Source: an uncultured Bacilli bacterium (GTDB taxonomy: Bacteria; Bacillota_I; Bacilli_A; RF39; UBA660). Taken from it: 45,390 bases of DNA. Both the position numbers and the translations under genes were made by a program. Shown piece after piece: positions 1-45,390 of this stretch (positions are counted from its first letter, which is position 1; each line of letters begins with the position of its first letter). A model generated the notes under the pieces. The model was not told where the DNA came from. It ran no database searches and worked only from the letters and a program-made list of their open reading frames with translations. The stretch lies in NCBI GenBank assembly GCA_947632265.1, contig CANROP010000001.1, positions 1 to 45,390 on the forward strand, written 5' to 3'.

Positions 1-91
1 ATTTTCCACCAAGTAAGAAGAACAATAAAGCGATAACAGCAATTAGAACAACAACGCCAACTGCAACTATAACGTTTTTCTTATCATTCAT
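1..91 (-). CDS. N-terminal part of a membrane-anchored protein; the gene runs off the left edge
   Basis: The reverse complement reads ATG (89-91) then MNDKKNVIVAVGVVVLIAVIALLFFLLGGK, a signal-anchor-like hydrophobic stretch. A purine-rich RBS-like AAGGGTG lies upstream. The frame is open to position 1. Confidence 0.4.
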   Translation of the reverse strand, partial: MNDKKNVIVAVGVVVLIAVIALLFFLLGGK

Positions 92-380
92 TTTCTCACA
101 CCCTTCTCTATAATTTATATGTATTTAGTTTGTAAATATTTTGGAAAATTAATAATATGAACAATATTTGAAAAAAACAATACCAAAAATATCAAATAAA
201 GTTTCACACGTTCCTCTAATACATACAACTAGAGTTTACCATATTGCAAAATTAATGTCAATATTTTTCGATAATTTTTGCTGGAAATTTATTACAAAAT
301 GTATAAAACAAAATTTAAATATATTTAAATAATCAAAAATTTTAAAATTTATATTACAGTATTTACTTTTAAGCATCTCA

Positions 381-416
381 AAGGGACTAAAATTAAATAA
401 CTAATTTTAGTCCCTT
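381..416. terminator. 15-bp perfect inverted-repeat hairpin, possibly a bidirectional terminator downstream of the RloB-like gene
   Basis: aagggactaaaatta (381-395) pairs with taattttagtccctt (402-416) around a 6-nt loop. Only a weak T-run (atctttt) follows on the plus strand, and none follows on the minus strand. Confidence 0.4.
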
Positions 417-554
417 ATCTTTTACAAAATAAATTATCAAAAACGTTAATTTATTATTTATTCATTGTATATTATTCCTAGATCGATTAACATTATGGAA
501 ATTAATGAGATTGCATCATATACTTTTTTATTATTAAATTTTTCCTCTTCAATA

Positions 555-1253
555 TCAAATATCTTTTTTATTTATCCTATAAAAATCAGATGGATTATAT
601 CTTTTTATACCATAGTTATTCATGCTTCTATGCATATTACCAATTGCACTAATTAAAGTTTCTTCACTAATATTTGCTAGAGAGTATCTATTTGCTTTAA
701 ATAATTTTTTTGCATCTTCACTAGATGAAAAAACTTTTCTATATAATTGTTTATCAAAATTAGATATTTCGTAACTTTCAACATAAGGATAACTCAATAA
801 TAATATTCCATTCATTTCTTCATCGTTATCCATTGAATTTTTAAAAGTATTTATAGTTTTCAAAACAATTTCCTTATTATTTGAACTTTCATCTCTATCC
901 CATAATATGTAAATAGGCACACTCTTTAAACTCCTTTTAAATTCAGTTTTTAATAAATTATATAATCTATCTTGGTAATTTGAATCTTCCATAATAGAAT
1001 TTATATTTGAATTACTAGTATTAGCAACTATTACTGTAGAATTAGGATTAGTTTTACTTCTAAATTCATCAGACATTATTTTATTCCTTTTTAAAGGAAT
1101 ATAATTATAATCTAATACATTAGTAAAAATATACTTTAATAATCTAAATTCTTCTGATTCACCTTCAACAACCACTACTACCTCACCAATAGTTTTATTT
1201 TTATTAATTCTTAAATTCTTTGTCGTATTTAGGCATTCCATCAAAAACTCCAT
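555..1253 (-). CDS. RloB-like (AbiLii-type, TOPRIM-like) protein
   Basis: The N-terminal motif VVVVVEGESEEFRLLKYIF resembles the RloB signature (vvcEGekTE..YF). An acidic DRDE segment lies mid-protein. The gene overlaps the upstream ATPase gene, so the two are probably translationally coupled. Confidence 0.65.
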   Translation of the reverse strand: MEFLMECLNTTKNLRINKNKTIGEVVVVVEGESEEFRLLKYIFTNVLDYNYIPLKRNKIMSDEFRSKTNPNSTVIVANTSNSNINSIMEDSNYQDRLYNLLKTEFKRSLKSVPIYILWDRDESSNNKEIVLKTINTFKNSMDNDEEMNGILLLSYPYVESYEISNFDKQLYRKVFSSSEDAKKLFKANRYSLANISEETLISAIGNMHRSMNNYGIKRYNPSDFYRINKKDI

Positions 1254-2370
1254 TTAAATACATTTTTTCCATATTCTGTGATTCTCTTGGATTTTCATCA
1301 GAAAATCTTTTTATTAAAGTGCCTTTTTTGGCATCAAACTTAAAAGAATAAACTTGATCAGGTCTTATAATTGATGTATCTATCAAATTCGTTGAATGAG
1401 AGGTAAAAAACATTTGAGAATTATTACTATTATTATAAAAATATCTTACTAAAGCCTCTTCTAGTTCGTTATGAAGTCCACTACTAAATTCATCAACTAT
1501 AATCATGCAATCATTTGTTGTAGAAAATTTAATTGGTAATATAGCATTTATAAAAGCTTGATTACCAGTAGACTCTAATGGTAAAGGCATAGCAATATTT
1601 GTTCCCTTTTTCTTTATACAAATTGTTTCTTTATCAGAATTAATAACCATTGTATTATCTTTATTTGAAACTCCCTTTTCAAATATAATTTCACTATTAT
1701 ACCCTATTCTACTTATAAAATCATTTAGTTCAGTAGCATCATTAATCTCAGCATATTTAGTAATCATCTGTTCAGATACTTTTACTGGATTGTAAGATTT
1801 AATAACACCATGTAAGCAATTTATATATATAGAATTTTTTAAAAAATCAAACCACTTATTAAGAATAACATCATTATTAAATCTAGTATTGTAATACTCT
1901 AATTTTACTAATGATAAAGCATGATTTATTTCATTATTGTCCTTCTCTTCTCCAAAAAAAATTTTAGCACTATTTTTTAATCTTTCAATTTTTAATTCAT
2001 TATTAACATATAATTTTTCTGCATTAATTAAATTAGCTTCAAATTCAACATAGTATCTTATTTCATTTCCATCAATATTGAAAGTATATCCTAAACTATA
2101 TTTTGTACCTTCTGTATATAAAGACTTTCTAAAAATGAAATTTTGTTCTGCATTTTCTAAAAGCATATCCAATAATAAAACAATAGCATTTAGTACTTGA
2201 GTTTTACCAGAAGCATTTTCACCAACAAATAAAGCACCTTTTAAAACTCTATTACTACCAACATTAGTTTCCTCTAGAATTTTATAATTAGTTGCAGTAA
2301 AATCAAATGTTGTTTCATTAATAAATGTTGTATAGTCTTTCAAAGTAATGCTTGTTAACATATTCATCAT
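1204..2370 (-). CDS. AAA_21/ABC-type ATPase (AbiLi-like partner of the RloB protein)
   Basis: Walker A is GENASGKT and Walker B-like is IIVDEFSSGLH, followed by FTSHS. The length and layout fit SMC/RecF-like AAA_21 ATPases. The true start may be the third ATG (about 2361), which sits 9 nt after GGGAG. Confidence 0.75.
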   Translation of the reverse strand: MMNMLTSITLKDYTTFINETTFDFTATNYKILEETNVGSNRVLKGALFVGENASGKTQVLNAIVLLLDMLLENAEQNFIFRKSLYTEGTKYSLGYTFNIDGNEIRYYVEFEANLINAEKLYVNNELKIERLKNSAKIFFGEEKDNNEINHALSLVKLEYYNTRFNNDVILNKWFDFLKNSIYINCLHGVIKSYNPVKVSEQMITKYAEINDATELNDFISRIGYNSEIIFEKGVSNKDNTMVINSDKETICIKKKGTNIAMPLPLESTGNQAFINAILPIKFSTTNDCMIIVDEFSSGLHNELEEALVRYFYNNSNNSQMFFTSHSTNLIDTSIIRPDQVYSFKFDAKKGTLIKRFSDENPRESQNMEKMYLNGVFDGMPKYDKEFKN

Positions 2371-2446
2371 CTCCCAATTATTATTATACTACATTCACGA
2401 AAAAAAATTACATTTTTTTATTATAAACCGTAAAAAAATTACATTT

Positions 2447-2474
2447 ATTATACATTATTAAATTTATATGTCAA
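2447..2474 (-). promoter_or_regulatory. Sigma-A type promoter for the ATPase/RloB operon
   Basis: On the minus strand TTGACA (2469-2474), a 16-nt spacer, then TATAAT (2447-2452), about 75 nt upstream of the ATPase start. The 15-nt direct repeat aaatgtaattttttt occurs twice in the leader. Confidence 0.55.
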
Positions 2475-2524
2475 TAGTTAAATAAAATTTGTATGAAAAT
2501 ACTTTTTTGGCTAATCTTCACATA

Positions 2525-2553
2525 TTGACTAAAGTATTTATATATGGTAATAT
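2525..2553 (+). promoter_or_regulatory. Sigma-A type promoter with extended -10, divergent from the ATPase operon
   Basis: TTGACT (2525-2530), a 17-nt spacer ending in TGG, then TAATAT (2548-2553). Confidence 0.55.
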
Positions 2554-2558
2554 GTAAA

Positions 2559-2640
2559 AGAACTAAGCCATTTACTGGCACTTAGTTGACTCTGACCCTT
2601 GCGGTCATAGCAGACACTAAACATAGGTGTCTGTTTTATT
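2559..2640 (+). ncRNA. Candidate small RNA of about 80 nt, class unknown
   Basis: The upstream promoter bounds the 5' end. A hairpin cagacac/gtgtctg (2611-2633) plus TTTTATT bounds the 3' end. Inside are a 10-bp bulged hairpin (2561-2587) and a tgacc/ggtca hairpin. There is no ORF. Confidence 0.45.
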
Positions 2641-2730
2641 ATTTAATTAAAAAGCAAATTAGGTTTAACAACATCTATAAAATATACTATAGTTTAATTA
2701 GTTCTGTTGCCAAGAGTCAATTGGAGCAAT

Positions 2731-2760
2731 AAGACCGTTATGATTTTTCATAACGGTCTT
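2731..2760. repeat. 13-bp perfect inverted repeat (hairpin with a TTTT loop) without a flanking T-tract
   Basis: aagaccgttatga (2731-2743) pairs with tcataacggtctt (2748-2760). Confidence 0.6.
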
Positions 2761-2850
2761 TACATTCTATAAAATTATTTTATAATTTTCGTCTACTTTT
2801 TAGATATATTTTGTCTATGTCAAAATATTTAATCCACTAATTCTGCTAAA

Positions 2851-2873
2851 ATAAAAATGTAGGTTTTCCTACA
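2851..2873 (-). terminator. Rho-independent terminator candidate
   Basis: The minus strand reads a tgtagg/cctaca stem with a 4-nt loop, followed by TTTTTAT. Confidence 0.4.
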
Positions 2874-2938
2874 AAAATATTTTGACATTATCACTATTAC
2901 CAAAAGAATCTGAAAGTTGTATATTAACTTTTTTACCA

Positions 2939-3058
2939 TCATAATCTTGGTGGTACAATTTCTTTATTATCAATTGCTTTCTTAATATTGTATCTAGTAC
3001 CATATTTTTCTAAAAGTTCTTTGTATGAATAAATCACTATTTTTAACCTCTTTATCAT
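2939..3058 (-). pseudogene. 39-aa ORF, possibly the remnant of a small helix-turn-helix or antitoxin-like gene
   Basis: Translation is MIKRLKIVIYSYKELLEKYGTRYNIKKAIDNKEIVPPRL. An adjacent frame continues as QDYDGKKVNIQLSDSFGNSDNVKIFL up to the terminator at 2851-2873, which suggests a frameshifted ORF of about 60-65 aa. The family is not recognised with confidence. Confidence 0.2.
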
Positions 3059-3132
3059 TTTGACATGATGTAGGGTAAAATTCAAGAAAATACCCGATAA
3101 TATGAAAAAAATATTTTTTTTAAACTTATACT

Positions 3133-3170
3133 AAAAAATTAGGGCTACAAACATAAAAGAATGTAGCCCT
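3133..3170 (-). terminator. Rho-independent terminator
   Basis: Stem agggctaca (3141-3149) pairs with tgtagccct (3162-3170). On the minus strand it is followed by AATTTTTT. Confidence 0.6.
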
Positions 3171-3171
3171 A

Positions 3172-3279
3172 AGGTAATTAAGTAGGACTTCCATCTCCTA
3201 CATATCTACTTTCAGTAAAAATACTTACTCAAACCTTTACAGGTGTGACGGACGAAGATTCTCCGCCTTTTAATTACCC
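3172..3279 (-). promoter_or_regulatory. Multi-stem structured RNA element (riboswitch-like or small ncRNA), class unknown
   Basis: A 9-bp closing helix (3173-3181 with 3270-3278) encloses at least three hairpins. On the minus strand these are ACCU-GUAA-AGGU (a GNRA loop, 3233-3244), AGUAA/UUACU, and GUAGGA/UCCUAC. The terminator at 3133-3170 follows immediately. Confidence 0.35.
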
Positions 3280-3361
3280 TGTAACAGAGAAAGATTAAAA
3301 ATCTTTGTCTGTTACATATATAATCTATCATAAATTAATTACTTTTTCAAATATTAAAGTA

Positions 3362-5905
3362 TTATACTTCAAAATCATCTAAAAAATCATCTATTGTCAT
3401 CATTCTCTTATCTATATTATCTAAAGAAATATTATCTTTTTTTACCTCTTCTATCTCTTCTTTAGGTTTATTAACTATATTATTAGGATTTATAAGTTCA
3501 CATTCTATAAATGCATCAACTATATTTCTCTTAGATAAATTAGAACCTATAGAATATCTATCTAATATTGGTAAATCAGTTATCTTAATAAATTCTAAAT
3601 CTTCTTTTAATTTTAATCCTAATGTATGTTTATTATCTACTACAAAAGATTTTAATATATAGTATGGATTAGTCTTAACATCTCTTACTATTTGTACACC
3701 TTTACGTGCTCTTGATATTCTTTCAAATTCTAATAATTTTACTCTCTTACCAGTATTTTTAGTAGTAATAATAGAAATATATTCTTCACTATCTATTACA
3801 TTTCCACTAGAGACAAAATCATTTTTAAGACTTATTCCTTTTACTCCACTTGCCCTACTTCCCAATATAGGTACTTCATTTATATCATATCTAAGTCCAA
3901 ATCCATTATGAGTTGTTATAAATACATCATTGCCTTTTTTACTTGATATACTTACAACTACATCATCATCTTTTAATTTCATATATGGCATTGGCTTAGT
4001 ATAACGACTAGCTTTTAAATCACTTATTAATGTACGTTTAATCATACCATTCTTTGTAAATACAGTAATATAGTTATCAGTATCAAAATTAACAACAGGT
4101 ATACTATATATTATATTTTCTTCTGGATTAATTTTTATTATATTGCTTATATGTTTACCTAAGTCTTTCCATTTCATATCTGGAATCTCATGTACAGGTA
4201 CAAATAAATAATTACCTATATCTGTAAACATGAGTACTGTATCCATTGTATTTAATTCATATATACCTATTATATAATCTTGATCTTTTAATCCAGTATT
4301 AGTATCTGTTGATGAATAACTTCTCTTTGATACTCTTTTTACATAACCATCTTTAGTTATTACTACTATACAATCTTCTTTAGGTATCATAGCAGATACA
4401 TCTATTTTAATCTCTGTTATTTCATCTTTTATCTCTGTCTTTCTAGGTGTTGCATACTCATCTTTTATATATTTTAACTCTGTCTTCATTACACGTTTTA
4501 ACTTTTCTTCATCAGAAAGTATTCCCTCTAGTATTTGTATTGCTTTTAATAATTTAGCATATTCTTCTTTTAATACATCTACATCTGTATTAGTTAATCT
4601 ATATAGTTGTAAATTAACTATAGCTTCTGCTTGAGCATTTGAAAAATCATAATTTTTTACTAAATTTTCTATAGCATCCGTTTTATTTTTACTAGATCTA
4701 ATAGTCTTTATAACTTCATCTAATATATCTATTGCTTTTATTAAACCTAGTACTATATGCATACGAGCTTTAGCGTGCTCTAAATCAAATTTAGTTCTTC
4801 TAGTTATAACTTCTTTTTGAAATTCGATATAAGCATCTAATATATCAGTTATACCTACTACCATAGGTCTTCTATTTACTATAGCTACCATGTTATATGT
4901 ATAACTTATTTGAAGTTCAGTATTTTTAAATAAATAGTTAAGTATATTATCTACATTTGCATCTTTTTTTAAGTCTATTGCAATTCTAACTTTCTCTTCC
5001 CTATCTGATTCATCTCTTACTTCTTGTATACCATCTATTTTTTTATCGTATATTATATCAGATATTTTTTTAACTAATAAAGCTTTATTAACTTCAAAAG
5101 GTATCTCATGAACTATTATTTGTTTTTTATTTTTATCTTCTACTATTTCATATTTAGATCTTATTACAATTTTACCTCTACCAGTACTTAGAGCATCTTC
5201 TATTTCTTTTTTACCTTCTACAATAGCTCCTGTTGGAAAGTCTGGACCTTTTACTATATCTAGTATTGTTTCTAATCTACAATTTGGACTATCTATTCTC
5301 TTTATTGTAGCATCTATTACTTCTCCTAGATTATGTGGAGGTATTTCAGTTGCATATCCAGCACTTATACCTTTTGATCCATTTACAAGTAAATTTGGAT
5401 ATTTTGCTGGAAGTACTATTGGTTCATATAAAGTATCATCAAAGTTTGGAGCCCATTCTATAGTATCTTTATCTATATCTTTTAAAAGTTCTCCACTTAT
5501 TTTAGATAGACGGGCTTCTGTATAACGCATGGCAGCTGCCCCATCTCCATCCATAGAACCATTATTACCATGCATATCAATATAACATTCGTTTTGTTTC
5601 CACCACTGGCTCATATGAACCATAGCCTCATATATACTTGAATCTCCATGAGGGTGATAGTGACCCATTACATTTCCAACAGCTGTCGCTGATTTTTTAT
5701 GTGCTTTATCTATTGTATTTTTATCTCTAAACATAGCATAAAGTATTCTTCTTTGAACAGGTTTTAATCCATCTCTTACATCCGGTATAGCACGGTTTTG
5801 TATTATATCTTTAGCGTACTGACCGAATCTATCCCCCATTATCTCTTCAAGGGTATAATCATATATTTTCCCTAATACGTTCTCTGTCTCTTCTTGCTTT
5901 TTCAT
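3362..5905 (-). CDS. parC: DNA topoisomerase IV subunit A
   Basis: RAIPDVRDGLKPVQRRILYAM has Q rather than the H seen in GyrA. The active-site region AAMRYTEARL is present, no GyrA-box (QRRGGKG) is seen, and the partner parE lies upstream. The start is set at MKKQEETEN (ATG 5903-5905), 9 nt after GGAGG; the ORF-track start at 5926 is probably too long. Confidence 0.88.
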   Translation of the reverse strand: MKKQEETENVLGKIYDYTLEEIMGDRFGQYAKDIIQNRAIPDVRDGLKPVQRRILYAMFRDKNTIDKAHKKSATAVGNVMGHYHPHGDSSIYEAMVHMSQWWKQNECYIDMHGNNGSMDGDGAAAMRYTEARLSKISGELLKDIDKDTIEWAPNFDDTLYEPIVLPAKYPNLLVNGSKGISAGYATEIPPHNLGEVIDATIKRIDSPNCRLETILDIVKGPDFPTGAIVEGKKEIEDALSTGRGKIVIRSKYEIVEDKNKKQIIVHEIPFEVNKALLVKKISDIIYDKKIDGIQEVRDESDREEKVRIAIDLKKDANVDNILNYLFKNTELQISYTYNMVAIVNRRPMVVGITDILDAYIEFQKEVITRRTKFDLEHAKARMHIVLGLIKAIDILDEVIKTIRSSKNKTDAIENLVKNYDFSNAQAEAIVNLQLYRLTNTDVDVLKEEYAKLLKAIQILEGILSDEEKLKRVMKTELKYIKDEYATPRKTEIKDEITEIKIDVSAMIPKEDCIVVITKDGYVKRVSKRSYSSTDTNTGLKDQDYIIGIYELNTMDTVLMFTDIGNYLFVPVHEIPDMKWKDLGKHISNIIKINPEENIIYSIPVVNFDTDNYITVFTKNGMIKRTLISDLKASRYTKPMPYMKLKDDDVVVSISSKKGNDVFITTHNGFGLRYDINEVPILGSRASGVKGISLKNDFVSSGNVIDSEEYISIITTKNTGKRVKLLEFERISRARKGVQIVRDVKTNPYYILKSFVVDNKHTLGLKLKEDLEFIKITDLPILDRYSIGSNLSKRNIVDAFIECELINPNNIVNKPKEEIEEVKKDNISLDNIDKRMMTIDDFLDDFEV

Positions 5906-5997
5906 AACTACTCGCCTCCATTTCATAACTACCTAAATAGATATGAAAATATTTTTTATAAATAAATCTAAAATTCAAAAATAATTTCATTATCAAA

Positions 5998-6120
5998 ATG
6001 TCGTCAATGTCGCCAATAATGTCGCCAATAATGTCGCCAAAATGTCGTCAATGTCGCCAATAAATGTCGTCAATAATGTCGCCAATAAATGTCGTCAATA
6101 ATGTCGCCAATGTCGCCAAT
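5998..6120. repeat. Array of 11 direct copies of TGTCG(C/T)CAA with A/T spacers of 0-4 nt
   Basis: Read directly: atgtcgtcaa tgtcgccaa taa tgtcgccaa taa tgtcgccaa aa tgtcgtcaa tgtcgccaa taaa tgtcgtcaa taa tgtcgccaa taaa tgtcgtcaa taa tgtcgccaa tgtcgccaa. Unit spacing is 9-13 nt. The array lies between the amidotransferase stop (6136) and the parC start (5905). Confidence 0.9.
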
Positions 6121-6135
6121 AAATCAAAAATTATA

Positions 6136-6864
6136 TTAATTAATTTTAACTTCTTGCATATTTTCAATTTTAAATTTTTTAGCTGCATTAATAAATTCTA
6201 ATATTAATTTATAATTTAATTCATCTAAAGTTAGTTCAGGATGCCACTGAACACCTATTACAAATTTTTTATTAGGCATTTCAACTGCTTCTATATATCC
6301 ATCTATACTAGTCGCACTAACTTTTAAATTTTTTACTTTTTCTATATGATAATTATGTATACTATTAACCATCATTTCTTCTTTATTAAGTATATTATAT
6401 AATTTTGAATTATTATTAATCATAACTTTATGTACTTCTTTAATATCAGGCATAAAATGATTAATTGAAGAATCATTTTTTATAGGAGTATCTTTATGTT
6501 CTAAAGTAGAATTATCACTATTACACATGACCTGCATACCCATACATATTCCAAGTACTGGAATATCTTTTTCAAGTGCGAAATTGTATGCTAGAGAATC
6601 AAATTCAAATTGCCTATTACCTCCTGGCATTAATAATCCATCGCACATGTCTAATTGCTCATACAAAAATTTTTTTGCTTCACTATCCATAGGTCCAATA
6701 TCTTTACCACTTTTTATATAATCTACATTTTGTGGTGGAATTATAAAATATGGATAACAATCATTTTCTATTATTATTTTTCTTACTAAATCACTTATAT
6801 AAAATCTAAGTTTATCATCGACTAAAATAGTTCTTGGCATAACTCCTATAATAGTTTTGTGCAT
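6136..6864 (-). CDS. Class I glutamine amidotransferase / gamma-glutamyl-GABA hydrolase-like (peptidase C26 family) protein
   Basis: The nucleophile elbow is VLGICMGMQ and the His motif is GVQWHPE. Length is about 240 aa. Confidence 0.8.
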   Translation of the reverse strand: MHKTIIGVMPRTILVDDKLRFYISDLVRKIIIENDCYPYFIIPPQNVDYIKSGKDIGPMDSEAKKFLYEQLDMCDGLLMPGGNRQFEFDSLAYNFALEKDIPVLGICMGMQVMCNSDNSTLEHKDTPIKNDSSINHFMPDIKEVHKVMINNNSKLYNILNKEEMMVNSIHNYHIEKVKNLKVSATSIDGYIEAVEMPNKKFVIGVQWHPELTLDELNYKLILEFINAAKKFKIENMQEVKIN

Positions 6865-6873
6865 AATTCACCT

Positions 6874-8784
6874 CTAACTTATTTTATAATTATCTTCAAG
6901 TGAGAACTCTACATTTTCTTCTATCCAATCTTTTCTAGGATCAACTTTATCTCCCATAAGGACACTAACTCTTTTTTCAGCAAGAGCTGCATCTGTTATA
7001 TTTACTTTAATTAAACTTCTCGTTTTAGGATCCATAGTAGTTTCCCATAATTGATTCGCATCCATCTCTCCTAAACCTTTATATCTTTGTGTTTTAGTTT
7101 GTTTACCTTTAAACTTTTCAAGTAGATTTTTTCTATCTTCTTCTGTCCATGCATAATAGCCTTCCTTACCACATTCTATTTTATAAAGTGGTGGCATCGC
7201 TATATAAAGGTGTCCCTGTTCTATTAAAGGTTTCATATATCTATAGAAAAATGTTAAAAGTAATATCTGAATATGTGATCCATCTACATCAGCATCTGTC
7301 ATAATTATTACTTTATCATAATTACTTTCACTTACATCAAAACTAGAGCCTACTCCTGCTCCTATCGCATATATCATAGTATTTATTTCTTCATTTTTAT
7401 ATGCTTCATCTAAAGAAGCTTTTTCTGTATTTAAAACTTTACCTCTTAATGGTAGTATTGCTTGATATTTACGATCCCTACCAGTTTTCGCACTTCCACC
7501 AGCAGAATCTCCCTCTACTAAGAATAGTTCATTTATTTTAGGATTTTTACTTTGAGCTGGTGTTAATTTACCACTAATAGTTCTTTCATTTTTATCTTTT
7601 TTCTTACCATTTCTTGCTTCATCTCTCGCTTTTCTCGCTGCTTCACGTGCATTACGACTTTTTAATATTTTATCTAGTATTGTAGTTGCGATTGCTTTAT
7701 TCTCTTCTAAGAAGAATTGTAATTTTTCAGATACTATACTATCTACTACAGGACGAGCTATAGGTGTACCTAGTTTACCTTTTGTCTGGCCTTCAAATTG
7801 TAATAATTCTTCTGGTATTTTTAAGCTTATTACAGCAGTTAATCCCTCTCTTGTATCTGGACCTTCTAAATTTTTATCTTTAGCTTTAAGATATCCATTA
7901 TTTCTTGCATACTCATTAAATACACGAGTGAGTGCGGTTTTAAATCCAACCTCATGACTTCCGCCATCACTAGTTTTAACGTTATTTACAAATGATACTA
8001 TATTTTCAGCATAAGAATCTGTATATTGGAATGCTACTTTAACATCTATTTTATCTTTAGAGCCACTTATTACCATAGTTTTATGTAATTCATTTTTATC
8101 TTCGTTTATATATTCTACAAATGCTTTTAATCCATCTTCATAACAAAAAGTTTCATGTTTATTATCTTCTTCATCTGTTACTTCTATAGTAAGTCCTTCT
8201 AGTAAGAAAGCACTCTCCTGCATTCTTTCACATATAGTTGTAAACGAAAAATTAGTAGTTGAAAATATCTCATCATCTGGCATAAATCTTACTTTAGTAC
8301 CAGTTTTACTAGTTTTATCTCTTTTAGTTAATGGTACATCAACTTCTCCACCATTTTTAAATCTAATGAAATATTCATACCCATCTCTTTTAATTGTTAC
8401 TTCCATCCATTTAGATAATGCATTTACTACGGATGCTCCAACGCCATGTAGTCCGCCAGATACAGTATAACCACTTGATTCGAATTTACCTCCTGCATGA
8501 AGAACTGTATAAATTACTTCTGGAGTAGTTCTTCCACTTGAATGCATACCAACAGGAACTCCACGTCCTTCATCTTCGACACTTATACTGTGATCTTTAT
8601 GAATTATTATTTTTATTTTATTACCAAAGCCATTGATAACCTCATCTATACTATTATCAACGATTTCCCATACTAAATGATGAAGTCCTCTTTTATCAGT
8701 TGAACCAATATACATTCCTGGTCTTTTTCTAACTGCTTCAAGTCCTTCTAATATTTTTATTGAGCTTTCATCATACTTTACCAT
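6874..8784 (-). CDS. parE: DNA topoisomerase IV subunit B
   Basis: LEGLEAVRKRPGMYIGST is the GHKL ATPase N-terminus. The TOPRIM motifs EGDSAGG and IMTDADVDGSHI are present. It is called ParE rather than GyrB because its partner is ParC-type. Confidence 0.85.
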   Translation of the reverse strand: MVKYDESSIKILEGLEAVRKRPGMYIGSTDKRGLHHLVWEIVDNSIDEVINGFGNKIKIIIHKDHSISVEDEGRGVPVGMHSSGRTTPEVIYTVLHAGGKFESSGYTVSGGLHGVGASVVNALSKWMEVTIKRDGYEYFIRFKNGGEVDVPLTKRDKTSKTGTKVRFMPDDEIFSTTNFSFTTICERMQESAFLLEGLTIEVTDEEDNKHETFCYEDGLKAFVEYINEDKNELHKTMVISGSKDKIDVKVAFQYTDSYAENIVSFVNNVKTSDGGSHEVGFKTALTRVFNEYARNNGYLKAKDKNLEGPDTREGLTAVISLKIPEELLQFEGQTKGKLGTPIARPVVDSIVSEKLQFFLEENKAIATTILDKILKSRNAREAARKARDEARNGKKKDKNERTISGKLTPAQSKNPKINELFLVEGDSAGGSAKTGRDRKYQAILPLRGKVLNTEKASLDEAYKNEEINTMIYAIGAGVGSSFDVSESNYDKVIIMTDADVDGSHIQILLLTFFYRYMKPLIEQGHLYIAMPPLYKIECGKEGYYAWTEEDRKNLLEKFKGKQTKTQRYKGLGEMDANQLWETTMDPKTRSLIKVNITDAALAEKRVSVLMGDKVDPRKDWIEENVEFSLEDNYKIS

Positions 8785-9026
8785 ATCTATTCACCTAACA
8801 CATTATAGCATACTTTTAAAATCAAAGTCAAAGAAAAAATGTTTTATTGTGTTGTTAATATTAATATTTTAAAAATATATATTTAAAATATTAATTAAAA
8901 GTATGAAAAAATTTTAAAAATACTAAATTTAAAAAATGAATAGTAAAAAATGCAGAAATTAAAAAAAATGTACACAGAAATTTAAATTCTGTATTTTTTT
9001 GTGTTCAAAACGTTAAAAATGCATCT

Positions 9027-9055
9027 TTGACTTTAGTTTATGGGTATTATATAAT
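9027..9055 (+). promoter_or_regulatory. Sigma-A type promoter for the Rpn-like gene
   Basis: TTGACT (9027-9032), a 17-nt spacer, then TATAAT (9050-9055). The RBS GAAAGGAG precedes the ATG at 9079. Confidence 0.55.
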
Positions 9056-9078
9056 GCAACTTGAAAGGAGAATAAATC

Positions 9079-9942
9079 ATGGAAAATCTTAAATTTATAC
9101 CGATAAGGTACGATAAAATGTATAAAAAAATATTTATTATTGGAAAAGATAAACGTATACCTAGTCTTTTAATAAAAGAAACATCTGAAGTAGATAGTGA
9201 AATAGAAACATTTATATATCCAGAGATAATAAATTTTCCATATAAAGAAAAAAGCACTATAGTAGACTTGATAGCTAGATTAGAAAACAAAACAATAATT
9301 GGTATAGAATTAAATACAGTTGTAAACAATATGATAATGGAAAGAAATTTCTTCTATATGAACAAAATTGCAGTTGTTTCATCAGATCAAGCAAAAAACT
9401 ATGATGATTTTGAGAAACAAATTCAAGTTAATTTGAATTTTGAAGGTGAGTTTATAGATCCTATAGATCACATAAACTTAATAATAAGAGGAACAGATAA
9501 AATATATCTGGATTCAATGGAAATAATACGTATAAATATTCCATATTTTGTTAAACTGTGTTACAATAAAGATGTAAGCGAATTAAGCATAAAAGAAAGA
9601 TTATTAGGAATGATAGGGTCAGAAGATATAGAATTATCAAAGAAGCTTGCGAAAGGAGATGAAATTTTAGAAATGATACTAAAAAAACAATTAAGATATA
9701 GTCAAGGTAAAAGGTTGGGATTACTTTATGATAAAGATGAGTTAATAAAAGCATCATACGAGAAATCAATGAAAGAAAGGTACGAAAAAGGAAAACTTGA
9801 AGGAAAACTTGAGGGAAAACTTGAGGGAAAAAAAGAAGGAATAAAATCTACTGTAAAAAATTTACTTAAAAAGAATATAGATATAAACATTATATCAGAA
9901 GCTACAGGACTATCAATTAGTGAAATAAATGAGTTAAGATAA
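9079..9942 (+). CDS. Rpn-family / PD-(D/E)XK nuclease-like (transposase_31-like) protein
   Basis: The N-terminal D..FKKIF-like segment, the core VDLIARLENKTIIGIELN (D...E.x pattern) and the C-terminal tail ATGLSISEINEL are typical of this family. It carries an internal (GKLE)x3 repeat. Confidence 0.5.
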   Translation: MENLKFIPIRYDKMYKKIFIIGKDKRIPSLLIKETSEVDSEIETFIYPEIINFPYKEKSTIVDLIARLENKTIIGIELNTVVNNMIMERNFFYMNKIAVVSSDQAKNYDDFEKQIQVNLNFEGEFIDPIDHINLIIRGTDKIYLDSMEIIRINIPYFVKLCYNKDVSELSIKERLLGMIGSEDIELSKKLAKGDEILEMILKKQLRYSQGKRLGLLYDKDELIKASYEKSMKERYEKGKLEGKLEGKLEGKKEGIKSTVKNLLKKNIDINIISEATGLSISEINELR

Positions 9943-9957
9943 TTAACTCATTTTTTA
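9931..9957 (+). terminator. Rho-independent terminator
   Basis: Stem gagttaa/ttaactc overlaps the stop codon and is followed by TTTTTT. Confidence 0.6.
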
Positions 9958-10019
9958 TTAGTATTATTTAAAATAAATTATATTTTAAACTTTTCCATTC
10001 ATGTTTAATAGAAAAAATA

Positions 10020-10060
10020 AGAAGAAAAATTTATAATATAAAATTCTAAATTTTTCTTCT
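10020..10060. terminator. Bidirectional terminator hairpin
   Basis: A 13-bp stem agaagaaaaattt/aaatttttcttct with T-runs on both sides, just downstream of the minus-strand pilin-like gene. Confidence 0.6.
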
Positions 10061-10095
10061 TTTTCATGTTTTATTTTAACTATAAATAATAACTA

Positions 10096-11013
10096 TTATT
10101 CTACATTTATTACTCTTTTTTTAGTAGAAGTATTACCACTTGGATCTTTTGCAGAATATTCTACTACATATTTATTAGAGATATTTATATTAAATGAATC
10201 ATCTTCTTTAATAGAAATATCACACTTCCCACTATTATCAGTACAAGTGACTCCTTCCATTAAATCAAAATTAGTATCACCCAAACTTACAGTAGAACTT
10301 TCTGGAACATTAATAATAGGAAGAGAATTATCTGTTACTATTACACTTCTAACTACAACATTAGAATTTCCAAAATCATCTACAACAGTATAATATATAT
10401 AATATATTCCAGCAATACTTGTATCTACTATATCTACACTATTATCATCTTTAATTATAGTAATTATAACTCTACTTGTTAAATCTACTCCATTACTTGA
10501 TGTTGCAGTATATTTTTGATCTTCAAATACACTATTTAAATCTATCTCAGTTACATAATTACCTTTTGAATCCTGTGGAAGTCCAGTAAGTATTATACTA
10601 GGCTTTTCGCTAGTAGATTCAGTATCTTCTACCTTATATAAATAATCTCCATATTTTTTAGAATTTGTAGGTTTATTTTTATAGCTTGAACCCACATTAG
10701 ATATACTTATAACTAAGTCATTAGAAAATGGCTCTCTAGTTTTAGGATTGATTAAATTTGAATCTAACAATGACTCACTTTTCAATAAAGCAAGTGTTAC
10801 ATAAATTTTACTATCATCATCTGGTAATTTAGATGGATTTTTTAAAGACCAATCATATGCAGCAGATAAAATGCTATCGATCTGTTTTTCATAAGTAACA
10901 TTCTTACTATTATCTATAACTTTATTTACACTTGGATATACAATCATAAATATTATTAATAATAGAACAAAAACAGCAAGTAATTCTGCTAAGGTAAAAC
11001 CTTTGTTATTCAT
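10096..11013 (-). CDS. Prepilin-type N-terminal cleavage/methylation domain protein with C-terminal Ig-like domains
   Basis: MNNKGFTLAELLAVFVLLLII is the class III signal (G/FTLxE plus a hydrophobic helix). The C-terminal half is a beta-rich repeat resembling bacterial Ig-like domains. The start is set at ATG 11011-11013, 5 nt after GAGGTG; the track start at 11025 is a TTG. Confidence 0.7.
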   Translation of the reverse strand: MNNKGFTLAELLAVFVLLLIIFMIVYPSVNKVIDNSKNVTYEKQIDSILSAAYDWSLKNPSKLPDDDSKIYVTLALLKSESLLDSNLINPKTREPFSNDLVISISNVGSSYKNKPTNSKKYGDYLYKVEDTESTSEKPSIILTGLPQDSKGNYVTEIDLNSVFEDQKYTATSSNGVDLTSRVIITIIKDDNSVDIVDTSIAGIYYIYYTVVDDFGNSNVVVRSVIVTDNSLPIINVPESSTVSLGDTNFDLMEGVTCTDNSGKCDISIKEDDSFNINISNKYVVEYSAKDPSGNTSTKKRVINVE

Positions 11014-11021
11014 AATACACC

Positions 11022-11567
11022 TCAATTTCTTTTAAATATGCTTAAGACACGTGCAAAAACATATAATATCTCATTACTCTTACTCATTGCAAGACCTTTT
11101 TCTATAGCTTTACCACCTATAGTTATAGATGATATTATACTCATTGTAATTAATGTTACAACAAGACTATTAAAATTAAAATTTTCTGTTATTTTTAATG
11201 CTATAACCGCACCTGTAGATCCTGATATAATTCCACATATATCTCCAACTACATCGTTACAAAAACTAGATACTTTATCTGCATTCTTTTTTAATCTAAC
11301 TGCCATCTTCGCACCCTTAACACTTCTAGCTGACATCGAATGGAATACAGCTTCATCTGCGGATGCTACAGCAACCCCTATCATATCAAATAAAACTCCT
11401 ATAAAGATAAATAAAAGTGTAAGAAGTATACCAATTATAATGTTTACGTTTGGTATTGCTGTTTCAGATATAAATGTAAAAGCAATCGATATTAAGAAAG
11501 CTAAAAGTACAAGTTTTCCTATCCATACATAATCAACTAACTTTTTCTTTTTAGGATTCTTTTTCAT
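11022..11567 (-). CDS. Multi-pass membrane protein, possibly DUF21/CNNM-like
   Basis: It has four predicted hydrophobic helices. The segment ASADEAVFHSMSARSVKGAKMAVRLKKNADKVSSFCNDVVGDI loosely resembles the DUF21 pattern. This is a low-confidence family call. Confidence 0.4.
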   Translation of the reverse strand: MKKNPKKKKLVDYVWIGKLVLLAFLISIAFTFISETAIPNVNIIIGILLTLLFIFIGVLFDMIGVAVASADEAVFHSMSARSVKGAKMAVRLKKNADKVSSFCNDVVGDICGIISGSTGAVIALKITENFNFNSLVVTLITMSIISSITIGGKAIEKGLAMSKSNEILYVFARVLSIFKRN

Positions 11568-11576
11568 TTTATCAAC

Positions 11577-12083
11577 CTATCTTATATAATCAAGTAATCC
11601 TGAATCAATACTAGAATCTTGATTATTTTCTTCAACATCTGTTTCATCAAGTGTATTTTTATCATTTGGATCTTCTTTAATACTATCATTATTTTTATTT
11701 ACATTTTGCTCATTTTGACTTATTATTTCATCTTTTTTATTTAATAAACCTAATACAAAAAATACTGATAAAATAATAACTATTAAATATAATACTAGAA
11801 CAATTATATATTCCTTTTTAATTTTCTTTTCTTTTTCTACAAAGTCATCTGCCATATCATTATTTGTTTCGTCTTTTTTTAAATCTTCTAATACATCATC
11901 TTCTTTAGATGTTTCATCTACTAATTTTTTAGTATCTTCAACTTCATTATTATCACTAGTTTCTTCTTCATTTATTTCTTCTAATTCATTAGTTGTGTTA
12001 AGTGTTTCATCTACTAGTTCTTCACTATTTTCAACTTCATTATTATCACTAGTTTCTTCTTTTATTAATTCTTCATCATTCAT
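11577..12083 (-). CDS. Highly acidic repeat protein with a single transmembrane helix
   Basis: The start is set at MNDEELIKEE (ATG 12081-12083, RBS AGGTGA), because the longer track start at 12155 would overlap a terminator hairpin. A 30-nt exact internal repeat (11937-11966 = 12031-12060) encodes ETSDNNEVE twice. The TM segment is IIVLVLYLIVIILSVFFVLGLL. Confidence 0.5.
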   Translation of the reverse strand: MNDEELIKEETSDNNEVENSEELVDETLNTTNELEEINEEETSDNNEVEDTKKLVDETSKEDDVLEDLKKDETNNDMADDFVEKEKKIKKEYIIVLVLYLIVIILSVFFVLGLLNKKDEIISQNEQNVNKNNDSIKEDPNDKNTLDETDVEENNQDSSIDSGLLDYIR

Positions 12084-12125
12084 ACTATCACCTATAGTAA
12101 GTATAACATAAAAAAAATATTTAGT

Positions 12126-12152
12126 AAACAAAAAAAGGCAATTTGCCTTTCT
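12126..12152 (-). terminator. Rho-independent terminator closing the large ncRNA candidate
   Basis: The minus strand reads AAAGGC-AAAUU-GCCUUU followed by UUUUG (seven U in a row counting the stem), i.e. aaaggcaaattgcctttttttg. Confidence 0.5.
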
Positions 12153-12742
12153 CACACTTCATTATGGCGTTAATACAGTTAACTTTACGTCATAGGTCAA
12201 GTCGGATTTCCCTAAAACTTACTTACCGTTACCAATAAGCGGTTCCCCTTTAAAAGTTTCAGTATATTGTCGCCAAATACACTACTTGATTGCCACTTAG
12301 TACGCACTGCAATCCCATATTAACAACACTCTAGGAGATTTCCTCACCACTATTTACTATTAATTCTTTTTTGCAAATAATATTTCAAATTGCACTCCTC
12401 TAGGTTCTAGCTAAAAACTTATAGAAATGTTTATTCAATTATCCCAATTATTCACTCAAGACAAGCTACGCTACCCGCAACTTTCATCGCTTGGTAGGTT
12501 TAATCTCACTTCGTATTCAGTCCGTCAGTAAATTACGTATAGGCTAAACACAATAGTAAGTCTCCACGAATGGTGGGTCATTTGCATATGCCATTATGGA
12601 TGCCCAACACTCTCATTTCCAGCACTCACCCCAATCTGGGCGAAAGAAGCAAGCACCAAAAGTTTCACAGATATGCTCTTTAGCGGATTTTTAGCCCCGC
12701 CTTCATAATAAATATAATGACTAGAATAATGTGCCATCAACG
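12126..12742 (-). ncRNA. Candidate large structured non-coding RNA (about 615 nt), class unknown
   Basis: The ORF track lists no ORF (shortest listed is 62 aa) in any frame. G+C is much higher than in the flanks. A consensus promoter lies immediately upstream and a terminator at the 3' end. There are several stable hairpins, including a GAAA-capped one (12471-12497). See findings. Confidence 0.6.
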
Positions 12743-12748
12743 ATTACC

Positions 12749-12777
12749 ATTATAGCAAATTTACACTTTTTTGTCAA
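12749..12777 (-). promoter_or_regulatory. Exact consensus sigma-A promoter
   Basis: On the minus strand TTGACA (12772-12777), a 17-nt spacer, then TATAAT (12749-12754). Confidence 0.7.
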
Positions 12778-12862
12778 ATTGGCTATTTTTTTAAATTTTC
12801 TTATGAAAATCTATTTACTTTTATTATATTATATGCACTTCTTTAATAAATAATAATATATT

Positions 12863-13351
12863 TTAACTCAAGTATGAATCTATATCTTGTTTTAATAATT
12901 TAACAAAATTTTCATTATTACTTTTATATTTTTTTGGTTTAAAATCTTTAACTTTTTTTAATAATTCTTCTAATTTATCAAAATCTTCTAAATTTAAAAT
13001 ATAACCATTATTAGAAAAATTTTCTATTATCTGTAATTGATGATCATTAGTGTGTTCTCCATATTTTTTTAATCGTGCAGCAGCTATTACTTTTTTATTA
13101 TGTTTTAATCCAGATAGTATTGACCCTACTCCACCATGTGTAATTAATAAATCACAACTGCTAATTAATTTATCAAATTCATCCATAGGTATTAAATTAA
13201 AAATCTCCATATTATTTGATTTAAAATCACTAGAAAATCCTGCTTGTACTATTACTTTATCTTTTATTACACCTTTATCTATAAGTTTTTGAACTGATTC
13301 TAACAATCTATAAAATTTTTTATCTTGTGTACCTAATGTAACTAAAATCAT
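12863..13351 (-). CDS. PssE/Cps14G-type glycosyltransferase subunit (Alg13-like, GT28 C-terminal domain)
   Basis: Motifs MILVTLGTQ and ITHGGVGS are present and the protein is about 160 aa. The start ATG overlaps the upstream stop (TAATG) and a GGGGGTGG RBS precedes it. It pairs with an Alg14-like gene. Confidence 0.8.
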   Translation of the reverse strand: MILVTLGTQDKKFYRLLESVQKLIDKGVIKDKVIVQAGFSSDFKSNNMEIFNLIPMDEFDKLISSCDLLITHGGVGSILSGLKHNKKVIAAARLKKYGEHTNDHQLQIIENFSNNGYILNLEDFDKLEELLKKVKDFKPKKYKSNNENFVKLLKQDIDSYLS

Positions 13352-13818
13352 TAGTAAATCCACCCCCTATAGATTGCATTTGGATAAAGTTCTAACATAC
13401 TTTCCCACTGTACAATAAATTTATCAGCTATTCTATAAACTAATTTACCTGATAATGTTTTAGTTTTGTTATTAGCAAACGTTTCAATAAATATTATCTT
13501 ACTTCTAAATAATTTTCCTATATAACACATAGGAACAGCAGTATGTGTTCCTGTAGTTACAATTACTTTTGGTCTTATTTTTAAATATAATATTAAAGAT
13601 TTAAAACTATTATAAGCAAACTTAAATATATATGAAAATTTATGATCTTTTGTCCCATAAACTAAATAGTTTACATGATTAAATTTATTTTTTAATCCAA
13701 TAGTAGAATCTGTTTTTTCAGTTATCAAATAACTATTGTATTCTTTAAATAAAGGTTCTAATTGTAGTAGTTCACTTAAATGTCCACCTGTAGATGCGAT
13801 AAAAAGAACTTTCTTCAT
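13351..13818 (-). CDS. PssD/Cps14F-type glycosyltransferase subunit (Alg14-like)
   Basis: The N-terminus KKVLFIASTGGHLSELLQL is present and the protein is about 155 aa. It lies adjacent to the Alg13-like partner. Confidence 0.8.
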   Translation of the reverse strand: MKKVLFIASTGGHLSELLQLEPLFKEYNSYLITEKTDSTIGLKNKFNHVNYLVYGTKDHKFSYIFKFAYNSFKSLILYLKIRPKVIVTTGTHTAVPMCYIGKLFRSKIIFIETFANNKTKTLSGKLVYRIADKFIVQWESMLELYPNAIYRGWIY

Positions 13819-13838
13819 CCTACACCTCTTTTAATTTA

Positions 13839-14948
13839 TTAAATAAAATCCTTATATCTTTCTATTATAGCATCCACAATTCTTTTACTTGCTTGTCCAT
13901 CTCCATATGGATTAGATGCTTTACTCATATTATCGTATGTTTTTTTATTTAGTAATAATTCTTTTGTATTTTCATAAATTGACTCTTCATCAGTTCCAAC
14001 TAATCTTAATGTCCCTGCTTCTATACCCTCTGGTCTTTCTGTTGTATCTCTAAGTACTAATACAGGTTTTCCTAATGATGGTGCTTCCTCTTGTATTCCA
14101 CCACTATCAGTTAAAATTATATATGATTTATTAATAAAGTTATGAAAATCTAATACTTCTAATGGTTCGATTAATTTAACTCGATCGCAATCCTTAAATA
14201 CAGCAAGTGCGACCTCTCTAACTTTAGGATTCATATGTATTGGATATACCACTTTTACATCGTCAAATTCATCTACAATTCTTTTTATAGCAGTAAATAT
14301 TCTTCTCATAGGTTCTCCTAAATTTTCACGACGATGCGCGGTTAATAAAATCATTTTATCAGATGAAACCCAATCTAATACCTCATGTTTATAATCATCT
14401 CTAACTGTTGTTGACATAGCATCTATAACCGTATTACCAGTTATATATATATTATCTTTATCTTTACCTTCTTTAATTAAGTTATCCGCACTAAGTTTAG
14501 TAGGAGCAAAATGTAAATCTGCTAAACAACTTACCATCTGTCTATTCATTTCTTCTGGATATGGAGAATATTTATCATAAGTTCTAAGACCTGCCTCTAC
14601 ATGTCCAATATCTACTTGATTATAGAATGCAGCTAATGCACCTGCAAACGTTGTTGTTGTATCTCCATGAACTAATATAAGATTAGGATTTACTTCTTTT
14701 ATAACACTTTCTAATCCTAGAATAGCTCTTGTAGTTACATCAGTTAATGTCTGACCTTGCTTCATTATATTTAAATCATAATCTGATTTAATATTAAATG
14801 CATCCATAACTTGATCTAACATTTGTCTGTGTTGCGCAGTAACACAGACTACACATTCTATCTCTTTTCTTTTTTTTAATTCGTTTACAAGTGGAGCCAT
14901 CTTAATAGCTTCAGGTCTTGTGCCAAATATTGTCATTACTTTAATCAT
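13839..14948 (-). CDS. wecB: UDP-N-acetylglucosamine 2-epimerase (non-hydrolysing)
   Basis: Motifs TIFGTRPEAIKMAPL, VHGDTTT, HVEAGLRT and DSGGIQEEAPSLGKPVLVLR are present. Confidence 0.9.
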   Translation of the reverse strand: MIKVMTIFGTRPEAIKMAPLVNELKKRKEIECVVCVTAQHRQMLDQVMDAFNIKSDYDLNIMKQGQTLTDVTTRAILGLESVIKEVNPNLILVHGDTTTTFAGALAAFYNQVDIGHVEAGLRTYDKYSPYPEEMNRQMVSCLADLHFAPTKLSADNLIKEGKDKDNIYITGNTVIDAMSTTVRDDYKHEVLDWVSSDKMILLTAHRRENLGEPMRRIFTAIKRIVDEFDDVKVVYPIHMNPKVREVALAVFKDCDRVKLIEPLEVLDFHNFINKSYIILTDSGGIQEEAPSLGKPVLVLRDTTERPEGIEAGTLRLVGTDEESIYENTKELLLNKKTYDNMSKASNPYGDGQASKRIVDAIIERYKDFI

Positions 14949-16002
14949 TTTTGCCTCCTAATAATCTTTCAAATGAAACTATAATATTATTATTATAATC
15001 ATCTAATTTATCTTTAATTTTTTCTTTTTTAGTCGCTTTAGATAATTCATATATTGGATCATCATAACCTTTTATATCTTCTACATATTTTTCTAAATGC
15101 TTTGGAATAAATATATTAAGGCCTAATGTTTTAGCCTCTAATATAACCATTCCCTGCCCTTCATATCTAGACATTAAAACAAATGCATCCATCTTATTCA
15201 TATATACAAAAGGATTTTTTTGATTTCCTAAAAAAGTTATATATGAATTTAATTTTTTTTGATTTACAATTTTAGTTAATTTTTTCTTTTCATTTCCATC
15301 ACCTATAATATATAAATGAAAATCACTACGATATTCTAACAATCTTTCTATCTCAGAAATCAAAATATCAAATCCTTTTTGATGACACAATCTACCTACA
15401 GATACTATATTATAAGTATTACTATCTACATCAAAATTTATCTTTTCATGACAACTATTAAGTATTTCGTTTGTATCTATATAATTAGGAATAACAGTAA
15501 ATTTTGCGCCATTTATTTTATTTAATTTTTTAAAAGGTTCTATTACTCCATCAGATACACCAACAAATTCATCGAAGTATTTATATTTAGATTTAAAGAA
15601 ATGGTGTAAAATCCTATATTTAATTTCTGATTTTCTTTTCTCTACTACATCATTATGAATCCACATAATTTTTCTTTTAGCATTCGTACTAATCGCACCT
15701 AAAGCCGTATAATTTTGATAACTATCAAAATCAATCGCAACATCATAACCATTAAAATTAAATTTATTTTTAAATATAAACTTTACTATATTAAAATACA
15801 TAAATTTAGTTATAAATGGAAATTTATTTAAATAAGTTATTTTTATATTTGATGGAATTTTATTTTGAAAAAAGTTATTTTTTTCAAACAAAAATAAATC
15901 TATATTATATCCTTTAAAATTAAAATTATTTAATAAATTTATTAATGATTTCTGAATTCCTCCCACATTTAAATTATCACAAAAAATCGCTACTTTTTTC
16001 AA
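14941..16002 (-). CDS. Glycosyltransferase family 4 (GT-B fold)
   Basis: The N-terminus GGIQKSL and the C-terminal EGQGMVILEA (E-x7-E region) are present. It has a TTG start with an AAGGAG RBS. Confidence 0.8.
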   Translation of the reverse strand: MKKVAIFCDNLNVGGIQKSLINLLNNFNFKGYNIDLFLFEKNNFFQNKIPSNIKITYLNKFPFITKFMYFNIVKFIFKNKFNFNGYDVAIDFDSYQNYTALGAISTNAKRKIMWIHNDVVEKRKSEIKYRILHHFFKSKYKYFDEFVGVSDGVIEPFKKLNKINGAKFTVIPNYIDTNEILNSCHEKINFDVDSNTYNIVSVGRLCHQKGFDILISEIERLLEYRSDFHLYIIGDGNEKKKLTKIVNQKKLNSYITFLGNQKNPFVYMNKMDAFVLMSRYEGQGMVILEAKTLGLNIFIPKHLEKYVEDIKGYDDPIYELSKATKKEKIKDKLDDYNNNIIVSFERLLGGKND

Positions 16003-16349
16003 GAATTAAACATCTCCTTAACTCAAATAATTTTTAATAATAAATCTATTAATAAATTTATTATATAAATGAAATAATATAAGCAATGAAATTATTATAA
16101 AAATTATTGTTAATATAATATTTAAAATTGTAATATCAATTATACTTAACAATGAATACCTATTTAAAATAAATATAATATAAATATTTGCCACTCAATT
16201 TTAAAATTTTATTATATTTTATTTTTTTAGTTGAACTTTATCAACTTTATATTAATTATTGATATTTGATTCATTAGTATTATTTTTATATTAACTTTAA
16301 TTTTAACATTTACAAAAATCAATAATTTAAATTTTACATATCACTTTTA

Positions 16350-17288
16350 TTAATCAATAATTTTATCTATAAAATATCTTGGACGATGTTTAGTTTCCTG
16401 ATAAATCTTTCCAATATATTCTCCTACTATACCAATAGCAAGCACCTGAATTCCACCTAATAGCCATATTGATACTGCTATAAATGTCCATTCATTTACA
16501 GCATAGCCATTAAATTTGACAATCAAAGTATAAATTAAAGCCAGAAAGCTTAAAAAACTAACCACAATTCCAAAAAAAATTATCATTTTTATTGGTTTAA
16601 CACTAAATGAAGTTATGCCATCAAGTGCTAAATGTAACATTTTTCTTAAAGGATATTTGGATTCTCCAGCTTCTCTTTCTTTCCTTTCATAAGTAACAAT
16701 TGAACTTGAAAAGCCAATTAAAGGTACCATGCCACGTAAAAACAAGTTTACTTCTTCAAATTTTGAAAGAGCATCTAAACTCCTTTTAGACATAAGTCTA
16801 TAATCGGCATGATTATAAATAGTTTCCACACCCATTTTTTGCATAATTTTATAGAACCCCTGGGCTGTTACACGTTTAAATAATTTATCATTTTTTCTAG
16901 ATGAACGAACTCCATATACTATATCATCGCCATTAAGATATGCATCAACCATTTTATCTATGGACTCAATATCATCTTGTAAATCAGCATCTAATGATAT
17001 TGTAGCATCTGCACTTTCCTTTGCATACATAAGCCCAGCTAACAATGCATTTTGATGACCTACGTTTCTTGATAATTTTATACCTATAAAGGTTTTGTCT
17101 TTATCACATAAATCACTAATAATATTCCAAGTATTATCTTTAGAACCATCATTAACTAAAACAATCTTGCTATCTTTACCAATCTTTTTACTTTTAATTA
17201 AGTCAAGCATCTTTTGCTTTAATTTAGGAGCACTTATAGGTAACATTTTTTCTTCATTATAGCATGGAACAACAAAATATAATTTCAC
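16350..17288 (-). CDS. GT2 polyprenyl-phosphate sugar transferase (GtrB/CsbB-like) with two C-terminal TM helices
   Basis: Motifs VVPCYNEE, VNDGSKDNT and LDADLQD (DxD) are present, with two hydrophobic helices at the C-terminus. Confidence 0.85.
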   Translation of the reverse strand: MKLYFVVPCYNEEKMLPISAPKLKQKMLDLIKSKKIGKDSKIVLVNDGSKDNTWNIISDLCDKDKTFIGIKLSRNVGHQNALLAGLMYAKESADATISLDADLQDDIESIDKMVDAYLNGDDIVYGVRSSRKNDKLFKRVTAQGFYKIMQKMGVETIYNHADYRLMSKRSLDALSKFEEVNLFLRGMVPLIGFSSSIVTYERKEREAGESKYPLRKMLHLALDGITSFSVKPIKMIIFFGIVVSFLSFLALIYTLIVKFNGYAVNEWTFIAVSIWLLGGIQVLAIGIVGEYIGKIYQETKHRPRYFIDKIID

Positions 17289-17540
17289 TTTCTATTTCCT
17301 CCATTTCTTTAATTATATAATATCACAATTCAAATAGTAATAACAACCTATTATTAGTAAAAATGTTTTATTTCAAAATCTAAAATAAATAAATGGATTA
17401 TATGTTGATTGTATTAAAAATGTTACCGATATTAACTTTTTTTATGCGAAATTTCTCATAAAAAAGTTGCAAATTCAAATTTATTTAACATATTTAAAAC
17501 ATAAAAGGAATTACTTACCCCTTTTATCGTAAACATTCCT

Positions 17541-19028
17541 TTATATTTCAATATTTTTATTAGTAATTTTTTTCACTTTGTTATCTAAATATTCAAATAT
17601 AATTTTTACAATAGGTAATGATATTATTGTAAGCATTATATACTGATCATAACGATATCTAGTTTGACATTCAATAACCGTATGTACTAAAAAGTATCCA
17701 ATGAATATAATTATAAACAAATTATAAATATCAATATCTTTTTTATTTTTTATTTTATTTTTAAGATACAATATAACCGATATTAAAGAAAATATTATCA
17801 ATAATAAGTATTCAGCATAACCATATTTTACTAAAACTTGTCCACTCAATGTATCTTTATATCCTCGTTTAGCCCAATCTACTTGACAGTCAGGTTCTGC
17901 TGTAAAGTAATTTAGCCTATTTCTAATATATCTTAAAACACTGGCTGTATTGTGAAGATAAGAATCAATTATATATTTTTTTGATTTTTCATTGTATTCT
18001 TCATAATTAAAATTTTCTTTTTCTAATCCTAAATATGTTGTATTTTTAATTTTATCAATTGTTGGAATATTATGTAGTCCGTGCCACTGGAAACCTAAAA
18101 TATATTTAAAATACGGAACTTTTGGTTCAGTTATAGAAGAAGGAGCTAAATGAGTTTTTACTACTATAGTATTAATTGCTTCTGTTGTAATAAAGAAAGA
18201 TAATATAATCATTGTAAGATGTATTAAATTTTGCCTCCTAGAGCTTTTTTTAATAATTAGCCAAATAAGATAAAATACAAAACCAAGAAGAATAATAATT
18301 GATGATGGTCTAATTATAGTTGCAATTGACACTAACATACCACATAATATTTTGCCTAAGATTTTATCATTCTTGACGAAAAAATATAATCCAAGCATAT
18401 AAAAAAATGCAGTAATATGTTGATTATTAATAACAGAGCTACCCAGCACATTAAATATTAATGTGCTATAAACAATAGTAATTATAAGTGCAGATTTATC
18501 AGAAAAAATTTTTTTTACTGATTTATATAACAAAAGATTAGTAGCAGATAAAAAAATAATTTCTAATATTTTTAAAGCAGCTAAACTTCCACCAGTAAAA
18601 AACATTTCTATAGCCACAAATAATGTATGACCAATTTGATGATTATAATAATAAAAATAATTAGTTGGATCAAAACTTTGTTTAGCAAAAGTTCCATTTA
18701 TAACATCTTTTGCTCCATTAAAAATAACTTCATAATCAGAGATAGGTTGAGTTTTAGCAAATAACCCCCAAATTAAATAGATTATGAAAGATCCAAAAAA
18801 AATTATTAATGACAATTTTTTATCACTTTTTTGTTGTATTTTTGATAATTTACAATATAGAAAATACCATAACATTAAAATTATTATTGCAGGTATTAAC
18901 ACTAAAAATCCTGGATTTTTAAATAAATAATTTGATATATTAAACAAATAAAAAATAATAATAGCTATAAAAATTACACCAAAACTGTTATTAAAAACAC
19001 AATTTATAAATTTTTTCATTCTCATCAC
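17541..19028 (-). CDS. Multi-pass membrane protein, probable GT-C (ArnT/PMT-like) glycosyltransferase
   Basis: It has about 12 hydrophobic segments over roughly 495 aa. It lies directly upstream of, and is co-oriented with, the GtrB-like GT2 gene. Confidence 0.55.
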   Translation of the reverse strand: MMRMKKFINCVFNNSFGVIFIAIIIFYLFNISNYLFKNPGFLVLIPAIIILMLWYFLYCKLSKIQQKSDKKLSLIIFFGSFIIYLIWGLFAKTQPISDYEVIFNGAKDVINGTFAKQSFDPTNYFYYYNHQIGHTLFVAIEMFFTGGSLAALKILEIIFLSATNLLLYKSVKKIFSDKSALIITIVYSTLIFNVLGSSVINNQHITAFFYMLGLYFFVKNDKILGKILCGMLVSIATIIRPSSIIILLGFVFYLIWLIIKKSSRRQNLIHLTMIILSFFITTEAINTIVVKTHLAPSSITEPKVPYFKYILGFQWHGLHNIPTIDKIKNTTYLGLEKENFNYEEYNEKSKKYIIDSYLHNTASVLRYIRNRLNYFTAEPDCQVDWAKRGYKDTLSGQVLVKYGYAEYLLLIIFSLISVILYLKNKIKNKKDIDIYNLFIIIFIGYFLVHTVIECQTRYRYDQYIMLTIISLPIVKIIFEYLDNKVKKITNKNIEI

Positions 19029-19125
19029 CTTTCAAAATATATCACATTTTACTGAACAATGCAAATATGACATGAAGTTATTAAAATCATAGATACTACT
19101 CTTATTAAACTTAATAATGAACTTT

Positions 19126-19833
19126 TTATTTCTTTTTACCTCTATTTGTTATAAATTTAGCAAAAAGTTTTGCTTTCATTTTATTATTAATACTTAATTT
19201 CAAAAATTTATTAACTTTTCTAGCAAGTGGTTTTTTACCTTCTAACCAAGTGCCTGTAAAAACATGTATAGAAACTGAATCTTTAGACGGATTACAAAGA
19301 ATATTATCTGGATATACTACTATTCCATCTTTAAGTTCTTGATACTCGTTACCTATTTTACATCCAAAGTCATTTATCAATATATCAGAAACTAGTATCG
19401 TATTGTTATCTTCAAAATTAAAACTATATTTTTCTAAATCATCATAATATTTTAATATAGTTTTTAAAAGTGGATGGCCCTTTTCAGCACCAAAAACTGC
19501 AGTAAATGGGTATTTAGGATTTTCAAAGCCTACAAATGCACGATGTGATAGAAATTTATCAAAATTATCTAATATTAAAACATCTGTATCTAAGTATATT
19601 CCACCTTCATTATATATTACGTAAGCACGTATATAATCACTAACATAAGCCCACTTTTTAGCCTCATATGCAGCCTTACAAAAAGGATGAGAATTAATAT
19701 CAAAATTATTTTCATTCCATTCTATTATCTCATAATCTTTTAAATGTTTTCCCCAAGTTTTCATACATTTTTTTATATCTTTAGGCTTGTCCTTTCCACC
19801 AACCCATACATAATGAATTTTTTTTGGTATCAT
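19126..19833 (-). CDS. GT32-like glycosyltransferase (DXD sugar-transferase motif family)
   Basis: IPKKIHYVWVGG and GGIYLDTDV (DxD) are present. Confidence 0.7.
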   Translation of the reverse strand: MIPKKIHYVWVGGKDKPKDIKKCMKTWGKHLKDYEIIEWNENNFDINSHPFCKAAYEAKKWAYVSDYIRAYVIYNEGGIYLDTDVLILDNFDKFLSHRAFVGFENPKYPFTAVFGAEKGHPLLKTILKYYDDLEKYSFNFEDNNTILVSDILINDFGCKIGNEYQELKDGIVVYPDNILCNPSKDSVSIHVFTGTWLEGKKPLARKVNKFLKLSINNKMKAKLFAKFITNRGKKK

Positions 19834-19908
19834 ATAAAACCTCCTATTACTAATCTTAACTACATTATATTAAAATTTTATACATTTGTATATATTTTTT
19901 ATAATTAT

Positions 19909-21072
19909 TTATTTTATTATTATATTTACATCATAGTATATATCCATAAATTTTAATATATTAACAACATTATCATAATCCATTTTTGTTGTTTCTACTG
20001 TTTTAAAACCTTTTTCCATTTTCTTAAATAAATCATAATATAATTTTGGTAACTTATTATTTAACATGAGATTATTAAACTTTCTCATATCAGATCCTAA
20101 AAATACAGAGCTATTATCTATATTCTTTAATTTTATAGTATTGTTATTTTGTATATTTTTATAAAAATCTAATATTGCTTTATAATATGGATATTTATCT
20201 AAATTTTTTATTCTTTTATTAATCGCAAATTTTATTATTTTATATTTATTTTTACTTTCTTCTTTTTTATATATGCATTTGTAATTTAATCTTAATTTAT
20301 TAAAAGTTCTATAGACTAAATACTGAAAAGTATACATAGGTAAATTATAATATTTCAATAATCCAATTAAAGTTCTTAATTCCCCATTCAATACATTTAA
20401 AACACCTATCTCATTATTTATATAATTTCCTTCAAAAATTCTATATTTAATAAACTTAAAATCTACTTTTTGTACATTCAACATAGAGGCTTTTTTTAAA
20501 TCTATTGATAGCCAGTATGGCATATTCCAATTTAAATAATTATTATAAACTTCTTTAAAAAATACATTCTTCTTCCAAAATGCAAAATCTATATATAATT
20601 GTCTACCTAACCAAAGTGTTTGTAAAGCAAGTTCATCGTCTGAATTCTTATAATTTCTTATTTTTTGAACACCTATATTATTTGAATTTCCATCTATTAA
20701 ATCCAAATCCCCTAGTATCGCATCATAGTCATGAGTTTCAAAATAATTTATCGCTTTTGAAAAAACATTTTCATCTGTTAGTAAGTCATCTGAATGAAGT
20801 ATATAAATAATAGAATCATCTTCATGGACATAATTCATTCCATTTTTAATAGCATTCAATTGATCAGAATTGTCCTGATAAACATATTTTACTTTATTTT
20901 CTAAATGATTTTCATTAATAAATTTATTTACTAATTCCTTTGTATTATCGCTAGAGCCATCATCTACTATGATTAAATTCCAGTTTTTGTAAGTCTGTAC
21001 TAATACTGAATTTAATGTTTCAATAATACTATTTCCATCGTTATATGTTGGCATTATAACATATATTTTCAT
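19909..21072 (-). CDS. Glycosyltransferase family 2
   Basis: VIMPTYNDG, IVDDGSSDNT and HSDD are present. Confidence 0.8.
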   Translation of the reverse strand: MKIYVIMPTYNDGNSIIETLNSVLVQTYKNWNLIIVDDGSSDNTKELVNKFINENHLENKVKYVYQDNSDQLNAIKNGMNYVHEDDSIIYILHSDDLLTDENVFSKAINYFETHDYDAILGDLDLIDGNSNNIGVQKIRNYKNSDDELALQTLWLGRQLYIDFAFWKKNVFFKEVYNNYLNWNMPYWLSIDLKKASMLNVQKVDFKFIKYRIFEGNYINNEIGVLNVLNGELRTLIGLLKYYNLPMYTFQYLVYRTFNKLRLNYKCIYKKEESKNKYKIIKFAINKRIKNLDKYPYYKAILDFYKNIQNNNTIKLKNIDNSSVFLGSDMRKFNNLMLNNKLPKLYYDLFKKMEKGFKTVETTKMDYDNVVNILKFMDIYYDVNIIIK

Positions 21073-22592
21073 TTTACTACCACTCCTTTAAATTTTCTTA
21101 GTAAATACATAATTCTATCATTAACTTTTCTAAATGATTTAAATATTATCATATATATAGTATATAGTAAAATTAGTGTGACAAGTGAATAGATTACTGC
21201 ATATAATAACCAAATAAATATTGAATTCATAGAAGGTATTCCAATAATTTTTATAATAGTTATTAATGCAATTGTTATTAAAAGGCATGCAAAATATTTA
21301 ATAAAATATTTACGTGGTTTTTCTTCAAATACATTTTTATATATATAATATGGAAAATATAAAAATGTGGTTATCATAGTAGATATTACTGTACCAAGTA
21401 AAACACCATTTATTCCCATACTGAATATCAAAATTATAGATAAAGTAAAGTTTAAAAATGCTTCAAGTAATATAGCTTTATTACTTTCTTTAAATAATCC
21501 TAAACTATTTATAAGTATATATATTGGACGAACTGATATATTTCTATATGTTATAAATATAAACAAGAATAATCCAAATAAATCTATTAAATATTCTTCT
21601 CCTACCCATAATGATATAAAATTATTAAATAATACATACAAAGTAACACTTATAAAAGATGCGATAAAATAAAATACTATATTTAATTCTTCAAACACTT
21701 CAAACTTATTTTCTTCATTTTTATTGTTTATTATATTAGCATAACTAGGAGTTATTGCCGATGCGATCATAAATACTAAATCCGTTATAAACTTTGAAAT
21801 ATAATTATATGAAGTATATATTATGACTGCAACTGGATTAATAATAGAAGAAATTAAAATTATATCTGTATTACTATAAAATATTCCAGATAATTTTTGA
21901 CTTATTAAAACGTATTTATCCTTTAGATATTCTTTATTATATTTTTTAGTATAAGTAATCCAAGGATATAGTTTATAAATTTTTTGATTTATAATATAGT
22001 TAAATAAAATATTTATTCCTATTCCAGGTAATAAAACATATAAATAATCTACACCCATAAGTACTAAAATAATTTCAACTGAATTTTCAATAATCTTGAT
22101 TAGATTTACTAAAATATTAATTTTATACATTTTTTGATCAGCTTGTATTATATATCTTGGTGTGCTTAAGAAATAATCTAATGAATTTCTAAATACAAAT
22201 ATAATAAATATAATTTGAATATAAGTTTTATCAACTGAAACATTTGCAAATATATCTATAAAAAATGAAAGTATAATAGAGGCGACAATCATAAAATATC
22301 CAATTCTTCTAAAGAATATTTTAAGAGTACTATACAAATTGTTTATTTCATCCCTATCATTTGTAATAAATGATTTATACATTTTCTGAACAATTATTAC
22401 TCCAAATCCTGCATCCGCTAAAGCAAGATAACTCATGATTTGATAAAATAATTGATTTAATGAATAGATATCTTCTGATAATCCACCTACAAATACTTTA
22501 ACTTTTAAAAATCCAAGTAAACCTATTATCATGTAGGGTATTAAAGTTGTAATAATATTTTTTAAAGAATTAGTTGTTCTCAATAAATTCAC
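21069..22592 (-). CDS. Polysaccharide flippase (Wzx/MOP superfamily)
   Basis: About 507 aa with 12-14 hydrophobic helices, positioned inside a glycosyltransferase cluster. Confidence 0.75.
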   Translation of the reverse strand: MNLLRTTNSLKNIITTLIPYMIIGLLGFLKVKVFVGGLSEDIYSLNQLFYQIMSYLALADAGFGVIIVQKMYKSFITNDRDEINNLYSTLKIFFRRIGYFMIVASIILSFFIDIFANVSVDKTYIQIIFIIFVFRNSLDYFLSTPRYIIQADQKMYKINILVNLIKIIENSVEIILVLMGVDYLYVLLPGIGINILFNYIINQKIYKLYPWITYTKKYNKEYLKDKYVLISQKLSGIFYSNTDIILISSIINPVAVIIYTSYNYISKFITDLVFMIASAITPSYANIINNKNEENKFEVFEELNIVFYFIASFISVTLYVLFNNFISLWVGEEYLIDLFGLFLFIFITYRNISVRPIYILINSLGLFKESNKAILLEAFLNFTLSIILIFSMGINGVLLGTVISTMITTFLYFPYYIYKNVFEEKPRKYFIKYFACLLITIALITIIKIIGIPSMNSIFIWLLYAVIYSLVTLILLYTIYMIIFKSFRKVNDRIMYLLRKFKGVVVK

Positions 22593-23764
22593 CGCCTTAA
22601 CATATTTTTGATTGAAGATAATTTCACTCTTATATATTGTTTAAATTTATCTTTTTTAGTATAAACATAATAATTTGAAATTGTTTCATAAATTTCTTGC
22701 TTGTTTTTATTTTTTATATCTGAGTATAATTTTTCTCTTTTACTAATATCTATCTCATAATTTGAGAAAGTTTCATTAAGTTTTTTTAATTCATCTATAT
22801 CTGATTCAAACACTTCAAATTTATCTTTAATTTCATCAAATATTTTTTTTGCTTTATCAGAATTTATAACTAAATGTGAAACTCCAAAATAATTATACTT
22901 TGTATTTTTTGACTTTTTCACTTTCCAAAAATCAGCAAGTTTAAAATCAGAATTACTATTTAACTCTCTATACTTACATTCATAACATGAATTTCTAAAT
23001 GATATTGCAGAAAAAACTAAATTACAAAGTACCGAATAATTTCTATAAATATATTTTTTAACCCCATTTTCAAAATATATACAATTTGAAAAATTTAACC
23101 ATCCATTCTTTTTATTTCTAAATTCAAATTTTACTATTTTTGAATTATATTTTTTCTCATAGTATGCGATAAATGACTCAAGAAATATACTACTAGGTAC
23201 TCCCTCACACACGAAATCTAGACAAATTAAATTATCATAATCTTTTCTTAAAAATAACTTAAGTGCCGCTATTTGGCATGGTGTGCCACTAAATAATACA
23301 ATCCTATCTTGTTTTAGAAATTTTTCTACTTGTCTATAGTTATTAGAAACATCACTTTGTACATACTTAGATCCCATAAATTCGAATATTCCTTCCATAG
23401 ATTCGGTATAAGAATGAACGACATTTAAACTTTTATCATATTTTGCGCCAAATACGACACCATTTTTTCTAATAACATAATTAGCTATCTCAAAAAACAC
23501 CCCACCAGATGTACTTTTTTTTCTTATTTTTTTATTTTTATTATAGACTCCAACTACAATAGGTTCAAACTTTATCTTATTTTTTAACACATTAATAAAT
23601 GGACAATTCATCTCACATATATGACAATTTATACATTTTTCTTTATCGACAACAGGATACCAAAATCCTTCCTCGTTTTTTTTCAAACTTATACACTTTT
23701 TAGGACATAGATTTACACAATTTTGACATCCACAGCATTCACTTTCTTTTTTAATTTCTATCAT
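22589..23764 (-). CDS. FrhB/FdhB-like (coenzyme F420 hydrogenase beta-like) 4Fe-4S protein
   Basis: Two ferredoxin-type cluster motifs are present, CCGCQNCVNLCP and CINCHICEMNCP. The body resembles FrhB and the gene overlaps the pyruvyl-transferase gene by 4 nt on one side. Confidence 0.7.
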   Translation of the reverse strand: MIEIKKESECCGCQNCVNLCPKKCISLKKNEEGFWYPVVDKEKCINCHICEMNCPFINVLKNKIKFEPIVVGVYNKNKKIRKKSTSGGVFFEIANYVIRKNGVVFGAKYDKSLNVVHSYTESMEGIFEFMGSKYVQSDVSNNYRQVEKFLKQDRIVLFSGTPCQIAALKLFLRKDYDNLICLDFVCEGVPSSIFLESFIAYYEKKYNSKIVKFEFRNKKNGWLNFSNCIYFENGVKKYIYRNYSVLCNLVFSAISFRNSCYECKYRELNSNSDFKLADFWKVKKSKNTKYNYFGVSHLVINSDKAKKIFDEIKDKFEVFESDIDELKKLNETFSNYEIDISKREKLYSDIKNKNKQEIYETISNYYVYTKKDKFKQYIRVKLSSIKNMLRR

Positions 23765-23768
23765 TATA

Positions 23769-24833
23769 TCATATCCCTTTAATAATACTGTCTATATATT
23801 CAAAAGACTTCTTTTTGTATTCATCTAGTCTTTGATTAACTTTTTTATAATCAATTTTACTACCATCTATTACTGAGTTTTTATCAATAAATCTTGACAT
23901 TAAATCTAGTTTCTTTAATATATTAATTATTCTATCATTTTGATTGTTATTTTCACTATCTTCAAATCGTTTAAGTGAATAAAATTCAATATTAAAATTT
24001 ATAGAAAATAATGTTCCATGATAAGAATCAGTAAAAAACATAAAACAATTATTAATGAAATCTAAAAATTCAAATGGTCCTAAATCTTCAAGTATGACAT
24101 CACCGAATTTTTGACTTTCCTTTATGCATATATTTATAACTTTTTTGTTTTCTCTTTTAGCAAACTCTAATATTATATTTTTGTACTTACATTCATCTCC
24201 TATTAGATAACATAAAACATAATCACTATAAGGTACTTTATTACTATTCATTAACCAATCATTTTTATTAATTAAAAGTGTTGGATCTAATACTTCTAGA
24301 ATATCTCTATCTATTATTTTGCTTAAAATTTCTATTCCCTTTTCTTCTCTTACTGAAATAAGTTTAAACTTTGGTAAAAATGTTTTTATTTGATTTTTTT
24401 CAATTTCACTATAATCGTCTATAACTGTAGAAGCAGCATAGGAAAATTTGTTTTCAGATTCTGTAAAATCAAATAAGTAAGTTTTATCAAATCTATTAGA
24501 AGCCCATATTTGATCACTTCCACATACATAAATATCAAATTTTTCAAGAGTTTTTAACTCTTTACCACTCGCACACATCTTTGTTTCTATAAATAATTTT
24601 TTTCTAGAATCATAAAATTTCTTTTTTCTTAAATCTTTTCCTTTTTTAAAAGGCAAATTATATTTAATTAATCTTAATAATTCATTTATCTTTCCTGTCT
24701 TAGCTCCAGGCCTATAATTGATTAATTTTACATCTAATCCTTTTTGTTTAAATATTGTATAAATAGAATATGCTTGTAAAAAACTTCCATAATTATCTAA
24801 ATAATGCCATGTTAAAATTCCACACTTCCTCAT
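23769..24833 (-). CDS. Polysaccharide pyruvyl transferase family protein
   Basis: MRKCGILTWHYLDNYGSFLQAYS is a typical N-terminus for this family. Length is about 350 aa and the FrhB-like partner is adjacent. Confidence 0.7.
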   Translation of the reverse strand: MRKCGILTWHYLDNYGSFLQAYSIYTIFKQKGLDVKLINYRPGAKTGKINELLRLIKYNLPFKKGKDLRKKKFYDSRKKLFIETKMCASGKELKTLEKFDIYVCGSDQIWASNRFDKTYLFDFTESENKFSYAASTVIDDYSEIEKNQIKTFLPKFKLISVREEKGIEILSKIIDRDILEVLDPTLLINKNDWLMNSNKVPYSDYVLCYLIGDECKYKNIILEFAKRENKKVINICIKESQKFGDVILEDLGPFEFLDFINNCFMFFTDSYHGTLFSINFNIEFYSLKRFEDSENNNQNDRIINILKKLDLMSRFIDKNSVIDGSKIDYKKVNQRLDEYKKKSFEYIDSIIKGI

Positions 24834-25759
24834 CGGTTATCTCCTCTTAAGATTATTTTATAATACAATGATTCTTTATCAAAATTTTTAATATTTTTAT
24901 ATGAAAGTTTGTGAATCTTATTTGTTTTTAATAGTTCATTATAAGTTTTTTCATCGTATTTACAATACATAATTCTTTGTAATTCATGAATTTTTTGATT
25001 ATTATAATCAACATTATCAAATCTATCTTTAATTAGTTTATTACTTTCATAACTAAGTTTTATAAAATAATCTATTAAAAAATAATCTATTAATAAATCA
25101 TATTTTTTGTGATATGAATTTAATAATGAGCTCATCACTTCATAAAATTCAGGATTAATTCCTCCAATGAAAAAACCACACCAAATACCTTTTGATATAC
25201 TAGTTACATCATCACATTTAAATTTTACAGTATAAAATTTATCAAAGTTTTTTGTATTAAAGACATTATCAGTGAACATTATTGTAGAATCAATCCAAAA
25301 TCCACCATATTTTTTTAATAAATTAAATCTAAGAATATCTGATAAATGTGTGATTGTCATAGTTCTCAATTCTATTTTTTTTAACATATAATCAGGAATA
25401 TTGTAATATTCATTTATATTATTCTTGTCAATTATAATTACATCTTTATCTTTATTATATAATTTTATACTTTGAACACATTTTTTTACTAATTCAGGAG
25501 CATTTTCTACTCCTTGCCACCAAAATACCCAAATCTTATTACTCACTACTTCAATATCTGATTTATAATTTTTATAATAATTTAATTCATCAGAAAAATT
25601 TTGCTTTAAAAATTTTAAAATTTCATTATTTTTTATAACTTTTAATTTAGTATTTAATTTTTTTAAAATATTAAACTTATTTAACATTAATATTAAAATT
25701 TGACATATCCAAATTTTAAAGCCAAAAGTTTTTAAATAATTATATGAATACTTATACAT
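24830..25759 (-). CDS. Capsular polysaccharide synthesis protein (GT32-like)
   Basis: KIWVFWWQG, the motif SDILRFNLLKKYGGFWIDST and the locus context. Confidence 0.6.
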   Translation of the reverse strand: MYKYSYNYLKTFGFKIWICQILILMLNKFNILKKLNTKLKVIKNNEILKFLKQNFSDELNYYKNYKSDIEVVSNKIWVFWWQGVENAPELVKKCVQSIKLYNKDKDVIIIDKNNINEYYNIPDYMLKKIELRTMTITHLSDILRFNLLKKYGGFWIDSTIMFTDNVFNTKNFDKFYTVKFKCDDVTSISKGIWCGFFIGGINPEFYEVMSSLLNSYHKKYDLLIDYFLIDYFIKLSYESNKLIKDRFDNVDYNNQKIHELQRIMYCKYDEKTYNELLKTNKIHKLSYKNIKNFDKESLYYKIILRGDNR

Positions 25760-25859
25760 AATTTTTTCACCCTCTCATTATGTAAAATTCAATATACATA
25801 TATATTGTAATATATTTTTAGTAAAATAAAAAGACTGTTTTTAAATTTTTAACAGTCTG

Positions 25860-27215
25860 TTAACATTTAATTTTATTTGTAGACATCCTAGTTTCTTCAA
25901 TATTACTTTTTATAATTAAAGCAATCAGTATAATATATATTGAAACTGAAGGTGCTGATAAGACATGACCAGCTAGACAAGATATTGAAAGTCCTAAAAC
26001 TAAAATAAGAATGTAATAAACAGTGTCCACTTTTATATGTTTAAAGTTTATAATTATTTTATAAATAAAATATATTAATGGTAAGAAATATATAATAAAT
26101 CCTACTAATCCATAATGTATAAGAACATCTAAGAAGTCGATTTCAATTAATTTTCTATCGAAAGTGTAATCTAAATTCTCCCTATCGCTAAAACCTAAAC
26201 CAAATAGTATATTAGACATTCCACTTTTTTTATAAACATTATAATTTTTTATAAAGAAATCATATCTTCCACTTAATATAGTATTTAAAAAATTTCTTAC
26301 AGTATTATTATCTTCTTTGGTAGTTGAATCTTGAATATTACCTGGATTTATATTTCCGTTAGAACCAGGTTTTTCAGTGATTAAATTATTATCTTCGTTT
26401 ATGTTATTTTCAATTTTTTCAGAATTAGATATCAATCTATTAAAATTTGAAACAGTTGGCGACATTGAACAAGCTATCGCAAGAAAAATTAAAACTAAAA
26501 TAGATAATATTATACATTTTTTACCTTCATCAAATAAAAACTTCATCACAGTTAAAATAACTATTATAATCATGCCAAAATAACTCACTTTTGTACCTAT
26601 AATTGAAATTGATAAAAGGATTGGAAATATAATAAATGATTTCCATCTTTTAGAATTATCTAAAAGAAACAAAATACTTGGGATAAGTAAGATTGCAATT
26701 ACACCTATTTCATTTGCTGCATAAAACCAACCTTTTTCTCCATATATATGCTCTGAACCATAAGAACTAAATCCAGTTCCAGTGAAATATGGAATAAGTA
26801 ACAATAATGTATACGTTATGCAGTTATAAAAAAGTATTTTTTTTATAATCTTACTATCAAATTCAAAATCGTAAGATAAATTAATAAGTCCAACTAACAT
26901 TATAGGAAAATACATATATCTAAATATATTTACTATTTCACTTAAGATTAGATTAATATTCCATATATCTGGTTTTAATATAAAATATACTAATATAAAT
27001 ACTAAAAGCAATAATAAATACGACAGAGATATCTTTTTATATTTAGATTTTGTAAACATAAATAGATACACAATAACAAAAATTACAGTAAAACCTTTTA
27101 CAATCATCCCAAGAGATACTGGAAAATCAGTTAAGTTTGTAAATAATGATGTTATTAAATCTATAAAAGGCAATAATATAAAATATAGATATACAATTTT
27201 TTGTTTAATACTCAT
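25860..27215 (-). CDS. O-antigen polymerase/ligase-like (Wzy-type) membrane protein
   Basis: There are 10 or more hydrophobic helices with a large polar loop. The start is set at MSIKQKI, preceded by GGAGG. Confidence 0.55.
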   Translation of the reverse strand: MSIKQKIVYLYFILLPFIDLITSLFTNLTDFPVSLGMIVKGFTVIFVIVYLFMFTKSKYKKISLSYLLLLLVFILVYFILKPDIWNINLILSEIVNIFRYMYFPIMLVGLINLSYDFEFDSKIIKKILFYNCITYTLLLLIPYFTGTGFSSYGSEHIYGEKGWFYAANEIGVIAILLIPSILFLLDNSKRWKSFIIFPILLSISIIGTKVSYFGMIIIVILTVMKFLFDEGKKCIILSILVLIFLAIACSMSPTVSNFNRLISNSEKIENNINEDNNLITEKPGSNGNINPGNIQDSTTKEDNNTVRNFLNTILSGRYDFFIKNYNVYKKSGMSNILFGLGFSDRENLDYTFDRKLIEIDFLDVLIHYGLVGFIIYFLPLIYFIYKIIINFKHIKVDTVYYILILVLGLSISCLAGHVLSAPSVSIYIILIALIIKSNIEETRMSTNKIKC

Positions 27216-27400
27216 AAATCCTCCATGTGAGATTAAAAATAATGTCATATAAATTATTAATAATACATATTAAATTAATATAATTCTTATTAATTATACA
27301 GTATTTAAAAATAATTAGCAATATATCTGTTGCTTTTTTATTTTTAGTATGTAAAACAAAAATTTTTTAATTACTAAATTATATAAATAAAATTATTAAT

Positions 27401-28462
27401 TTACTTTTTATAATCGTCATTATTTCTTTTTTTATTATCATGTTCAAATAAAATATCTGTTCTAAATACAAATATCATAAGACATGACATAAGTATTCCA
27501 TAAATAACATACCCTATTTTTTTATCTACCAATATCCAAATTATAGATGCTGCTGAAAATAAAAATGTTATAAGATATATTATAAGTACAGCAACACTTA
27601 CACTACAATTTCTTCTAAGTAATTGATGGTGAAAGTGACTTTTATCTGGTGTACCAATGCTTTCACCTTTTATTTTCCTTCTTATTATCGCACATGCTGT
27701 ATCTAATATTGGAACAATTAGTATACAAAAAGGTATTATAATTGATGAAGTTAAAATTGATTTAAAGCCTAAAAGTGTTATTACTGCCATTATAAATCCT
27801 AAGAACATAGAACCTGAATCACCCATAAATATTTTGGCAGGATGAAAATTATGCACTAAAAATCCTAATGTAGATCCAAGCATTATAAATGTTAATACTA
27901 CTGGAAGCCCTATTCTAAATTGAAAAGATGCAATAATGCCTATTGTTAGAAAAAATATTGAACTTATGCCTGCTGCAAGGCCATCTAATCCATCTATTAA
28001 ATTCATACAATTTATACATCCTAAAATAAATATTATTGTTATTGGATAAGCCCATATGTTAAAATCTATATATATCCCAAAGAAACTTACATCTCTTAAA
28101 AGCAGATTACCATAAAACACTACAATTAAAGCTGCCAATAATTGACCTATTAATTTATAGGATGCCTTAAGAGGATTAACGTCATCTATTATTCCAGTAA
28201 TTAACAATACGAAACTTCCTATAAGTATTGAATTCATAACTGGTGTATGCTCTCCAAATATCATATATCCAAGTAAAAATCCCGAATAAATACCAAGTCC
28301 ACCTAATCTAGGCATAGGTTCAGTATGAACTTTTCTTTCATCTGGAATATCAAGTGCGCCAACATGGATTGCGATTTTCTTTACAAAAGGTATTATTAAA
28401 GTTACAAAAACAAAAGGTATAAAAACCATTAAAAGTATCGTCGTAACATTTACATTTTGCAT
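27401..28462 (-). CDS. MraY-family UDP-GlcNAc:undecaprenyl-phosphate GlcNAc-1-phosphate transferase (TagO/WecA type)
   Basis: Motifs DERKVH, MPRLGGL, NLIDGLDGLA and FMGDSGS are present. Confidence 0.85.
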   Translation of the reverse strand: MQNVNVTTILLMVFIPFVFVTLIIPFVKKIAIHVGALDIPDERKVHTEPMPRLGGLGIYSGFLLGYMIFGEHTPVMNSILIGSFVLLITGIIDDVNPLKASYKLIGQLLAALIVVFYGNLLLRDVSFFGIYIDFNIWAYPITIIFILGCINCMNLIDGLDGLAAGISSIFFLTIGIIASFQFRIGLPVVLTFIMLGSTLGFLVHNFHPAKIFMGDSGSMFLGFIMAVITLLGFKSILTSSIIIPFCILIVPILDTACAIIRRKIKGESIGTPDKSHFHHQLLRRNCSVSVAVLIIYLITFLFSAASIIWILVDKKIGYVIYGILMSCLMIFVFRTDILFEHDNKKRNNDDYKK

Positions 28463-28587
28463 TTACACCACCTACTTAATTATATCATATATATCTTAAA
28501 TTGCAAATAAATTATTAATTTTAATGCTATGTTTACACATGGCTTTATTTTTTATTTAAAATACGTTATAATTTATATGGTGATATC

Positions 28588-29082
28588 ATGAGAGAAGATA
28601 AAAATAAAGATATAGAATCTCTATTTTATAATAATAAAAAAGATGATATAGAAGAAATGATCGATGAAGAAAAGATGAAGACAAAAGATTTATCCGATAA
28701 TTTAAAAGATTTAAATAAAAGTGAAGAAAATAAAGATGATACAAATTCTAAAACACAAGTTTTAGAATTTACAAAAAAATTAAAGTTAAATTTTGAAGAA
28801 AACGCTAAAGAAAATGTAAAGATTAAAAAAAATGGTATATCCCCTCTTAATATTATTGGGGAAATTAATTTATTTTGTATAGGATATTATATCTATATAT
28901 TAATTTTTACTGAATTAAACGATAAATTAAATTATGTAGTTAACGGAAGTATTATTGTATTATTAGTATTCTTATTTGGATTATCTACTATTACAAAAAA
29001 TAAATTAAGTAAATTTTTTAGTGTATTAAATTTTATATTTATAATACTTTTTATAACTATAAATATTTATAGTGTAATATAA
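28588..29082 (+). CDS. Hypothetical membrane protein (charged N-terminal half, three C-terminal TM helices)
   Basis: This is the ORF-track call only. It is one of just two supported plus-strand genes. No family was recognised. Confidence 0.35.
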   Translation: MREDKNKDIESLFYNNKKDDIEEMIDEEKMKTKDLSDNLKDLNKSEENKDDTNSKTQVLEFTKKLKLNFEENAKENVKIKKNGISPLNIIGEINLFCIGYYIYILIFTELNDKLNYVVNGSIIVLLVFLFGLSTITKNKLSKFFSVLNFIFIILFITINIYSVI

Positions 29083-29091
29083 AAGAATGAA

Positions 29092-30399
29092 TTAATTTTT
29101 ATTCATCCTTTTATAATCCATATTTATCTTTATAAGTAAGAACAACATAACTATAAAACATACACATCCAAGTACTAAGACTAGTGATAAATACTTATCT
29201 TTTTCACGAGTTAATTTATCTATCATTAAAGTATTATATCTTTGTATAGTATGTTCTTCTTTATCATACATATAAAATGCTTTATTACCTGTATTTAAAT
29301 TCATTCCATATAATATGTAATACATATTATCTTCATCAAATTTATATGCACCTACATCTTCTCCATTTATATTTATTGTAGTTTTAATTAAACCTTCAGG
29401 TATTTCATCTGTATCAAGTAAAAATAATTTATTACTATTAAAATTAAGTTCTTGATATAAAGTATATTTTTCACTATCTAAATCATATATATATAACTTT
29501 ACATCACCTTGTTCACTTTTTAATCCTACTAAAGTATATTTAGATATTTCATTATATAAAGCTGGTACTTCTTCTCCATTTATAGTTACAGTAGTTTCTA
29601 TAAAATTTTCAGGTGCGACTAAATTATTTTTCCTTTTTACTATTGTATATTTATTTCCATCTATCTCTACAATAATTGGATTTTTTTCTTCAACATTTAT
29701 ATTTATTATATATGTTCTAACATTTCCATTTTGAGCAGTTACATTTATCTCTATTTTATTATTTCCTTCTACTAAAGCAATATCCCCTATTCCAGTTATA
29801 CTTGCTGTTTTATCTTCTACAGTTGCAGATATATTAACATTTTCTATAGTACTATCTAAATCTAGAGAATATTCTAAATTATCTTTATTAAATTCTTCAT
29901 TTAATTCATATCCTTCTACCTTTAAACTACTAAGATAGTTATTTTTTGAATAGGATGCCTCTATTTCTGCTTGAGTTCTAAGGCTTATAGTTTTCTTACC
30001 ATTAGTTGTAGTCATAACTGTTTCATCAAATCCATAAACAGTTGATCCATATACATATACACTTGCATTACCACTTTTTAAGGTTTTAAATACGAGTGTA
30101 TAAGTCTTTGATTTTTGACCATTACCTGATGCATATCCAACAGATCTTTGTCCACCTGATTCAGTATTAGATGAAACAAGTCTAAGTAATGATGTATCGT
30201 ATCCAATAGTAAAATCCCAAGATCCTAAACTATCACTTGATGATAGTGTTACTGTTACTGTTATATTGTTACCTACAACAGCTGAATTGTTTGATTTTAC
30301 ACTTATAGTCGCACTTTTAGCACTTACTATACTATTACTAAATATAATAGATAAAAGTATTGTGACTATAAATGATAAATATTTAATACTTTTTTTCAT
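29092..30399 (-). CDS. Cohesin-domain surface protein with a cadherin-like beta-sandwich domain and a C-terminal TM anchor
   Basis: The signal peptide is MKKSIKYLSFIVTILLSIIFSNSIVSA. The cohesin-like segment is ISVKSNNSAVVGNNITVTVTLSSSDSLGSWDFTIGYDTSLLRLVS. The cadherin-like segment is NYLSSLKVEGYELNEEFNKDNLEYSLD...NGNVRTYIINI. The C-terminal helix is LSLVLVLGCVCFIVMLFLLI. Confidence 0.65.
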   Translation of the reverse strand: MKKSIKYLSFIVTILLSIIFSNSIVSAKSATISVKSNNSAVVGNNITVTVTLSSSDSLGSWDFTIGYDTSLLRLVSSNTESGGQRSVGYASGNGQKSKTYTLVFKTLKSGNASVYVYGSTVYGFDETVMTTTNGKKTISLRTQAEIEASYSKNNYLSSLKVEGYELNEEFNKDNLEYSLDLDSTIENVNISATVEDKTASITGIGDIALVEGNNKIEINVTAQNGNVRTYIININVEEKNPIIVEIDGNKYTIVKRKNNLVAPENFIETTVTINGEEVPALYNEISKYTLVGLKSEQGDVKLYIYDLDSEKYTLYQELNFNSNKLFLLDTDEIPEGLIKTTININGEDVGAYKFDEDNMYYILYGMNLNTGNKAFYMYDKEEHTIQRYNTLMIDKLTREKDKYLSLVLVLGCVCFIVMLFLLIKINMDYKRMNKN

Positions 30400-30407
30400 G
30401 TTACCTC

Positions 30408-32483
30408 CTATTGTTCAATATATCCTGCACCTAATATGTGCTTCTGAACTTTAAGTAAATCTAGTGCATTAATAGAACCATCTTTTGATACATCTGCTGC
30501 TTTAAAGGATGCATTTTCTAAATTAGAAACATTAAGTATATGTTTTTGAATCCTAAGTAGATCTAGTGCATTAATAATTCCATCTCCATTAGTATCTCCA
30601 TATATTACTACTGTAAATGATTTTGTTTCTTTCGCACTTGTTATAGCTACTATATCTCCAGTTTTTAACTTACTATCTACATCTATATTATCAATTCCAT
30701 TTATAGTAACTAATGCATTAGCATTTAAAGATTTTACTTTATCAATTAAAACTGATGTTTTAGTATCTAAAGATATTCCACTAAAATAAGTACCATCTGA
30801 TTTTACCCATAATTCATCTACAATTTCATCTACTGTAGGTTCTCCTGTTTCATTATCACTTCTTACTATATTTAAATTATATGTTTTACTACTTCCATTT
30901 TGTGCGGTTACTAATATTGTAAATTTATTTTCGCCAACTACTAAATCAGTATTACCAGTAATATTAACTTTAGCTTTACTATTAACAGGAACAGCCTCAA
31001 TACTTGCGACTTTAACTCCATAATCTACATAAAATGTATAATCTATAGTATCTCCTTTAAAAGCATTAACCAAAGTATCATTTACTTTTAATGATTTTAA
31101 ATAATTATTTGGATTACCTGGATTTGGCATTTTAGTTTCATTTGGCATATTTTCATATACTGGAATTACAAATTCAAATGCTTGATTTAATATTCCAAGT
31201 TTATAATATGCATTATATATTTTAGTTCCCTCTGAACTAGCCCCTCTAATATTTGTCTGATATTGATGTGAGAATAACCCCCATTCTGTTGGATGTACAT
31301 TAAATTTTTTAGAATATATTGTATATTGTCCTTTTTTTACATAATTTGTTCCTATAAATTCTGCTCCACCTATTATAGCTTTTCCTATAGAATCCCATGG
31401 TCTTCCATAACTAGTTTCTTTAAAATTTTCTCCACCCATCGCATATATAACACTATTTTGAGCTGGAGATACATCTGTTCCTGCACCTATATTGTATACA
31501 TTAAAGTATCCACCTTCAATCCATTTACCTCTTAATGATGCATATTTTTTATTTCTAGTATCATACGTAAATCCATTACCATTGGTTGCGACTGTACCGT
31601 TTCCAACTTCTTGGATTGCTAGGGCTGCTAAATATACACTATTTACTCCACTAGTATCAGAAGCTGATACAAAAGAAGAAGCATCTTTACTTAAAAAATT
31701 ATTACCTAAAACAGCATTTACACCTTCTAAAGTATTTAAAAGAGGATTAGATTCAAGTGTTGAAAATTGAAAAATATCTGTAATATTTAAAAAATTTCTA
31801 GGATCCATATAATAACCTACAACATCACTATTTGCTGCATACCATCTAGATCCTTCCATAACCTTAAATATATCAGTTTCATAGTCATAAGAGCCTCCTA
31901 GTGTAGAACGATATCCTTCTTCACTTCCATCTATAAGACTCATTCCTACCGCACTTTCAGCTTCCACTGCCTTATTCCAATCAACATTTGTTTTAACTGC
32001 TCTAAATGTCCAATTAGGATAAACCATTTTTAATTTAGTAAGTCCATCCCAATAACTTTCTGGAAATCCCGCATCTTCTAACTCTTTTTTTATTTCATCT
32101 GTTGTAGCTACAGGTTTTAAATAAGTACTACAATATAAGCCTTCATAAGTATTACCTTTAGATGTAGTGTGTGATACATATACATAATTATCACGACACA
32201 ACTCTTCATTATTAGTTTTAACAGTACCTTTATCTTCTAATACTGTAACAGAATCTCCTGTATCTAAGAAAAATGCTCCACTTACAATAGAATCTAATTT
32301 ACTATCTTTATAAAGACAAAAACCTCTATTAGATGAATTTGGATGAGTAATTGAATATATATCACAAGAAGCATTTGGGCTATTATCTACAACTGCACTA
32401 TAATTAGCTTGTACATTATCTAAAAATAAAAAAGATGATAAAACAAAAACTAATATAGAAAAAATTTTATATTTTGTCCTCAT
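30408..32483 (-). CDS. Secreted N-acetylglucosaminidase-like (GH73-like) peptidoglycan hydrolase with a cadherin-like domain and a C-terminal dockerin
   Basis: A signal peptide is present. The glucosaminidase-like core is VYLAALAIQEVGNG...YFNVYNIGAG. The cadherin-like segment is NYLKSLKVNDTLVNAFKGDTIDYTF...NGSSKTYNLNIV. The duplicated dockerin EF-hand repeats are GDTNGDGIINALDLLRIQKHIL and ADVSKDGSINALDLLKVQKHIL. Confidence 0.65.
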   Translation of the reverse strand: MRTKYKIFSILVFVLSSFLFLDNVQANYSAVVDNSPNASCDIYSITHPNSSNRGFCLYKDSKLDSIVSGAFFLDTGDSVTVLEDKGTVKTNNEELCRDNYVYVSHTTSKGNTYEGLYCSTYLKPVATTDEIKKELEDAGFPESYWDGLTKLKMVYPNWTFRAVKTNVDWNKAVEAESAVGMSLIDGSEEGYRSTLGGSYDYETDIFKVMEGSRWYAANSDVVGYYMDPRNFLNITDIFQFSTLESNPLLNTLEGVNAVLGNNFLSKDASSFVSASDTSGVNSVYLAALAIQEVGNGTVATNGNGFTYDTRNKKYASLRGKWIEGGYFNVYNIGAGTDVSPAQNSVIYAMGGENFKETSYGRPWDSIGKAIIGGAEFIGTNYVKKGQYTIYSKKFNVHPTEWGLFSHQYQTNIRGASSEGTKIYNAYYKLGILNQAFEFVIPVYENMPNETKMPNPGNPNNYLKSLKVNDTLVNAFKGDTIDYTFYVDYGVKVASIEAVPVNSKAKVNITGNTDLVVGENKFTILVTAQNGSSKTYNLNIVRSDNETGEPTVDEIVDELWVKSDGTYFSGISLDTKTSVLIDKVKSLNANALVTINGIDNIDVDSKLKTGDIVAITSAKETKSFTVVIYGDTNGDGIINALDLLRIQKHILNVSNLENASFKAADVSKDGSINALDLLKVQKHILGAGYIEQ

Positions 32484-32558
32484 CTTATCACCCTACCTTG
32501 TATAAATTATAACAAAATTCGACAGATTTGTACAGTGTATAAGAAAATTTCACAAAGT

Positions 32559-33092
32559 TTACATTTTATATATTTTTATACTTTTACTACCATACTTTTT
32601 ATATTTAATTAAATTATAATAAGGAGTATCAACTATTTCACTTTCATATTCACATACAATAATACCATTTTCATTTAATAAATTATATTCTTTTATTTTT
32701 TCTAAACAATCGTTTATAAGATTAAATTTATATGGAGGATCTAAAAATATTATATCAAACTTTACATTTTTATTTTTAAAATCTTGTAAAGCTACTTTAT
32801 AATCACATTTAATTATATTGATGTCTTCTTTAATATTAATAGTATTTTTTTTAATAATATTTATAAGTTCTATATTACTATCTACAAAGTAACAACTTTT
32901 TGCACCATTACTTAATGCCTCTATTCCAAGTGAACCACTTCCTGCAAATAAATCTAATACAGTACTATCTTTTATATAATTTTGAATACTTCCAAATAAT
33001 GATTCTTTTATCCTGTCCATAGTAGGTCTTGTACCATCTATATCAAATCCTATTAAATTTCTACCCTTATATTTACCACTTATAACTCTCAT
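32559..33092 (-). CDS. rsmD: 16S rRNA (guanine966-N2)-methyltransferase
   Basis: RVISGKYKGRNL, TRPTMDRIKESLF, LDLFAGSGSLGIEALS and FLDPPY are present. Confidence 0.85.
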   Translation of the reverse strand: MRVISGKYKGRNLIGFDIDGTRPTMDRIKESLFGSIQNYIKDSTVLDLFAGSGSLGIEALSNGAKSCYFVDSNIELINIIKKNTINIKEDINIIKCDYKVALQDFKNKNVKFDIIFLDPPYKFNLINDCLEKIKEYNLLNENGIIVCEYESEIVDTPYYNLIKYKKYGSKSIKIYKM

Positions 33093-33126
33093 TACATCAC
33101 CAATATAATTTTAACATAGTTTATTA

Positions 33127-33348
33127 TTATTTCAAAGATGAAAAAATCGCACTTAACATTTCAAAAGTAGAGAGTGCTTTATTGATTCTATCTGTTGGAC
33201 GTAATTTATAATTTGTTTTTACTTCTTCTACAAATTCGTTAAATCTATTAGGCTCCCTATTAAGTATTTTATACCAATATGAATTTTCTCTTATATATTT
33301 TATATATATAGGATTACTTTTAAGTTTAAACTGTGTATCTAATGTCAT
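33127..33348 (-). CDS. YlbE-like small protein
   Basis: About 73 aa with the motif YIRENSYWYKILNREP. The position next to rsmD (ylbH) matches the Bacillus ylbD-ylbE-...-ylbH neighbourhood. Confidence 0.5.
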   Translation of the reverse strand: MTLDTQFKLKSNPIYIKYIRENSYWYKILNREPNRFNEFVEEVKTNYKLRPTDRINKALSTFEMLSAIFSSLK

Positions 33349-33728
33349 TAATCCTCAAAATGTTTATATAAAGGTCTTGGTTTATATGTATTTTTTTCTG
33401 TAGTTGTATTATCTTTCTTTGAAAAATCTTGTACTACTCCAAGTACTCTTTGAACATTTCCAATACCTTCTTGAAGACCATCTAAGTCAACATTTTTAAA
33501 CCAATTAACAACTTCACTTAAAGTAAGCCCTGCAATTCCTGTCTTAACTGCGGTAGATTCTATCTTTTCATTTTCTTGTTTTTTTATATAATCATTCCAT
33601 ACTTCGTTATCCTCTCCATATAAATCATACATTTCATAAAATTTTTGCCAACTCATTTCATTGCTTTTTACGTATGATATTAAACTCGGATTTTTTCTAA
33701 CAAATTCTTTAAATTCCTCTTTTTTCAT
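33348..33728 (-). CDS. YlbD-like (putative coat protein) family
   Basis: The N-terminus is EEFKEFVRKNPSLISYVKSNEMSWQKFYEMYDLYGED. It overlaps the ylbE-like gene by 1 nt. Confidence 0.45.
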   Translation of the reverse strand: MKKEEFKEFVRKNPSLISYVKSNEMSWQKFYEMYDLYGEDNEVWNDYIKKQENEKIESTAVKTGIAGLTLSEVVNWFKNVDLDGLQEGIGNVQRVLGVVQDFSKKDNTTTEKNTYKPRPLYKHFED

Positions 33729-33847
33729 ATCATCACCTATACAATTATATGTAATAGAAATAAAGTAAAGAATAAATTTTAGTCTAAATTATAACTTGAT
33801 TATGTTATTTTTAATATATATAAAAAAATTAGTATAAAATATACTAA

Positions 33848-35116
33848 CTATTCTCCAATAGAATATGGATACTCTACTCTAACTATTTTAGTTTTTATAA
33901 ATGTATTTAATTCTTCTATATTACCTTTTTTCTTTACTAATAAGTAATTTCCTGTATGACCTATTATATAACCATCTTTATACATTTCAGGTAAAAATTC
34001 TATTTCCTTACCTACAAATTTATTAAAGTATTCTATCTCTAACTTTTTACTTATATCTATTAATTTTTTTACTCTTTCTTTCTTTGTTACATCATCTACT
34101 TTATTTGGTAGTTCACATGCTTTAGTACCATTTCTAAGAGAAAAAGGAAATACATGTATTTTAGAAAATTTTATTTTTTCTACAGTATCTAATGTTTCAT
34201 TAAATAACTTATCACTTTCTCCATTAAATCCAACTATTATATCTGTAGTTATAGAAATATCAGGTCTAATATTTCTTATCTCTTTTATTTTATTAATAAA
34301 ATATTCTTTATCATATTTTCTATTCATAAGTTTTAACATTTCATCTGAACCAGATTGAAGTGGAATATGCATGTGATCTACTATAATTTTACTAGATGAT
34401 AAAACTTTTAAGAAACTATCATCTAACTCTGTTATTTCTATAGAAGATATCCTAAGTCTTTTAAGACCATCTATTTTTTCTATATCACTAAGTAAATTTG
34501 AAAATGTATAATTATCTAAATCAGCTCCATAATGTCCTGTATGTATTCCAGTTAAAACTATTTCTTTATGACCATCTTCTACTAATTTTTTTATCTCCTG
34601 TAATACAACTTCTCTTTTTTTACTTCTTACTTTACCGCGTGCAAAAGGAATTATACAATAACTACAATAATTTTCACAACCGTCTTCTATTTTTACAAAC
34701 GCTCTAGTTTTATTAAAGTTATTCAAACACATATCTTCAAACTTTTTATCCATTATATCTGTAACATCTATTATTTTCTTTTTTGTTTTTTTGTATTCTT
34801 CTATGTAATCTACTATTTTACTTTTACCACTATTACCAAGTACTATAGATACATCTAAATTTTCTAATAATTCTTTATTTACTTGTGTCATACATCCTAC
34901 TACTACTGTTATATTATTCTTTTTATTTAAAACTTTTCTTACTGTTTTAAGTGACTTATTATCACTCGTATTAGTAACAGTACAAGTATTTATTATGTAT
35001 ATTTGAGAGTCATCCTCATTACCTTCTTTATATCCATTATTTATTAATTTATCTCTCATAACATTGCTTTCGTATGTATTTACTTTGCAACCTAATGTAT
35101 ATATATAAAACTTCAT
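33848..35116 (-). CDS. mtaB: tRNA (t6A37) methylthiotransferase, radical SAM
   Basis: The N-terminal UPF0004 cysteines are TLGCKVN and NTC. The radical-SAM motif is CENYCSYCIIP and a TRAM-like C-terminus is present. The synteny with yqeY and rpsU matches Firmicutes. Confidence 0.85.
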   Translation of the reverse strand: MKFYIYTLGCKVNTYESNVMRDKLINNGYKEGNEDDSQIYIINTCTVTNTSDNKSLKTVRKVLNKKNNITVVVGCMTQVNKELLENLDVSIVLGNSGKSKIVDYIEEYKKTKKKIIDVTDIMDKKFEDMCLNNFNKTRAFVKIEDGCENYCSYCIIPFARGKVRSKKREVVLQEIKKLVEDGHKEIVLTGIHTGHYGADLDNYTFSNLLSDIEKIDGLKRLRISSIEITELDDSFLKVLSSSKIIVDHMHIPLQSGSDEMLKLMNRKYDKEYFINKIKEIRNIRPDISITTDIIVGFNGESDKLFNETLDTVEKIKFSKIHVFPFSLRNGTKACELPNKVDDVTKKERVKKLIDISKKLEIEYFNKFVGKEIEFLPEMYKDGYIIGHTGNYLLVKKKGNIEELNTFIKTKIVRVEYPYSIGE

Positions 35117-35152
35117 AAAATCACATCCAATTTAAAAAAGATTAATAGTCTT

Positions 35153-35596
35153 TTATAGATTACTTAATCTTTCTTTTATAGTTTTACTTACAAATCCCAT
35201 ATCTGCTTTACCTTTTAGTTTAGGTGTTACATATCCCATTAATTTACCCATATCAGATTGATTAGTTGGATTTACAGTACTAAAAGCTTCATCGATAACT
35301 TTTAATACATCATCTATACTTAACTGTTCTGGCATATATCTATTTAAAATTTCAATTTCTTTATTTGTTTGTTCGATTAAGTCAGTTCTACCTGCTTTTT
35401 CAAAATCTAAAATAGATTCTTTTCTAGTTTTAATTTGTTTACTTAAAACTCCAATAACATCCTCATCATTAAGTTCACTTTTTTTATTTATTTCTTCTAG
35501 TTGCATTGCTCCCTTAACCATTCTAAGTACACTTAATGTTTCTTTATCTTGACTTTTCATAGCCGTAATTAAATCATTTAATATTTTCTCTCTCAT
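35153..35596 (-). CDS. GatB/YqeY domain protein
   Basis: LNDLITAMKSQDK...LSVLRMVKGA...EIEILNRYMPEQLS, about 147 aa, adjacent to rpsU. Confidence 0.85.
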   Translation of the reverse strand: MREKILNDLITAMKSQDKETLSVLRMVKGAMQLEEINKKSELNDEDVIGVLSKQIKTRKESILDFEKAGRTDLIEQTNKEIEILNRYMPEQLSIDDVLKVIDEAFSTVNPTNQSDMGKLMGYVTPKLKGKADMGFVSKTIKERLSNL

Positions 35597-35631
35597 ATTC
35601 TCCCTCTTAAAAATTAAAGAGCTTTATAGCT

Positions 35632-35826
35632 CTAATAATTATTTCTTTCTCTTCTTCTAGTATTTTTGATACCTTCGTCTTTTTTCTCTCTTCTTCTAAC
35701 TCCTGGTTTTTTGTAACCCTCTTGTCTTTCTCTAACTTTTTTTAGGAGGCCGTCTCTTGCATTCTTTTGTTTCATTGTACGTAGTGCGCCATCAACATTA
35801 CCATTTCTTACTATTACCTTTGACAT
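35632..35826 (-). CDS. rpsU: 30S ribosomal protein S21
   Basis: Translation is MSKVIVRNGNVDGALRTMKQKNARDGLLKKVRERQEGYKKPGVRRREKK. The start is at ATG 35824-35826 with the RBS AAAGGAGGG; the track start at 35844 is too long. Confidence 0.9.
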   Translation of the reverse strand: MSKVIVRNGNVDGALRTMKQKNARDGLLKKVRERQEGYKKPGVRRREKKDEGIKNTRRRERNNY

Positions 35827-35856
35827 AAAATTCCCTCCTTTCACAAATCTAACTGT

Positions 35857-35885
35857 ATTATAACACCTTATTTTAAAATATACAA
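35857..35885 (-). promoter_or_regulatory. Sigma-A promoter with extended -10 for rpsU
   Basis: On the minus strand TTGTAT (35880-35885), a 17-nt spacer ending in TGT, then TATAAT (35857-35862). Confidence 0.6.
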
Positions 35886-35949
35886 GAAAAACTTACATTT
35901 TTTGCTCTTTCTTATGAATAATTAGTAAAAGTTATAATTTTAATATATG

Positions 35950-35987
35950 AAAAAATCAATAATTAAAATTTTGTTTTAATTATTGAT
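35950..35987 (-). terminator. Rho-independent terminator of the bacteriocin operon
   Basis: A 14-bp stem (35955-35968 with 35974-35987), followed on the minus strand by TTTTT. Confidence 0.6.
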
Positions 35988-36032
35988 AATTCTTTAGAAT
36001 AAGCATTTTTATTATATTTTATAACTTAAATG

Positions 36033-36209
36033 TTATTTTGATGCTTCACAATATCTTCCAGTTGTTGATCTTATTATTGAAGTGCCTAAACTTCTACCTA
36101 ACTCTAATATAGTAGAAATAATCCTAGATGCTGCATTTAAGAAAGATGCGGTTAAAAGTGATGCTCCACCATTTACATTTAGTAATTCTTCTTTATTTAA
36201 TTCTTTCAT
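36033..36209 (-). CDS. Double-glycine-leader bacteriocin-like peptide B (58 aa precursor)
   Basis: My manual translation gives MKELNKEELLNVNGG, the cleavage site, then ASLLTASFLNAASRIISTILELGRSLGTSIIRSTTGRYCEASK. The leader fits the pattern LSxxELxxIxGG. The mature peptide has a GxxxG motif (GRSLG). The gene lies directly downstream of the C39-ABC exporter. Confidence 0.7.
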   Translation of the reverse strand: MKELNKEELLNVNGGASLLTASFLNAASRIISTILELGRSLGTSIIRSTTGRYCEASK

Positions 36210-36211
36210 GC

Positions 36212-36352
36212 TTAATTACACTTAAGTGGTCTAATCATACCATCTATAAGTCCTATCAAAAAAGTTATACAAGCACCTATTCCTAAAATAGCTCCAATAC
36301 TTATTCCACCACCACTAATGTTTTCTAATTCATTATCAGTTAAATTTCTCAC
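36212..36352 (-). CDS. Double-glycine-leader bacteriocin-like peptide A (46 aa precursor)
   Basis: My manual translation gives (GTG)MRNLTDNELENISGG, the cleavage site, then GISIGAILGIGACITFLIGLIDGMIRPLKCN. The GTG start overlaps the TGA stop of the upstream gene (GTGA). The mature part is hydrophobic with GxxxG motifs. Confidence 0.7.
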   Translation of the reverse strand: MRNLTDNELENISGGGISIGAILGIGACITFLIGLIDGMIRPLKCN

Positions 36353-36771
36353 TTAAAAAACTCCTCTCTTAATTTATTCTTTATTATTTCAAAAATTGTT
36401 GTTCTATTCTTTAATATATTTACTACTACTTGATTGTTATTTATTGAAATATCATCACTTAAATTTAATTCAACTACCATTTTATTATCACTAATATCCA
36501 CGATTTTATAATCATATAAAATTCTTTTTATATATAACTTATCACTTTTATCTATAGGGAAATCACTTTCATTTAATAATATAACTAGATAAGTTTTATC
36601 TTCTATAACCACATATGCATTATAGGATTTATATATATTAAATTTTATAGAAAATATAATCATTAAAGAAATTGTTAGTAAAATTAATATAGTAATCCAA
36701 GATATTACACATTTTGGATTTTTTCTTTCTAATATTAGACTAGAATCATCATATATATCTATCTCATTCAT
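36349..36771 (-). CDS. Small single-TM protein: a truncated HlyD-like secretion accessory protein or an immunity protein
   Basis: The N-terminal TM is WITILILLTISLMIIFSI and the body is beta-rich. It overlaps the ABC gene by 8 nt and peptide A by 4 nt. Confidence 0.4.
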   Translation of the reverse strand: MNEIDIYDDSSLILERKNPKCVISWITILILLTISLMIIFSIKFNIYKSYNAYVVIEDKTYLVILLNESDFPIDKSDKLYIKRILYDYKIVDISDNKMVVELNLSDDISINNNQVVVNILKNRTTIFEIIKNKLREEFFK

Positions 36772-38845
36772 TTTTACACTCTACTTTTTTTATATTTCCA
36801 TCTTCTAGTTCTATTAAATTATCAAATAAATCTAAATTATCTAATCTATGAGAAACAACTATTATAGTTTTATCTTTATAATAATTAAATATATTTTTTA
36901 ATATCTTTCTTTCTAAATTTATATCTACTTCACTAAGCCCCTCATCTATTATAAGTATTTTAAAATTTCTAAGTAAGGCACGTGCGAGAACTATCCTAGC
37001 CTTTTCTCCTCCTGATAAATTAAATCCATTTTCTTCTATTAAAGTATTAAATCCTAAATTATTATCCATAATCTCATCTAAATAACACATCTTAGAAACA
37101 TTTAAGAGATTAGAACTATTACTACCTTCAAATATTAAATTATTGTAAATTGTATCGTTAAATAAAACTTCATTTTGACTTATGTATAAAATATTATCTC
37201 TAATTACATTTTCTTTATAATTATTTATATCTATACTATCTATAAAAATATTATCATAACCAATTTTATAATACCTCATTAAAAGTTTAAACAAAGTACT
37301 TTTTCCACTACCACTCTTACCTACTATCATAGTTTTAGAACTTTTCTTTATTTTTAAATTTATATTTTTTAAAATTATTCTTCTATCATCAAATGAAAAA
37401 TTTAAATTTTTAAATATTATATCTCCATTTTTAAACTTATCTAAAATGCCAATTTCCTTATCTTCCTCCTTTTGTAGTTCTACAACCCTTATGAATGAAT
37501 TTTTTGCTTCTTTTATCGTACTATCTAAATCTATAATGTTTTTGATAGGATCTAGAAAATATATTAAAAGTGCACTGAAAGTAAATAATTTTTCTATTTC
37601 CATTTTTCCTTCAATTACTAGTATACATCCAGAAAACATAATAAATATAAAACCTATATCATTTATTAAATCTTTAAATAATTTTTGAATAAAGTATAGA
37701 TTATTATAGTTAAATATCTCTTTTAAAAATCTTACATACTTTTTTTCAAATTTATTTAAAATGTTATTCCCGATATTTATACCTTTTATAGTTTCAAAAC
37801 CACTTATAGATTCAACTAAATACGAAGTAACTTCGCTTCTTTTTTGATGTGCTTTTTTAATATGGTCATTAAATATCTCTTTAAATATAAATATTATAAT
37901 AAAGTATAGAACAAGTATAATTAAACCTATTAAAAATAAAGTTTGATTTAATAAATATAGTATTATTAAAGATATAAATGTTAATGGTAAATCTACATAA
38001 AGTGTTATAGCTACCTTATTTATCATATCTCTAATATTATCTAAATCATTTATCCTAGATACAATATCTCCTGTTGTTCTATTTTTATAGTAGTAATAAG
38101 GAAGTTTAATAATATTTTTAAAAATACCCAAAGTTAACTTAATATCAAGTTTTTGATTAATATAAGAAAGTAACTTATTTCTAAAAAAATCTGAAATAAT
38201 TTTTAGTAAATATGTAGAAAAGAAGATACTAAATATAAATAGAATGTGCATTTTTGAATAAGTACTAACTCCTTTAATCATATACTCTGTATAAAAGGAT
38301 GTAAATATAGAAAATATAGTTATAAATATAGATAAAATAAATATATTAATAAGCATTTTCTTATTTGGTTTTAATAATTCTAATATAAACGATTTATAAG
38401 ATATCTTAGTATCTATTTCTAGTTTTCTTATGGGGTAAAAAGTAACTAGTACATTATTAAATATTTTATCGAAATCAGTATATTTAATTTTCTTTATTTT
38501 ATCATTTGGATCTCCTATAACTAAATATCCATACTTAAAGTTTATCTCGTATATAACTACAAAATGTTTATATGAATCATTTATTACTACATTAGCAATA
38601 CATGGTAAAATAATATTTGAAGAATTAATATCGCTTAGTTTACATGAAATTCCTTTAGCTTCAAATCCTAAATTTATTAAAGCCTCTTTTAGATGGTAGG
38701 CAGTTGTTCCATCTTTATTTGTCTTAGTCATTTCAAGTAAAGTATTTCTAGATTTATATCCTTTATAATATTTAATTACCATCTCTAGACATGCAACTCC
38801 ACAATCCTTAAATTCCTCTTGTCTAACGAATGGGTATTTTCCCAT
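36764..38845 (-). CDS. Peptidase C39-domain bacteriocin ABC exporter (LagD/ComA type)
   Basis: The N-terminus is FVRQEEFKDCGVACLEMVIKYY (catalytic Cys). There are six TM helices. Walker A is GKSGSGKST, the ABC signature is LSGGEKARI and Walker B is ILIIDEGLS. Confidence 0.9.
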   Translation of the reverse strand: MGKYPFVRQEEFKDCGVACLEMVIKYYKGYKSRNTLLEMTKTNKDGTTAYHLKEALINLGFEAKGISCKLSDINSSNIILPCIANVVINDSYKHFVVIYEINFKYGYLVIGDPNDKIKKIKYTDFDKIFNNVLVTFYPIRKLEIDTKISYKSFILELLKPNKKMLINIFILSIFITIFSIFTSFYTEYMIKGVSTYSKMHILFIFSIFFSTYLLKIISDFFRNKLLSYINQKLDIKLTLGIFKNIIKLPYYYYKNRTTGDIVSRINDLDNIRDMINKVAITLYVDLPLTFISLIILYLLNQTLFLIGLIILVLYFIIIFIFKEIFNDHIKKAHQKRSEVTSYLVESISGFETIKGINIGNNILNKFEKKYVRFLKEIFNYNNLYFIQKLFKDLINDIGFIFIMFSGCILVIEGKMEIEKLFTFSALLIYFLDPIKNIIDLDSTIKEAKNSFIRVVELQKEEDKEIGILDKFKNGDIIFKNLNFSFDDRRIILKNINLKIKKSSKTMIVGKSGSGKSTLFKLLMRYYKIGYDNIFIDSIDINNYKENVIRDNILYISQNEVLFNDTIYNNLIFEGSNSSNLLNVSKMCYLDEIMDNNLGFNTLIEENGFNLSGGEKARIVLARALLRNFKILIIDEGLSEVDINLERKILKNIFNYYKDKTIIVVSHRLDNLDLFDNLIELEDGNIKKVECKNE

Positions 38846-38958
38846 ATTTTCACCTCCTCATATATATCATTCTATTTTTTTTCACGATTTCCTTTTTTTT
38901 TCGCAAAAAAAAATATAAATTTTTTCAAATTTATATCAATTTTATATAAAATTCATAC

Positions 38959-39372
38959 TTATTCGTATATTTTTACAAACACAGTTGTATCTTTAATTTT
39001 AAAATCTTTACTCTGATAAAAGTAGTGAGCTGCTCTTCTTTGATTACCCGATGTAAGTTCTATATAACTTATGTTATTCTCTTTTACTAGTTCCTCTATC
39101 TTATTAAATAACATAGTTGCATATCCTTTTCTTCTATAATCTTTAGAAACGGAAAGATAAGATAAGTAATAATACTTTTGATTTTTTATGTATTCTATTT
39201 TCTCTTCAAGTGTTACTGATGCGACTACTTTATTAGAATCTTTAATTACTAATATTTTATTTTGATTAAGCATTTTTAAAACTGAATCTTTAGTTGTCTC
39301 ATATCCAAATACTTCGTAAATTAATTCTATAAAACTATCTATATCTTTTTTATTTAAATATTCTACTTTCAT
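38959..39372 (-). CDS. GNAT family N-acetyltransferase
   Basis: The motif-A region is YLSVSKDYRRKGYATMLF. Length is about 137 aa. Confidence 0.8.
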   Translation of the reverse strand: MKVEYLNKKDIDSFIELIYEVFGYETTKDSVLKMLNQNKILVIKDSNKVVASVTLEEKIEYIKNQKYYYLSYLSVSKDYRRKGYATMLFNKIEELVKENNISYIELTSGNQRRAAHYFYQSKDFKIKDTTVFVKIYE

Positions 39373-39373
39373 T

Positions 39374-39757
39374 TTACCTACCCTCTATAAATATTTTTCT
39401 AGTAATAAAATTATACACCATAACTATTAGGGTTGCAAGAAGTTTAGATATCATATAATGAATGGATATGATATCTACCATGATATACATTATAATTGAA
39501 TTAATGATAAGTCCTATAACACTAAGTATTATAAATACTATAAATTCATGCATATCTTGTTTCTTATTTACATCAAATACCCATTTTATACTTAATATAT
39601 AATTAAATATTACTGATACTGTAAACGATATACAAGATGATATTAAATAGTATATATGGAAAATATCTGTTAATACATATAAAACTATATAATCTATTAT
39701 AAAGGCTAGTCCACCTACTACTCCAAATCTTAATATTTGTTTTACTAATTTATTCAT
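39374..39757 (-). CDS. GtrA-family membrane protein
   Basis: FGVVGGLAFIIDYIVL, four TM helices and the C-terminal NFITRKIF motif, over about 127 aa. Confidence 0.8.
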   Translation of the reverse strand: MNKLVKQILRFGVVGGLAFIIDYIVLYVLTDIFHIYYLISSCISFTVSVIFNYILSIKWVFDVNKKQDMHEFIVFIILSVIGLIINSIIMYIMVDIISIHYMISKLLATLIVMVYNFITRKIFIEGR

Positions 39758-40682
39758 TTTTCCCCTCTAATAAATTTAAATATAATTCATACATTTTTTT
39801 ATCTTTTGTTACTATTACTTGAAGTATTATACCTGTAATCCATAGTAATATTGAAATTATTAAACATACTCCTGATACTATTAAACTTGGAAATCTTGGA
39901 ACTAATCCTATTTTAAAGTATTCTATAAATACAGGTAGTCCTAAAACTAGAGAAACTATTAAAAATATTATAGAAAATATGTTAAAAAATGTAGCTGGTT
40001 TATATTCTTTAAATAATGTCGCAATCGTCTTTAATACTTTAAATCCATCACTATATGTATTTAATTTAGATATAGATCCTTCTTGCCTATCTTTATATGT
40101 TATTGGTATTTCTACTAATTTATAATTCTTATCTACCGCATGTATAGTCATTTCTGTTTCTATTTCAAATCCTTTTGAAAGTATTGGAAAACCTTTTACA
40201 AATCTATAACTAAACGCACGGTAACCTGTCATTATATCTTTTACATTTGTTCTAAATAACAAATTAATTAAAAATCTAACTATTCTATTACCAAAATTAT
40301 GAAAAGGTCTTTTATTCTCTTTAAAGTATGCTCCTGATAATCTATCTCCTATTACCATATCTGCTTTTCCTTCTAATACTATATCGCACATATCTTTCGC
40401 ATTAGAAGCAGAATATGTATCATCTCCATCTACCATAAGATAACAATCTGCATCTATTTCTCTAAACATAGTTCTAATTACATTACCTTTTCCTTGTTTA
40501 TATTCATGTCTTACAATCGCACCTGCACTTCTTGCGATATCACTAGTTTTATCTGTTGAATTATTATCATAAACAAAAATATCTGCTATAGGTAGTGCTT
40601 TTTTATAATCTTTTACTACCTTTTCTATTGTTTTCTCTTCATTATAACAAGGTATTAAAACTGCTATTCTACTTCTTTTCAT
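39750..40682 (-). CDS. GT2 polyprenyl-phosphate sugar synthase (GtrB/DPM1-like) with C-terminal TM helices
   Basis: VLIPCYNEE, YDNNSTDKT and VDGDDTY (DxD) are present, with two C-terminal hydrophobic helices. Confidence 0.85.
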   Translation of the reverse strand: MKRSRIAVLIPCYNEEKTIEKVVKDYKKALPIADIFVYDNNSTDKTSDIARSAGAIVRHEYKQGKGNVIRTMFREIDADCYLMVDGDDTYSASNAKDMCDIVLEGKADMVIGDRLSGAYFKENKRPFHNFGNRIVRFLINLLFRTNVKDIMTGYRAFSYRFVKGFPILSKGFEIETEMTIHAVDKNYKLVEIPITYKDRQEGSISKLNTYSDGFKVLKTIATLFKEYKPATFFNIFSIIFLIVSLVLGLPVFIEYFKIGLVPRFPSLIVSGVCLIISILLWITGIILQVIVTKDKKMYELYLNLLEGKNE

Positions 40683-42324
40683 CTACTTTTCCTCCTATAT
40701 AATTTATAAATAATCCTATCGTAAGTGGCATTGAAAATATATATGGCATCGCATATCTAAAATACGTATTAGCTGGGGATGCTACACAGATAAGGATTGT
40801 AGCAACACTAGGTAAAAGATATACTATACCTTTTTTATTTTTCTTATATATTAAATAAGTTATAAGTAAGAATAATATCCAAGTATTAAATCCTATATTA
40901 GATATTAAACCTATTACTGGTATATATGGATATATAAGTCCAAATCCACTTAATATTTCTCTACTTTTATCTAAAGAGTTATAGTGATATTTAAATCCGT
41001 CTTTAACTATTCTATCATCAAATTTATAATAAATATACCAATTTGTCTTAAATGGATAAAAATATCCATAAACATTGTTAACTGTTGCATCTATATAAAG
41101 TACTGGATCTTTAGTTAAATCTTTAAACCATGTTTTAAAATATTTTTTTAATTCTTCATCCGTTGTATATTTATTATATTTATTTTTAACTGGATCACTT
41201 AATTCAGGATCGTAACGACTAGCTAAATCTGTCATATCAAGTACTTTATCGTATATTAAATATTCTTCATCATCTACACCGTGATATTTAACATAACGCG
41301 CTGTTTGTTGAAATGGTATAGATAACACTTCTCTTATACTAGATGGAGTTATTTTAAAATATGGAAGTATTATATTATTATAAGAATAATTTAAGCTTAA
41401 AAATAATATAAATACTATTAATAATTTTTTTATATTTTTTTTATTTGATAAAATTAAAAATGGAAAAGTTAAAAGTACTATATGAAATCCATTATTTCTA
41501 AAAAGCATAATACATACTAATAAAACTAATATTATAGTTAAATGTTTTAACTTTAAATTTAAATTTTTATTTGTTATCAAATGATATATCAAAATAATAT
41601 AAAGTATTATAAATGATGAAAATATTACATCTTTTACCGCACTCATAGAATAAAGTGGAAACATAGGTACAAGTGAATAAATAAGTAACGTAATTATTCT
41701 ATATTTATATGGTACTTTTATTTTTGTCATATAACTTATAGTAAATGAAAGCACACTAGATAATATTAATATTTGAATTAAACTATAAATAAATAATCCT
41801 AAATTATCACTACCTACTATATTTCCTATTTTAAGACATGTACCAAGTAATAATGTATGAACTACTGGATGATGATTTGTTATTATTACATTTTCATCAA
41901 GTAGTATAGAATAATCTGAATATTTATTTGGTATACCAAAATACTGTTTTATTTGAAAACTTGGATCTGGTGAAAGTATTGCTGGATAAAACGAAATTAT
42001 ATATGGCATCCACATTATAAGTATTACTACAATACTTATAATAAATGGATGTTTATTTAATAAATTTATAAATTTATTTTTACTTTTATCTTTAGTTTTA
42101 TACTTATCTAAAAAATTAAATAATAATATTATAAGTAATCTAAATATCATAAAAAGTATTATTAATAAAGGTATACTAATATAAAAATATTTAAATACTA
42201 AGCTAGCTGTTTCACACATGATATAGCTTGTTGCAAATATAATTAAAGTTGAATATATTAAACTTAATATAGTTATAGATTTTTTAACCTTTAAATTTAT
42301 AACTTCATTTAATACTTTCTTCAT
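40669..42324 (-). CDS. Large multi-pass membrane protein, probable GT-C type glycosyltransferase
   Basis: About 551 aa with many TM helices and a polar extracytoplasmic segment. It is operonic with the GT2 and GtrA genes, the same three-component logic as CsbB/YfhO/GtcA. Confidence 0.5.
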   Translation of the reverse strand: MKKVLNEVINLKVKKSITILSLIYSTLIIFATSYIMCETASLVFKYFYISIPLLIILFMIFRLLIILLFNFLDKYKTKDKSKNKFINLLNKHPFIISIVVILIMWMPYIISFYPAILSPDPSFQIKQYFGIPNKYSDYSILLDENVIITNHHPVVHTLLLGTCLKIGNIVGSDNLGLFIYSLIQILILSSVLSFTISYMTKIKVPYKYRIITLLIYSLVPMFPLYSMSAVKDVIFSSFIILYIILIYHLITNKNLNLKLKHLTIILVLLVCIMLFRNNGFHIVLLTFPFLILSNKKNIKKLLIVFILFLSLNYSYNNIILPYFKITPSSIREVLSIPFQQTARYVKYHGVDDEEYLIYDKVLDMTDLASRYDPELSDPVKNKYNKYTTDEELKKYFKTWFKDLTKDPVLYIDATVNNVYGYFYPFKTNWYIYYKFDDRIVKDGFKYHYNSLDKSREILSGFGLIYPYIPVIGLISNIGFNTWILFLLITYLIYKKNKKGIVYLLPSVATILICVASPANTYFRYAMPYIFSMPLTIGLFINYIGGKVDEKK

Positions 42325-42333
42325 ACCTCACCT

Positions 42334-44478
42334 CTAATCACAATTTACTCTTATATAGTTTACTCCTATATCAAAATAGTTTTCTTTTAAATTAATTTTT
42401 TTATAATTATATATATACATAAAATTATCTTTTATTTTAATATTGTATTTATTTTTAAATCTATCTATAAGTTCTCCATAATTTTTATTATATTTTTTTA
42501 ATAAATTATATTTACAAACCATTACTTCAGGATATCCTTCTATAATTACTTCTACATTTGGTAATTTTTTATATCTATTTATATAACTATCTATTAATGT
42601 TTTTACTTGTTTATAAGATAGTTCATATGATAAAGTTATTTTATTAACTCCTATAGAATGAAGGTAAGCAACACTATATGAATTAGTTACATTTAATGAA
42701 AAATCTGTATCTACATTTTTATATTTTTTTATACTACCTAAATCACTTACTAATAATTTAGAGTGATAATTAGGTAAATGTTCATTTATTCTATTTAATT
42801 TTAATATACATTTTTTATCATTTATTTTATCTTTTTCTTCCATACTATCAATATAAATTATATCACATGTATCTTTTATTTTTTCATATTCTTCTAAAGT
42901 ATGAATAAGAATACTTTTACATTTTACTTTTTTATAATTTTTTAATTCTATATAATAATTACTTTTTTTATATTCTTTTATTTCTAATCTTTTCTTAGTT
43001 AATTTATCTATTGCTTCTCTTCTTAATTTATTTATTATACTAATAGGTATAAAAATATTAGAATCACTAATAATATCTAAACTTTCAAATTCATATATTG
43101 TATCTCCTAGTCTTTTTAATTTTTCTTCTATCATATCTTTTGTAGTTTCAATACTTTTAGATTTTTCTACATTTACATCACTTATAACTTCTATAGTATT
43201 TATATTATCAGTTATAGATAGTTTTATAGGACTGTTTAATTTTAATATACAAGTTCCTTTTATATATACTTTTCTTTCTTTTTTAATATTATTTTCTATC
43301 TCTTTCATTAAGTAATAATCAGTTGTTTTTACTACTTTATCATTTTTATTTATTTTATCTTTTATAGGTACTCTAATAATATCTCCTATATTTCCACTTT
43401 TTACACTAATACCATTTTTATACATAATTGTAACAATAGTACCTGTATCATTACTTCCTATAATTCTAATTCCATCATTTATGTTTAAAGGACTAGATAG
43501 TTTTATTGTTGCTTTATTATTTTTATAATCTATTACCTCTCCTATATTAATACCTATATGATTTGGTCTAAATGTATTTGTATATGAATCATTATCTTCA
43601 TTAAATATAAATCCTTTAGTAAATTCTCTATTAAATACTTTTTTTAAATTTATTATATCTATATCTGTTATATTTGTTTTACCATATTTTTTATAATTAT
43701 CTATAGCTTTCCTATATATACTAGTAACTAAATAAACATATTCAGGTCTTTTCATTCTACCTTCTATTTTTAAACTTTCAACATTACTATCTATTAATTC
43801 TTTTATATAATCTAAGGTATTTAAATCTTTAGTACTAAGTAAATATTTATTATCTTCTACTATTTTTTCATCTATTTTTAAACTATAAGGTTGCCTGCAA
43901 CACTGTGCACATGTTCCTCTATTACCACTTCTACCACCTATAAAATAACTCATTAAACATTCACCTGAATAACTCATACAAAGTGCGCCATGTATAAATA
44001 CTTCAAGTTCTATATTTGTATCTTTTTTTATTTCTTTTATTAAATCAATACTTACTTCTCTTGAAAGTACTACTCTTTTTACTCCTAATTCTTCAAGTAA
44101 TTTTACACCTTCTTTATTATGTATATTTAACTGTGTTGATGCATGTATTTCTAAATTTGGATATGTTTTTCTAACTAAATCAATCATACCTATATCTTGC
44201 ATTATTAAAGCATCTACACCATTTTTATGTAAAAAATCTATATAATCTAAAAATCTATCTACTTCAACATCATATATAAGAGTATTTACAGTTACATAAA
44301 TTTTTACTCCATATAAATGGCATATATTAATGGCTTTTATTAATTCTTCACGAGTAAAATTTCCTGCAAAACTTCTCGCACCAAAATTTTTACCAGCTAG
44401 ATAAACTGCATCACACCCTGCATTTATTGCAACATATAAACATTCCATATTTCCTACTGGAGAAAGTAATTCAGGCAT
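42334..44478 (-). CDS. Peptidase U32 family protein (long form)
   Basis: The N-terminus is PELLSPVGNMECLYVAINAGCDAVYLAGKNFGAR. The motifs IHASTQ and a cysteine-rich stretch (CMSYSGEC, later CAQCC) are present. Confidence 0.85.
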   Translation of the reverse strand: MPELLSPVGNMECLYVAINAGCDAVYLAGKNFGARSFAGNFTREELIKAINICHLYGVKIYVTVNTLIYDVEVDRFLDYIDFLHKNGVDALIMQDIGMIDLVRKTYPNLEIHASTQLNIHNKEGVKLLEELGVKRVVLSREVSIDLIKEIKKDTNIELEVFIHGALCMSYSGECLMSYFIGGRSGNRGTCAQCCRQPYSLKIDEKIVEDNKYLLSTKDLNTLDYIKELIDSNVESLKIEGRMKRPEYVYLVTSIYRKAIDNYKKYGKTNITDIDIINLKKVFNREFTKGFIFNEDNDSYTNTFRPNHIGINIGEVIDYKNNKATIKLSSPLNINDGIRIIGSNDTGTIVTIMYKNGISVKSGNIGDIIRVPIKDKINKNDKVVKTTDYYLMKEIENNIKKERKVYIKGTCILKLNSPIKLSITDNINTIEVISDVNVEKSKSIETTKDMIEEKLKRLGDTIYEFESLDIISDSNIFIPISIINKLRREAIDKLTKKRLEIKEYKKSNYYIELKNYKKVKCKSILIHTLEEYEKIKDTCDIIYIDSMEEKDKINDKKCILKLNRINEHLPNYHSKLLVSDLGSIKKYKNVDTDFSLNVTNSYSVAYLHSIGVNKITLSYELSYKQVKTLIDSYINRYKKLPNVEVIIEGYPEVMVCKYNLLKKYNKNYGELIDRFKNKYNIKIKDNFMYIYNYKKINLKENYFDIGVNYIRVNCD

Positions 44479-44545
44479 AACATCACCTAAAACATTATAC
44501 CATGTATTTAGATATTTAAAAATACATATTAAAAATAATTTTAAT

Positions 44546-44573
44546 ATTAAAAAGAGATAACAAATATTATCTC
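44546..44573 (-). terminator. Rho-independent terminator downstream of the variable-protein gene
   Basis: Stem gagataa/ttatctc (44554-44560 with 44567-44573), followed on the minus strand by TTTTTAA. Confidence 0.6.
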
Positions 44574-44641
44574 AATTAAATTATATATTTTAAAGATACA
44601 AATTCAGACAGGCTCCCAGAGTAAACCCTGGACGCCTGCGG

Positions 44642-44675
44642 TATCCTGCTCACAAAAAAGAGTGTGAGCAGGATA
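44642..44675. repeat. 13-bp perfect inverted repeat (GC-rich hairpin) in the 3' untranslated region
   Basis: tatcctgctcaca (44642-44654) pairs with tgtgagcaggata (44663-44675) around an 8-nt loop. No U-tract follows on either strand. Confidence 0.7.
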
Positions 44676-44748
44676 ATCCATCCCACTTTATTTGTGGTCG
44701 TTTTGTATTACAGGCCCTCTTGTAGTACTTGCGTTCAGAGGGAAGCTG

Positions 44749-45390
44749 CTACGCAGCGGCAAGCACAACGCGGAACCCGTAGGTACCGTAACTAGTGCCA
44801 TGGGCCAAGTGAAGTAGAACACTCCCGCAGCAGCCACACCGTAGGAGTTGCCACCGCGTTCGAACCAAGGAAGGAAGAACTAACGAAATCTGCATAATCG
44901 CTATACCAGCCACTCGTTTCGCTTAAGGCATGTCCGTAACATACTCCTCCACTACATGCTGTTGTTGCAGTTGTTGTTGTATATTTATCGTAATATTTTA
45001 AGTCTGGCATTGCAGAGAAACCATCATACTTTATTGTGTCATTATAGTTTCCCATTACATATTCCCAGGCTCCTCCACTCATGTCATATACTCCTGTAAT
45101 ATTTCCTGTTGTACTTGCTCCTCCTCCACATTGTCCTTGACCTGAGCCTCTATCATCTATTTCATCATATTTACATGTTCCAGCACTGTTCGAACTTGCA
45201 CTCGGTGTTCCTCCACTTCGTCCTGTATAAAAATCACTTGAATTATTTATATATACTTCTTTATTTGTTCCTGTATAACCTTGATTACCATATTTACCAT
45301 ATTTACTTTGGGATAAATATGCGACTGCTCCCCACTCACTATTCTTTGCCATATGACTATCATAGCCTGTTACTTTTAATTGTTGGGCTG
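44749..45390 (-). pseudogene. 3' part of a C-type-lectin/FGE-fold variable protein (DGR target type); open to the right window edge and apparently frameshifted in its last ~120 nt
   Basis: The motif ITGVYDMSGGAWEYVMG is FGE/CLec-like. The frame stays open upstream of the first Met to position 45390 (AQQLKVTGYDSH MAKN...). The canonical C-terminal motifs are split over three frames: track frame ...DFVSSS, second frame PWFERGGNSYGVAAAGVFYFT, third frame HGTSYGTYGFRVVLAAA ending at TAG 44749-44751. Confidence 0.55.
44752..44870 (-). other. Putative DGR variable region (VR)
   Basis: The stretch is GC-rich and adenine-poor on the coding strand. I count about 14 A in about 119 nt, in a genome whose coding strands are A-rich. 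It encodes the RGG...AGVF...GFRVVL scaffold typical of DGR VRs. A hairpin (44715-44720 with 44737-44742) follows 7 nt after the stop. Confidence 0.5.

Follow-up and report, generated by a model that had tools for sequence, protein, structure and literature searches.

Orphaned operator-promoter, probably of a lost Schlafen-GHKL-winged-helix gene, forms the repeat array upstream of parC in an uncultured gut Bacilli bacterium

Why should an essential topoisomerase IV gene be preceded by a dense block of short direct repeats? The question arises upstream of parC in a 45,390-nt stretch of DNA (hereafter, the window) from an uncultured gut Bacilli bacterium whose genome comprises 1.23 Mb in 101 contigs. 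The window is very AT-rich, with a GC content of about 25%. Three genes on the minus strand define the locus: parE, encoding topoisomerase IV subunit B (6874..8784); a class-I glutamine amidotransferase/peptidase C26 gene (6136..6864), which begins 9 nt after parE and lies between parE and parC; and parC itself, encoding topoisomerase IV subunit A (3362..5905, 847 aa from the ATG at 5905), which was identified by a match to TIGR01061 parC_Gpos. The ATG at 5905 is the likely start, with GGAGG in front of it, and the gene caller picked the identical start on a contig of a sister strain. The parE-parC genes are flanked by an AAA_21 (AbiEii-like) ATPase gene with a small partner ORF (555-2370) and by a lone PD-(D/E)XK_2 (Rpn-like) gene (9079-9942), so that the region carries several accessory or defence-type genes.

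The array occupied positions 5999..6119 (minus strand), between the stop of the amidotransferase gene and parC, and was defined by pattern matches together with comparison with the sister strain and orthologues. It consisted of eleven direct repeats, all of them exact matches to TGTCGYCAA on the plus strand, starting at 5999, 6008, 6020, 6032, 6043, 6052, 6065, 6077, 6090, 6102 and 6111. The whole window contained 13 such matches, compared with 0.12 expected from shuffled sequences, and the eleven repeats reported by the first-pass annotation were thus confirmed. On the parC-sense strand, each unit reads TTGGCGACA (designated G) or TTGACGACA (designated T). The eleven units run G G T G T G T G G G T, and the spacers between them are T-rich and 0-4 nt long. 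The array lies 94-214 nt upstream of the parC ATG, in agreement with the earlier estimate of about 90-215 nt. The unit-to-unit distances were 9, 12, 12, 11, 9, 13, 12, 13, 12 and 9 bp (mean 11.2), so the proposed spacing of roughly one helical turn held on average but not for individual steps, which were irregular (9-13 bp), with four junctions lacking a spacer. Tandem Repeats Finder returned periods of 12, 25 and 44 bp for the array, which indicates that blocks of units were duplicated.

A consensus scan predicted a sigma-70-type promoter at 5989..6016 (minus strand), with a -35 element TTGGCG (6016-6011), a 16-nt spacer and a -10 element GATAAT (5994-5989). The last array units overlapped the predicted -35 element and the spacer region. 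The interval separating the amidotransferase gene from parC yielded no intrinsic terminator. Interpretation of the array as an RNA leader or riboswitch was ruled out by the absence of RNA structure (fold z = +0.57) and of any Rfam match. Replication-origin iterons, which had also been suggested, were rejected: the array is flanked by parE, the amidotransferase gene and parC instead of by rep or dnaA, and the cumulative GC skew was monotonic over the first 9 kb, array included, with the sole window reversal at 9-10 kb.

The array had been read as a regulatory element of parC, either as phased sites for an OmpR/PhoB-type regulator or as curved DNA coupling parC expression to supercoiling. The direct orientation of the repeats, their mean period of 11.2 bp, the A/T spacers and the present position 94-214 nt upstream of parC suit such an element, and the genome encodes one OmpR-family regulator (a Trans_reg_C protein, contig C50). 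However, inspection of 39 related parC loci (ParC 68-85% identical) revealed the array at none of them. At about 30 of these loci parE is joined directly to parC, with the parE stop about 10 nt from the parC ATG, and in the remaining genomes other genes lie upstream of parC. When 200 genomes of the bacterial family were searched by pattern, this genome alone yielded the paired unit. Within the genome, the 9-mer occurred 15 times, as the 11 copies in the array and 4 singletons, when about 6 singletons would be expected by our own estimate from base composition; no paired sites were found elsewhere in the 1.23 Mb, which leaves no further sites to make a regulon. The 9-mer is not a dispersed repeat in this genome, and the generic-repeat alternative raised by the first-pass annotation can be set aside. 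Absence from or variability among close relatives, which that annotation had itself named as evidence against a link with parC, was what the comparison revealed. Moreover, as described below, a whole gene separates the array from parC in the sister strain, and the TTGGCGACA unit is tied to Schlafen-winged-helix genes in unrelated contexts. It is thus very improbable that the array is a regulatory element of parC.

The amidotransferase gene is itself patchy, and most species of the genus are without it. In more distant relatives that carry it, the gene overlaps parC and there is no spacer. In one distant group (L060; L262-L267), the amidotransferase is 60-62% identical and its gene overlaps the parC start by 20 nt.

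The amidotransferase had a single near-identical relative in the protein collection (96% identity), and the locus of the sister strain was present on four contigs (L258-L261) from 4 samples. Exact-protein look-ups with the amidotransferase, ParE and ParC yielded no strain of the species beyond this one. Identity to the window was 95.7% over the parE-amidotransferase-array segment and 98.9% over the first 1.5 kb of parC. The gene order in the sister strain was parE - amidotransferase - array - a 438-aa gene - parC. The sister array comprises 9 units arranged as G G G G T A G T G (A denotes TTAGCGACA) and resembles a 32-bp block present three times, the spacings being 9, 11 and 12 bp. It is followed by TTTTGATAATGAAATT..., which is identical in the window, and the ATG of the 438-aa gene lies about 70 nt beyond its end.

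Alignment of the window with sister contig L259 located the difference between the strains precisely. The window matched L259 up to position 3160 and resumed from 4511, and the two matches overlapped by 7 nt, which corresponds to a microhomology of ATAAAAA (parC-sense) at window positions 5953..5959. The 1,350 bp absent from the window hold the 438-aa gene and its ribosome-binding site, and the loss of this segment means that the array and promoter are now fused to the parC spacer. The leader before parC (5906..5988, minus strand) is accordingly chimeric by comparison with the sister strain: positions 5960-5988 are the start of the 5' region of the lost gene, whereas positions 5906-5952 are the original parC-upstream spacer, including the GGAGG ribosome-binding site. 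Deletion is the more parsimonious direction, because insertion would require a pre-existing array that matched the operator of the orthologues and yet lacked the gene. In the sister strain, the flanks of the cassette contain no long direct repeats. The array reached parC through deletion of the intervening gene, and the supposed link between the two is not supported.

The product of the 438-aa gene has an N-terminal SLFN_AlbA_2 domain (E = 1.5e-19), a HATPase_c_4/GHKL-like domain (E = 6.5e-12) and a C-terminal winged helix of the MarR/HTH_24 type. The only solved structure found by sequence was PDB 3lmm, a DIP2311-like protein from structural genomics, which matched residues 231-339 in the GHKL-like region; it is an uncharacterised protein with no function or DNA target on record. 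With this domain composition, the lost gene belongs to the 'HisKinase-HTH' class of prokaryotic Schlafens, reported as 19.2% of prokaryotic Schlafens (Perez Taboada et al., Nat Microbiol 2026, PMC13056530), and corresponds to the 'Schlatpase' supradomain with a C-terminal HTH (bioRxiv 10.64898/2026.05.29.728809). Like the published Schlafens, the gene is patchy and lies near defence genes; the present locus differs in that the gene itself is absent from the window. Other Schlafen architectures, namely an Ig-like sensor fusion and a pAgo fusion, have been tested and act in phage defence (PMC13056530; bioRxiv 10.64898/2026.05.29.728809). By full-text term search, PMC13056530 does not mention operators, direct repeats or autoregulation, nor does bioRxiv 10.64898/2026.05.29.728809 mention operators, and neither describes a role for the HTH tail or arrays in cis. 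Hence the protein class is published, whereas a description of its private, co-varying arrays was not found in those Schlafen papers.

No intact orthologue of the 438-aa gene was found in this genome; the assembly is 94% complete, and an intact copy could therefore lie in the missing part. The genome also holds two very divergent paralogues with different C-terminal helices. Directly behind serS on contig C5 (29711-29929, minus strand) lies what is left of a 70%-identical paralogue, a 78-aa N-terminal remnant confirmed by Pfam. One TTTATAGTGACA unit is present upstream of it, in the region extending to about 30010, where an intact relative (L306) has three. The remnant has the appearance of another decayed cassette within this genome.

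Homologues of the lost gene were then compared with respect to their upstream regions. Of 401 genomes of the bacterial family, 24 contained the gene, a patchy distribution. Homologues of 78-85% identity occurred in unrelated neighbourhoods, namely between dnaB- and dnaI-like genes, beside Cas6, after RNase J, before a SWIM-domain gene and before the gene for the CCA-adding enzyme. Each of them was preceded by T(T/C)GGCGACA x3 at an exact spacing of 11 bp, ending 40-60 nt before the ATG. Among the related loci, three TTGGCGACA units at 11-bp spacing were present at L269, L273/L276, L201 and L283/L284, two TTGGCGACA units with a degenerate one at L270-L272, and three TCGGCGACA units at L281/L287. 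We extended the comparison to 27 family members from the protein collection and the genomes of the bacterial family, down to 53% identity. Under a strict criterion of three or more tandem units with no more than 1 mismatch each in the 170 nt upstream, 16 of the 27 were positive, and by eye about 25 of the 27 showed three or four units; upstream of one member (L303) no repeats were seen. The same strict test applied to long ORFs of the present genome was positive for only 2 of 692, one of which is the present array. The repeats of the homologues were spaced by 11-12 bp, and the last ones abutted or overlapped a TATAAT or extended -10 element and the -35 element (e.g. ...ACGACATGGTATAAT), which is the position expected of a repressor site. 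In genome G195, the paired motif occurred solely at the promoter of the gene itself.

Since the gene is patchy and occupies many unrelated neighbourhoods, the repeats might instead serve the cassette as attC-like or iteron-like sites for recombination or mobility, through which a single gene moves between intergenic sites; one relative (L273) is indeed flanked by a 66-bp target duplication. The array, however, lies on one side of the gene only, and the duplication at L273 consists of target sequence, not of the array. The deletion in the present genome used a 7-bp microhomology outside the array, and there is no recombinase gene nearby. We consider that mobility sites are a very improbable explanation of the array.

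The L273 cassette, which lies behind RNase J, has its own history. The 66-bp direct duplication (95% identical, at about 2738-2803 and 4306-4371) comprises the last RNase J codons and the terminator, again with no recombinase nearby, and suggests that this cassette may have been inserted with a long target duplication.

The repeat word differed by subfamily, and each word was paired with another recognition helix in the C-terminal winged helix, giving six classes. The words TTGGCGACA and TCGGCGACA occurred with the helix TTKRTIQRNIKEL, TTTCTTACGACA with VNIRTIQRNIK, TTTGTGGTGACA with VNIRTIKRHFK, TTACTAGGAAA with VTSRTIRNHIK, AATAWCCGGCAA and AATA(A/T)CCGGCAA with VGERKIRYNMK, and TTATTGTTGCA with INITTVARNLK. 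This covariation follows the protein phylogeny, and part of it could reflect the common inheritance of a gene and its promoter. A host factor or RNA polymerase would not switch its word with the cassette. Most simply, the repeats would be read by the winged helix of the protein itself.

This argument bears directly on another explanation, that the repeats serve as promoter elements or bind a host factor (a reiterated -35-like TTGaCg, a UP-like element or sites for a nucleoid protein) and travel with the gene as its promoter. Both TTGACGACA and TTGGCGACA contain -35-like hexamers, the scan placed the -35 element within a unit, and the repeats always abut the -10 element. By contrast, the words of other subfamilies, such as TTACTAGGAAA and AATAACCGGCAA, have no resemblance to a -35 element even though their hosts belong to the same bacterial family, and the word of a host factor would not change in step with the winged helix of the cassette. 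We therefore judge host-factor sites to be decidedly unlikely.

Two further arrangements were observed among the subfamilies. At L201 (50-120) and L283 (70-115), degenerate TTACTAGGAAA-type units lie upstream of the operator of three TTGGCGACA units. As TTACTAGGAAA is the word used by a subfamily of 55-58% identity, the operators of two subfamilies appear to be stacked there, or the cassette appears to have been replaced. In the TTTCTTACGACA subfamily (L289-L292), two three-unit clusters about 100 bp apart are found 100-200 nt upstream, and these may be a pair of operators able to loop.

The first-pass annotation had also predicted that the array would be prone to copy-number slippage, and the two strains compared bore this out, with 11 units in the window and 9 in the sister strain. 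Such variation is one feature of a phase-variable contingency repeat; in this two-strain comparison, however, the units sit upstream of the -10 element as whole operators, and no effect on the -35/-10 spacing was seen. Slippage raises the question of whether the array is a functionless minisatellite that arose in the spacer and never bound anything. The copy number and unit order differ between strains that are 96-99% identical, the higher-order periods of 25 and 44 bp correspond to block duplications, and the spacing is irregular, all as a minisatellite would show. Nevertheless, the same 9-bp unit is kept as a strict 3 x 11-bp array at the orthologues in at least 5 other contexts, and analogous arrays accompany almost all members of the gene family; slippage explains the expansion but not the origin of the array. 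A minisatellite without function is accordingly highly unlikely as an account of the whole.

Taken together, these comparisons led us to conclude, with a probability of roughly 75%, that the array is the orphaned and expanded private operator, together with the promoter, of the lost Schlafen-GHKL-winged-helix gene, which was probably self-repressing. The winged helix of the cassette's own product would bind three or four phased units head to tail. When bound, the last units would cover the -35 element and the spacer region and thereby repress the gene's own promoter; autoregulation is here deduced from the position of the repeats and their covariation with the helix. In this species, slippage or unequal exchange would have enlarged the three-unit operator to 9-11 units of irregular spacing, and since the intact sister locus is already expanded, expansion would have preceded the loss of the gene. 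After deletion of the gene from this genome, the cognate binder would be gone and the array would remain as an orphan relic. The unrepressed orphan promoter would then read into parC alongside read-through from parE, as no terminator was found. Against this reading, the spacing of 9-13 bp in the array is irregular compared with the strict 11-12 bp of the three-unit operators, and not all units could be occupied in phase.

The putative operator resembles some known systems in part. Plasmid RepA on iterons and phage lambda CI on OR/OL are autoregulated repressors with reiterated operators. As in those systems, the promoter is overlapped by adjacent sites at which the product of the gene itself would bind, and each variant would have a private specificity. 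The present case differs in that the putative binder is a large nuclease-ATPase with a tethered winged helix, in that the repeats are head-to-tail direct repeats as opposed to palindromes, and in that no replication origin or phage is involved. The pho boxes of OmpR/PhoB-type regulators consist of 7-bp repeats with a 4-bp A/T spacer and have an 11-bp period. The array shares with them a short GC-containing core with an A/T spacer, the direct orientation, a period of about 11 bp and a presumptive winged-helix reader. Unlike pho boxes, it has no regulon and no conservation before parC, and belongs to another gene, and the winged helix concerned is MarR/HTH_24-like. Thus the earlier impression of winged-helix-type direct repeats holds for the look of the units, whereas their assignment to the OmpR/PhoB type does not, the likely binder being the C-terminal winged helix of the lost gene.

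The reading as an orphaned operator does away with the attractive but mistaken idea that topoisomerase IV is tuned by an array of repeats. It also supplies an order of events for the locus, in which a cassette would have been inserted, its operator expanded, and the gene then lost, fusing a foreign promoter to an essential gene. Schlafen-GHKL-HTH proteins constitute a large class of bacterial Schlafens (19.2% in one published survey), and the matched pairs of repeat word and recognition helix in this family provide a test set for autoregulation or docking by the HTH tail.

Docking was considered as a distinct function of the arrays. They might be private DNA docks that hold oligomers of the Schlafen-GHKL-winged-helix nuclease inactive on the chromosome, a proposal that we regard as speculative and unlikely. 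The expansion from 3 to 9-11 units would then raise the docking capacity, and a further form of the dock would be the VAKN-repeat linker that the 9-mer encodes in frame in distant homologues. In the present genome, the dock would have outlived its protein, and the unrepressed promoter would have been captured by the essential parC.

Matches to the unit beyond the gene family were also surveyed. Scanning metagenomes for three or more tandem units returned more than 120 matches from many habitats, including 14 in viral contigs. Two shuffled-unit controls gave 5 and 2 viral matches; about half of the matches in the scan lay within long ORFs. These matches were not retained as a single family, being mostly generic tandem-repeat background. 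Conserved non-coding families of three TTGACGACA units at 10-11 bp spacing, with conserved flanks, were seen in higher-GC metagenomic and viral contigs (L143, L180, L193, L197, L205, L209, L211, L226 and L233; L149, L194 and L234; L133, L208 and L242-L246). As the ORFs flanking non-coding TTGACGACA x3 arrays in Bacteroidales-like and other contigs share no family, these arrays were likewise set aside; the adjacent ORFs matched MerR/TipAS, Vsr, patatin, 2OG oxygenase or DUF3784, or had no match, and no Schlafen gene was found among the scanned ORFs beside the conserved TTGACGACA x3 arrays.

The 9-mer also occurred inside genes. In the regions read, no upstream arrays were seen in the distant homologues L183, L185 and L187 (human-gut contigs) and L141. 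These four and L212, which are 24-27% identical to the lost gene product, carry TGTCGCCAA(G/A)AA x3-4 within the gene. The 9-mer is identical to that of the window array but is located on the coding strand, within the ORF, where its in-frame translation is a VAKNVAKNVAKN linker that immediately precedes the winged helix. The recognition helix of these homologues reads (S/V)KRT(L/I)ER.

Follow-up and report, generated by a model that had tools for sequence, protein, structure and literature searches.

The window analyzed here, a stretch of 45,390 nucleotides from an uncultured member of the Bacilli, has an overall G+C content of 24.4% and carries on its minus strand, at 12131-12777, a promoter- and terminator-bounded unit that we refer to as ole. 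Downstream of ole on the same strand lie a gene for a small acidic single-pass membrane protein (11580..12083, 168 amino acids) and a gene assigned as oapA, encoding OLE-associated protein A (11022..11567, 181 amino acids); farther downstream, a prepilin-like protein and gyrase-like subunits are encoded. Upstream of ole are genes for Alg13/Alg14-like and other glycosyltransferases and a UDP-GlcNAc 2-epimerase, within a long polysaccharide-synthesis locus. A tblastn search of the 45-kb window for OapC found none; bS21 (rpsU) is encoded at 35826-35671, but it is a universal ribosomal protein. The first-pass annotation, made from the letters of the DNA and a list of its open reading frames, had described an ORF-free, G+C-enriched element of about 0.6 kb between the acidic-protein gene and the polysaccharide locus. 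We found no ORF longer than 48 codons overlapping 12148-12753, where the G+C content is 37.6%, and the base counts given in that annotation (31 G+C of 60 in 12601-12660, against 10 of 60 in 12781-12840) proved exact.

Analysis of the flanks of the element supported a dedicated transcription unit. The sigma-70 promoter of ole (12749..12777, minus strand) matches the consensus at 12 of 12 positions. Its TTGACA (12777-12772) and TATAAT (12754-12749) boxes stand 17 nt apart, as had been read previously, and it additionally has an extended -10 element, TGcTATAAT (12757-12749), whose TG occupies 12757-12756. This promoter was the sole 12/12 match in a scan of 10900-13500, and the transcription start is predicted at about 12744-12741. 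At the other end is an intrinsic terminator (12130..12153, minus strand), recognized in the earlier reading as a hairpin plus U-run, in which the hairpin AAAGGCA-AAU-UGCCUUU (12150-12134; a 7-bp stem with three G-C pairs, folding energy -6.6 kcal/mol) is followed by a run of seven U that extends to 12130. No other terminator-like site was found in 10900-13500, where shuffled sequences are expected to give 0.4. Promoter and terminator together therefore predict a transcript of approximately 610 nt, running roughly from 12743 to 12131. Most of the gut-Bacilli OLE loci that we examined likewise have a near-consensus promoter 20 to 28 nt upstream of the AUUCUAGUC anchor, in the form TTGACA-16/17-TGnTATAAT with at least 10 of 12 matches and mostly with the TG. 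A conserved promoter dedicated to ole is in keeping with reports that OLE RNA is highly abundant.

In order to identify the RNA, the whole window was scanned against Rfam 15 at the gathering threshold, which gave two matches. One was to OLE RNA (RF01071) at 12148..12753 on the minus strand; it covers model positions 1-616 of 616, is untruncated, and scores 381.5 bits, where the gathering score is 50 (E = 1.1e-108). The other was an unrelated skipping-rope motif at 3174-3277. No family besides OLE matched the ole region at its gathering score, and the ROOL, GOLLD and raiA-motif RNAs, which resemble OLE in size, in structural complexity and in forming homo-oligomers, had no match at gathering score anywhere in the window. 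OLE stands for ornate, large, extremophilic; the RNA is included in Rfam and has reportedly been known since 2006, from work credited to Puerta-Fernandez et al. Near-invariant nucleotides at about 25% of positions are a trait of the family. In the window RNA, 211 of the 249 highly conserved (upper-case) consensus positions are identical (85%), and 141 of 153 ungapped consensus base pairs are canonical, the other 12 being noncanonical. Only one consensus element is missing from the window RNA, the 12-nt hairpin of model positions 424-435, and each of the 40 aligned relatives is just as short at this point; the sole sizeable insertion relative to the Rfam model is 12 nt long and lies in the loop of a P7-like hairpin. 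A 2024 survey by Fernando and Breaker catalogued OLE in about 2,800 Bacillota genomes, gut lineages included (PMC11332333).

The assignment of the gene at 11022..11567 as oapA draws on its transmembrane segments, a DxxxD motif, a match to the CNNM family, homology and linkage to OLE. The gene is on the same strand as ole and about 0.6 kb downstream, beginning 580 nt past the Rfam 3' end of OLE, with one small gene between. A simple Kyte-Doolittle scan, used in place of a dedicated predictor, gave hydropathy peaks at residues 16 to 34, 41 to 59, 106 to 124 and 132 to 150, which correspond to four predicted transmembrane segments; together with its basic N terminus and the DxxxD motif, these features make the candidate resemble OapA. 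The motif reads FCN-D105-VVG-D109-ICG, and both aspartates are invariant in 22 OapA homologues. DxxxD has been given as distinctive of OapA and absent from true CNNM domains, and CNNM has been described as the "next-closest cluster" to OapA (Fernando and Breaker, PMC11332333). In agreement with this, the candidate scored 26.8 bits against CNNM (PF01595), just below the cutoff of 28.4, and 16 of the 22 homologues matched PF01595 at an E value of 0.01 or less. Comparison with the OapA sequence in Supplementary Table 4 of PMC12286853 gave 37% identity over 169 amino acids (E = 6e-30). The candidate differs from MpfA in having no CBS or CorC domains, as expected for OapA. The top PDB match to the single sequence was CorB (7M1U), a weak and nonsignificant hit with an E value of 0.24. 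The same entry, 7M1U, is reported in the literature as the top structural match for OapA. A profile built from the 22 homologues matched no PDB sequence at an E value of 1 or less, no OapA chain was matched among PDB sequences, and a scan of the candidate against NCBIfam matched no family. OapA lacks the conserved proline that characterizes CNNM domains, and it binds OLE RNA as a dimer.

We then used the window OapA as a probe and fetched 80 loci from representative genomes. When these loci were searched with the window RNA (nhmmer), 74 of the 80 proved to have an OLE homologue on the same strand as the oapA homologue and upstream of it. By cmscan, all eight of the closest loci contained an OLE match; seven were near full length (374 to 432 bits), and the eighth, in L002, scored 159.8 bits, the RNA being cut off at the contig end. 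The window ole lies outside the classic isoprenoid/nusB/folD/recN cluster. Residence in a cluster of isoprenoid, translation and DNA-repair genes is typical of OLE and does not define it, and the most common immediate neighbor of ole is oapA. The first-pass annotation had considered OLE and set it aside on gene context. It was correct that isoprenoid genes are absent, and it was misled by the context that it expected, since oapA sits on the same strand 0.6 kb downstream, behind the acidic-protein gene that it had noticed.

Taken together, a full-length model match, the conserved nucleotides and pairs, and oapA downstream on the same strand lead us to conclude, with a probability of roughly 97%, that the 0.6-kb element is an ole gene encoding a full-length-type OLE RNA, a member of the family from a low-G+C uncultured gut Bacilli lineage. 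We found no evidence against membership in the OLE family. The feature is real and already known, and a routine Rfam scan identifies it. The window RNA resembles full-length OLE (RF01071, PMC11332333) in being about 600 nt long and in having all consensus helices but one small hairpin. The locus differs from the usual one in that ole stands outside the polycistronic cluster of isoprenoid genes, nusB, folD, xseA/B, dxs and recN, has a consensus promoter and a terminator of its own, and is separated from oapA by the small membrane-protein gene, so that oapA adjoins this upstream gene rather than following ole directly.

The position of ole upstream of oapA on the same strand also raises the question of whether the RNA acts only in cis, as a leader or attenuator of the acidic-protein/oapA operon, and not as a trans-acting RNA; the short terminator, at -6.6 kcal/mol, could leak and allow read-through. 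The arrangement in relatives argues against such a role. The gap between OLE and oapA is 8 to 135 nt in most of the fetched loci, whereas it widens to 0.3 to 5.8 kb, with variable, unrelated genes inserted, in the window and in the loci nearest to it (L001-L006 and L020). A terminator-like hairpin and T-run occurs at the same offset after OLE in L002-L006 and L020, though not in L001. Three further loci (L009, L010 and L014) have no OLE in the 6.4 to 10 kb available upstream of oapA, and therefore linkage in cis is not required. In addition, the OLE RNA of Halalkalibacterium halodurans is abundant and binds the OapA protein (as summarized in PMC12265935). We consider a leader function highly improbable.

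To assess whether the structure is maintained, we aligned 41 OLE sequences, namely, the window RNA and 40 loci of the gut-Bacilli type, and carried the Rfam consensus structure over to them by way of the window row. Standard pairs occupied 88.1% of cells, compared with 36.8 to 45.9% when the 3' partners were slid by 1 to 3 columns. Changes on both sides were found in 114 of 151 pairs, against 72.8 ± 3.2 in shuffled alignments, and none of 500 shuffles reached the observed value for any of five measures. The alignment also contains 132 invariant columns. The homologue comparison that had been suggested alongside the original reading thus yielded covariation support, and it revealed no codon-like periodicity.

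Individual parts of the RNA could be mapped onto the OLE model. The 5'-most of those considered here is a hairpin at 12682..12701 (minus strand), GGCGGG-GCUAAAAAU-CCGCU, which is part of the OLE model and whose A-rich loop is conserved in the 41-sequence alignment. On the basis of the loop sequence, we infer that this hairpin is P4/L4, the element that would form the A-A dimer bridge B1. That role of P4/L4 comes from cryo-EM structures (PMC12286853, PMC12265935). Two adjacent multipart hairpins follow at 12568..12662 (minus strand), with the loops CGCCCAG and AAUGGCAU, both invariant in the alignment; they map, putatively, to P5/P5.1 and P6/P6.1, which would make them the kissing-loop bridge. 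Helices 2 to 4, within these hairpins, covary among the 41 homologues. The pairing of UGGGCAU with AUGACCCA, noticed in the first reading, belongs here, as part of the OLE consensus hairpin that carries the conserved AAUGGCAU loop. Next is a long P7-like hairpin of 56 nt (12505..12560, minus strand), corresponding to helix 5, in which 14 of 17 pairs show double changes. The GNRA-capped hairpin of the original reading is real and, at 12471..12497 on the minus strand (27 nt, GAAA tetraloop), is an OLE consensus helix that we map to P8 of the published numbering; this helix 6 is 99.3% paired, with double changes in 9 of 11 pairs.

The P9 arm is long, at 99 nt (12364..12462, minus strand), and ends in an apical palindrome, UAGCUA, with the core AGCU, at the position where the kissing loop of the homodimer forms (bridge B3). 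The window and 14 relatives have AGCU as their L9.3 core, 24 others have GGCC and 2 have GUAC; one of these three is found in 40 of the 41 aligned sequences, and the core is self-complementary wherever the loop is retained. The window thus has AGCU in place of the commoner GGCC. Kretsch et al. (2025) described switching of L9.3 among GGCC, GAUC and AGCU, so that AGCU is already listed as a known alternative, and they used the same covariation of adjacent nucleotides to support an intermolecular kissing loop (PMC12286853). The sequence elements of all three dimer bridges are therefore present in the window RNA: the A-rich L4 GCUAAAAAU, the L5/L6 loops CGCCCAG and AAUGGCAU, and the L9.3 UAGCUA, each of which it has in common with full-length OLE. 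The long-range P3 helix of the current OLE model has no annotation in Rfam, and its candidate nucleotides are invariant in the alignment, which makes covariation uninformative for P3.

The 3' domain, the P12-P15 region, lies at 12168..12325 (minus strand) and is represented by helices 14 to 19 in the covariation count. It includes a P13-like hairpin at 12282-12262, GUGUA-U-UUG-GCGA-CAA-UAUAC, with a bulged U and a GCGA tetraloop, another feature shared with full-length OLE. A second GNRA hairpin, with a GUAA tetraloop, is located within 12261-12213. The published determinants of OapB binding match the P13 bulge and GNRA hairpin plus this second GNRA hairpin (PMC7936274). An intact P13 GNRA hairpin predicts that the genome also encodes OapB, a KOW/SBB-fold protein, and OapC, which is L7Ae/YbxF-like.

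Other pairings proposed in the first-pass annotation fared less well. The GAUUGC/GCAAUC helix (12314-12309 with 12293-12288) is 98.8% paired in the 41 homologues, with 4 double changes at one pair, yet it lies outside the Rfam consensus structure and would form a pseudoknot with, and partly overlap, consensus helices; it is possible that it represents an alternative or tertiary pairing. Two long-range complementarities can be read in the window, one between GAGACUUACU and AGUAAGUUUU and the other between the L4 and L9 loops, but only 54% and 61%, respectively, are paired in homologues, with covariation no better than in shuffles. We rejected both; their nucleotides are used by the covarying P7-like and 3'-domain helices and by the L4 and L9 loops. 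The CCAC/GUGG hairpin, also present in the window, is 72% paired with no excess over shuffles; a covarying consensus helix is incompatible with it, and it too was rejected. At both sites reported, the 10-nt direct repeat UGAAACUUUU does occur; these fall in two different conserved segments of OLE, and we give the repeat no significance.

Three types of OLE have been distinguished: the full-length type; variant 1, common in TANB77, in which P7-P9 are shortened and P13 often ends without an OapB site; and variant 2, which is common in RF39 and in which P7 and P8 are entirely absent (PMC11332333). The window RNA differs from variant 1 in its 56-nt P7, 27-nt P8, 99-nt P9 arm and retained P13 GNRA hairpin, and from variant 2 in that the P7-like (12560-12505) and P8-like (12497-12471) hairpins are present and covary. 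The presence of P7, P8, the P9 arm and the P13 GNRA hairpin therefore assigns it to the full-length type and to neither variant class. Like both variants, it is found in an uncultured low-G+C gut bacterium with an apparently small genome. As the OLE of reduced-genome gut lineages is often a shortened variant, with OapB and OapC missing (PMC11332333), the window copy might be viewed as a nonfunctional relic in a reduced genome. However, the copy is full length, with P7, P8 and both GNRA hairpins, and its promoter is perfect, and the compensatory substitutions in relatives imply purifying selection on the structure. Decay to a relic is thus very unlikely.

The first-pass annotation had placed the element in an unknown class, while allowing that a significant Rfam hit would make it a known RNA. 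What it described, a discrete and structured noncoding RNA on the minus strand, about 610 nt long and strongly promoted, remains as a prediction; the unknown class does not, given the match to RF01071 (E = 1.1e-108). A large structured RNA of a new class, unrelated to known families, would draw support only from the unusual context, that is, the polysaccharide and gyrase-like neighbors and the gene and terminator that stand between the RNA and oapA. The match to OLE spans the whole model at 381.5 bits, the region has kept 85% of the family's conserved nucleotides, and oapA is downstream. The RNA is therefore not a new class, and we regard the chance that this is wrong as negligible. A decayed protein gene or small-peptide region, its G+C content left from former coding, is just as implausible: short ORFs of 31 to 48 amino acids do exist in the region, but they begin with GTG, TTG or ATG at no conserved position and with no conserved frame in the alignment, per-column variability over the 41 homologues has no 3-nt periodicity (Kruskal P = 0.74) whereas the oapA coding sequence, as a control, is strongly periodic (P = 6e-26), and compensatory changes occur at 114 of 151 base pairs.

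With the element read as a full-length OLE RNA, a mechanism can be proposed by analogy with the published work on H. halodurans and the Clostridium cryo-EM structures. The folded RNA would have P3-P9 as its 5' domain and P10-P15 as its 3' domain, and it would form a homodimer via the A-rich L4, the L5/L6 contacts and a kissing loop at the palindromic L9.3. OapA, a membrane protein of four helices, would be expected to bind the OLE RNA as dimers and to hold it at, or possibly across, the cell membrane; in a cryo-EM-based model, P3 spans the bilayer (PMC12265935). The OLE complex of H. halodurans makes cells more tolerant of short-chain alcohols, cold, excess Mg2+ and poor carbon sources, and the ribonucleoprotein formed here may help its host to withstand the same stresses.

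The gene between ole and oapA encodes a protein of 168 amino acids with 52 aspartate and glutamate residues, a predicted transmembrane segment at residues 93 to 111 and, internally, an EETSDNNEVE repeat. The start codon of oapA follows the stop codon of this gene at a distance of 9 nt, and the two genes are apparently translationally coupled. Homologues directly precede oapA in nine close loci (L002-L006, L009, L010, L014 and L020), and phmmer found them nowhere else in the 80 loci. They share the conserved core F.DI.KE.K..YIIVIILYIIVIIL.VLLVLGLK.QKD.I, flanked by low-complexity acidic or Asn-rich tails. This distribution suggests a clade-specific gene, and it is the only element at the locus that might be new. 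A more speculative reading, which we hold to be doubtful though worth stating, is that the OLE system of this subclade has been rearranged, with an autonomous ole, variable cargo before oapA and the acidic protein as a lineage-specific subunit of the OLE-OapA complex. If this were so, the acidic protein could be, for example, a partner that takes over the roles of OapB or OapC in reduced genomes.

As a discovery the locus carries little weight, being a textbook member of a known family. It is a useful calibration case, in which a reading from sequence recognized a large structured RNA and was misled by the gene context that it expected. Specialists may find interest in a full-length OLE in gut Bacilli of 24% G+C, in its conserved dedicated promoter, in the decoupling of ole from oapA and in the clade-specific acidic protein, and for those who work on OLE, such loci may point to further protein partners and to the minimal gene set in reduced-genome gut bacteria. 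OLE hosts are Bacillota, typically anaerobes or extremophiles. For the organism of the window, an RF39-like lineage is plausible. In a way consistent with a Bacillota host, the closest loci, with 54 to 73% OapA identity, come from metagenome-assembled genomes of uncultured Bacilli, "Tenericutes" or "Mollicutes" from the guts of rabbit, mouse, human, sheep and goat, none of them the same species as the window, and the more distant OapA loci belong to Oscillospiraceae and other Clostridia.

Upstream of OLE, at a fixed distance, we observed a sigma-70 promoter that matches the consensus almost perfectly and includes an extended -10 element among the loci fetched from representative genomes with the OapA of the window as probe (L001-L080). 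This promoter is conserved in most of the gut-Bacilli loci and in some of the Clostridia loci; an example lies at positions 5610-5640 of L004. Conservation of the promoter at a fixed distance implies that in these lineages OLE would usually be a separate, strongly transcribed unit of its own. In contrast, the OLE of H. halodurans is processed out of a long operon transcript.

In the sub-clade of the window (L001-L006 and L020), the interval between ole and oapA is occupied by variable cargo of 0.3-5.8 kb, including genes for large membrane proteins of 400-730 aa. OLE was not found in the available upstream sequence (6.4-10 kb) of L009, L010, or L014. Taken together, the variable cargo and these three loci indicate that the linkage of ole and oapA is loosening in the lineage of the window.

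Directly 5' of oapA, the window carries a gene (11580-12083, minus strand) whose product is a small single-pass membrane protein of very acidic composition. The two genes are separated by 9 nt in the window and overlap in some loci. Homologues were identified at L002:1697-2071, L003:9731-9979, L004:9619-9963, L005:9829-10014, L006:9608-9988, L009:6009-6416, L010:5957-6415, L014:9779-9952, and L020:9781-10005, and among the 80 fetched loci the gene is confined to the window and its closest relatives. The transmembrane core is conserved and the D/E/N-rich tails are variable; the window copy has an additional acidic N-terminal stretch of approximately 75 aa, in which the sequence EETSDNNEVE is repeated. 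This protein may be a clade-specific partner of OapA. Right behind oapA, and overlapping it by 4 nt, is a gene for a prepilin-type protein (10096-11025, minus strand), which carries a GFTLAEL methylation motif at its N-terminus and a bacterial Ig-like surface domain at its C-terminus.

Within the 3' domain of OLE, a GAUUGC/GCAAUC complementarity (12288-12314, minus strand) is 98.8% maintained across 41 aligned homologues, with some changes from G-C to A-U and G-U. The pairing lies outside the Rfam consensus structure, with which it would be pseudoknotted, and may represent an alternative or tertiary pairing.

Ribosomal protein bS21 is a reported component of the OLE RNP in H. halodurans. Its gene, rpsU (35671-35826, minus strand), lies approximately 23 kb from ole and adjoins yqeY (35153-35596); because bS21 is a universal ribosomal protein, its presence in the window is uninformative regarding the OLE complex there. 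Adjoining genes at 29092-32483 (minus strand) encode one cohesin-domain and one dockerin-domain protein, each carrying cadherin-like beta-sandwich domains, a pair in the style of the cellulosome that is unexpected for a gut Bacilli genome of 24% G+C. Finally, a skipping-rope RNA motif (RF02924) with a 21-nt insertion was detected at 3174-3277 (minus strand; 44.3 bits versus a gathering score of 36.7), with an AAA_21 ATPase gene (1204-2370) on one side and the gene for a subunit A of gyrase/topoisomerase IV (3362-5926) on the other.

Follow-up and report, generated by a model that had tools for sequence, protein, structure and literature searches.

A probable DGR variable region split over three reading frames at the 3' end of a remote target gene in an uncultured gut Bacilli bacterium

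The right end of a 45,390-bp contig from an uncultured Bacilli bacterium raises the question of how a gene end that looks like the variable region (VR) of a DGR target came to be broken over three reading frames, and what could have written it on a contig that holds no DGR cassette. The window analysed here is the entire contig, and nothing lies past its right edge in that assembly. The target gene (44792..45390, minus strand) is truncated at its 5' end by the contig end and was identified by three-frame translation and by the 1606 homologs of its frame-corrected protein. As read, the gene frame on the minus strand runs through ...SGWYSDYADFVSSS (also read as ...CYGHALSETSGWYSDYADFVSSS) and continues into an unrelated, out-of-frame tail of 26 residues, FLGSNAVATPTVWLLRECSTSLGPWH, which ends at a premature TAG at 44792-44794. 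The second frame features PWFERGGNSYGVAAAGVFYFT from CCT 44870-44868 and reads (FFL)PWFERGGNSYGVAAAGVFYFTW..., and the third frame features HGTSYGTYGFRVVLAAA with its stop TAG at 44749-44751. The three-frame translation reproduced the claim of the first-pass annotation that the PWF-RGG...AGVF...GFRVVL motif is split over three frames. After two bases are restored, the VR encodes (S)LPWFERGGNSYGVAAAGVFYFxLAHGTSYGTYGFRVVLAAA followed by TAG, and it ends three codons past the RVVL motif at the extreme 3' end of the ORF.

The GC content of 44749-44875 is 58%, compared with 24.4% for the window, and adenine makes up 11.8% of the coding strand in this segment versus 38.3% in the 515-nt gene body (binomial p = 5e-11). 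At third codon positions the VR has 44% C and 5% A, and the gene body has 11% C and 44% A. The GC-rich, adenine-poor character of the 3' end had been noted before and holds at these values, however, the GC island is longer than was claimed and extends beyond the stop to ~44596. The A fraction of the window segment (0.118) falls within the range of VRs from related loci (0.10–0.18) and below that of their template repeats (TRs; 0.22–0.31). The possibility that the GC island is itself a TR was dropped, since it has the A content of a VR and joins the gene body without a break. VRs in relatives that are linked to a reverse transcriptase (RT) have a GC content of 0.52–0.58, and the VRs of many paralogs in the relatives have a GC content of 0.33–0.40. 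Because the GC content of the window VR is as extreme as that of the RT-linked VRs, and the many paralogs at the lower values are seen as eroded, the composition suggests that the window VR was written recently.

The relatives of the target gene provide the evidence for its assignment. Gut metagenome assemblies are the source of nearly all of them, and the few with a name are listed as 'Bacilli bacterium'. Alignments of 26 and of 121 sequences revealed that the homologs align end to end and that the C-terminus follows the pattern PWxxRGG-x8-AGxF-x-F-x4-G-x6-(S)FRxVL-x3-stop, in which the scaffold residues are near-invariant and the x positions are hypervariable. The conserved body of the family includes HMxKNSEWGAVAYLSQSKYGK..., ASTTGNIxGxYDMSGGAxEYVMG, and CxGHALSETxGWY, and the window protein matches the family spacing only with the two-base repair. 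With one genome per species scanned, 588 loci that encode the family were found, often with at least five paralogs per genome. They belong to uncultured Bacilli, 'Tenericutes', and Candidatus Onthousia genomes sampled from the guts of rabbits, ruminants, chickens, and mice.

In seven loci that were fetched, a DGR-type RT ORF with a GNYTSQ...YMDD signature lies downstream of the target on the same strand. Pfam detected RVT_1 in all three RTs that were scanned, and the ORF preceding the RT of locus L027 is bAvd (PF22296, 82 bits). The last ~115–126 nt of the target are repeated between the target and the RT in L026, L027, and L029. A comparison of the VR (8842-8967) with the TR (9108-9233) of L029 showed that 15 of 15 mismatches fall at TR adenines; the corresponding counts are 18 of 19 in L026 and 11 of 12 in L027 (12 of 20 when the comparison is extended into a non-homologous 5' flank). 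The window target is 45–62% identical to the targets of these three loci, and a tblastn search with the L027 target against the window target gene gave E = 1e-40. The TRs of the family are rich in Asn codons, and the x positions of the family scaffold are the Asn codons (AAY) of the TRs in L026, L027, L029, L030, and L054; the variable positions in the window VR feature codons that end in C or T. L006 is the closest RT-linked relative, and it has no TR between its VR and its RT, the contig ending 176 nt past the RT. Many paralogs in the relatives have no RT within 10 kb. The window segment at 44749..44875 (minus strand) shares an identical scaffold with the VRs that have proven TR partners (L026, L027, L029), and it is very probably the DGR-type VR of a remote target. 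Sequence comparison places the gene in a multi-copy family of surface-type proteins with a C-terminal FGE/CLec-like domain from uncultured, very AT-rich gut Bacilli.

The fold of the target protein was examined by profile and structure searches. Pfam FGE-sulfatase (PF03781) matched over the ITGVYDMSGGAWEYV motif with 17.2 bits, compared with a cut-off of 23.3 (E = 0.004), and a precomputed PF03781 hit was present for 4 of 120 homologs. A profile search of the PDB returned TaqVP, a Thermus DGR variable protein (5vf4), alone with E = 0.45. An AlphaFold (AF2) model built from 121 sequences has a pLDDT of 74 and a pTM of 0.76; an earlier AF2 model from 26 sequences was unusable, with a pLDDT of 48. 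The top seven Foldseek matches of the protein are TaqVP and Mtd variants with E = 0.3 and TM values of 0.2–0.43. The target protein probably adopts a CLec/FGE fold.

Additional features were observed in the cassettes of the relatives. L026:7395-9044, L027:11763-13150, L030:11754-13168, and L054:6777-8470 feature tandem arrays of TRs between the target and bAvd-RT. The arrays consist of 4–5 different Asn-codon-rich TRs with a period of ~310–350 nt, a common 5' end GCGCGGCGGT, and a common 3' end TTCCGCCTCGTGATGAG, and the VR next to an array pairs with a specific one of its TRs, the mismatches being at adenines only. Multi-TR DGRs have been mentioned (PMC6642488), and no description of such tandem TR arrays was found in the literature searched. 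Each array is headed by an element, here called el1 (L026:~7270-7420, L027:~11640-11790, L030:~11630-11780, L054:~6650-6800), which is A-poor (10–16% A), T-rich, and out-of-frame and carries a VR-type 3' end, CGTGACTA, as well as its own small hairpin. The VR of the L030 target is 100% identical to el1 and hence stop-bearing, which could be the result of gene conversion, a 'null cassette', or misassembly.

In these relatives the cassette follows the target. In the window the target is followed, after a gap of 270 nt, by a U32-family peptidase (42334..44478, minus strand), as had been annotated, and then by further housekeeping genes. The peptidase lies outside the element and serves as a synteny anchor to the ortholog L085, an 8.3-kb ENA contig whose U32 gene belongs to the same 90% cluster and which features the order target, U32, DUF6020 as in the window. 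Because L085 has the same gene order, the arrangement of target then U32 appears to be ancestral for the species group, and with no cassette on the contig this implies a remote target dependent on a cassette that acts in trans. Two other members of the U32 cluster, L086 and L087, are on contigs that stop short of the target gene. Exact-protein searches with the U32 peptidase and with a neighbouring 551-aa protein gave no match that would extend the contig. The contigs of the window (45349-45390) and of L085 (L085:1) are independent assemblies and both break inside the target gene, 42 nt apart, which fits an assembly break in a multi-copy gene whose body is repeated among paralogs. Elsewhere, the window features a full-length OLE (ornate large extremophilic) RNA at 12148-12753 (minus strand; Rfam RF01071, 381.5 bits, E = 1e-108) and a skipping-rope RNA motif at 3174-3277 (minus strand; Rfam RF02924, 44.3 bits, gathering score 36.7). 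At 5994-6122, between two minus-strand genes, about ten tandem copies of the 12-nt unit AATGTCGCCAAT are found, and these may be a binding-site array.

The earlier annotation had placed the missing TR, Avd, and RT either beyond the right edge or in trans; the first option falls away, since the contig ends there. Its statement that the window itself holds none of the three was confirmed by a repeat search, which found no TR-like copy of the VR in the window, and by tblastn searches in which three family RTs and one Avd served as queries (best E = 0.3). No TR for the window VR was found among 85 related loci, in which the best DNA match is 70%. The exact patterns ACGGGTTCCGCGTTGTGCTTGC and ATAAAGTGGGATGGATTATCCT had no match in metagenome contigs, and ATAAAGTGGGATGGATTATCCT had none in viral contigs. 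The 3' end of the window VR is TTCCGCGTTGTGCTTGCC, which differs from the shared 3' end of the L026, L027, L029, L030, and L054 VRs (the same motif that ends the array TRs), so a different TR is needed for the window VR. The cognate TR would be ~125 nt long, start near TGGTTCGNNCGCGGTGG, end near GGGTTCCGCGTTGTGCTTGC, contain ~25% A, and feature many AAY codons. The proposal of a DGR-type VR is supported by homology to targets that have adenine-specific VR/TR pairs, and its own TR and RT were not among the loci and contigs searched.

The region after the VR is rich in predicted structure. A small hairpin, GCTGC-GTA-GCAGC, was found at 44745..44757 (minus strand) in both DNA and RNA fold predictions, with the true stop in its loop region. 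L085 keeps this hairpin as GCTGC-ATA-GCAGT, and the relatives feature TAGTCC-GTAA-GGACTA at the same position. Work by Guo et al. from 2011 is said to have described an inverted repeat that forms a hairpin or cruciform right after the VR in DGR targets. The small hairpin is taken as this usual post-VR hairpin, as its position suggests. The GC island runs 150 nt past the stop, and the GC-rich, structured 3' flank at 44596..44742 (minus strand) has a GC content of 48%, the highest among the loci compared, and a fold z of -4.7 as DNA and as RNA. Fold predictions for the minus strand place a CCCTCT...AGAGGG hairpin at 44715-44742, a 13-bp hairpin with the loop CTCTTTTT at 44642-44675 that is part of a branched domain (44596-44708), and another hairpin at 44608-44639; a box, AAATAAAGTGGGATGG, lies within the flank at 44678-44693. 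The flank is 80% identical to that of L085 versus 75% for the gene body.

A GC-stem hairpin with the CTCTTTTT loop is also found 30–110 nt past the VR in L011, L026, L027, L029, L030, and L054, with compensatory changes in the stem. The coordinates of this hairpin are L011:2918-2950, L026:6879-6908, L027:10716-10745, L029:9013-9050, L030:10711-10740, and L054:5756-5786, in addition to the hairpin of the window; the loop follows C(C)TCTTTTT(T), the stems covary, and there is no T-tract after them. The flank hairpins were considered as plain terminators and this was dropped, as a scan called no intrinsic terminator. No consensus structure common to the 3' flanks of the window, L085, and two L005 paralogs was found, so the extended fold is supported for the window and L085 only. 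Rfam searches of the 3' flank returned noise matches well below gathering scores.

The two frameshifts were located by comparison with L085. The first-pass annotation had proposed that two single-base deletions would restore one continuous protein; the direction is the reverse, and insertions are needed at 44874|44873 and 44811|44810. The addition of one base per site restores ...DFVSSSLPWFERGGNSYGVAAAGVFYFNLAHGTSYGTYGFRVVLAAA*, and the removal of one base per site does not. At site 1 (44873..44874, minus strand), one base is missing from the window sequence TCTTC-CTTCCTTGG compared with TCGTCGCGCCCTTGG in L085. The exact position is ambiguous (~44868-44880), and the site is at the predicted 5' boundary of the VR, next to a codon that reads AAC in the L029 TR (GAG AAC CCG TGG). 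At site 2 (44810..44811, minus strand), the window has TTC -AC TTG and L085 has TTC AAC TTC. The base lost at site 2 is an A of an AAY-type codon, and the family spacing GVFxFxxxxG demands that it be restored. Ortholog alignment also revealed an in-frame 3-nt length difference at 44845..44847 (minus strand), where the window has an extra codon compared with the L085 VR. The L085 VR is uninterrupted (...FVGSSRPWFVRGGHYSTSNAGVFRFNFSSGNVYDANSFRVVLSAA*), so the frameshifts are specific to the window sequence. The two -1 shifts that had been reported are real features of that sequence and are absent from the syntenic ortholog. The VRs of the window and L085 are 68% identical and the genes 75% identical, with the VR differences evenly spread over codon positions.

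The frame through the VR is not intact in the window sequence, and the two deletions remove the entire VR scaffold from the encoded protein. Within the family, 64 of the 66 VRs inspected are in frame, the window and L030 being the only two out of frame. Programmed -1 ribosomal frameshifting was considered and dropped, because neither site has a slippery heptamer and because of this family count. ORFs of at least 120 aa cover 87.7% of the window, and 39,120 nt of ORFs are unbroken and contain 211 A/T runs of at least 6 and 115 G/C runs of at least 3, which argues against a general indel error. Both deletions fall within 127 nt of a 642-nt gene fragment, for which the chance is ~0.04 if they were randomly placed. 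L054 has a 3-nt VR deletion adjoining AAT AAC. Wu et al. 2018 reported that the TR and VR differ in length in 7% of DGRs, that the indels shift the frame in 11 of 25 length-differing DGRs, and that 74% of the indels lie beside AAC, and they proposed RT slippage as the source (PMC5758913). A different kind of break is seen at L005:8599-10432, where a family member is split into overlapping ORFs of 471 aa and 143 aa by a frameshift outside the VR; this locus has a second paralog 9 kb upstream, and its first ~95 nt past the stop resemble those of the window.

The leading explanation, with about an even chance, is that the deletions are real, that they come from error-prone retrohoming, and that they have produced a null allele that a later event could overwrite. 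Under the proposed mechanism, a TR-Avd-RT cassette elsewhere in the genome would transcribe the TR, the RT would copy it into cDNA with errors at adenines, and the cDNA would replace the last ~125 nt of the target gene, the hairpin at the stop codon helping to mark the 3' junction. The deletions would arise during mutagenic retrohoming by RT slippage or by imprecise junction formation next to AAY codons. The window copy would then be a non-productive allele that is currently 'off' and that later retrohoming could overwrite. A DGR origin is plausible from the positions of the deletions, since site 2 removes the A of an AAC-type codon and site 1 abuts the AAC codon of the L029 TR. Several points speak against retrohoming. 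The case for DGR activity here is built on composition and homology, and the placement of the sites beside AAC codons depends on an ortholog with the VR identity given above and on TRs from other genomes. Both sites fall within short C/G or TTCC repeats, a setting in which consensus errors are also seen, and two uncompensated shifts in one VR would be unusual even for DGRs.

A possible, though less probable, explanation is that the VR is genuine and actively diversifying and that the two bases went missing through assembly or consensus error in a sample with many VR variants, the true alleles being in frame. One base would have been lost at each of two short C/G runs as the consensus or graph path passed through these variants. 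The errors are limited to the single segment that is expected to be heterogeneous, both sites lie in short repeats (TTCCTTCC and GGCCC), and the paired contig breaks in the window and L085 suggest that assemblers struggle in this gene. Split genes are also found in other low-coverage contigs of the species (DUF6020 in L085 and U32 in L087). However, DGR variants are equal-length substitutions, so chimeric paths through shared k-mers should keep the length, and the 211 A/T homopolymers elsewhere in the window, with no ORF broken, speak against an indel-prone platform. Frameshifting VR indels have also been documented independently in finished genomes (PMC5758913).

It is improbable that ordinary mutation is eroding an orphan target here, in which case the DGR would have been lost or become blind to the target and two replication-slippage deletions would have gone without repair. 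The contig carries no cassette, the low-GC VRs of many paralogs in the relatives resemble former VRs that are no longer refreshed, and isolates of Treponema denticola retain targets after loss of the RT and TR, some of them truncated and 'suspicious' (PMC4891356). However, a VR this rich in GC and poor in A, as extreme as the RT-linked VRs in a 24%-GC genome, leaves little time for erosion. The 515 nt of the gene outside the VR are free of indels and both fall in the VR, a distribution with the low chance probability stated above, and conservation is higher in the 3' flank than in the gene body.

A more speculative extension of the retrohoming explanation, which we regard as quite unlikely, is that frame disruption written by the DGR is not an accident in this lineage and that it is a reversible off-state for individual paralogs, with the conserved flank hairpin acting as an address. 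The A-poor, stop-containing el1 precedes 4–5 TRs that have the same homing ends, and in L030 it would have replaced the VR base for base. If this were true, one trans-acting cassette would switch a remote target between a null state and many functional states, and the flank with its conserved-loop hairpin would be the address label for locating remote copies. Finally, it is scarcely credible that the segment is no DGR feature at all and represents a conserved, GC-rich, lectin-like C-terminal module (e.g., from a recent horizontal acquisition) that resembles a VR, because although the searches turned up no TR or RT for the window locus and the Pfam and fold-search evidence for a CLec fold stays below threshold, TR partners with adenine-only mismatches and an adjacent bAvd and RT accompany homologs of the same scaffold, the family varies at precisely the positions coded as Asn (AAY) in the relatives' TRs, and the composition is VR-like and not TR-like.

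With this locus, a DGR target family and, by implication, a trans-acting DGR are recorded in a lineage of gut Bacilli that is extremely AT-rich and has hardly been studied. The VR forms a GC island in AT-rich genomes, which is a simple way to spot further targets, and annotation pipelines will wrongly report genes of this kind as truncated. Should reads bear out the deletions, the window copy would be a natural null allele made by a DGR at a remote target, which bears on the cost of targeted hypermutation.

The closest known systems are the DGR cassettes of the relatives from uncultured gut Bacilli, 'Tenericutes', and Ca. Onthousia (L026, L027, L029, L030, L054). They share with the window the target family and VR scaffold, a stop in or next to a small hairpin, a downstream GC-stem hairpin with the same conserved loop, and a GC-rich, A-poor VR in an AT-rich genome. 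In contrast to the window, where the U32 peptidase follows the target and the contig holds no cassette, the TR or TRs, bAvd, and RT of the relatives lie 0.1–3 kb after the target. The VRs of these cassettes are in frame except in L030, whereas the window VR is frameshifted.

The DGR of Treponema denticola serves TvpA and dispersed paralogous targets (Le Coq & Ghosh 2011; Nimkulrat et al. 2016, PMC4891356). It is chromosomal and not phage-borne, and it serves several FGE-type CLec-fold paralogs that are far from the RT, to which the window target is alike. Some T. denticola strains keep targets without an RT or TR, and some of these targets are truncated or over-mutated. The host, however, belongs to an unrelated phylum, and there is no detectable sequence similarity beyond fold-level motifs. 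Additionally, T. denticola has one TR, whereas the relatives of the window locus have arrays of several TRs. By analogy, the window target would work like the dispersed targets of T. denticola.

The Mtd/bAvd/bRT system of Bordetella phage BPP-1 has in common with the window locus a C-terminal VR, variable residues coded by AAY, and a hairpin just after the VR. The relatives also feature an accessory protein of the bAvd family together with an RT, and Mtd structures are, weakly, among the top fold matches. The BPP-1 target is a phage tail-fibre gene whose cassette lies next to it and whose VR is in frame, whereas the window target is a remote member of a cellular multi-copy family with two frameshifts. 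The DGRs surveyed by Wu et al. 2018 (PMC5758913) resemble the window in having VR indels, some of them frame-shifting, mostly beside AAC and ascribed to RT slippage. In those DGRs the TR is known and the indel was measured directly, whereas the indels of the window are inferred from the ortholog and the family scaffold; the window VR also differs in having two uncompensated -1 shifts. Remote DGR targets have been documented as well (PMC5758913; PMC4891356). Remote targets and frameshifting VR indels are thus both already on record, and the window locus belongs to a known kind of system that opens no new question. The more unusual features are the tandem TR arrays and el1 of the relatives and not the window copy itself.
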